A stretch of DNA of 64,000 bases from an uncultured Candidatus Babeliaceae bacterium (GTDB lineage: Bacteria; Babelota; Babeliae; Babelales; Babelaceae): positions 640,001 through 704,000 of the forward strand of contig OY969927.1 of the NCBI GenBank assembly GCA_963704655.1, written 5' to 3'. Below, in pieces: positions 1 through 64,000 of this stretch (its first letter is position 1; every line of letters begins with the position of its first letter). The notes below the pieces were generated by a model. The model worked only from the letters and a program-made list of their open reading frames with translations, searched no databases and was not told the DNA's origin. The position numbers and the translations under genes are program-made.

Positions 1-9903: not shown

Positions 9904-10857
9904 ATGAAAAAATTGATCATTTTTACCACATCGTTAACACTTTATGTACATATAGAAGCTTCATACCTGCACAAGGGGCTCAAAGCCTTAGTGCCAGTTA
10001 CGGCAGCATATGCAACCTTCGGTTTGTATAATGATATAAAGGCGGCACATAAATCTGAAAAAGTTACTGAAGAATTTCATAAAAAAACTATTGATAACTC
10101 TATAGTTCTTGGGCAAAAAAAAGAGGCTCTTTTAAGAAATTATCTGCCGAACTATCATGCAGAAAAACCTTTAAAATTTGGCATAACCAACGATGACAAC
10201 TTAGCCTACAGTGCTGCAGCTATACAAAACCATGAAGGTAACAACTATCTCGTTATGCATCCAGGCATTATACCAAACCTACTTCCTGCCCGTACTGAAC
10301 TTTCTTATGATGAATATCGCTCAAAGGTTCAGAGCTTTATTGAGGATATGCCAGATGAATTTTTTTTAGAACAGATTAGAAAAAATAAACTTCTTTTTGA
10401 ACATGAAATAGACCATTTAAACCATGAAGATGGCCCTCATGTTTTAAAATTTCAACTGCAAAAAGCTTACTTAAATAGTTCGCTCGCAACTCTTATTAAT
10501 GGGTATATCCTAAGAAACACTTTTACAAAAAATAACTCTAAATTAGCTCTTTTAGGCAATACCTTTAAAATAATGGCCTGCTTTGTTGCATCCAGAATTG
10601 AACGTCATTATGAAATGAGAAAATTTCAGCAATCATATGAAGCACGTGCTGATGATTCAGCCATCAAAAATGCACAGACGGTCGATGAGCTAAAGGATTA
10701 TAAAAAATGGCAGGAATTCTTTATTCCTTTTGAAAATCCTGAGTTAAAGGAAATGCCTGAATTATTAAAAAATATAGCTCAAAGTTTTAAAACACATCCT
10801 TCAACGGCATCACGTATTGAAAAAATACAAAAAGCTATCGACAACTGGAAAAATTAA
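9904..10857 (+). CDS. M48-family zinc metallopeptidase, secreted/membrane
   Basis: HEIDH (HExxH), EARAD, THPSTASRI. Confidence 0.8.
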   Translation: MKKLIIFTTSLTLYVHIEASYLHKGLKALVPVTAAYATFGLYNDIKAAHKSEKVTEEFHKKTIDNSIVLGQKKEALLRNYLPNYHAEKPLKFGITNDDNLAYSAAAIQNHEGNNYLVMHPGIIPNLLPARTELSYDEYRSKVQSFIEDMPDEFFLEQIRKNKLLFEHEIDHLNHEDGPHVLKFQLQKAYLNSSLATLINGYILRNTFTKNNSKLALLGNTFKIMACFVASRIERHYEMRKFQQSYEARADDSAIKNAQTVDELKDYKKWQEFFIPFENPELKEMPELLKNIAQSFKTHPSTASRIEKIQKAIDNWKN

Positions 10858-10875
10858 TAAAAATTATATTATCTT

Positions 10876-10913
10876 AAATAAAAAGGGCTGCAAATCCGCA
10901 GCCTTTTTATTTA
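10876..10913 (+). terminator. Intrinsic terminator
   Basis: aaaaagGGCTGC-aaatcc-GCAGCCttttt. Confidence 0.7.
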
Positions 10914-11042
10914 CTTACTCATTTCAAACTACATTGACTTCATTCTACTTGGTATGTAGAACTGCTTGAAAAATATATTTAAACGCTTACACTTTCATAG
11001 GCAAAATATCTGCTTAAACTTTAATAATAATTGGATTTTATT

Positions 11043-11495
11043 ATGATAAACGAAAAAAGAGCTCTAGCTTTAACACTTTTAATAGTTATCTTTGGTGCGG
11101 CGAAAGCTGACAATAATACTGAAGCGGCTCAAAATATTCACTACGCCCGTAATACTGAACAGTTTCTTAAAGGGCTTAAACCTGATCTTCATAAAGCTCG
11201 TGCTCATGACTGTGAGGGTTCACCCTTATGCACACAGGGAATGTTAGAACAACTCCAACATCTTTTAGCCCTTTGTATAGGCTACCAGAAAGAGATTCAA
11301 GATAAACCCGATTGTCAGCCCTACAAAGAGAAATTCGCAACATTAATGACTGAAATTGAGCAGGAAATTGCTCGTAGAAATAAAGAAATAGTAGCGAATT
11401 TAGTTGATGAAATAAGCAGAAAACCAGGATCTGTCTCTCAATTCCTTGAAGATAATTATGATGATTTTGAAAAACGCTTTGCAAATCAACAATAA
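11043..11495 (+). CDS. Secreted hypothetical protein
   Basis: ALALTLLIVIFGAAKA signal peptide. Confidence 0.7.
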   Translation: MINEKRALALTLLIVIFGAAKADNNTEAAQNIHYARNTEQFLKGLKPDLHKARAHDCEGSPLCTQGMLEQLQHLLALCIGYQKEIQDKPDCQPYKEKFATLMTEIEQEIARRNKEIVANLVDEISRKPGSVSQFLEDNYDDFEKRFANQQ

Positions 11496-11500
11496 TAATG

Positions 11501-11526
11501 AGGGCCTCTTACGAGGCCCTTTTTTT
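11501..11526. terminator. Intrinsic terminator between convergent genes
   Basis: AGGGCCTC-ttac-GAGGCCCT followed by T-run. Confidence 0.75.
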
Positions 11527-11608
11527 AACTTACTTCGTATTTAGAGCGGTGCTCTTGCAACAATAGCAAGCATTAAAAATATTTTTTTCATAAGATTATC
11601 TTTCTTAT

Positions 11609-13077
<1,469 letters not shown>

Positions 13078-13092
13078 ATCAATCTAATAAAG

Positions 13093-14316
13093 TTATTTAT
13101 ATAAAGCATGAAGTGCTTTACCAAAAGCGTCAATATCATGCATAGTAGTATATGCATGGAAACTTGCTCTAACTGAAGCTGCAATACCAAAACGTTCATG
13201 AATCGGCTGTGCACAATGATGCCCGGCACGAACTGCGATATCATATTGGCTCAGCCAAGCGGCGATATCATGCGCATGGAATTTTTTGCTATAAAAAGAC
13301 ACTATGTGGTTATACACTTTTTGAGGATATTCTGGTTGCATAATAATAATATCATCATGCTCTTTTAAATGCGCCTTAAGCGCATGTGCAAGTGTGTCTT
13401 CATGCTCAGCAAGTTTTGTAAATTTAATATTTTGTTTAAAATAGTTAATTGCGGCATGCAGACCAATAGCTTGTGCAATCGGCGGAGTTCCCGCTTCTAG
13501 TCTATACGGCATCTCTTTCCACTGGATACAATCAAGTTGCGCGCACTTTATATGCGCACTGTGCACCATGCCACCGCCGATACGATACACACCGAGTTCA
13601 GAAAATCTATTTTTATTAATATACAGTACACCGATTCCTGTTGGGGCAAAAAGTTTATGCCCAGAAAAGGCAAGAAAATCTGCACCGAGTGTTTGTACAT
13701 CAATAGGCATGTGCCCAACAGCTTGAGCAGCATCAAGTAATATGCGTGCACCGACTTCATGCGCGCTTGTACGAATGGCATGTATAACTTCTAAGGGATA
13801 GTTTCCAAAAAGATGTGAGCTTAATGCATAGGTAACTAATTTTGTCTTTGGGGTAATTTTTTGTAAAAAGTCTTGTATATCAAGCTTAAAATCTTGCTTA
13901 ATCTTTACAAAATTTAATACTGCACCATGCGTTGCGGCTAGCTGGTGCCACGGGAGCAAGTTACTGTGATGTTCAGATTCTGGAAGCACAATCTCGTCGC
14001 CTGCTTTTAGATTACGTGCGGCCCATGCGCCGGCAACGATATTAATGCTATCTGTTGTCCCTGAGGTAAAAACAATTTCTTGTGGATCTGCATTAATAAA
14101 ATCTGCGACGGCTATGCGCGCATCTTCAAACTGCTGCGTTGCTGATTCTGCAAGCACGTAAATGCCACGATGAACCGGTGCGTTACTTTTTTGGTAAAAA
14201 TCAGTAATCGCTGTTATGACGGCATCAGGCTTCTGTGAAGTTGCTGCTGAATCCAAATAGACTATGCCCGAATTGCGCAGTAACGGAAAATCTTGTTTTA
14301 TTTGTAAGGTATTCAT
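13093..14316 (-). CDS. sufS: SufS-type cysteine desulfurase (start at ATG 14316)
   Basis: YLDSAATSQKP, EHHSN, SGHK (PLP lysine), RAGHHCAQP. Confidence 0.95.
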   Translation of the reverse strand: MNTLQIKQDFPLLRNSGIVYLDSAATSQKPDAVITAITDFYQKSNAPVHRGIYVLAESATQQFEDARIAVADFINADPQEIVFTSGTTDSINIVAGAWAARNLKAGDEIVLPESEHHSNLLPWHQLAATHGAVLNFVKIKQDFKLDIQDFLQKITPKTKLVTYALSSHLFGNYPLEVIHAIRTSAHEVGARILLDAAQAVGHMPIDVQTLGADFLAFSGHKLFAPTGIGVLYINKNRFSELGVYRIGGGMVHSAHIKCAQLDCIQWKEMPYRLEAGTPPIAQAIGLHAAINYFKQNIKFTKLAEHEDTLAHALKAHLKEHDDIIIMQPEYPQKVYNHIVSFYSKKFHAHDIAAWLSQYDIAVRAGHHCAQPIHERFGIAASVRASFHAYTTMHDIDAFGKALHALYK

Positions 14317-14368
14317 AAAATAAAGCTTAGCCGAGTGAGCCATTTTCAGCAAGAGATAGCAAAATTAG

Positions 14369-15457
14369 CTAATTTCTATTTGCAGAGCCTGCTTGGGCAA
14401 TTTTACTTACTATTGTTGTCAAATTTGCTAATGATGCGCCATCATACGGAACAACAACAACATTGCCTTTACCCTGCCCAACATGCTCCAACGCCTCACA
14501 ATATTTTTGAGCAAGAAGAAATTCTGCCGGAGAAACCCCCGCACTTGCTATTGATTGTAAAGCTTGAGTCTCTGCTTGCCCTTTTAAAACGGTTGCGCGT
14601 GCAGCTGCTTCTGCGAGTTTAATGGTCGCCTCAGCTTGACCTGCAGCTTTTTGAATTGCAGATAGGCTCTCACCCTCTGCATCTAAGATCGCTGCGGCTC
14701 TTTTGCCTTCAGCTTCTAATATATTGGCTCGCTTTTGTCTTTCAGCTGACATTTGCGCTGCCATTGCCCGGGTGATATCTTCAGGCGGTGTAACTTCCTG
14801 TAACTCAACGCGCGTAATATCAGCTCCCCACCCTTGAGCAACATTCCCCAAAGCATTTCTTAAAGCAGTATTAATTTTGTCGCGAGAGGTTAATGTTTCA
14901 TCTAAATGCATTGCACCAACTTCATTGCGCAAATTTGTTTGAGTTATAGCTTCGATTGAATGGGGAAGATCCTGTATGGCATAGAGCGCCAACTTTGGAT
15001 CAGTTATTCTATAATAAACAAGCGCATCAATACTCATACGTACGTTATCACGCGTAATTACTCCTTGAGGAGGAAAGCTACAAACACGTTCACGCAAATC
15101 AAGACGATAGTCAGTTAAAATTTTTTCTTTTTGTGTTTTATCTGTCCAGGTAAAATCCCGAGGTACATCTATGAATGGCATTTTAACATGTAACCCGGGG
15201 GTCAATACCTTATGAAATTTTCCAAGACGTTCCAATGCTACAGCCTGTGCATTTTTTACAATTACCACAGGCCGTCCACTTTTTGTTGAAAGTAATAACG
15301 CAGCAGCTGTTGCAGCTATACATAAACCAACTTTATGATCTTCTATAAATTCAAGCGTAGTACTTTTTTCTGAGCCATAACCTGGTCCAGCAAATACTAT
15401 GCTTTGAGTTGATAATATCGTTAATACAGCTACTATTTTTTTATTCATAGAGATCAT
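14369..15457 (-). CDS. SPFH/stomatin (band 7) family protein with extra signal-like N-terminus
   Basis: ERLGKF, ITRDNV, LRNEVG, DETLTSRDKIN, AERQKRA. Confidence 0.9.
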   Translation of the reverse strand: MISMNKKIVAVLTILSTQSIVFAGPGYGSEKSTTLEFIEDHKVGLCIAATAAALLLSTKSGRPVVIVKNAQAVALERLGKFHKVLTPGLHVKMPFIDVPRDFTWTDKTQKEKILTDYRLDLRERVCSFPPQGVITRDNVRMSIDALVYYRITDPKLALYAIQDLPHSIEAITQTNLRNEVGAMHLDETLTSRDKINTALRNALGNVAQGWGADITRVELQEVTPPEDITRAMAAQMSAERQKRANILEAEGKRAAAILDAEGESLSAIQKAAGQAEATIKLAEAAARATVLKGQAETQALQSIASAGVSPAEFLLAQKYCEALEHVGQGKGNVVVVPYDGASLANLTTIVSKIAQAGSANRN

Positions 15458-15640
15458 AATTACCCTTTAGATGAACGTACGCACTATTGCGTAGCGAATA
15501 TACATCAAATTAAGAAAATACACAAAATAGAAAAATGGGAAATCTTGTTTTATTGCTCAAGGATTCAATAGAATAAAGCTTAACACGAAGTTATTATTAC
15601 GTGCTTATAAAAATTATGAGTAAGAAAGGCAGAGACAAGT

Positions 15641-16342
15641 ATGATAAAATATCCACTAGTATTAAGTCTATTAATAATATCGAGTCTACAGGGGATGCAA
15701 GCAGATGGAAAAGAATTTGGTCGCAAGCGTTCGGACAGTTTTTTACAACGCATACGTTCACTCACGTTAAATATTTCTCAATCTAACCAACGGGGGAGGC
15801 GGTCAGGTGAATTTCATGCACCAGGTTCAAGCAGTTCTGAGGCTGCAGGCAGTAGCATGAGCCCCCAAAGATCGGGAGCTCAATCACATGAATTTCATAC
15901 TCCAAGGGAAGCAACAAGCCCTCAAATTACGTCACCTAGACCATCAACATCGGAGCCTATGTCGCCTCGCAACCCTCAATCGCCAAGCGGACCAAAAGAA
16001 CGTGTCCTTACTCAATTTAATAACATAAGCAAATTATTTATTGCACGAGCATTAGCAACAAAGATAATTCACACCAAAAAAAGCTACGACCCCAACAACC
16101 CAAACCAAGTTGTGGTTACAGTAAAAACGGATGAAGATGCCCAGATGAGTATGCATTTTCCATGCTCTCACGAAACTGGCCTTGGCAGAATTAGTTATAG
16201 CTCAGAAGACATAATAGCTAACTTAGAAAAAGAGATAAGAATATATTCAGAACATCCACTTGAACTTCTTTATGAAGATGATAAGCCAATGGCACTTTCA
16301 CCAAAAGCAAAAGAGCGTGATATAAAATTTTTTGTAGAATAA
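15641..16342 (+). CDS. Secreted Ser/Pro-rich hypothetical protein
   Basis: Signal ending LQG|M, low-complexity region with many SP/TP motifs. Confidence 0.75.
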   Translation: MIKYPLVLSLLIISSLQGMQADGKEFGRKRSDSFLQRIRSLTLNISQSNQRGRRSGEFHAPGSSSSEAAGSSMSPQRSGAQSHEFHTPREATSPQITSPRPSTSEPMSPRNPQSPSGPKERVLTQFNNISKLFIARALATKIIHTKKSYDPNNPNQVVVTVKTDEDAQMSMHFPCSHETGLGRISYSSEDIIANLEKEIRIYSEHPLELLYEDDKPMALSPKAKERDIKFFVE

Positions 16343-16346
16343 AGCG

Positions 16347-16931
16347 CTAAAAAAAATCTTGTGCATCTTTTTGATTAAGCTCAGACAACAAGAAGCTTTT
16401 AACTAAGATATCTTGCGAATCGGCTGGCGCTATGCCACGTGAAGCAAGATATTCGATTAGGTTTGGGTTGATTCCGGCAATGGCGCTACCATGCTTGCAC
16501 TGCACATCATTTGTTAACACTTCTAGAGCAGGAACTGCTTGCGCTTGTGCCGTATGGCTCAGAAGTAATGTGTGACTTTTTTGTTCTGCACGGGTGTGGC
16601 GCGCCTGCGGGCCGACATATATTTTGCCCGAATAATTAAAATTACTTTGATCAAACAAAACGCCTTTAACCATAACAGAACTGCTGGTGTGCGGAGCATC
16701 ATGGTGCTGAAGAGTGGTTAATTTAAGAGTGTCATGATTTTTTTGCTTATGTATAATACGAATATCTGCATGAACACCGGGCTGCGTTACAATAACGCGC
16801 ACTTCAAGTTCTGCGCTGTCCGTATCATGCAAGAAAATATAGATCTGCATATCATGCGTAATAACAAATTCATGCACACCGGAGATATTGTGTAAAATAT
16901 TAGCCACGTTATTATCCATGTTATTATCCAA
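16347..16931 (-). CDS. sufD: Fe-S assembly protein SufD (short form)
   Basis: PALEVLTNDVQCKHGS, YLASRGI; downstream of sufB. Confidence 0.85.
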   Translation of the reverse strand: MDNNMDNNVANILHNISGVHEFVITHDMQIYIFLHDTDSAELEVRVIVTQPGVHADIRIIHKQKNHDTLKLTTLQHHDAPHTSSSVMVKGVLFDQSNFNYSGKIYVGPQARHTRAEQKSHTLLLSHTAQAQAVPALEVLTNDVQCKHGSAIAGINPNLIEYLASRGIAPADSQDILVKSFLLSELNQKDAQDFF

Positions 16932-18258
16932 TTGAGCCTTCCATGGTTGCAGAGATTAAACGGTTAATCTCAACGGCATATTCCATAGGCAACTGTTCAA
17001 CAAATGCACTGACAAAACCGCTCATAACAAGTCCAAGCGCCTGCTGACGGGTTAAACCACGGCTGCATAAATATTCAAGCTGCGCTTCTGAAATTTTACT
17101 TACTGAAGCCTCATGGCCAATATCAGCATCATGCGTAGCCACTGTAACTGTTGGGTAAGTATCTGAACGTGAATAATCATCAAGTAGTAATGCATCACAC
17201 TGAACGCGTGATTTAACATGATGCGCATTTTTTGTAACTTTGACTAATCCGCGATATGATGCGCGGCCACCCTTTTGAGAAATCGATTTGGAAACAATCG
17301 TTGAACTAGTGTGCGGGGCAAGATGTATCATCTTGGCACCAGCATCTTGGTGCTGATGCGCGCCAGCAACCGCAAGCGATAATACTTGGCCCTGCGCACC
17401 CGGTTCTTTAAGAACAACACACGGATACTTCATGGTAACTGCACTGCCAAAATTGCCATCAACCCATGAAACACGCGCATTACGGTATGCAACGGCACGC
17501 TTAGTTACTAAATTATACACATTAGGCGCCCAGTTTTGGATAGTGGTATACTGCACCTGGGAATTTTCAAGCGCAATAATTTCAACAACGGCACTATGCA
17601 GAGACGCGCGCGAATAGATTGGCGCACTACAGCCTTCAACATAATGAACTGATGAACCAACATCTGCAATAATAAGTGTTCGCTCGAATTGACCCATCTG
17701 CTGCTGATTAATCCTGAAGTATGCCTGTAATGGCATGGTAACCTGCACATGTGGAGGCACATAGACAAAACTGCCACCGGACCAGAATGCAGAATTAAGC
17801 GCTGCAAAGATATTGTCATGCGCGGGAATAACGGTAGAAAAATATTTTTTAACAAGCTCGGGGTGTTCACGTACGGCGGTCTCCATTGAACAAAAGATAA
17901 CGCCTTTGTCTGTCCATTCCTGTTTTAAACTTTTATAGATAACTTCAGATTCAAACTGCGCACCGACACCGGCCAAAAACTTTTGCTCTGCTTGAGGAAT
18001 TCCCAATGTTTCAAACGTATTTTTGATATCCTGGGGAACATCTTGCCATGAACGCTTTTCAGTAACAAGGGGCTTTACGTACATGGTGATATCGGCCAAA
18101 TCTAACCCACTTAAATCTGCTGCCCATGCGGGGATCTTTTTTTCATGAAATGTTGCCAAAGCTGAACAACGAAAATCGAGCATCCACGCAGGCTCTTGTT
18201 TTTCCTGCGAAATATTTTTTACTACGTCGGTGGTAAGGCAAGCGGCATTAAGCGTCAT
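16924..18258 (-). CDS. sufB: Fe-S assembly protein SufB
   Basis: GQFERTLII, YVEGCSAP, LHSAVVE, TMKYP, GHEASVSKI. Confidence 0.96.
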   Translation of the reverse strand: MTLNAACLTTDVVKNISQEKQEPAWMLDFRCSALATFHEKKIPAWAADLSGLDLADITMYVKPLVTEKRSWQDVPQDIKNTFETLGIPQAEQKFLAGVGAQFESEVIYKSLKQEWTDKGVIFCSMETAVREHPELVKKYFSTVIPAHDNIFAALNSAFWSGGSFVYVPPHVQVTMPLQAYFRINQQQMGQFERTLIIADVGSSVHYVEGCSAPIYSRASLHSAVVEIIALENSQVQYTTIQNWAPNVYNLVTKRAVAYRNARVSWVDGNFGSAVTMKYPCVVLKEPGAQGQVLSLAVAGAHQHQDAGAKMIHLAPHTSSTIVSKSISQKGGRASYRGLVKVTKNAHHVKSRVQCDALLLDDYSRSDTYPTVTVATHDADIGHEASVSKISEAQLEYLCSRGLTRQQALGLVMSGFVSAFVEQLPMEYAVEINRLISATMEGSIG

Positions 18259-18926
18259 ACGAGCTTACCTGCAGACATGGTTAATTGCAGATCAGCATCA
18301 AACTGTTCTGCTAAACTAACATTATGGGTAATTATGATAATAAGGGCTTTAGGGTGATCTACACGGTATTGCTTTATAACGGTAATAAGTGCAGCAACAC
18401 CTTGCGCATCCAAACCAGAATCCGGTTCATCAAGAATAATAATTTTGGGCTCAAGGACAAGCATCTGAACAAGCTCGAATCTCTTTTTTTGCCCACCAGA
18501 AAAGCCTTCATGCACATTACGGGCACAATACTCTTTAGGTAGGCCCACTAATTCAAAAGCATTTTCGATTTTTTCATTAATATCTTGAATAGATATTTCC
18601 CGCTCAGGATGGCAAGAACGATAGGCATGCTGCAAAAAAGTGGTAATCGGCAACCCAGGAACTTCTATTGGGTGCTGAAACCCAAGGAATATCCCCGCTT
18701 GAGCACGTTTTTCAACTGATAAATCAAATATACTGTTGCCATCAAGTAAAATTTCGCCAGAACAGGCATAGCCAGAAAGACCCATTAAAGCTGAGGCAAA
18801 AGTACTTTTGCCTGAACCATTATCACCAGTGATAACAACAAGCTGACAAGAGTTAAAAACAATTGAAATATCCCGCACAATAGGCGTTGACTGCACAAAG
18901 ACAGAAAAATTTTTCAGAAAAAGCAT
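18255..18926 (-). CDS. sufC: Fe-S assembly ATPase SufC
   Basis: GDNGSGKST, FQHPIEVPG, GFSGGQKKR, LDEPDSGLD. Confidence 0.93.
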   Translation of the reverse strand: MLFLKNFSVFVQSTPIVRDISIVFNSCQLVVITGDNGSGKSTFASALMGLSGYACSGEILLDGNSIFDLSVEKRAQAGIFLGFQHPIEVPGLPITTFLQHAYRSCHPEREISIQDINEKIENAFELVGLPKEYCARNVHEGFSGGQKKRFELVQMLVLEPKIIILDEPDSGLDAQGVAALITVIKQYRVDHPKALIIIITHNVSLAEQFDADLQLTMSAGKLV

Positions 18927-19013
18927 GAAGAAACTTTAAAACTATTATTATGTATTTTGCTTATTTATACTTTAAGAATAGCAAAAAGAGCGCATAATAA
19001 CAAAAAGTTATCT

Positions 19014-19042
19014 TTGACAGCATGTAAATTCTATTATACAAT
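19014..19042 (+). promoter_or_regulatory. Sigma70-type promoter
   Basis: TTGACA-17 bp-TACAAT upstream of ATG 19071. Confidence 0.6.
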
Positions 19043-19070
19043 TTATAACAGTTGTTATATCAAGGTTTTT

Positions 19071-20336
19071 ATGAAGCGCTTACTTAAATTTTCTCTTTTT
19101 TCTCTTATTTTTTTTGTTACTGGAACAACTACTGCTCAAGAATCGCAGCATGCTCTAAACGCAACGCAAAGCATTGTAACAGCACGTGTCTTTATTCATG
19201 GCACCGTGCTTGCCGGCTGTTTTTTTATCGATATCCCCGCAAGCTGGCGCGATCAATATCGTGAAAACTCACTCATTGAACGAGCGATGGCTTCAGCGCG
19301 TAAACACCCATTTTTACACCATTCAGAAATTGTGCTTGATCTTGGTATTACCGATATAACCAAAGAAATTATGGTGCCCCTATCACATCCTTTAATCGAC
19401 GAAAAAGCGGCCATTTCGATTATACGAACCTTTGAACGAACAGATCGCTGTGTCAGCAACCGACACGGTGCATACCATTATTATACTTTTGGCTGGTCAG
19501 GCGCATTAAGTGAACGTAAACGCAATAAAGAATCTGGATATCTTTATGAAAGTCTGCTTGAAATAAAAAATAACTTACAACAAGAATACCCGAATGCACA
19601 CATTAGATTTGAGCTCTATGCACATAGTCATGGCGGCCAGCTCATAGCGCATTTACCGATCGTTCACAAACAATTCCCTCACCATGACCTGCATATTGAC
19701 CTTGCAGTTTTGTGCGCAACGCCATTATATAAAGAAAAAATGCAACCGATGATTAGTTCGTCTATGTTTGGCACGATAGTAAATCTCTATTCATGTGGCG
19801 ACAAAGTGCAAAATCTTGATATTATTTCAACACCCCAACATTACTGTGTCAGAAGTCTTCAAGAATTGGCGATACCATTGCCAACACATGATAAAAATGG
19901 CCCACGCGTTCTTGATGTCTGCTTATCGGTGCATCATAACCCATATGTCTTTAGCCATGAAAGTTTTTTCTGCTGCACAACCTATCCGTTACCAAGCCAT
20001 TACCGCAAACGGTCACATATCCGTAAAGCGCTTAACCTTTTTTCACCACTACCGGTTTTAGTACTGTATCCTGCCTGTATTACCAGCATTGAATCACTTA
20101 ATCTTGCGCCAGGGTTCCATAGTATTATTATGAATCTTGAACATAAACATACCAACCATCTTGCGCTCTCGACGCATCACAAAAAAGCATCAAAAGAAGT
20201 TGCAACATTACGTGATATACGGCACTATAAAATTCAGCCATTAAGTTGTGATTTTTTAAAAGAGTATGGCTACCGTGCCCGCACAAGTAGAAGCAACCAA
20301 CTTAAATATACTTTTTATCATATTATGCATAGTTAA
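19071..20336 (+). CDS. Secreted alpha/beta-hydrolase-like protein
   Basis: Signal peptide, FIHGT, FGWSG, AHSHGG nucleophile elbow. Confidence 0.7.
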   Translation: MKRLLKFSLFSLIFFVTGTTTAQESQHALNATQSIVTARVFIHGTVLAGCFFIDIPASWRDQYRENSLIERAMASARKHPFLHHSEIVLDLGITDITKEIMVPLSHPLIDEKAAISIIRTFERTDRCVSNRHGAYHYYTFGWSGALSERKRNKESGYLYESLLEIKNNLQQEYPNAHIRFELYAHSHGGQLIAHLPIVHKQFPHHDLHIDLAVLCATPLYKEKMQPMISSSMFGTIVNLYSCGDKVQNLDIISTPQHYCVRSLQELAIPLPTHDKNGPRVLDVCLSVHHNPYVFSHESFFCCTTYPLPSHYRKRSHIRKALNLFSPLPVLVLYPACITSIESLNLAPGFHSIIMNLEHKHTNHLALSTHHKKASKEVATLRDIRHYKIQPLSCDFLKEYGYRARTSRSNQLKYTFYHIMHS

Positions 20337-20353
20337 AGACAGAAGGTTTTTTC

Positions 20354-21232
20354 ATGAATAAAAGAATTGCGATTCCAACACTATTTCTAGCTCTTACAAG
20401 CTTTGCATTATTGGTAATGCATAATCCATTTCACGCAAAAGCATATTATGAGCCTTTCCATATTGATGGGGAAATTTCGCAAAGTGCAAAAAATATCTTT
20501 GCAAAACTGCATGAAAATATTACAACATTAAAAGAGGCAAATAACTTTGCACAAAAAAATCTTCTTCGTACCGGTGAACGTTGGGATAAACAACAAGAAA
20601 CTCCCGTGCACCAAAGCATAAAAGAGAATCGTTCTGAAATTATCCAAGATCTCAAAACTCTTAAAATGATTGATGAGATCAAACCTGAAAAAAAACATTA
20701 TACGTATGCAGGCCTTATGGGTGCGCTTGAAGAACGCGTAACTTATCGCATGAACTATCTTCAGGAACTCATTGATGCTGGTTACACTTTTGATTATATT
20801 GTTCTACTTGGCGGCGCACGCCCATTACAAGAAAAAGAAAAAGCCAATCTTCCAGAAAATGTTACCACTGAAGCTGAAATGATGGCTTATCTGTTTAATA
20901 ATTCAAAACTTAAAGACAATAAGATGATACTTGTCGTCGCACCAATGGTACAAAAAGCAGATGGCACACTTGCACGCCCTAATACTGATGACACCCTTGT
21001 CTATTTTGCGCAAACTGCACCACAAGACGGCTCATTTTTAGTTATATCAAATAATCCATATATTTTACGCCAAACAAAAGTAGCACAACGAATCTTGGAT
21101 CAAAAAAGATTTCCTGTTGAAGGCATTGGCAAAAAAGCTGACGAGCAAGAGATCGATATTATTATGGTCATGGACGAATTCGCCCGTACACTTTACGAAG
21201 AGTTTAAACAATTTACTGCACAAACTGCATAA
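20354..21232 (+). CDS. Hypothetical exported protein, possibly YdcF/DUF218-like
   Basis: VLLGGAR, TEAEMM, RPNTDDT, VISNNPY motifs; N-terminal hydrophobic helix. Confidence 0.55.
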   Translation: MNKRIAIPTLFLALTSFALLVMHNPFHAKAYYEPFHIDGEISQSAKNIFAKLHENITTLKEANNFAQKNLLRTGERWDKQQETPVHQSIKENRSEIIQDLKTLKMIDEIKPEKKHYTYAGLMGALEERVTYRMNYLQELIDAGYTFDYIVLLGGARPLQEKEKANLPENVTTEAEMMAYLFNNSKLKDNKMILVVAPMVQKADGTLARPNTDDTLVYFAQTAPQDGSFLVISNNPYILRQTKVAQRILDQKRFPVEGIGKKADEQEIDIIMVMDEFARTLYEEFKQFTAQTA

Positions 21233-21248
21233 AGACAGAATGTCTCCA

Positions 21249-21277
21249 AAGGGCCACCTTAACTGGTGGCCTTTTTC
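21249..21277 (+). terminator. Intrinsic terminator
   Basis: GGCCACC-ttaact-GGTGGCC followed by T-run. Confidence 0.7.
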
Positions 21278-21403
21278 ATATAAACCAATATCGAATACCC
21301 GCACCTTGTCATGCTGTACTTAATTCAGCATCCATCTAATTGTCCTATTTATTGCAATATTAATATTCTATTTGATAATATTAATATTAATTGAGTTAGT
21401 TTT

Positions 21404-30423: not shown

Positions 30424-31060
30424 AATTTTCGTGAAGCGCGCTTACATATAAAATAGTTATGAGTGCAGCATATAACGGATAAAGCAAGAACGTATTTAAA
30501 ATTAATCCTATAAGCCCAAGATCAACATAATTAATTGCTGTAGCAACAAATGCGACAATAGATAAACTGGGCGCATTATAAAGCAAAAAAAACCCACTGC
30601 GCGCAAGCGCATAGCCGACTTTATCAGGTATTGAACCAACGGCATCATATAAAAATGCAAAGCTCACCAGCGCTGATATGAGTATTATGCCAAAAGTAAT
30701 TTTCGGCAGTAAAATTGCAAGTAATGTATATACAAGAATTACAGCTAACAGGCTTGTTACATTTTCTAAAGAAAAATAGTCACGAAGGTAACAAAACTTT
30801 TTCAGGCCTACTGTTGGCCGCATTAAATACATCATAAGTGAGAGTATAAGCAATGTAACCAGCACCCCACATAGGGCATTTTTAACATAATAAAGAGATA
30901 GCATACAACAAGCATATGCAAGAAAACCGTAGGTTGTTAAAAGTGCATAATAAAAACGTTGCGTGTGCAAATAAATTAATCCTAACCAGGTTGTCACCGG
31001 TGTCCGCGTAAGTGCGTACCAAGATTGTTGCCAGAGTAAAATTATTTTTCCAAAAGCCAT
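30401..31060 (-). CDS. Multi-pass membrane hypothetical protein
   Basis: Several hydrophobic helices; overlaps the plsC start. Confidence 0.65.
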   Translation of the reverse strand: MAFGKIILLWQQSWYALTRTPVTTWLGLIYLHTQRFYYALLTTYGFLAYACCMLSLYYVKNALCGVLVTLLILSLMMYLMRPTVGLKKFCYLRDYFSLENVTSLLAVILVYTLLAILLPKITFGIILISALVSFAFLYDAVGSIPDKVGYALARSGFFLLYNAPSLSIVAFVATAINYVDLGLIGLILNTFLLYPLYAALITILYVSALHENYELYYAE

Positions 31061-31079
31061 TTTTATACACTTGTTATTG

Positions 31080-31155
31080 ACCGCTCAAATGGATTCGACT
31101 TCGCTCACCACGAGCGGCCGGTCCGCTCATCCTGAGCCTGTCGAAGGGTTAGCGG
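31080..31155. repeat. Tandem pair of palindromic repeats (BIME-like)
   Basis: Two units in opposite orientation: ...ttcgacttcgctcaccacgagcgg and ccgctcatcctgagcctgtcgaagggttagcgg. Confidence 0.85.
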
Positions 31156-31209
31156 CAAATAAACTTACTTAAGAAGTTTATAAAAATAGCACCCAAACAA
31201 GCAAGAGTT

Positions 31210-31878
31210 CTAAGCAGCAGGCGCTGCACCAGGAAGCCCAGCAGCTGCTCCAAAGCCTGTTTCACGCTGTGAGGTCGCCTGAGTTTTAGCCAACTCTGAA
31301 TTGGCGCCCGCCCCAGAAAGATTAATACCAATATCACGCTCGCCGCATAACTTTAAATCATTATACTGGTTAGCAAAAACACCTTTACCTTCAGGGTAAC
31401 ATTCAGTGATATCAAGCACGCGTGAACATGGAACTTGTGTATCACAATTGATCTTATTCGTGCCCGTCCAACACTGAGCCCGTTTTTCAGGGTCGCCATC
31501 ATTAGGTAAACAGTTGGTATTATCAGGCTGACAGATATAACAGGCAACCTTGGCGCCTTTACCAAACTTAAGTGAACGTTGCTGGAATAAACTTCCCAGA
31601 TAAAAGCTCTGTTTTGGATCATCAACATTTGCAATCTTAACATATCCATTCCATCCACCATCTGCATTAGTTTTTTGCTGACAGGTAAACCAGCCACATC
31701 TATTGGTAGTAGTCTTAAATTCAAATATTTCAAAGCCTTTTGCATCTTTAACGGGCACCCAGCATGTCCCCTTACCTCTATTGGCCATTAAGGTCTCTTG
31801 CCCGGGAAGATCTGCCCGCAACAACTGAACACCAATAAAAATTGACAAACTAACGCCAGTTATCCATAATTTCTTCAT
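31210..31878 (-). CDS. Secreted Cys-rich hypothetical protein
   Basis: Signal peptide, 11 Cys, Ala/Gly-rich tail. Confidence 0.7.
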   Translation of the reverse strand: MKKLWITGVSLSIFIGVQLLRADLPGQETLMANRGKGTCWVPVKDAKGFEIFEFKTTTNRCGWFTCQQKTNADGGWNGYVKIANVDDPKQSFYLGSLFQQRSLKFGKGAKVACYICQPDNTNCLPNDGDPEKRAQCWTGTNKINCDTQVPCSRVLDITECYPEGKGVFANQYNDLKLCGERDIGINLSGAGANSELAKTQATSQRETGFGAAAGLPGAAPAA

Positions 31879-32030
31879 AGTATATCCTTCATCTTTACAT
31901 TTAGTACTTTATTACTTACTATCTTACCCTACTGTTACGATAGATATCAATAAATATTTGACTTTTTGTAATTAATTCTTTTATGATTAAGGTAAAATAG
32001 CTAAAAAATATTAAAGAAAAAGTAAAAACC

Positions 32031-34316
32031 ATGAAAAAATTACTTATTGTAGAATCACCCGCAAAGATTAAAACGATCTCCAAGTTTCTTGGGAAAGACT
32101 TTGTTATTCTCAGTACCGTAGGCCATGTAAAAGACCTGCCTCAAAAAGAACTAGGTATTGATATAAAGCCTTCAGATAAAGGCGACGGCACTATTGATCT
32201 TACCTATACGGTGCTGGATAAAAAAGACAAGATTATTGCCGATATCTGCAAAGCAGCCCGCACAGCAGATGAGATATACCTGGCGCCCGATCCTGATAGA
32301 GAGGGTGAAATTATCGCCTGGCATATAGCCCAAGAGATCCAAAAAGTTATTAAAGACCCAAGCATTATCCACCGTATAACTTTTAATGAAATTACTAAAA
32401 CGGCAATTGAAAATGCGATTAAACACCCTGGCGTTATTGATGAAAATAAAGTTGGTGCACAACAAGCCCGCCGTATTTTGGACCGCCTTGTGGGATATGA
32501 AGTTTCACCAATTTTATGGCGCAAAATAAGCAAAGGCCTTTCTGCCGGGCGCGTACAATCGGTAGCGCTCAAGCTTATTTGCGACCGTGAAGAAGCAATC
32601 AGAAACTTTAAGCCAGAAGAATATTGGTCGGTTCATGGCACATTTGATTATGAAAAACAGAAATTTACCGCGCAACTCAGCCAAATAAATAAGAAAAAGG
32701 CTGACATTAAAGATGAGGCTACCGCCCTTGGTATAGTTGATAAGGCAAACAAAGGCTCCTATCTTATAGACTCTATTAAAGATTCTGCACGTTCACGTTC
32801 AGCAGGTGCGCCTTTTATAACCAGCTCCTTACAACAGGCTGCTTATAATAATCTTGGTTTTTCTGTACAAAAAACAATGCAAGTTGCTCAAAAGCTTTAT
32901 GAAGGTATTCCGTTAGAAGATAGTTCAACGCCTGTTGCATTAATCACCTACATGCGTACCGATTCTCCACGAATTGCCGATAGCGCTATTAAAGAAGTTC
33001 GTACGCTTATTAAAGATAATTATGGTGCAGATTATTTACCTGGCAAATCGTTAATTTATGCAAAAAGTGGCGGCCAAGATGCCCACGAAGCGATTCGCCC
33101 GATTTCAGTAGAAATGGCACCTGAATATGTAAAAAAATATGCTTCAAGCGATGAAGCAAAGTTGTATGAACTTATCTGGAAACGCTTTGTTGCCTGCCAA
33201 ATGAAACCGGCAGAATATGCACAACGCGCGGTTACTATTGCCGGCGATAATGGCCTAGTATTTAAAGTAACAGGTTCAACATTAATGTTTGATGGTTTTT
33301 TACGCGTTTATGCTGAACCAGAAGAGTCTGCCGATGGCGGGACAGGTGAGACTCAAGACCCTGAAAAAGTTACTATTCCAAAAGGCTTAACAGAAAAAGC
33401 TCAAGTAGGTCTTGATAAAGTTAACCCTAAACAGCACTTTACTCAACCACCGGCACGCTTTACTGAAGGGTCATTGGTTAAAGAGCTAGAAAAAGAGGGA
33501 ATTGGCCGACCAAGTACCTATGCAACCATTATGAAAACCATTCAAGCGCGTTCGTATACGTCACTTGATACCAAAAAGAAATTTATTCCTACCGAGCTTG
33601 GCATGGCAGTTACTAAGATATTAACTGAAAACCTGCCTAAAATTATGAGTACACAATTTACGGCGGTTATGGAAGAGGATCTTGATAAAATCGCGCATGG
33701 GCAAATGAAGCGTAACACGCTTATTTTTGAATTTTATGCGCCGTTTTCTGAAGATCTTGAAAAGTTCCGTGGCGAAAAGGGAAAACAGGTAGAAATTACT
33801 GATATTACTTGCCCAGAATGCAAAAAACATAAACTTGCTATTCGCTTTGGCAAAACCGGTTCATTTGTTGGCTGTTTGGGCTACCCTGAATGTAAATTCA
33901 CCAGCAACTTTGAACGCGACGAATCTGGTGTCATTAAACTTGTCACGGCACAAGCACCAAAATTACTTGAAGAGGCCTGTCCACAATGCGGCAAACCACT
34001 ACGTAGCATGGTTGGCAGATACGGACCATTTATCGCCTGCTCTGGTTACCCTGAGTGTAAATATATCCACACAGTTAAAGCCAACTTCCCCTGCCCAAGT
34101 GACGGCGGGCAAGTTATTGAACGCTCATGGAAAGGCAAAAAGTTCTGGGGCTGTAAAAATTACCCGAAATGTAAATTTAGTATTTCTGGCGAAATTGAAC
34201 AGACTAAATGCCCTAAATGTAAAAAACAGCCTTACTTATTAAAGCGATTTAATAAAGATGAGACGGTTACACTTACGTGTCCGGATAAAGAGTGCGGATA
34301 TTCAAAAACTGAATAA
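32031..34316 (+). CDS. topA: DNA topoisomerase I
   Basis: IVESPAK, DPDREGE, SAGRVQS, LITYMRTD, C-terminal zinc ribbons. Confidence 0.97.
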   Translation: MKKLLIVESPAKIKTISKFLGKDFVILSTVGHVKDLPQKELGIDIKPSDKGDGTIDLTYTVLDKKDKIIADICKAARTADEIYLAPDPDREGEIIAWHIAQEIQKVIKDPSIIHRITFNEITKTAIENAIKHPGVIDENKVGAQQARRILDRLVGYEVSPILWRKISKGLSAGRVQSVALKLICDREEAIRNFKPEEYWSVHGTFDYEKQKFTAQLSQINKKKADIKDEATALGIVDKANKGSYLIDSIKDSARSRSAGAPFITSSLQQAAYNNLGFSVQKTMQVAQKLYEGIPLEDSSTPVALITYMRTDSPRIADSAIKEVRTLIKDNYGADYLPGKSLIYAKSGGQDAHEAIRPISVEMAPEYVKKYASSDEAKLYELIWKRFVACQMKPAEYAQRAVTIAGDNGLVFKVTGSTLMFDGFLRVYAEPEESADGGTGETQDPEKVTIPKGLTEKAQVGLDKVNPKQHFTQPPARFTEGSLVKELEKEGIGRPSTYATIMKTIQARSYTSLDTKKKFIPTELGMAVTKILTENLPKIMSTQFTAVMEEDLDKIAHGQMKRNTLIFEFYAPFSEDLEKFRGEKGKQVEITDITCPECKKHKLAIRFGKTGSFVGCLGYPECKFTSNFERDESGVIKLVTAQAPKLLEEACPQCGKPLRSMVGRYGPFIACSGYPECKYIHTVKANFPCPSDGGQVIERSWKGKKFWGCKNYPKCKFSISGEIEQTKCPKCKKQPYLLKRFNKDETVTLTCPDKECGYSKTE

Positions 34317-34318
34317 AA

Positions 34319-34348
34319 AAAAGGCCCCGGAAATTTTCCGGGGCCTTT
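34319..34348. terminator. Bidirectional terminator
   Basis: aaaGGCCCCGGAAatTTTCCGGGGCCttt. Confidence 0.8.
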
Positions 34349-34368
34349 CAAAATCTACTTAAGAATTA

Positions 34369-34743
34369 TTATCGTAAATTTTCGATAATCTCTTCAGCTT
34401 CTTCAAGATCTTCTTCTGTCTGGCCGATAGCCTCTTTAATATCTTCAAGAGATTCTTCTATTTCTTCAACCATATCCTGAATTTGAGAAATAGCTGTCTT
34501 TGAGTTATCCAAAAGCTCGGCTAGCGCATCAAGATGCTCTTCTAAATCTTCAAAATACTCTTCTTGGCAAGATTCTTCGCACGTACCTTCTTGGCAACTT
34601 TCTTGCTCTTGAACTTCTTCTTCCTGGTTACATGGACAATTCTCGCATGAACAAGCATTATTCGGCTTTAAGCCCTTTAATTTATTAAAAAAAAGCTTCT
34701 CTTTTAATAAGTTTTTCTCTTTATTATTACAATTCCAACACAT
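34369..34743 (-). CDS. Small Cys-rich, very acidic hypothetical protein
   Basis: CWNC, CSCENCPC, QESCQE/EESCQE, acidic coiled coil; RBS ggggg. Confidence 0.65.
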   Translation of the reverse strand: MCWNCNNKEKNLLKEKLFFNKLKGLKPNNACSCENCPCNQEEEVQEQESCQEGTCEESCQEEYFEDLEEHLDALAELLDNSKTAISQIQDMVEEIEESLEDIKEAIGQTEEDLEEAEEIIENLR

Positions 34744-34854
34744 AATACCCCCTTTTTTTTGATTATTATTGATTATATACTTACTATTCAGCTTAACAAA
34801 AAGCTCAACTGAAAATCAATAGTTTTATCAAAAAAAGCCCATAATTAAAGCGTA

Positions 34855-35673
34855 TTATACTAAAAGCTCGGGTCGATACTCAAAGTGCATCGTATCGAAA
34901 TGCTTCCACTTGCCGCCCCAGATAAACCCATGTTTTTCAAAAATCAGGACAATTTCCCAGGGAATTCTGTTTTTATAGGAAACAGGCATATCTTCTGTTA
35001 CCGTGATACCCTGATCTTCTAGATCCCACTGCCAATAATCAGAATAGTCGGTATTAATATCAATGGTCATACCAAAGCTATGGGCACTAAGTCTATGTGT
35101 ATTGGCTATTTTGCGCCATTTGAAAGTACCACCTGGCTTTTCAAGAAAAACTTTATATTCTGGCTTTTCATGAACTAATTTTTCTAACTCTTTAGAAATA
35201 CTTTTTAATTTCTTATGGACACCATTTACTGTTGTAACCATAAGCTTATAACGTTTTTTACCAAAAATTCCTGGCATCCACCGAATTTCCACAAGATGCT
35301 TTTCAACATTCTTTTCTGAATCACCATACATCTTGCAAAAAAATGGCGTATATCGCACACGCCCCGGGTCATCTTGTGGAATATAATCCTGTATATTTTC
35401 AGTCAAACCAGAATGATACGTAATATCTTTAACCTGATCGATTAATTCTGCATGATTTAATTTTTGTGCTGTAGTTTTAAAAGCTTTAACATCACCCACC
35501 GGCATCTGCGTGCCATCGTGCCAGGTGATATATGTTTCAGAGATTGCCTGAATATAATCCGGATACGCTTTTTGTAATCGCTCAAGATCAGAAATTGCTG
35601 ATGCCTGTACGGTACACAACACAAAAAGTATAAGTAATCTATTAATTTTTTTTATCATCATACGATTTTCCAA
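34855..35673 (-). CDS. M15-family (peptidase_M15_4-like) carboxypeptidase
   Basis: WRKI, SAHSFGMTIDI, GFIWGGKW, DTMHFEY. Confidence 0.88.
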   Translation of the reverse strand: MENRMMIKKINRLLILFVLCTVQASAISDLERLQKAYPDYIQAISETYITWHDGTQMPVGDVKAFKTTAQKLNHAELIDQVKDITYHSGLTENIQDYIPQDDPGRVRYTPFFCKMYGDSEKNVEKHLVEIRWMPGIFGKKRYKLMVTTVNGVHKKLKSISKELEKLVHEKPEYKVFLEKPGGTFKWRKIANTHRLSAHSFGMTIDINTDYSDYWQWDLEDQGITVTEDMPVSYKNRIPWEIVLIFEKHGFIWGGKWKHFDTMHFEYRPELLV

Positions 35674-35805
35674 CCAGGGTTACAACGCTACATTAATAAT
35701 AAAAAAATAACAGTCCCAAAGTCAATAAATTATATATTAGAAAATAATTATTCAAATTTGTCGATAACAACGTATATACTTTAAATACCTAGATAGTATA
35801 AAAAA

Positions 35806-36714
35806 ATGAAAGAAAAGATCATGAAAAAAGTATTAGGTATGATTCTTAATTTTTTATCGTTAAGTATATGGTGCAATAACCCCGTTAAAATTGCTATCAC
35901 TATTGATGATCAGCCAATGGGTAATACAGCTTTATTTACTGCAACAAAAAGAACTCATAGATTCATTGCCACATGCGCAGCCCACCATTGCAAAGCAGCT
36001 TTCTTTTGCGTGGGGGATTCATGCACCCAAAATCAAACAACACTCGACACATTATCAGAATTAAATAAACATGGTCATTTTCTTGCAAATCATTCCAAGA
36101 CACATAGCTTTTTAAGTAAAATACCACTTTCAGAATTTGAAAATGAGATCATTGAGACTGAAAAAATTTTAAAACCCTACAATAACATGAGAAAATGGTT
36201 CCGTTACCCATATCTTGATTATGGACATGAAAAAAAGCGTGGGGGATCACCAGAAAAAAAAGCTGCCGGGTTAAAAATCTTACAAGATCTTGGATACACA
36301 GATGGGTTTGTCTCTATTAATACATTTGATTGGTATATAGATAAAAAACTGAACGATGCCATTAAACAAAAAGATCTTATAGATTACACGGCATTAAAAA
36401 GAGTGTATTTAGAACTATTAAAAGAATGGTCAGAATTCTATATTGAGCTTTACAGAAAAGAGCTGCAACAAGATATTACCCATACTCTTTTATTACATGC
36501 AAACGATATCAACGCACTTTATTTAGATGATATCTTAAATATGATCAAAGAGTCTGGTTGGGATATCGTATCACCTGAGATGGCATTCCAAGATCTTTCA
36601 TGGAAAAGTAAAGTTGAAAACTTTGAACGACTTGGTGATGACCCAGCAACGCTCAACTATGCTTCAATAAACGATAGATTAGAAAAAGCGAACGTATTTA
36701 CAAAACGGGCGTAA
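35806..36714 (+). CDS. Polysaccharide deacetylase (CE4) (start may be 35821)
   Basis: ITIDD, NHSKTH, FRYPYL, LLLH. Confidence 0.88.
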   Translation: MKEKIMKKVLGMILNFLSLSIWCNNPVKIAITIDDQPMGNTALFTATKRTHRFIATCAAHHCKAAFFCVGDSCTQNQTTLDTLSELNKHGHFLANHSKTHSFLSKIPLSEFENEIIETEKILKPYNNMRKWFRYPYLDYGHEKKRGGSPEKKAAGLKILQDLGYTDGFVSINTFDWYIDKKLNDAIKQKDLIDYTALKRVYLELLKEWSEFYIELYRKELQQDITHTLLLHANDINALYLDDILNMIKESGWDIVSPEMAFQDLSWKSKVENFERLGDDPATLNYASINDRLEKANVFTKRA

Positions 36715-37354
36715 ACTGGGCAAGGTTATTAATCCCAAGCTCTTTTTCTAGCTGTTCTACTTGTTTTAATACGCCATAAAAGCCATGCTTACCAAAAAGG
36801 TCATATTCCAGATCTTCTGATTTTTCACCCAGATCATCAAATTCAGCCTGCGTAATCAGCGAACGCACTGCAGAAAAAAGCTCGGTGTCTTCACGCGCTT
36901 CATGCGGACGATACATGTTTATAAATTTTTTCAGTAAATTTTTAATGGTTCTTAACGTTTTTTGATCACGCTTTGATGATTGGCACAGCACTTTTAATTG
37001 AGCCGTAATTGCACGACCTTTTGTATGCTGGTCACGCAATGTTTTGGTTAACCCTGATTTTTTGTTATTTTTTTCAAAAATGGGAAAGATATATTGCTCT
37101 TCAATTTTTTCATGATAATTTTCAATGAATTGCTCAATAATAGTAACTGCACGCAAGAGTATCTGCGCTGGAAAATCTTTTCTATCAATTCTTTTGATTA
37201 TTTCTTCGTAAACTAATAGTACTCGGTTTAAAAGACCATGCTCCCGCATAAGATCTTCTGTTATAGGAATATCTTGGGGATTAATCTTTTTATCAACATC
37301 AGCAAAAATCATGCCGAAACCAATAACACTTGTTATAAAAAATCTTAATTTCAT
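36698..37354 (-). CDS. Hemerythrin/HHE-domain protein
   Basis: EHGLL, YHEKIEEQYIF, DQH, HEAREDTELF. Confidence 0.85.
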   Translation of the reverse strand: MKLRFFITSVIGFGMIFADVDKKINPQDIPITEDLMREHGLLNRVLLVYEEIIKRIDRKDFPAQILLRAVTIIEQFIENYHEKIEEQYIFPIFEKNNKKSGLTKTLRDQHTKGRAITAQLKVLCQSSKRDQKTLRTIKNLLKKFINMYRPHEAREDTELFSAVRSLITQAEFDDLGEKSEDLEYDLFGKHGFYGVLKQVEQLEKELGINNLAQFTPVL

Positions 37355-37494
37355 AATACCACTCTATTCTTGTTAACTTGATACTAGCGTTACATAAAAA
37401 AGCGCTTAAAAACAACATTTGGCATCTTGCGCAGTTGATATATACTAATATAAAACATTAAATAAACTAAAAAATAGCCTTTTAAACGTGAAAT

Positions 37495-38415
37495 ATGAAA
37501 CACCCTTACAAAATTTTATGCTTAATATCAGCACTTACAACAAGCATAAGTTATTCGGCAGATTTAACCGTTAAATCTTTATCTAAAGAAGAAGCTATAA
37601 GCAAAATGTATCTTCAAGACAGATTCCCAAGTTATTTATCCGCACTCACTCAGGGTAGAAATAGAGTAACCTATGATAATGACCGTAAAAACTATTCCAT
37701 AACATTTGATAATGAATATTTCACCTCAAACATCTTTGCCCTTAACCCTGAAGCAACCGTTTGCGCATGGGATACTGCTACTGGCATTAGAGATTGGCGA
37801 TCGCTTATTATAGCAAATCTTCAAACGGGAGAAAAAACAACTTTAAAAGAAAGTCACTATGAAAAGCTTCATGCATTATGTATAAATGATGCTGGGGATA
37901 AAATTATAACTATTCAGCCAGATAAAATTTTGATTTCTTTTTTAGAAATTGTTAATAACAGAATATCGCTAAAATATAAAATAAAAGTCGACGTACTCCC
38001 TAAAGAACAGTCTTTTAAATACTGCTTAACTACCTTCTCTCCAACAGGTGATACTTTTGCAGTAACCAGTGATTCAGAAAATAAAGTATTAGACATTTAC
38101 TCAATTATAGAAAAAAAGATAACTTTTCAAAGATCCATCGAGGTTATAACTGAGGACAAAATCTCCGACATCTGCTTAATTTCTGATGGTTTGTTGGTAA
38201 ATAATGCTGATTCAAATATATTATTTTCCCAAAGTAATCTTGATAACCTTCAAAGTACTAAGTTGCCAGTAACATCAATAAAAAAAATATGCCGCTCAAG
38301 CAGCAACCCAGAGAGTGTTATAGCAATAACGGAAAAAGACGATCAACACATGTTTTTTGAAGTGACTCTCAATAGAAACAACAAGAACCCAAAAAAAAGA
38401 GCCCACGAAGAATAA
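37495..38415 (+). CDS. Secreted beta-propeller-like hypothetical protein
   Basis: Signal peptide; beta-rich with LNPEAT, INDAGD, FSPTGD turns. Confidence 0.6.
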   Translation: MKHPYKILCLISALTTSISYSADLTVKSLSKEEAISKMYLQDRFPSYLSALTQGRNRVTYDNDRKNYSITFDNEYFTSNIFALNPEATVCAWDTATGIRDWRSLIIANLQTGEKTTLKESHYEKLHALCINDAGDKIITIQPDKILISFLEIVNNRISLKYKIKVDVLPKEQSFKYCLTTFSPTGDTFAVTSDSENKVLDIYSIIEKKITFQRSIEVITEDKISDICLISDGLLVNNADSNILFSQSNLDNLQSTKLPVTSIKKICRSSSNPESVIAITEKDDQHMFFEVTLNRNNKNPKKRAHEE

Positions 38416-38431
38416 ACCGCAGGCTCTTTTT
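38392..38431. terminator. Bidirectional terminator
   Basis: AAAAAGAGCC...GGCTCTTTTT. Confidence 0.55.
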
Positions 38432-38439
38432 ATGCTCAA

Positions 38440-39603
38440 TTATGACAACTGCGCGCCGTTTGGAACAGCATGTTCAGGCGCAATAAAAATTAATCGCTCT
38501 ATAGATATTTTAGTCTCACTGGCTAATGCGAGAATCATATTATCTGGGGACCATGCAGCATGGGCAATTTGATTTTGATATTCACAAGTAAAAAAATGTT
38601 CAGGTTCTTTTTTATTTCTGACATTGAAAAATTCTAAATTATCAGGATGCTTTGTGTTAGTAATTGCAAAATACGAATCATCTGGAGAGAATACCACAGG
38701 AGTCTCATTTTTTCCACGAACACCTTCAGTGTGATAAACCACATCCCAATTATTGCTTCTATAAATTTCAAGGTTTCTTATATAATTGCGCGGCTCTGTA
38801 CCTGAATGCGGGCCAGGAATTTCAGGAACAAATTTTTTAGACTCAACGTAAAAATACCCACCTTTAGGGGACCATTCATAAGACGTTGGCCAAAATCCTT
38901 CAGAAAATTTAAATGATTTAACCATATCGCCATCTTTTTCTGCCACATGTAAAGAAACACTCTTTTTATTATCATTAACTGTTTTAACAACATAAGCGCA
39001 CAAATTATGCTCATGAGAAGTCGCAACAAAAGCGGCATCAGCTCTTTGTAAAATAGTTGCAGGAAGTGTCAATTCTTTATTTTGGCGTACATTAAAAAGA
39101 TGAGTGTCTCCTGTTTCAATAACATCATCAAAAACCCATTTGTTCCAACCATCTTTAATCAACACTTTTGTTTGGGTTTCGATATCCCAAAAATGTACCC
39201 TATGGCAATGATTAACTGAAAGAATTTTTCCATCGGGTGAAAAACTAACAGAAATTTTAGGATCTCTGTTTCGTTCCGCTTCAATAGACCAATGCTTAAT
39301 TGCTCGATCATCAACTATGTCGCAGACTCTAATAGTTGCCTTGTATTCATCATCATCCACCCATGAACAAATTGCATAACTTTTGCCATCTGGTGCCAAA
39401 TCTAAATCCAGACCTCTAAGAAGACTACTTTCATTGTTTTCCAGATTGTATCTTGTCATCTCCCACCCAGATAATTTCCAAACAAGAGCAGCAAGAACTC
39501 TTTCTTTAGACCATACCAATTTTTTAATCTCCGAAACTTCAGAACAAAAAAGTGTTTTCAAGGTAAAAAGCATACCAATCAATACTAACGTCACTTTTTT
39601 CAT
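38440..39603 (-). CDS. Secreted WD40/beta-propeller protein ending in MetG-derived peptide (start probably 39603)
   Basis: APDG, FSPDG, WSPKG, FSPDD, WSPDN repeats; C-terminus PEHAVPNGAQLS identical to MetG. Confidence 0.8.
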   Translation of the reverse strand: MKKVTLVLIGMLFTLKTLFCSEVSEIKKLVWSKERVLAALVWKLSGWEMTRYNLENNESSLLRGLDLDLAPDGKSYAICSWVDDDEYKATIRVCDIVDDRAIKHWSIEAERNRDPKISVSFSPDGKILSVNHCHRVHFWDIETQTKVLIKDGWNKWVFDDVIETGDTHLFNVRQNKELTLPATILQRADAAFVATSHEHNLCAYVVKTVNDNKKSVSLHVAEKDGDMVKSFKFSEGFWPTSYEWSPKGGYFYVESKKFVPEIPGPHSGTEPRNYIRNLEIYRSNNWDVVYHTEGVRGKNETPVVFSPDDSYFAITNTKHPDNLEFFNVRNKKEPEHFFTCEYQNQIAHAAWSPDNMILALASETKISIERLIFIAPEHAVPNGAQLS

Positions 39604-39636
39604 GTTACCCTGCTTAGTAATGTACAAGATCATTAT

Positions 39637-41574
39637 TTACGATAATTGTGCGCCGTTTGGAACTGCGTGCTCAGGTGAAATTAAAACCAACTGTTCTTGC
39701 ACGTCTTTGGCAAAAAGCATCATGCCCTGTGATTCAAGGCCCATCATTTTACGTGGCGCCAAATTAAAGACAAAGAGACCCTGCCTGTTTAAAATCTGCT
39801 CAGGTGTGAAAAACTTACGAATACCAGAAAGTATTTGGCGTACGCCGTGCGGACCAAAGTTTACCTTAAGAATATAAAGTTTGTCAGATTTTTCGAGCAC
39901 TTGAACATCTTCAATAGTGCCAACACGTAATTCAACTTTTGCAAAATCATCAATAGTAATTGTTGGAGTAACAGTAGTTTCTGGTATCATAGCGGTCTCT
40001 TGCGTTTCTGGTTTTATTTCAATCTTATTAAACAATATTTCACCCTGCGTAAGCACAAACGTGTCGTTCCAAGGGTGTGAAAGCAATGCGGCAAAAGCAC
40101 CTTGTTCAGTGTTTATCTTTTTGCCAAGCTGTGAAAGCAATTGCTCCATTTTTTTTGGCATTAATGGCCAACACATATGTGCAATAGCATATAGTGCATG
40201 GCACGTTGCAGAAATAACTTCTGCAAATTTTTGTGGCTCAGGATGAGCCCCGCTCATAAGTTTCCAGGGCTGCTGGTTATGGAAATATTTATTCACGTCA
40301 TGCACATATTCCCACACATCTGCATACGCACGGTTCATATAACCCGCTTCCATCTCTTTCATAAAACGAACGATAATATTTTTACCCGTTTCATGAAGTG
40401 CAACAGATTCTGCAGACCACGTTTGTGGTGGCGTAACCGTTGCCACATTATATTTTAAAGCAAGCGTTATGGTGCGGTTAAGTAAATTACCAAGGTCATG
40501 CGCCAAGTCTGAATTAATCCGTTGTTCAAGTTCAGCGTAGGTAAAAGGCGAATCTTGTGTAATGGCCAAATGGCGAACTAAATAGTAACGTACTTGGTCA
40601 ACGCCATACGTTCCAGCAAGCTCAATCGGGTCAACTGCGTTCCCGCGAGATTTTGACATTTTATGCTCGCCGATTTTTATCCAACCGTGCACCAACAGTT
40701 TTTTTGGCATCTGTAGATCACTTGCCATCAAAAATGCTGGCCAATAAACGGCGTGAAAGCGGACTATATCTTTACCAAGCACCTGTAAATCTGCGGGCCA
40801 CCAGAAATTGAACTCCTGCTCTTTGCCCGGGGTACCATAACCAACACCGGTAATATAGTTATTAAGAGCATCTGCCCAAACATAGGTAACATGTTTATTA
40901 TCGCCAGGAAACGGGATTCCCCAAGAAATAGTGGTGCGTGAAATGGAAAGGTCCTTAAGGCCAGATTGCACAAAGCTGACAACTTCCGCCATACGCTCTT
41001 TTGGTGTAATAAAATCTGGGTTATCTTTATAAAATTGTAATAATCTATCTTGGTATGAAGATAATTTAAAAAAGTATGACTCTTCTGAAACATATTCTGT
41101 TACACGGCCACACGTCGGACATAAGGGAATATTTTCTGTAATCGTGTGCGGCATGTCCTTTTCAGTTACGAACGTTTCACATGGCGTACAGTAAAAACCG
41201 GCATAGTGTGATTTGTAGATATCACCCTTTTCAATTAAGCGCTTTATCCAGGCCTGAACAGCTTTCATGTGGTCAGCATCTGTAGTGCGGATAAATTTGG
41301 TGTAATCGATATTGTATAATTTCCAAGCATCTTTATAAGGCGCAATAAAACTATCAACAAACTCTTTTGGTTGTTTGCCGGCTGCTTGAGCAGCTTGCGC
41401 TATTTTTTGGCCATGTTCGTCAGTTCCCGTCAAAAAAAATACTTTTTTATTTTGGAGCTTATTATAACGAGCCGCAACATCTGCAAGCAGCGTTGAATAG
41501 AGTGAGCCTAAATGCGGTCGGGCATTAACATAATAAATGGGGGTTGTTACATAAAATTTATTTTTTTCTGACAT
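39637..41574 (-). CDS. metG: Methionine--tRNA ligase with C-terminal tRNA-binding domain
   Basis: TTPIYYVNARPHLGS, GTDEHGQK, YVWADAL, KMSKS, ESQGM. Confidence 0.97.
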   Translation of the reverse strand: MSEKNKFYVTTPIYYVNARPHLGSLYSTLLADVAARYNKLQNKKVFFLTGTDEHGQKIAQAAQAAGKQPKEFVDSFIAPYKDAWKLYNIDYTKFIRTTDADHMKAVQAWIKRLIEKGDIYKSHYAGFYCTPCETFVTEKDMPHTITENIPLCPTCGRVTEYVSEESYFFKLSSYQDRLLQFYKDNPDFITPKERMAEVVSFVQSGLKDLSISRTTISWGIPFPGDNKHVTYVWADALNNYITGVGYGTPGKEQEFNFWWPADLQVLGKDIVRFHAVYWPAFLMASDLQMPKKLLVHGWIKIGEHKMSKSRGNAVDPIELAGTYGVDQVRYYLVRHLAITQDSPFTYAELEQRINSDLAHDLGNLLNRTITLALKYNVATVTPPQTWSAESVALHETGKNIIVRFMKEMEAGYMNRAYADVWEYVHDVNKYFHNQQPWKLMSGAHPEPQKFAEVISATCHALYAIAHMCWPLMPKKMEQLLSQLGKKINTEQGAFAALLSHPWNDTFVLTQGEILFNKIEIKPETQETAMIPETTVTPTITIDDFAKVELRVGTIEDVQVLEKSDKLYILKVNFGPHGVRQILSGIRKFFTPEQILNRQGLFVFNLAPRKMMGLESQGMMLFAKDVQEQLVLISPEHAVPNGAQLS

Positions 41575-41607
41575 AATATCTACCTAAATTAAAAAAGGCT
41601 TATTCTA

Positions 41608-41642
41608 CTCGCTCATCCTGAGCTCGTCGAAGGGTTAGCGAG
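41608..41642 (+). repeat. Palindromic repeat copy
   Basis: CTCGCTcatcctgagctcgtcgaagggttAGCGAG. Confidence 0.85.
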
Positions 41643-41646
41643 ATTG

Positions 41647-41690
41647 AAAAGAGCCCATGGAAATTAATAGTATCTCCAAGGGCTCTTTTT
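41647..41690 (-). terminator. Terminator-like hairpin
   Basis: AAAAGAGCCC...GGGCTCTTTT. Confidence 0.55.
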
Positions 41691-41714
41691 AGTATAGCAG
41701 TAAAATAGAATTAA

Positions 41715-43595
41715 TTAAAAATAGACATCTAGACCAATGTGGAAGTCAACTTCTTGAGGGATATTTTTACCAGAAACGGTAGCCTCAAAACCTAAGAACG
41801 TTGTTATACATTCACCATGGAAGAATGTCTCTGTGCGGATTCTGTTTGCAACACGGTCAGTATCTGCTGTATACACACATGCGTTAAGCGGCTCAACATT
41901 GCCAGCCCAATCCATAGTAGAGCTCGTGCAAAGTGTAAGTTTATCACGGCTTTTAATATACGCTTCATAACCGAACATCACACCCATGCATTCACAACAA
42001 GGGTTAATAATGTTCACGTTTAGATCGATAATACCATATTGCCATGATGTTTTACCTGGCACGCATGGCCCGATATTTTTAACCGTTGCGCCCGCAAATG
42101 GTGCTGCAACATTATTACTTGCTGGAGTTACCCAGATATAATATGCATCAAAGTTGAATGCTAAGTAACGAAGCTTTTCAATGCCACCAGCGATACCAAG
42201 ACCAACTTCAGGGTGACCGTTGTTACCCGTTGGGAACTTGAGAATATTTAACGGGTTTTTAACTTTAACACCGGTAGGCGCAGTAACCCAGAGACGCCCT
42301 TCAAGATAGCCCCAATCTTTCCAATCATGGCCAAAGAAGAATTCAAAGTTAAGATCACCAAATCCGCTGGTTGTGCCATAGCATGGATTCAAACCAACTT
42401 GACTGACAAAATCAGCAATAGAATTACCATTTGAGCCTAGTGCTTCAAGCGCAGTGGTAATATTGGTAAAGATTGTCTGTGCCGCAGGAAGTAGCAATGC
42501 TTGGTTTGTATCACCAACGTCTCCAACATTAGGAACTACATAAAGCTTTGATGCTGCGGTATGATTTCCAGATAATGCAGCATAGGAAACATCACTTGCT
42601 ACACGACCACGTTCAAGATTACTTAACCCAGAACCGTCACCTAAAACAACGGTTGAACCATTAGATGGAACATCTGCCCAACGAACCGATGAAGGCAAGG
42701 TACTATTTGCACTTTCAATAAATGAAACGGATGGCGCATTTATTGTTGGGGTTCCGGCTTGGGTGATTCCACCAGACATATTTTGACTTGCAATCTGAAT
42801 ATCTGTTGCAGGATATACAACAAGCGGCACAGCATTTCCATTAACATTAAAACTGACACGATTAAGCACATCGAGTAAATCTAAACGCGCAGCGAAGGTA
42901 TTTTGTGTAGCAGCTAAATTTCCAACCTCAATAGACTCTTTGCGTTGTTGAAAGAGATTATCAAGATTTGATGCATTTTCTGATACAGCTGCATTAGTTA
43001 TAGGGTTGCCACATAATGGCTCAACTTTAATATCACGAAATGGCGCACGAATTCTCACACCCGTGTTCCACTGCTTCTCACAGCCAAAACGTCCACTGAA
43101 CGTTGCACCAAACCAAACACCCTGTTCGCGATAGTCAACATTAATAGTAACAGGAGTAAGAATAACAAACGGGTTAATATTTGAGCCATTGGGGATAAAT
43201 GCATTTGCAAATGCTTGTTCAAAAGTAAATGTTGATTGACCAAAATACAATGATGCAAGTGATTCTTTTTGAGTTGGCCCACAGCTTGTGCAGCATGCAT
43301 TAGGGATAGCTATTTGGCCTTTGGTCGTTGTAATAATAGTAGTAGCATTACCAGCAGAGCATATATTATTTTGGTTACAATCATTACCATATGCTTTATT
43401 GGCTGATCGCCAGTAAGCGCCGGTCCAGAAATGAGTATCTAAGTTCCAATCATTAAGGTCTTCACGATCACGATCAAGCGGATAGTGCATATACCCTTCA
43501 AACAAGCTTAACGGCGTACGTGTCTCTTGCCATGCTTGCATGGTGCCTGCTCCTGCAAGCACCAGACCTAACATCGATATAATTTGCTTATTCAT
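41715..43595 (-). CDS. Cys-rich outer-membrane beta-barrel-like protein
   Basis: Signal peptide, amphipathic strands, terminal FHIGLDVYF. Confidence 0.65.
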   Translation of the reverse strand: MNKQIISMLGLVLAGAGTMQAWQETRTPLSLFEGYMHYPLDRDREDLNDWNLDTHFWTGAYWRSANKAYGNDCNQNNICSAGNATTIITTTKGQIAIPNACCTSCGPTQKESLASLYFGQSTFTFEQAFANAFIPNGSNINPFVILTPVTINVDYREQGVWFGATFSGRFGCEKQWNTGVRIRAPFRDIKVEPLCGNPITNAAVSENASNLDNLFQQRKESIEVGNLAATQNTFAARLDLLDVLNRVSFNVNGNAVPLVVYPATDIQIASQNMSGGITQAGTPTINAPSVSFIESANSTLPSSVRWADVPSNGSTVVLGDGSGLSNLERGRVASDVSYAALSGNHTAASKLYVVPNVGDVGDTNQALLLPAAQTIFTNITTALEALGSNGNSIADFVSQVGLNPCYGTTSGFGDLNFEFFFGHDWKDWGYLEGRLWVTAPTGVKVKNPLNILKFPTGNNGHPEVGLGIAGGIEKLRYLAFNFDAYYIWVTPASNNVAAPFAGATVKNIGPCVPGKTSWQYGIIDLNVNIINPCCECMGVMFGYEAYIKSRDKLTLCTSSTMDWAGNVEPLNACVYTADTDRVANRIRTETFFHGECITTFLGFEATVSGKNIPQEVDFHIGLDVYF

Positions 43596-43611
43596 ATTCT
43601 ATTCCTTTTAA

Positions 43612-46600
43612 TTATTGTTGTGGGTTTATTTGTGATAATGCAGGCGCATTCGGAGCTGCAGGATCAACATCAATTCCAACGGCACCAATCGTCAAAGAAT
43701 TACTAGGATTTACATAGGTACCATTTAACCCTTGAATATTTCCAGCAAGTTGTCTTTGTATAGTATTTATGCCGCCTATATTATATACAAAGCCAATTGT
43801 TGACTCACCAAGTGCATTTTTGAAAATAGTTGCAATTTTAGTCTCTTGCGTATTGAATTCGCTCATAGTTAGATAATTAAATAATGCAATACCAGTACCA
43901 TTAGCTATAGGCGTCAATGCCTGTTTTGGGGTATCTTCAAGCGCAGCTTTTGATGCCATAATTCCCGCAGTAACACCTGGGACTGTTACACCAGCGACAT
44001 TCAGGACAATCGGGTTTACCACATTAGTGCCGGTAACAGATGCATCAAGCAATACCATGTTGCCACCGCCCAGAACATCTGCATTAACTGGATCATAGTT
44101 AAAAGTATAACCAGAACCAACACCTGTGTTAATTGGTGCAATTGCAAAAAGACCTGCAAGATTGTTATCACCAGAATAGGTTTGATTATTCTGGAAGGTG
44201 CCTTCAGGGATACTCAATGTGATAGAATTAACATTATATAATCCACCAATAGTCCAAGTATTTGGAGCCGTAGTCGCTGCAGTGCCTGAATTAGGTTTAT
44301 TTACTATCCCAGCGCCAAAGCCTAAAAATCCTTGACTATTAAGATCGAGCAACGCGCCAACGCCGGTAAGAATCAACGTAAAGTCGATTGATGGATTTGC
44401 TTCATTCTGGAACACGTTACCAATCTGGAATGCTCCGCCATATTCAGCAGTTGAACCGATTGAAAATTGTGCATTGTCTGTTAATGCCCACGATTGATTG
44501 GTATACGCGCTATAGTAATTAGTGTACCCATTTCCAACGCTTTCAATACCAACCATCGCCCCACGCGGGATATTAAATTGTGCATTTTCTTTGAAGGTCA
44601 CACGACCAGAACCGATAAAGCTTACACGGGTACCATCAGTTGCTTCGACTGTTGTACCAGTTGTAAGAAGGTTTACTGATGTATCCGGCTCACAGTAACA
44701 TTGTGAGTCGCCTTCAAAAATCAAGGTGCCACCACCAAGAAGCACTTGTGCGCCCGGTTCAAGAACCATGTTCACTTGCCCAGAGATAACGAGTACTTGC
44801 ATCGTTGAAGTAAACTGCGTTAAATCCAAGACACCGTCTGACTTAATACGCAACTCAGTTGGAACCACAGAGTCAATCAAGAGTCTGTTACCAACTACAG
44901 GCGTTGCACCAAATAGCGTACCCGTAACAATATGACAGTAGTTATTAATAAGTGTATTCACATTAAGGCGAACAGTTGCATCACCATTTGGTAACAATGT
45001 AAGACCGTTAATGCCAAGTACTACCGAAGCATTAAGAGAATCTTGATTTCTTGATGCGGTGCCAAGGCCAACAAGCGCATTATTTTGTAATACCAGAACA
45101 CCCACAGGCGCAGTAGCTGAAGCAGTTCCTGGCAAGAAGACAAACTCACGTACAATGCCGTTATATGTTCCATCTATTAAAAGATGAACTTGATCACCAA
45201 GGCGTGAATTTAAAACTTGCAGTTGTTCAACAGAACCATAAATTGTCGGCAAGCCATTTAAATTTGCTGCAGTTACGGGATATAACGTTGCAGGAACAAA
45301 CGGCACGGTTGTCGGTTCATACGGCACAAAGAGCGCTTGACTATAGGTACTACAATAGTCTTTCATTAAATTTTGCCAATCAATAGTGTAATCAGAATAG
45401 GTAATATACTCTGGAACAATCACTAATTCTGATGGATCATTTAAGTTTAATTGCCATTGTGCTATGCCCACACGTGGATCAAAAAATACTTGGTTACTTG
45501 GTAAATTAACATTACCATTTGATGATTTTGTAACCATCATGCCAAAGTTTGCACGGTATTGGCCAACATCAACAACACCATTATAATCAACAAACATGCC
45601 ACCTTGGCCAGTTGTGCCACTCGTTTCTGGGCTATTTAAATCACCACCTTGTGTTGAGAATGAAAAGAACTCACCATTGATAAAAAATGAAGGTAATGAT
45701 GCTCCACCAAAACTAGCATCTTGCGAACCAATAGAGATATTGCTTGCATGAGCCAAGTAAATAGTATTAACACCTAATTGACCATTGATATTGCCAGAAA
45801 TATTTGGCGTTATTTTGTAGTTGTTATATGAAACGCTCACAATTAAATCTATTACTGGGTTTTCGCCGCTATTTGTTTGAATAACATCAAGCTGACCATT
45901 ACGATTAACAATTGTTACCCAATCCGATGCTTCTGAGCCGACCTCTGTTCCAATAATCAAGCTTCTGCCTGTTCCGTTATCAATACATCTGCCATTGCCA
46001 TAGAAAACAAATTGAGTTGTATTAGCATCAAATGGCAACGTGATATTGCTGTCGTTCACCACTTGTAAACTCAATCCGGTTACTGCAGCGCTGGTGTGTA
46101 AGTCAAAGAATGAATTATAAAATTGAATTGCAGGGACCACTAACGAATTTGCACATGGGCAAAGTGGATTAGTTGGTAAACAGATATTTAATCTATCTCC
46201 ACCTATATATGATGCAGAAGATTCTCCAGCAACGTTGTCTTCATAAATCGGGTGAATCTCATCAGTATGCTGCAAATGCATTTGGCTCAATTGCATTTTG
46301 TTATTGATAAAGAAGCAGCCACTGCCATACTGTAAATAATTACCGTTTGCATCTTGCGCAAAAGTACGCAATGGGAATGTTGTATCAGTTTGGTTAATTA
46401 ATACTGAACCGCCTGTTGGAGCAACCTGCCATGAAAGTATCTGGAATGCTGTTGCAAGAGTAACATCATCTGGCGTCGAATTACCATTCACTACTAATGG
46501 CCCTTCAACATCAAGCAAGATAGTGCCTTCATTTGAAAAGTTATTTGCAGGGTTAATGGTGAATGAGATGGTACTGTCTGCACCAAACTCACATGAATTC

Positions 46601-47826
46601 CCTTGACAGTCTACGCCGGATCTGAAATAAATCGCCGAATTACCATACATATTAATTTGTGCTGGATCTGAATTATCCGGATTGCCATCAATAATCATAG
46701 CAGCTGGGTTACGGTCTTTAATTATCCGATTAGTGAAGCGCTGACACGGCACATTAAGAACATCGTTAGGGATGCTTGGTGTTAACGTTACGTTTGTTAT
46801 GGTAACAACATAATCGATATACGTTCCAGCATTAACAGTTAAATTAGAACCTGCACCTAAGACAAAACCTTTTTTAATCACCGTTGTTGACGTTGGAGCC
46901 AATTCACAAAATGGATTAGCCGTTAAACCAGACCATTTTGAATTATTATTAACAATAAGTGTTCCTGCAAAACCGCCCGGCACATTATTTGCAACAAATT
47001 CAATAGTTGGTGAACCATTTGCAGCATTTTCATTAGCAAGATTAAAGGCAATATTTTGCAGTGTTACAGGAAAACCTGTCATCAGTTGAGCAACATCATT
47101 AACTACAGCGCCACCGTTATCAATTTGTAAGATAAAACGGCCTGTGCTTGCTGGATCTATTGAAGCATCAAAGTTAATAGTCCCTGTTTGGCCAAACGCA
47201 TTACCAAGGAAACTGATTGCAGAATTATAACCCACTTCAACAGTAGCGTTTTCTGTTAATGTTGATGTAGCGGGTTGGAAATTAACGGTTGGGCTGCCAC
47301 CTACCATATCAACCAAGAATATAACCCCGCTATTTGCGGTACTTGATGCAACCATGCTTGTTTGACTACATGTTGACCCTGATGCATTTAACGTATTTGC
47401 CAATGCAAAACTTAATGTCTCACCACCAGAAATATTAAAATTCAATGTCCCGCCACCACTTACTGTTATTAAAAAATTTTGCCCATAACTTCCGCTAAAA
47501 AGTAAATCATAAGCCACGTATACATCTGTTACACTATCTGTAGAGACATAGAAATAAAGCTCCTGACTTGAAGAAACAATAGCATCAGCGCTCATGGTAA
47601 CATTAGCTGGAGTCGGACTACCAGTATTATTAATAATGCTTATAGGCGTTAACAAGTAGTTAATTCCCGCTATATCTAAGCCACTAGATGGAGTAATATT
47701 TACATTTCCAGACTGATTACCACCATGCCAATTCATTGCCTCAATATGCACCTGTGTGCACGTAAGCAGCATAAATGCTGCCAGCATAGCATAATATTTG
47801 AATAACATTTTCTCTATCATACTCAT
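43612..47826 (-). CDS. Large (1404 aa) surface/adhesin-like protein, beta-rich
   Basis: Signal peptide (IEA|M); N/T/G/S/V-rich and K/R-poor; co-oriented with OMP gene. Confidence 0.7.
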   Translation of the reverse strand: MSMIEKMLFKYYAMLAAFMLLTCTQVHIEAMNWHGGNQSGNVNITPSSGLDIAGINYLLTPISIINNTGSPTPANVTMSADAIVSSSQELYFYVSTDSVTDVYVAYDLLFSGSYGQNFLITVSGGGTLNFNISGGETLSFALANTLNASGSTCSQTSMVASSTANSGVIFLVDMVGGSPTVNFQPATSTLTENATVEVGYNSAISFLGNAFGQTGTINFDASIDPASTGRFILQIDNGGAVVNDVAQLMTGFPVTLQNIAFNLANENAANGSPTIEFVANNVPGGFAGTLIVNNNSKWSGLTANPFCELAPTSTTVIKKGFVLGAGSNLTVNAGTYIDYVVTITNVTLTPSIPNDVLNVPCQRFTNRIIKDRNPAAMIIDGNPDNSDPAQINMYGNSAIYFRSGVDCQGNSCEFGADSTISFTINPANNFSNEGTILLDVEGPLVVNGNSTPDDVTLATAFQILSWQVAPTGGSVLINQTDTTFPLRTFAQDANGNYLQYGSGCFFINNKMQLSQMHLQHTDEIHPIYEDNVAGESSASYIGGDRLNICLPTNPLCPCANSLVVPAIQFYNSFFDLHTSAAVTGLSLQVVNDSNITLPFDANTTQFVFYGNGRCIDNGTGRSLIIGTEVGSEASDWVTIVNRNGQLDVIQTNSGENPVIDLIVSVSYNNYKITPNISGNINGQLGVNTIYLAHASNISIGSQDASFGGASLPSFFINGEFFSFSTQGGDLNSPETSGTTGQGGMFVDYNGVVDVGQYRANFGMMVTKSSNGNVNLPSNQVFFDPRVGIAQWQLNLNDPSELVIVPEYITYSDYTIDWQNLMKDYCSTYSQALFVPYEPTTVPFVPATLYPVTAANLNGLPTIYGSVEQLQVLNSRLGDQVHLLIDGTYNGIVREFVFLPGTASATAPVGVLVLQNNALVGLGTASRNQDSLNASVVLGINGLTLLPNGDATVRLNVNTLINNYCHIVTGTLFGATPVVGNRLLIDSVVPTELRIKSDGVLDLTQFTSTMQVLVISGQVNMVLEPGAQVLLGGGTLIFEGDSQCYCEPDTSVNLLTTGTTVEATDGTRVSFIGSGRVTFKENAQFNIPRGAMVGIESVGNGYTNYYSAYTNQSWALTDNAQFSIGSTAEYGGAFQIGNVFQNEANPSIDFTLILTGVGALLDLNSQGFLGFGAGIVNKPNSGTAATTAPNTWTIGGLYNVNSITLSIPEGTFQNNQTYSGDNNLAGLFAIAPINTGVGSGYTFNYDPVNADVLGGGNMVLLDASVTGTNVVNPIVLNVAGVTVPGVTAGIMASKAALEDTPKQALTPIANGTGIALFNYLTMSEFNTQETKIATIFKNALGESTIGFVYNIGGINTIQRQLAGNIQGLNGTYVNPSNSLTIGAVGIDVDPAAPNAPALSQINPQQ

Positions 47827-47909
47827 CCTTTTTTGAAAAAAATAATGCTTTTACTCAGAAACTGAGTATGATAGAGAGCTTTCAATCGTGTCAATAAAAA
47901 TAGATTTTT

Positions 47910-48980
47910 CTAAGATTTAATAAGTGCCCAAATCTTGATCAGATCAATCTGATCGATCTGTTTTTTAAAAAATAATAAGTGGGAAAATTCTTGAGCGCCC
48001 ATGCCTGCCAAATCTTTTTGCTGAGAATTGTCCGCAAGCAGTTTCAAAGCAGAGAGTGTACCAGGAAACAGCGCAAATTGTTCACAATGAGAAAGTACAT
48101 TTTCTGGCTGATACAAGAAATTAAGCAACTGGTATACCAACTGCTCATGCTGTGTAGCAACAGAAAGTGCACAATTTTCAATCGTTACAAATGTTTTTTG
48201 CGGAACAAGAAAAGTAATATGCGGAAACTGTTTTTGAGCACGTAAAATATATGAACTTGATGAAACAACCGCAGCACAGTTTCGTGTTGCAAGGAAATAA
48301 TCTGCACGGAAATCAACATACGCTTTAACAAACTTTTTTTGCTTACGCAGGAGCTGCTCAACTATAATAAGCTGCTCAGCATTAAGTCTTTCAGCATTAC
48401 CAAATAAATAGAGTGACGCGAGCATAACCATCTCAATAGGATCATTAACCATGGTAATGGTATACGCATGAAGGGGGTTATCAAATATGAGCTTCCATGG
48501 ATCACGCACCTGTTCATGAGTAAAAACAGAAGCGTCAATGCCGACACCAAAAAGTTCCCACAACCAAGGTATTGAATATTCGTTACCAGGGTCAAAACTA
48601 TGGCCAAGCAATACAGGGTTAAGGTCATGAAAAAAAGTTAATTGTGACCTATCAATTTTTTTAAGTAAATTCTGCTCACGCAAAAGTTGAACAGCATAAT
48701 CAGAAGGCACAATAAGATCAAATCCCTTACCCCCTGTTTTTTTCAATTTAACTAAGAGCTCTTCATTTGAAGAATAGTAACTGAGATTAATCTTAATACC
48801 ACTTTTTTTCTGAAACTCCGCAAGCAAAGCCGGATCAAAAATATCACCCCATGCTGCAATAGTAATACTCTTTTGCGGTCTAAAAAATTCATAAAGCTGC
48901 GTAGTATAAAGCAGGCTCATAAAAACAATAACCCACACTAGCGCAATGGCCCCACGAATAAAAAATTTTACGAGATTCAT
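47910..48980 (-). CDS. potD: Spermidine/putrescine ABC substrate-binding protein
   Basis: YSSNEELL, DLIVPSDY, FDPGNEYSIPW; operon context. Confidence 0.88.
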   Translation of the reverse strand: MNLVKFFIRGAIALVWVIVFMSLLYTTQLYEFFRPQKSITIAAWGDIFDPALLAEFQKKSGIKINLSYYSSNEELLVKLKKTGGKGFDLIVPSDYAVQLLREQNLLKKIDRSQLTFFHDLNPVLLGHSFDPGNEYSIPWLWELFGVGIDASVFTHEQVRDPWKLIFDNPLHAYTITMVNDPIEMVMLASLYLFGNAERLNAEQLIIVEQLLRKQKKFVKAYVDFRADYFLATRNCAAVVSSSSYILRAQKQFPHITFLVPQKTFVTIENCALSVATQHEQLVYQLLNFLYQPENVLSHCEQFALFPGTLSALKLLADNSQQKDLAGMGAQEFSHLLFFKKQIDQIDLIKIWALIKS

Positions 48981-48983
48981 ACA

Positions 48984-49784
48984 CTAGCCTTCGGAACTCT
49001 CTGAAAATGACGTCCAACAAAAAAGTAATACTAATAAACTACTTAAGATAAAAAGCAACGTTGATAATGCATTCATCATGGGTGAAATACCAGTACGCAA
49101 CATAGAAAGAAGATATAATGAAAGTGTTTGCACAGAAGTGCCCGCACAGAAATATGATAATACAAAATCATCAAACGAAATAATAAATATCAAAAGCGCT
49201 GCCGCTATAATCGTTGAACGAAGCAGCGGCACAATAATAGAAAAAAATGTTTGATGTACCGTCGCACCTAAATCAAGAGACGCTTCAACAAGCCGTATAT
49301 CAAGTTCATCAAATCTACCATGTATTAATGGCACTGCAAAGCCAAGCCCCAAAACCGTATGTGCGACTATTAAGGTAACAATACCTAACGGCACACCGCA
49401 TAAAACAAAAAAGGTGAGTAACCCCACACCAAGAACCACTTCTGGAACAATAAGATTAATATAAAAAAGTGAAAAGAGAGACTCGAGCTTAGATGATCTG
49501 CGCCTGAACATACGCAAATACACTAACGCGAGCGAAAGAAGAATACTTATACCCGTTGCGCAAAAAGCAATAATAAATGAATTCAAAAAGGCATACCAAA
49601 CATATGGCGTATTAAAAAGCTCGTGGTACCATGCAAACGTAAATGAAGTCCATGGCGATGGAAATGCAGCGCTATTAAAAGAAAATGCAATAAGAACCAC
49701 AATTGGAATATAGAAAAAGAGATATACCGCAGCTACTGCTGATGCAACAAATAGTTTTTTAAAGAAATTTTGTAACCCGATCAT
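48984..49784 (-). CDS. potC: Polyamine ABC permease (start 49784)
   Basis: FFYIPIVVL, EASLDLGA, SFDDFV. Confidence 0.88.
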   Translation of the reverse strand: MIGLQNFFKKLFVASAVAAVYLFFYIPIVVLIAFSFNSAAFPSPWTSFTFAWYHELFNTPYVWYAFLNSFIIAFCATGISILLSLALVYLRMFRRRSSKLESLFSLFYINLIVPEVVLGVGLLTFFVLCGVPLGIVTLIVAHTVLGLGFAVPLIHGRFDELDIRLVEASLDLGATVHQTFFSIIVPLLRSTIIAAALLIFIISFDDFVLSYFCAGTSVQTLSLYLLSMLRTGISPMMNALSTLLFILSSLLVLLFCWTSFSESSEG

Positions 49785-50617
49785 ACGCGTACCTTTATTG
49801 ACCGAGAAAGTACCATATACATAACAACACTTGCCGCTATTAACACACATGAGCTCATAAAGGTAAACGCAGCACCATATGATGCTGTCTCTGCACCAAG
49901 CACGCAATAAGATACCAGTGAACCCACGCATAAAAACTTATCACCACCCATCAATTCTGGAATAGCAAACTCGCCAAATGATGGCACAAAGACAAGAAAG
50001 AAACCTGAAATAATACCAGGCATAGTTGCAGGAATAAGCACATACCAAATAGTCTGTAGCCAACTTGCACCCAAATCCAGTGAAGCCTCAAAAAAACGGT
50101 TATCAAATTTTTCAAATTGTGTATACAAAGGCAAAATCATAAAGGGCATGTAGTAATATACCATCATGATCATAACGGCAAACCAAGAGTTCAAAAGATC
50201 TAATGGCTGTGAAATAATACCCACTTTAAGAAGTACAGTATTAAGAAAACCATTTTTTTCTAAGACAAAAAACCAAGCATAAATATGCAGTAAAAAGTTT
50301 GTCCAAAAGGGAACAATGAGTAAAAATAGCCCAGGGATACGTAAACGCCCCGCTTTGAATGCTAGAAAATAGGTTAATGGGTAGGCAATGCATAAACAGA
50401 TAACACTGTTTGAAAGGGCCATCACCAACGAACGTACAATCACGGCGCCATAAACCGGTTCAAAAAATGGCCTGAAATATTCAAATGGTTTACCCATAAA
50501 GGCAAGCCCGATAATACAGATAAGTGGCACAACAAAAAAGAGTACCTGCCATACCAATGCCGGCATACCCACGATAAAGGGAAACTCTTTACGGACATTA
50601 TTGAACCAATTTGCCAT
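49781..50617 (-). CDS. potB: Polyamine ABC permease
   Basis: PFWTN, PFMILPLY, EASLDLGA, PELMGG. Confidence 0.9.
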   Translation of the reverse strand: MANWFNNVRKEFPFIVGMPALVWQVLFFVVPLICIIGLAFMGKPFEYFRPFFEPVYGAVIVRSLVMALSNSVICLCIAYPLTYFLAFKAGRLRIPGLFLLIVPFWTNFLLHIYAWFFVLEKNGFLNTVLLKVGIISQPLDLLNSWFAVMIMMVYYYMPFMILPLYTQFEKFDNRFFEASLDLGASWLQTIWYVLIPATMPGIISGFFLVFVPSFGEFAIPELMGGDKFLCVGSLVSYCVLGAETASYGAAFTFMSSCVLIAASVVMYMVLSRSIKVRV

Positions 50618-50619
50618 TA

Positions 50620-50694
50620 TTATCTTTCAACAATTATTACCCCACCGCTCACCCTGAGCGTAGTCGAAGGGTTTTATCTTTCAACAATCACTAC
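50620..50694. repeat. Palindromic repeat (50645-50672) flanked by duplicated potA 3' end
   Basis: ttatctttcaacaat at 50620 and 50674; VIIVER* versus VVIVER*. Confidence 0.85.
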
Positions 50695-51765
50695 GTTTTC
50701 TTTTTGCCAATAGAGATATAACTCATTGTCATAATCAATAACCTGCTGAGGAAAATGCTCTTCATTCTGTTCAAAAACCTGTACCAACTGTTGGTTTTCC
50801 AAACGAATATTATATTGCGTTGATCTACCATGATAGACAATCGCTTCAACAATTCCTTTAAGACGGGAAGAAAAACCGTCAATCTCTTTTTTTGTAATAA
50901 AAAATTTTTCTGGACGAATACTCATCACAATAGCTTTACCAGGAACCATCCACTCTTTTTTACGCGGTATAAAAATTGGAAAGGTTCCTAATTGTGGAAT
51001 ATCAATATGTGGTTGCCCTTCAAACTCTTGGTAGGTGCCACCAAAAATATTCGTGTTCCCCACAAATTGTGCCACAAATGAAGATTGTGGAAATTCATAA
51101 ATCTCTTTTGGCGTACCAATCTGTTCAACCAAACCACCATTACTCATAATAGCCATTTGGTCCGCTACGGTTAGCGCTTCAGAAGGATCATGCGTAACAT
51201 AAATAAAGGTTGTCTTAAGTTTATCTTGCAGCTCAATAAGCTCGATAAGCACTTTTTCGCGCAAGCGGATATCAAGCGCCGCCAATGGTTCATCAAGCAA
51301 TAACACTTCAGGTTCATTAATAATGGCACGTGCAAGCGCTACACGCTGCTGCTGGCCACCAGATAATGTTTTAATATGCTTATGAACATGTGCTTCTAGA
51401 TGCACCGAACGTAATACTTTAATCACTCGCTCATTAATCTCATCTTTATGAACACCCTTTACGACAAGGCCATATGCAACATTTTCAAAAACGGTCATAT
51501 GAGGGAATAGCGCATAGTTTTGAAAAACCGTGTTAACCCGTCTTTGATTAATGGGCTTATGGGTAATATTTTCATCTCCCAAAAAAATAGCCCCGCTATC
51601 AACGGTTTCAAAACCGGCGATAAGACGCAAAATAGTTGTCTTTCCACAACCACTTGGCCCTAAAAGAGCAAAAAACTTCCCTTCAGGGATAGTTAGATTA
51701 AGGTTCTCAAGGATAATGTCACCTTGATAACTTTTGGTAATATTTTTTAATTGAATGCTTCTCAT
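50674..51765 (-). CDS. potA: Polyamine ABC ATP-binding protein
   Basis: GPSGCGKTT, FQNYALFPH, LSGGQQQR, LLDEP, C-terminal TOBE-like region. Confidence 0.93.
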   Translation of the reverse strand: MRSIQLKNITKSYQGDIILENLNLTIPEGKFFALLGPSGCGKTTILRLIAGFETVDSGAIFLGDENITHKPINQRRVNTVFQNYALFPHMTVFENVAYGLVVKGVHKDEINERVIKVLRSVHLEAHVHKHIKTLSGGQQQRVALARAIINEPEVLLLDEPLAALDIRLREKVLIELIELQDKLKTTFIYVTHDPSEALTVADQMAIMSNGGLVEQIGTPKEIYEFPQSSFVAQFVGNTNIFGGTYQEFEGQPHIDIPQLGTFPIFIPRKKEWMVPGKAIVMSIRPEKFFITKKEIDGFSSRLKGIVEAIVYHGRSTQYNIRLENQQLVQVFEQNEEHFPQQVIDYDNELYLYWQKENVVIVER

Positions 51766-52478
51766 GAACGTTTAGCCTTGCGTCGAGCAAAATACATCGG
51801 TACCACAATATCTGATAGTGTACAAGGAATTACCACGGCAACCAATAAAAAGATAAGTAATATCCCCATCATATTGTGCCAATAGGTAAAACCGTAAGAA
51901 ACCATGTAAAAAAGCGCCGCAAGTGAACTGATGAGAATATGAATAAAATGAGATGCTAATGAGATAAAGCCTAAACTGCTTTCACCATGAGATCTTATCA
52001 TCCAACCATTTAATAACCCAACAAACATAAAAGGCAAGAGATTAATTAAATCGGGAAGATTCGTAAAACAGACGTGCACCGGCATACTTACGCCAAGCAA
52101 ATTCCCAGCCAGCGCTGGCAGGGCAACGTCAGAAAGCGTACAAAAGATTGCCGGAGCTATAAGAGAAACTAAAATGCCCCCAATAACGTTCTTTGAAAAA
52201 CGAAAGAACATAATGCAGGTGCCCGTAACAGCAAAAATTAAGTGCAAATAATGGAATGAATGAAACAAGATATGATACGACTGTGCCAATTCACGACTAT
52301 TATGATAACCAGTGCCGGTCAAAAGATGCAATAAACTTAAAACGGTAAAACCCAGCGCAAGCGAAAAAGCAGCGTAGGGAAAATGGCACATTAATTCTTG
52401 ACGCAATGAGCCGATATGGCCATCATGCGTGTGTTTTGAATGATCGTGATGCCCGCTATGATCATGTAAATTGCTCAT
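51762..52478 (-). CDS. Membrane protein with His-rich N-terminus
   Basis: HDHSGHHDHSKHTH, several TM helices, repeated CTLSD motif. Confidence 0.7.
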   Translation of the reverse strand: MSNLHDHSGHHDHSKHTHDGHIGSLRQELMCHFPYAAFSLALGFTVLSLLHLLTGTGYHNSRELAQSYHILFHSFHYLHLIFAVTGTCIMFFRFSKNVIGGILVSLIAPAIFCTLSDVALPALAGNLLGVSMPVHVCFTNLPDLINLLPFMFVGLLNGWMIRSHGESSLGFISLASHFIHILISSLAALFYMVSYGFTYWHNMMGILLIFLLVAVVIPCTLSDIVVPMYFARRKAKRS

Positions 52479-52701
52479 ACGTATCCTTTTATTGATGCGC
52501 AAAGGCGCATTTTTTTTAAATTAAAAAAAGAGATTTCATGTAGGGTTTAATTATACGCCAAGATAATCCAAATTGCAAAATACACCCCTAAATTTAGTCA
52601 ATTAATAATTTTACAATATTTTAACAACCCTATCTTAATGAGCTAAAAATATTATAACATAATAGTAAATATTTTTAATACTGGTAATAAGAAAGGGACC
52701 T

Positions 52702-54240
52702 ATGAACACCGTTCAAAGATACAGCTTTATATTTTTGTTAATAGTAATAGTACCGCAAAGAGTAGATGCTTTTCAACAGTCTATGGCCGCCTTACGCAGA
52801 AGTACTCAACAAATATCACCCACTTTACGCAGAAGCACCCAGCAAGTAGCCCCATATATCAGTAAACGTTATTTAACCTCGGCACAAGCAGCAACCATTT
52901 TGGGGGTTCAATCTGGAGCTACCCCACAAGAAATCAAATCGGCTTACCATAAACAGGCTAAACACTGGCATCCAGATTATGCTACTCGAAGAGGGGTTCC
53001 GGCAACTGAAGCTAATAAAAAAATGAGAGAAATTACAGAAGCATTTGATCAACTAAAAAAACAACCAATTTGGCAAAGTGCATATCAATCGAATCAATCA
53101 TCTTACGAGCAACAAGAGCAAACTTATGAACAGAAAGAGGAGCCTAAAAAAGAAAACCCTTCAATGAGCCCAGAACAAGAAAAACAATACGACGAGCTCT
53201 TTAAAGAAGGTTTCAGGTTTGTTAAATCAAAGTTTGCTGACTCTGGCACCCTTTTTACTGATAGCCGCTTTAGTGACAATGAACCAGTCCCACTTTCAAA
53301 TCGCTTAAAATATCTTCAAGAACGCTCGTGGGATGAAAAATCTATATATAGAAACGAAAATTTTTTAGCTTTAGCAGACACCATCGATACGTTTGGAGAA
53401 GCCACCACCTTAGCAGCATTGTTACAACCGGATTTCAAGGGAAACATCTTTGATATTCTAACAGCTCTTATGAATGGCTTAGAACGATATGATAATTACG
53501 TGAAAAAATTTGGAACTAAGACAATTTCAGAAAAAGATCTTAAAAAATTCGCTAAAGTTAAAAATTTTTTAACATACCTGCCTAATGAATATAAAACAGC
53601 TTTATCCCTTTTAAAAATTACGCATGGCCAAAAAGATGCTGTATCGCATGATAAATTTAAACCATTCTTAAACACTATAAAACAGTTTAGCCCTGCAGAA
53701 CTTTCTACATTTTCAAAAAAGTTTGGGCCTCTTGTTATAAATAACGCTAAGCTTTCAGGACTCTTTAATACGTTCTTAAAAGATTTTTTTATTAATATAG
53801 CCAGAGATTTTGAAAATTATTCCCAAGAAGAGACAGAAGTATTTTTGAAGCTTTTTTCAAACTTTTCTTATTCAGTTCAATTGCCTTTATTGGCAAAATG
53901 CACGTATTGGAATTTAAAAGACCCAAAAGAACAGCACGCAGAACGCTACCTTAAGCTTCTTAATACTATTTTAGAATCGCATCAAGACTTACCAACTCAG
54001 GAAGATGTTCTTTTGAAAAAGGAACGTGGTGAACCATTTTTAGATACCATTGGTAGCTACCTAAACCACAGCGAGCATTATAAAAGATTTTTACAGAGTG
54101 GCATGCTTCAAAAAGCTGCTTTTATAATCGATGAAAGCCACCCAGACCAATACCCTAAGCTTACAGAACTTATTTATTACCTTCTAAAAATTCCTAATAA
54201 AACGATCCACCAACAGCTAAGAACCGCTATTTTTGGATAA
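52702..54240 (+). CDS. Secreted J-domain (DnaJ-like) protein
   Basis: Signal VDA|F; AATILGV...EIKSAYHKQAKHWHPD...MREITEAF. Confidence 0.88.
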   Translation: MNTVQRYSFIFLLIVIVPQRVDAFQQSMAALRRSTQQISPTLRRSTQQVAPYISKRYLTSAQAATILGVQSGATPQEIKSAYHKQAKHWHPDYATRRGVPATEANKKMREITEAFDQLKKQPIWQSAYQSNQSSYEQQEQTYEQKEEPKKENPSMSPEQEKQYDELFKEGFRFVKSKFADSGTLFTDSRFSDNEPVPLSNRLKYLQERSWDEKSIYRNENFLALADTIDTFGEATTLAALLQPDFKGNIFDILTALMNGLERYDNYVKKFGTKTISEKDLKKFAKVKNFLTYLPNEYKTALSLLKITHGQKDAVSHDKFKPFLNTIKQFSPAELSTFSKKFGPLVINNAKLSGLFNTFLKDFFINIARDFENYSQEETEVFLKLFSNFSYSVQLPLLAKCTYWNLKDPKEQHAERYLKLLNTILESHQDLPTQEDVLLKKERGEPFLDTIGSYLNHSEHYKRFLQSGMLQKAAFIIDESHPDQYPKLTELIYYLLKIPNKTIHQQLRTAIFG

Positions 54241-54281
54241 CCTATAATATCGATTAATTTTTATCTTGATAAAGTAATTTT

Positions 54282-54309
54282 AGGGGCCCTTATTTGGGGC
54301 CCCTTTTTT
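54282..54309 (+). terminator. Intrinsic terminator
   Basis: AGGGGCCC-ttatttg-GGGCCCCT followed by T-run. Confidence 0.8.
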
Positions 54310-54364
54310 GAAAACTCACCAATCATATCACCCTGATAAATACTTCAATTTGAAATTAAAGCCA

Positions 54365-54394
54365 TTGACTTTCGAGCCAGCGCCATTTTATAAT
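54365..54394 (+). promoter_or_regulatory. Sigma70-type promoter
   Basis: TTGACT-18 bp-TATAAT. Confidence 0.55.
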
Positions 54395-54446
54395 AAAAAT
54401 AAAGAATGCATTTATCTCAAAATTTATTTGTAAAAGAAGGATCATT

Positions 54447-55790
54447 ATGAACACTTATACTAAAAGTGCCTTATTTATAACACTTTTGAGCACAATTTCA
54501 ATGCTTGAATGTATGACGGCAAGAAGCGCACAAGGCTTAAGTGCTATTCGTCAAGGGGTTGCTGGAACAGCCAGAACATCAATAGTTGGAACGGCGCGAG
54601 GATCAGGTTTACGCTCAGCAAGCCAAGCAGCTAAACAACAAACGTCTTTTTTCCAACGTGGATATTCTCAAATGTCGCGCGAAGAAGCGGCAAATATATT
54701 TCGCTTACCTAAAAATGCAACCGCTGAAGAGATAACCGCTAAATATAGACAGTTAGCAAAAGAATACCACCCTGACATAAATCCAACAGGGGCAAAAAAT
54801 ATGCAAAACATAAATCTTGCACGCGAGACATTATTAAAGAAGACGGGGGAAGCCACTGTTCAAGAAGCATCTGCAGCAAAAGCAGCACAAGAACAAGCCA
54901 GCCAGGCCTCTGAATACTTTAAAAACATATCTGAAATTTATAAAGATAGTTTAAACAAAGGCTTAGAGAGCCTCAAAAATTCTTTGAAGGAAGCTGAACA
55001 AAAATTTGATAAAACACTAAATGATCTTAAAAAAGCTGGCAAAGAATATAACTTCCAGGCTTTATACGATGAGTACATATCCAAAAACGCTTTTTTGGCA
55101 CGTGAAAATGCTCAAAAGATGGTGCAAAATGCCCAAAAAGTTGCAGAATCAATAGGTGAAAACCTCTCAAAAAAATTCAAGACTTTAAACCTTGATCAAT
55201 ACCCCGAATATAAAACATTGTATCAAAAAACAATGCAAGAAATCAAAAATGATCAAGCTAAAACTGTCAAATTCATTGAAAGTTCCATGGCGTTATCCAA
55301 TCAATCTTTACATTCCGCTAAAATGGCTACTGCAGAATCTTATCACTTATGCTATCAAAAAATACGCGAGCAGCTTTATTCAGTCTACTTTAAAGATATA
55401 GTTTATGTTCTAGAAAACGATCTTAAAGCACTCACAAAAGGTGAAAAAATTCGCATTCTAGAAAAATTTAATAAGGAATTCGATTACGCATCAGAATTAT
55501 TCGCTAGCATGAATGTAACTCCAGAAGTATTTGCAAAAAGTCTTGATAAGTTAATAACTTCGATGCAACGTATTACTGGAGAAGTTATTACTGATGCTGC
55601 AGGAAGTGCGAGCAGAACGGCTCAAAAACTTCAATATTCACAGTTTATGAGCCGACTAGGCGCAGGTCTTGGCGCTGCAGCTGTCGGTGCATATTTTTGG
55701 CCTAAATCAGAAACTAAACCAGAACAAAAAGAAGTAGCGGCTAAACCACCTGTTGAAACATCTCAAGTATCCCAGGCGCCAGCAAAATAG
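54447..55790 (+). CDS. Secreted J-domain protein with C-terminal TM anchor
   Basis: MSREEAANIF...YRQLAKEYHPD...INLARETL; LGAGLGAAAVGAYFW. Confidence 0.88.
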   Translation: MNTYTKSALFITLLSTISMLECMTARSAQGLSAIRQGVAGTARTSIVGTARGSGLRSASQAAKQQTSFFQRGYSQMSREEAANIFRLPKNATAEEITAKYRQLAKEYHPDINPTGAKNMQNINLARETLLKKTGEATVQEASAAKAAQEQASQASEYFKNISEIYKDSLNKGLESLKNSLKEAEQKFDKTLNDLKKAGKEYNFQALYDEYISKNAFLARENAQKMVQNAQKVAESIGENLSKKFKTLNLDQYPEYKTLYQKTMQEIKNDQAKTVKFIESSMALSNQSLHSAKMATAESYHLCYQKIREQLYSVYFKDIVYVLENDLKALTKGEKIRILEKFNKEFDYASELFASMNVTPEVFAKSLDKLITSMQRITGEVITDAAGSASRTAQKLQYSQFMSRLGAGLGAAAVGAYFWPKSETKPEQKEVAAKPPVETSQVSQAPAK

Positions 55791-55799
55791 AGTAAAAAT

Positions 55800-55822
55800 A
55801 GGGGCTCCAACTGGAGCCCTTT
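55800..55822. terminator. Terminator between convergent units
   Basis: GGGCTCCA-ac-TGGAGCCC-ttt. Confidence 0.65.
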
Positions 55823-55826
55823 CTGT

Positions 55827-55860
55827 TTAAAACGCATTGCCCAGTGTCAAAAAACATGCA
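55827..55860 (-). repeat. Displaced duplicate of the Omp85 gene 3' end
   Basis: ACFLTLGNAF* versus AWFLTLGNAF*; 28/33 nt to 56520-56552. Confidence 0.88.
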
Positions 55861-55877
55861 TGCATATGATATATTGC

Positions 55878-56216
55878 TTATAAAAGTTTGTTACAAACCT
55901 GACGAAATATTTTTTTAAAAGCCACTTGATCTATTTCACCTAGCTGCCCGATTTTTTTATGTATTAAACGATTATCAAGCGTAAAGAGCTTCATACGAAT
56001 TAATGAAGCAGAAGGTAAATTTGTGGATACTAAATCTGCAATAACATGATCATGCGCTCTTTGCTGATGAAGAGCAGAACTTATCATTACCAAAATAACT
56101 GAGCCGTCTCTATTAAATTCAGCATCAGATAAGACCAAAGCTGGCCGTATTTTTGTTTGCAGAGAATCGACAAAGGGGAAAGGGACAATAACAATATCAA
56201 AGCTTTTGTAGATCAC
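55878..56216 (-). CDS. PemK/MazF-family toxin (GTG start 56216)
   Basis: FDIVIVPFPF, KIRPALVLS, MISS, SLIRMK. Confidence 0.88.
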   Translation of the reverse strand: MIYKSFDIVIVPFPFVDSLQTKIRPALVLSDAEFNRDGSVILVMISSALHQQRAHDHVIADLVSTNLPSASLIRMKLFTLDNRLIHKKIGQLGEIDQVAFKKIFRQVCNKLL

Positions 56217-56430
56217 GGTATGCCTTTTCATCTTCTTCTGAATCCCATTCAGATAACGTCTGTGCAACGGCTTTTAAATAAGTTTTATCAAGTGAATCTA
56301 TTTTTTTCAAAACAACCACACCTTCAATTATTTCAAAAATCACAGAATCACCGATTTTTAATTTCAATTGTTTACGTATTTCAGCTGGAATAGTTGTCTG
56401 GAATTTACTCGTAACCTTAACTATTTTCAT
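56197..56430 (-). CDS. AbrB/MazE-family antitoxin
   Basis: KVTSKFQTTIPAEIRKQL, acidic tail EWDSEEDEKAY; overlaps toxin. Confidence 0.88.
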   Translation of the reverse strand: MKIVKVTSKFQTTIPAEIRKQLKLKIGDSVIFEIIEGVVVLKKIDSLDKTYLKAVAQTLSEWDSEEDEKAYRDLQKL

Positions 56431-56450
56431 AAGAGAGCCCTTCTGGTAAA

Positions 56451-56477
56451 ATTCTTACGATTCTTACCAATAAGAAT
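56451..56477. promoter_or_regulatory. Probable TA autoregulatory operator
   Basis: ATTCTTAC twice and inverted ATTCTTA-ccaa-TAAGAAT upstream of antitoxin. Confidence 0.5.
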
Positions 56478-56519
56478 ACCATAGGCTTACTTTCAAAACA
56501 ATATTAAACTCTATAAATT

Positions 56520-59168
56520 TTAAAACGCATTACCTAATGTCAAAAACCACGCATACGAAGCTTGGTCATAGTAAGATTGGTTGCCGGGGAATTTTTTCCA
56601 TTTCCACCCAATATCAAAGCGCAATGGCCCAACAGGGGTGTTCCAGCGTAAGCCAAAGCCAGAGGCACCAATAATATCTTTTGCATGAATATCGGTAATG
56701 GCACTTTGCGTAAGAAGCCCAATATCAGTAAACAATGTTCCACCAAGTGATCTAAAAATCGTAAAACGCAACTCAAAGTTGCCATTCATCATAGTTTTGC
56801 CACCTGTGGGAACAACAATAACTTCTTGATTGCAATTAGTGTAAAAGTTTAATGGTGGAGCAAGATCCGGTTCATAACCACGCAACGAATAAGCACCGCC
56901 TAAATAAAATCGCTCTGGTGGCATTATGGCAGAAAATTGCTGATACACAATTGTCCCCAAGCGTAAACGTATTGCTAACACGGTATGCGATGGCTTGTGC
57001 AGCGGAATATAACTTCCCTGCTCTAATAAAAATTTTATAAAAGCAGCATCGCGAACTCCTAAAGGAGCAAATGCTTTTGATGAAAGAACTAAGTACCAGC
57101 CTGCAAGTGGGTCAAGGCGATTATCAACATCACTGACATATACTGACGGCTCACAAAAAAAGTAGGGAATTCGTTTATCAACAAAGCGTGTAGTAAAATC
57201 TATTGCCTGTGAAAGCGTTTTTGAAATATCAGAAATCTGCATCCAATCAATACCGCTTGTTAATCCCCACTGGAAACCAAAAATATCTTGCGATAAACCC
57301 CATAAAAAACCATCTTGTGCGTAACGGTATAATATTTCACGTGAACCGATAACAACTGGCTGATCATAACGGTTACTATAAAGTTTAAATTGCTGTTTTA
57401 TCGGCAGGTTACCTAAAAATGCTAATTGATACATAAGCATGGCATACCGTAAAAAACGTGTAATATCAAACTGCACAGAAAAAATATCTGCTGCTTTGCG
57501 TGGATTTTTCCATAAAAATGTTCCACCAAATTTATATGTTGCACCGCCGCGCCAGGTGAAGTTGGTACCAACACCTTGAAAACCTGCACGCGCACGCACT
57601 TCAAATGGGTCACTATCTTGTAGCTGAATATGGACTATCTTTTCATCTTCTTTTGTAGCGATGTTTTCTGGAAATACCGTTACCTGATCAAAAACACCAA
57701 AATTGCGTATCATTGCCGCTGTTTCATCTAACTTTTTTTTATTCCACGTATCACCCTTTTTATACTTTACCGCTCGTTCTATAATAGTATTTGACACGAT
57801 ACAAGAACCTTTAATATGTGTAGCACCAAAAGCAACTTTTTTGTTATCAGAAAAATGCCATTCTAAAACATGCTCGCCATCGTGCATAACAAATTGGGGT
57901 ATTACATGGGTGTACAAATACCCTTTTTCATGCAACTGTTTTTGTAAAAACTTTCGCATGCGCCCAATAAGAGTGCTATCTACAATTAACGGTATCTTTT
58001 GTTGTAACGTAACGTGTTGCTGTTGATAATAGGGTGCATGTTTTTTACACCAACTTTGACGATAGAGTAATGTTAAGAGCCCTTCAAAATCTTCGCCTAT
58101 AATTTTTGTTACAGTCAGTTGCTCGCCAAGATCAACGGTAACAGCAAGTTCATAGTTCCCCGATGGTAACTTATGCATCTGTGTGTCATGAATTTTAACT
58201 TTCCAATATCCCTGCTGAACAAGATATAATGTAAATGCTGATACCGCTTGCAATATTTTTTTATGATCATAACGCGTTGAAACAAGTCCCTTAAAGAATG
58301 CGCTGCGTTGAATTAAACAATCGTCAACGCCATGAACACTTACACGCTCAATTAAAGCTTGTGAACCTTCTTTAATAGAAAATAAAAGATTTAATGGTTC
58401 ATCGTAATACTCAATTTCGACATCTAAATAACCCTGTTTATGATAACGATCACGAAGCTCCTGAGCAAGTAACTCGGGTGGAATTATAGGTAGCGCTTTA
58501 CCAAACTCTGCACATGTCTGATACAACTGTTGCGCAGTAAAAAAAGAATTTCCAACAAATGTAAACCTTTTTTTATCATGCAATGAACAGTTAAATTGAA
58601 TATCAACAAGGGAATTTTCATCATGTCTTAATTGTTCCATTTCAATAGATGCAAAGAGATACCCCTTTTTTGCAAAGTAAGCAGATATCATTCGTGCCTG
58701 AGCATCAAGCAAATCCTGTGCACAGTATGCATTTTTTAGACGCGATTCAAGACGCTGATGTAATTTTTTAAAAATCTCTTCAACGCCATCTTTTTGCACG
58801 ATTTCATTTCGCAATTGACAGGTAACTGAACGTATCGTAAATAGTGGCCCTGATTTAATCGAAAGGTGCACATGCGCGGTATGGCGAGTTTGATCAAAAT
58901 TAATACGTGATTCTACATGGGCAGTAAGATACCCAAGTCGCTTAAGATACTTTTCAATTGCGCGTATACCATCTTCATGCTCTGCCTGTTTAAATGGTAC
59001 GCCTTTTGAAAGTCGATAAAGTTTTTTATAGAGGTCTTTGCCGGTAAAAATACCGGAAATTGAAATTTTACGTATAGTATATTCGGGTAAATTTTCAGCA
59101 GCTAAGTTTATACTGCTTGTGCACAGGTACAAAATTATATGCATGATCAAAAGATGTACGCGTTTCAT
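56520..59168 (-). CDS. Omp85 (BamA/TamA) family protein with POTRA domains
   Basis: RFYLGGAYSLRGY, GFGLRWNTPVGPLRFDIG, terminal F. Confidence 0.9.
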   Translation of the reverse strand: MKRVHLLIMHIILYLCTSSINLAAENLPEYTIRKISISGIFTGKDLYKKLYRLSKGVPFKQAEHEDGIRAIEKYLKRLGYLTAHVESRINFDQTRHTAHVHLSIKSGPLFTIRSVTCQLRNEIVQKDGVEEIFKKLHQRLESRLKNAYCAQDLLDAQARMISAYFAKKGYLFASIEMEQLRHDENSLVDIQFNCSLHDKKRFTFVGNSFFTAQQLYQTCAEFGKALPIIPPELLAQELRDRYHKQGYLDVEIEYYDEPLNLLFSIKEGSQALIERVSVHGVDDCLIQRSAFFKGLVSTRYDHKKILQAVSAFTLYLVQQGYWKVKIHDTQMHKLPSGNYELAVTVDLGEQLTVTKIIGEDFEGLLTLLYRQSWCKKHAPYYQQQHVTLQQKIPLIVDSTLIGRMRKFLQKQLHEKGYLYTHVIPQFVMHDGEHVLEWHFSDNKKVAFGATHIKGSCIVSNTIIERAVKYKKGDTWNKKKLDETAAMIRNFGVFDQVTVFPENIATKEDEKIVHIQLQDSDPFEVRARAGFQGVGTNFTWRGGATYKFGGTFLWKNPRKAADIFSVQFDITRFLRYAMLMYQLAFLGNLPIKQQFKLYSNRYDQPVVIGSREILYRYAQDGFLWGLSQDIFGFQWGLTSGIDWMQISDISKTLSQAIDFTTRFVDKRIPYFFCEPSVYVSDVDNRLDPLAGWYLVLSSKAFAPLGVRDAAFIKFLLEQGSYIPLHKPSHTVLAIRLRLGTIVYQQFSAIMPPERFYLGGAYSLRGYEPDLAPPLNFYTNCNQEVIVVPTGGKTMMNGNFELRFTIFRSLGGTLFTDIGLLTQSAITDIHAKDIIGASGFGLRWNTPVGPLRFDIGWKWKKFPGNQSYYDQASYAWFLTLGNAF

Positions 59169-59196
59169 ACCCTAAATATAATTATAGATTAAAATG

Positions 59197-59312
59197 ACCG
59201 CCCGCATGGATGGTGCGAAACGCACTGTCTTGACTACGCTCACCACGAGCGGCCGCACCCCGCTCATCCCAAGTGCCCGAAGTAGCGTTTACGCAAAAGA
59301 CGGTTGTATCTG
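59197..59312. repeat. Composite, degenerate palindromic repeat cluster
   Basis: gactacgctcaccacgagcggccg and ccgctcatccc match the 31080-31155 units; nested GTGCgaaacGCAC. Confidence 0.65.
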
Positions 59313-59356
59313 AGGAGTAAGAGGAAAACGTTAAGCAAGATTTCTGTATAATTAGA

Positions 59357-59635
59357 TTAGAGCATTATACGAAAAACGCCACGGTAATCTTTATCTTTCA
59401 AGAATGGGTCGATAATAACATCTTGGCCGCCTTGAGCAGCAATAACTTCATCAACCTTATCTAAAAAAGTATCCAGATCTGCAGAAACGCCGCAAGCAAT
59501 AATTTTTACCGTCTCCGGGGTACTTGCCATTACAAAACCTTCAAGCTTACACTCAAGGGCCTGTTTTTGAAGGGCGTTCAAGAGCTTCTCGCTTGAACGT
59601 TGCACGCTAAACGTCATTTTAATACATCGGCTCAT
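59357..59635 (-). CDS. Acylphosphatase-like small protein
   Basis: ALECKLEGFV...VKIIACG, 92 aa; catalytic signature not obvious. Confidence 0.5.
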   Translation of the reverse strand: MSRCIKMTFSVQRSSEKLLNALQKQALECKLEGFVMASTPETVKIIACGVSADLDTFLDKVDEVIAAQGGQDVIIDPFLKDKDYRGVFRIML

Positions 59636-59783
59636 GGCTTTCTCCTTACTAGAGATGATTCATTTAATAAAAGGTAACAAAAAATCGACGCACTTTGCAA
59701 TTTTTAGTATAATAGTAAAAATAACTATGCTCGTGCTCAGCAAAGTTCCTTGTCACCCCTACCATTTTTTGGACAAAAAACTT

Positions 59784-64000: not shown

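Follow-up and report, generated by a model that had tools for sequence, protein, structure and literature searches.

Two signal-bearing J-domain proteins with presequence-like leaders are candidate host-directed effectors of an intracellular Babeliales bacterium

The effectors Map and EspF of EPEC and Ats-1 of Anaplasma carry N-terminal mitochondrial targeting signals, and the mature N-terminus of VacA, a signal exposed once the Sec signal peptide has been removed, reaches mitochondria after Sec export; the secretion systems involved are of type III, IV, or V. To our knowledge, none of these four proteins has a J-domain. A two-step address is found in complex plastids, where removal of the signal peptide from a bipartite signal exposes an acid-free, hydroxylated, basic transit peptide. 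In Pam18 a transmembrane segment precedes the J-domain, which is C-terminal, and no cleavable presequence is known. A J-domain effector is known from Pseudomonas syringae: the J-domain of HopI1 is reported to bind host Hsp70 and stimulate its ATPase, and the protein is described as localized to the chloroplast, which it remodels (PMC8150971).

Here we describe two tandem genes, ORF1 and ORF2, on the forward strand of a window of 64,000 nucleotides (positions 640,001 to 704,000 of contig OY969927.1, assembly GCA_963704655.1). Like HopI1, their products would be host-delivered bacterial J-domain proteins that act at an organelle, to judge from their sequences. However, HopI1 acts in plant plastids after injection by a type III system, with its J-domain at the C-terminus and no Sec signal, whereas in ORF1 and ORF2 the J-domain is N-proximal and comes after a Sec signal and a presequence-like leader, and beyond the J-fold there is no sequence relationship. 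With Map, EspF, Ats-1, and VacA they would share a host-organelle import signal on a bacterial protein, which in their case is a predicted one. The logic of complex plastids would apply in the same two steps, but there the proteins are eukaryotic and move within one cell, whereas here two organisms would read the signals.

The source of the window is an obligate intracellular energy parasite of the Babeliales (Dependentiae) with a 1.3 Mb genome (1.298 Mb in one contig, with two ATP/ADP translocase genes). Among named relatives, its SecA is closest, at 58%–69% identity, to MAGs labelled Babeliales, Dependentiae, or TM6, and it is 89% and 85% identical to two MAGs without such a label. The Dependentiae are a widespread group of protist parasites, almost none of them in culture, and they are of interest here for the remodelling of host organelles. 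One cultured member is reported to lie in the host cytoplasm, wrapped by the remodelled mitochondrion, and signal peptides are given for 44% of its CDS (PMC6561590). For Babela massiliensis, also of the Dependentiae, three species-specific DnaJ-domain proteins are reported; its authors counted them as an excess of bacterial chaperones, tentatively tied to cell division, and in the part of that paper covered here they suggest neither export nor a host target (PMC4378268). In the literature searched on Dependentiae and on J-domain effectors with mitochondrial targeting we found no proposal of exported J-proteins or of signal-plus-presequence effectors in this phylum, and the supplements of two genome papers may list such proteins.

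Genes and signal peptides were called by our own crude rules. ORF1 (52702–54240, 512 aa) and ORF2 (54447–55790, 447 aa), whose coordinates agree with those in an earlier note on this DNA, each have a purine-rich, Shine-Dalgarno-like stretch upstream of the ATG. Also as that note described, each encodes a signal peptide, then a stretch free of Asp and Glu, then a J-domain with HPD; the stretch is 54 residues long in ORF1 and 57 in ORF2, and both J-domains are Pfam-significant. In ORF1, the predicted signal peptide (52702–52770, residues 1–23) has R6 in its n-region, a core of about 13 uncharged residues, and V-D-A before F24. The presequence-like leader that follows (52771–52881, residues 24–60, 37 aa) has five Arg, one Lys, and no Asp or Glu (net charge +6), and the narrower stretch singled out earlier (residues 28–57) indeed holds those five Arg and one Lys; the stretch free of acids as a whole spans residues 23–76. 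Within this leader, an 11-residue peptide unit occurs twice (residues 31–51), and its end reads R-Y-L-T-S; the corresponding two-copy DNA repeat of 33 nt is absent from the output of Tandem Repeats Finder. The J-domain (Pfam stretch 52897–53061, residues 66–120, with HPD at residues 90–92, 52969–52977) matches Pfam DnaJ (PF00226) with E 6.2e-12 and 45.9 bits, where the cut-off is 27.8. The remainder is an orphan, all-helical C-terminal region (53089–54237, residues 130–512), with no relatives detected, and a terminator-like hairpin of nine pairs (seven of them G-C) with a T run lies beyond the gene (54282–54304).

ORF2 is preceded by a promoter-like site (54365–54394) that agrees with the consensus at 11 of 12 positions, a consensus match being all that defines it, and is followed by a terminator-like hairpin (55800–55821). 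The same heuristic places its signal peptide at 54447–54512 (residues 1–22, with K6 and a 14-residue core), and cleavage could fall after S18 (T-I-S/M) or after C22 (L-E-C/M). The leader (54513–54671, residues 23–75, 53 aa) has six Arg, one Lys, and no Asp or Glu, as previously claimed, with nine Ala, 13 Ser plus Thr, and a net charge of +7; it ends in R-G-Y-S-Q, with R-G-Y-S at residues 71–74 (54657–54668), and the acid-free stretch runs from residue 22 to 78. The J-domain (Pfam stretch 54696–54842, residues 84–132, with HPD at residues 108–110, 54768–54776) scores E 5.4e-10 and 39.7 bits against the same cut-off of 27.8. It is followed by a long helical region, a G/A-rich segment (55656–55700, residues 404–418) succeeded by aromatic residues, and a 29-residue tail. 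The earlier note had called this segment a C-terminal transmembrane one, which overstates it: it is only weakly hydrophobic, with a Kyte-Doolittle average of 1.32 for 15 residues and 1.01 for 19. Segments of this kind are found in 39 ORFs of the genome, four of the nine presequence-like proteins among them.

A Met directly after the ORF2 signal had been pointed out as well. The residue is there, but it does not set these proteins apart, being enriched genome-wide: Met follows 69 of 1083 sites that obey the −3/−1 rule in the genome's signal-bearing ORFs, 4.4 times the background. We rejected the idea that this Met is the relic of a eukaryotic start codon, given its enrichment at that position both genome-wide and in a genome of another genus (G008). 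A lipobox at C22 was likewise rejected, because Leu and Glu precede the Cys. A Cys just before a Met is also seen in several other signal-bearing ORFs of the genome.

Both N-termini have the makings of a Sec signal, namely, a basic n-region, a short uncharged h-region within the expected 7–15 or so residues, and small residues at −3 and −1, with the ambiguity of the ORF2 site already described. A Tat signal can be set aside: the twin Arg comes after the hydrophobic core and not before it. The genome has seven J-domain matches, six of them over the cut-off, and those other than ORF1, ORF2, and DnaJ are two WD40+J proteins, an Ank+J-like protein, and a 682-aa J-like protein. Canonical DnaJ alone lacks a signal-like N-terminus, and all five non-DnaJ J-domain ORFs have signal peptides. 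Among the relatives sampled, a signal-like N-terminus was found in 46 of 58 non-canonical J ORFs versus none of 12 canonical DnaJ proteins. In this order extra J-proteins carry a signal as a rule, and exported J-domain proteins have the look of an effector class shared across the order. Neither of the genome's two Hsp70 homologues (at 411305 and 842329) starts with a signal peptide, so a J-protein in the periplasm would find no Hsp70 partner there, an argument made earlier that is borne out. Because of these counts and the signal-less Hsp70 homologues, together with the cleavable-looking Sec signals, export toward the host is well supported, and ORF1 and ORF2 are probably delivered there.

We tentatively suggest, from sequence, that the two proteins are host-directed J-domain effectors with a complete route to mitochondria, a reading that we regard as quite conceivable without expecting all of it to hold. 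In the first step, the proteins would be exported by Sec and cut by signal peptidase, with loss of the 22–23-residue signal. Next, one of two secretin systems, or else vesicles, might carry them out of the cell; two secretins and two T2SS-E-type ATPases form a possible outer-membrane route in this genome, in which a search for VirB4 (type IV) found nothing. In the third and weakest step, the newly exposed, acid-free leader, rich in Arg, Ala, Ser, and Thr (about 37–53 residues, ending in R-x-(Y/L)-(S/T)), would act as a mitochondrial presequence and take the protein to or into host mitochondria. Finally, given what J-domains are known to do, the HPD J-domain would stimulate host Hsp70, either mtHsp70 if the protein is imported or, if not, cytosolic Hsp70 at the organelle surface, and the weak G/A-rich segment of ORF2 would tether that protein to a membrane.

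The third step depends on the leaders, and their composition fits it: both are of the length (15–60 residues), net positive charge, freedom from acids, and richness in Arg, Ala, Ser, and Thr expected of mitochondrial presequences. The acid-free run after the signal is 53 residues in ORF1 and 51 in ORF2, whereas over 717 loosely defined signal-like N-termini of the genome the median is 6 and the 95th percentile 33, and Asp plus Glu make up 11.7% and 10.7% of the two proteins overall. Pooled over nine leaders, Arg is enriched 3.4-fold, Ala 1.9-fold, and Thr 1.8-fold, with Ser also enriched, and Lys (0.40-fold) and Leu (0.63-fold) are depleted, in a K-rich proteome whose R/(R+K) is 0.35; these values are partly circular, the leaders having been chosen as acid-poor and Arg-rich and several being paralogues. 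The pattern R-x-[FYL]-[STA] occurs six times over the nine, compared with 2.15 ± 1.37 in shuffles (fraction reaching the observed count, 0.017), where it should be noted that the motif was used to define leader ends and that several of the nine are paralogues. The instances in our two proteins, R-G-Y-S in ORF2 and R-Y-L-T in ORF1, resemble cleavage motifs of the MPP/Icp55 type (Arg at −2/−3, an aromatic residue or Leu, then Ser, Ala, or Thr).

Against mitochondrial targeting stands weak amphipathicity. With a window of 18, the ORF1 leader has a hydrophobic moment of 0.62, where shuffles average 0.39 and a fraction of 0.022 of them come as high; for ORF2 that fraction is 0.060, so that the excess is marginal in both. 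Maximum moments are 0.57–0.65. At window 11, and in the five other leaders tested, the moment does not exceed that of shuffles. Leu is depleted and Gln, Pro, and Gly are common, which suggests that the leaders are disordered rather than helical, and the AlphaFold2 pLDDT is below 50 over both. Taking composition and amphipathicity together, we consider mitochondrial targeting plausible and hold it tentatively.

What can be said from relatives and from the rest of the genome concerns the leader as a class. In another genome of the same genus (G004), four paralogues have a signal, about 32–43 residues with no or one acidic residue, R-x-hydrophobic-S, and a J-domain; leader composition is conserved among these same-genus paralogues, and leader sequence is not. 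The positional orthologue of ORF2 there is 32% identical and adjoins a MazF that is 79% identical to the one in the window, and the genes flanking the G004 tandem pair are 93%–94% identical. A genome-wide scan of the kind the earlier note had proposed, for a signal followed by a presequence, added at least seven further secreted proteins, leader-bearing ORFans that start at 187705, 188707, 189263, 217418, 857492, 1145804, and 1146653. Six other leader-bearing proteins have no Pfam match at the curated cut-off, the 664-aa protein at 217418 matches no Pfam family, and the family of 189263 was found in none of the 40 relatives searched. Matches to the leader scan number 16 among 437 signal-like ORFs here and one among 101 in a 381-kb sample of G008, where that one is Cys/Pro-rich and the leader class was otherwise not seen; the class is not general in the family. 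It is possible, if doubtful, that one genus of Dependentiae uses a two-part effector address, in which a Sec signal is read by the bacterium and a mitochondrial presequence by the host, on at least five unrelated families that include two J-domain co-chaperone mimics; the proteins would be placed in the matrix or inner membrane and would control mtHsp70, and in several of them a weak G/A-rich sorting segment would follow.

The same proteins could be host-directed J-effectors that work outside mitochondria, either with Hsp70 of the cytosol or ER or at some other host membrane, with the leader serving as a disordered linker or as some other localization or membrane-binding signal; we think this unlikely, but it is a real contender. 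All of the export evidence applies to it equally, as do the weak amphipathicity and disordered look of the leaders. A basic leader is missing from most of the signal-bearing J-proteins in relatives (in several, the J-domain comes directly after the signal), and therefore J-effectors can work without one. Only eight residues lie beyond the G/A-rich segment in the G004 orthologue of ORF2, an ending like that of tail-anchored proteins, and both it and ORF2 might be held in a tail-anchored manner by a weak C-terminal hydrophobic segment. However, a linker or a different signal leaves unexplained why, in a K-rich proteome, Arg is favoured over Lys and acids are selected against, why the leader property persists at 32% identity, and why the same leader, with an R-x-Y/F-S/T end, recurs on unrelated secreted ORFans.

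The J-domains themselves are of a generic family and not Pam18-like, as far as sequence comparison goes. They begin M-S-R-x-E-A-A-x-I-L-G, which we take to resemble Pam18/Tim14 and DNAJC19, and on such a start the earlier note had assigned them to the Pam18/Tim14 type, whose likeness here would be a membrane-tethered J-domain facing mtHsp70. The family profile does not uphold this: it ranks canonical DnaJ, DNAJB, and DNAJC5 first, and the best 60 of 84 PDB matches comprise DnaJ, DNAJA, DNAJB, DNAJC5, Sec63, and the like, with no Tim14, Pam18, or DNAJC19 chain among those 60, in a sequence set that presumably contains Tim14. Nor is the layout that of Pam18, with a transmembrane segment before a C-terminal J-domain, because the J-domain is N-proximal and 315–390 residues follow it. 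DjlA, with an N-terminal hydrophobic segment and a J-domain, offers another comparison, and suggests that the signal might be an uncleaved inner-membrane anchor with the N-terminus outside, so that leader and J-domain lie in the cytoplasm and serve the bacterium's own DnaK. We consider this improbable. The flank that follows the hydrophobic stretch is strongly positive, which does fit a cytoplasmic location by the positive-inside rule, a further positive flank precedes the second hydrophobic segment of ORF2, and DnaK is present in the genome. But the uncharged cores of about 13–14 residues are of signal-peptide length and too short for a bilayer, and −3/−1 sites follow them (V-D-A in ORF1, I-N-A and I-H-A in G004). 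The match of ORF1 to the NCBIfam DjlA equivalog (NF006948) is weak (E 6.2e-10, 39.1 bits; ORF2, 16.1 bits; cut-off 162), and the domain order is reversed, DjlA having its J-domain at the C-terminus. Sibling J-proteins with plain signal peptides before WD40 or ankyrin domains point to export, and five extra DnaK co-chaperones would be unlikely in a 1.3 Mb parasite.

If host-directed effectors with a mitochondrial address are what these proteins are, they would supply a sequence rule for finding organelle-directed effectors in bacteria that have neither type III nor type IV secretion, and a natural means of manipulating mtHsp70. Their address would also match, across kingdoms, the bipartite signals that complex plastids use. 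Two leads follow, the order-wide exported J-proteins and the candidate two-step mitochondrial address in one genus.

By the searches made, ORF1 and ORF2 appear to be orphans beyond the genus. ORF1 found only itself among 5.8 billion clusters and 1.84 billion representatives, a full-length homologue search with ORF2 matched only ORF2, and ESM Atlas gave no usable match for either. A phmmer search of the 1.84 billion representatives with the ORF1 C-terminal region returned itself and a 2237-aa tandem-repeat protein, matched over 10 stretches, which we take to be spurious as a relative; a scan of genome contigs with ORF1 gave 82 pattern matches, none of them a relative. Mean AlphaFold2 pLDDT is 51.0 for ORF1 (single sequence; 70–83 over the J-domain only and mostly below 60 in the C-terminal region) and 42.7 for ORF2 (five-row alignment), values too low to support a fold comparison. 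That they are an envelope or periplasmic J-fold scaffold working without Hsp70, or lineage-specific genes that do little and are decaying fast, would suit their orphan status and the loss of HPD in some family members (RPD in one G004 paralogue, no motif in another, HNP in the 682-aa J-like protein), but is very improbable given HPD and basic helix II intact in both proteins, long open frames with their own start signals and terminators, a layout conserved between two species despite rapid divergence, and short contigs identical to the window, with scattered coverage, in four metagenome runs from three studies. No RNA run with this stretch is among the sequencing runs listed; six DNA runs hold small shares of it, 0.10–0.13.

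The two neighbouring J-domain protein genes, ORF1 (52702-54240, + strand, 512 aa) and the adjacent ORF2 (54447-55790, + strand, 447 aa), each have a purine-rich, Shine-Dalgarno-like stretch ahead of the ATG. They look like separate transcription units, because each is followed by a strong hairpin and T run (54282-54304 for ORF1 and 55800-55821 for ORF2) and a promoter-like site (11/12 matches) precedes ORF2. The DnaJ domain exceeds the curated Pfam cut-off in both (E 6.2e-12 in ORF1, 5.4e-10 in ORF2), with HPD at residues 90-92 and 108-110, respectively. The N-terminus of ORF1 shows a basic n-region, then some 13 uncharged residues and V-D-A; in ORF2 the core is 14 residues long and the cleavage site less clear than in ORF1. 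After the signal, Asp and Glu are absent from residues 23 to 76 of ORF1 and 22 to 78 of ORF2. This bears out the earlier note's description of a signal, an acid-free stretch and a J-domain with HPD in both proteins, including its counts of Arg and Lys. The acid-free runs after the signal (53 in ORF1, 51 in ORF2) compare with a genome median of 6 (95th percentile 33), as measured over 717 loosely defined signal-like N-termini. The C-terminal transmembrane segment claimed for ORF2 amounts to no more than a weakly hydrophobic, G/A-rich stretch (Kyte-Doolittle 1.32 over 15 residues). Directly downstream of ORF2 is a pair encoding a MazF/PemK toxin and a MazE-type antitoxin (55878-56267 and 56197-56430, both - strand).

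In the genome that holds the window (G000, contig C1), we found seven J-domain matches, six of them exceeding the cut-off, and every one except the canonical DnaJ has a signal-like N-terminus. Besides ORF1 and ORF2, the signal-bearing matches are two WD40+J proteins, one ankyrin+J-like protein and a 682-aa J-like protein (G000:C1 367156-369204, - strand) with HNP where HPD is expected. In many relatives, open frames of 665-861 aa match the J-domain, and the 682-aa protein and its counterparts may constitute a degenerate family of exported J-proteins that is conserved within the group. Overall, the family search of G000 and 40 relatives listed 144 matches (one to eight per genome, roughly 100 of them noncanonical), from which 70 distinct J ORFs were recovered at fetched loci, a subset in which a conserved family of roughly 700-aa proteins is mostly not represented. 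None of the 12 canonical DnaJ ORFs in this sample is signal-like, whereas 46 of the 58 noncanonical ORFs are by our own strict heuristic, and several of the remaining 12 appear so by eye. Judged by their N-termini, exported J-proteins are thus the rule among noncanonical J ORFs in this group.

Besides a canonical DnaK and a canonical DnaJ, G000 has a second Hsp70-like ORF, and both Hsp70 homologues begin without a signal. A periplasmic J-domain would lack both an Hsp70 partner and ATP, so a host target is the economical reading. The inference of a host target made in the earlier note is therefore well supported, both by the Hsp70 homologues and by the prevalence of signals on noncanonical J-proteins, and we consider it probable that ORF1 and ORF2 are Sec-exported, host-directed J-domain effectors. 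The closest known system is HopI1, a type III J-domain effector that brings Hsp70 to chloroplasts (PMC8150971); ORF1 and ORF2 would be a new variant, outside the HopI1 family. Three species-specific DnaJ-domain proteins of Babela massiliensis were read by the authors as surplus chaperones (PMC4378268). A literature search that did not extend to supplementary files found no proposal, for Dependentiae, of exported J-proteins or of effectors combining a signal with a presequence.

With regard to the route out of the cell, VirB4 was looked for in G000 and not found. The genome encodes two secretins (both at G000:C1 1068670-1073730) and two T2SS-E-type ATPases, which together may offer Sec-exported effectors a way across the outer membrane. 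Of the two ATPase matches (T2SS-E/PilT-type), one is an ORF in the window (23470-24642, - strand). The description of Chromulinavorax destructans, a member of the same phylum, gives signal peptides on 44% of CDS, with export taken to be by the Sec system, and places replication in the host cytoplasm, enclosed by an expanded mitochondrion (PMC6561590).

Relatives of ORF1 or ORF2 were not found among 5.8 billion clusters, and of the 40 related genomes, G004 alone, which belongs to the same genus, has them. The positional orthologue of ORF2 in G004 adjoins a MazF sharing 79% identity with that of the window. The orthologue itself is only 32% identical to ORF2, so the J-protein genes diverge much more rapidly than the genes around them. 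A tandem J-protein pair in G004 sits at another locus, flanked by genes with 93-94% identity to genes of G000; RPD replaces HPD in one copy of this pair, and the fourth G004 member lacks HPD. All members share a layout consisting of a signal with a -3/-1 site, 32-43 residues with zero or one acid, R-x-hydrophobic-S and a J-domain. The combination of signal, leader (the acid-poor, Arg-rich stretch) and J-domain is real and conserved. The leader sequences themselves cannot be aligned, and the property conserved is composition. The G004 tandem pair (L025 on G004:C3, 5049-7492) is syntenic with a different G000 region (G000:C1 1213134-1221262), which holds a 294-aa signal-bearing protein that matches the pair over only about 105-110 residues (34-36% identity). 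This partial match suggests that the signal-leader-J module undergoes domain shuffling.

At least seven unrelated secreted ORFans of G000 also carry a signal peptide and, behind it, 31-66 residues of acid-poor, Arg/Ala/Thr-rich leader, in most cases ending in R-x-F/Y-S/T. They comprise three tandem paralogues (G000:C1 187705-190087), two more at 1145804-1147474 and single genes at 217418-219412 and 857492-859135 of the same contig. None of these proteins has a match at the Pfam cut-off, and the 189263 family was not found in the 40 relatives searched. In four of the nine leader-bearing proteins (these seven plus ORF1 and ORF2), a weakly hydrophobic, Tyr-flanked G/A-rich segment comes after the leader, an arrangement reminiscent of a presequence with a sorting signal. 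A leader filter was passed by 16/437 signal-like ORFs in G000, versus 1/101 (a Cys/Pro-rich protein) in 381 kb sampled from G008, which belongs to another genus of the same family, so the leader is a lineage-specific device rather than a general Babeliales secretion tag. A 233-aa ORF in the window (15641-16342, + strand) has a signal peptide and then an Arg/Ser/Pro-rich low-complexity region; it passes the basic-window filter (7 R), yet contains acids, and its membership of the class is not clear.

Does the leader act as a mitochondrial presequence? In favour of this, besides the recurrence of the layout on unrelated secreted ORFans, the nine pooled leaders are enriched in R (3.4-fold), A (1.9-fold) and T, P, Q and S (1.5-1.8-fold), and depleted in K (0.40-fold) and E (0.25-fold), with D absent; the G000 proteome as a whole prefers K (R/(R+K) = 0.35). 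The motif R-x-[FYL]-[STA] occurs six times, versus 2.15 +/- 1.37 in shuffles. It is important to note that these statistics are partly circular, because the leaders were picked for acid-poverty and high Arg. Also against a presequence, hydrophobic moments do not exceed those of shuffles, apart from a marginal excess at window 18 (fraction of shuffles reaching the observed value 0.022 for ORF1, 0.060 for ORF2), Leu is depleted, and AlphaFold2 modelled both leaders without confidence. The proposed Pam18/Tim14-type J-domain was not upheld: a profile built from five J-domains and run against PDB sequences retrieved canonical DnaJ, DNAJC5, DNAJB6/8 and DNAJA3 as top matches (E 1e-15 to 1e-13), with no Tim14/Pam18/DNAJC19 chain in the best 60 of 84 matches. 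The DjlA model scored far below its cut-off for ORF1 and ORF2, and on these comparisons their J-domain is generic in type. A further argument for a presequence is that an exported basic leader would lie outside the bacterial inner membrane, contrary to the positive-inside rule, while import into a mitochondrion would put it in the matrix. Export to the host, followed by leader-directed delivery to host mitochondria, is our leading reading of the whole chain, although it is unproven and we hold it tentatively.

Met directly after -3/-1 sites was rejected as evidence on ORF1 and ORF2, as it is a group trait (69/1083, or 6.4%, in G000 against a background of 1.5%, and 39/232 in the 381 kb G008 sample against 1.7%). 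In the window, examples of such a Met are at 15641-16342 and 54447-54515; Cys often precedes this Met. Possible explanations are a signal added before an older start codon, dual initiation or peptidase preference.

The contig carrying the window is a single sequence of 1,298,077 bases with a G+C content of about 38%, and G000 has two ATP/ADP translocase genes. The nearest named relatives of its SecA come from MAGs labelled Babeliales, Dependentiae or TM6 (58-69% identity), and two unlabelled MAGs have SecA at 89% and 85% identity. A crude ORF caller gave short ORFs with RpoB (G000:C1 104497-105270, 257 aa) and GyrB (145137-146582, 481 aa) signature motifs, and one with an N-terminus read as GyrA (464534-465598, 354 aa); these may be assembly frameshifts, pseudogenes or caller artefacts.
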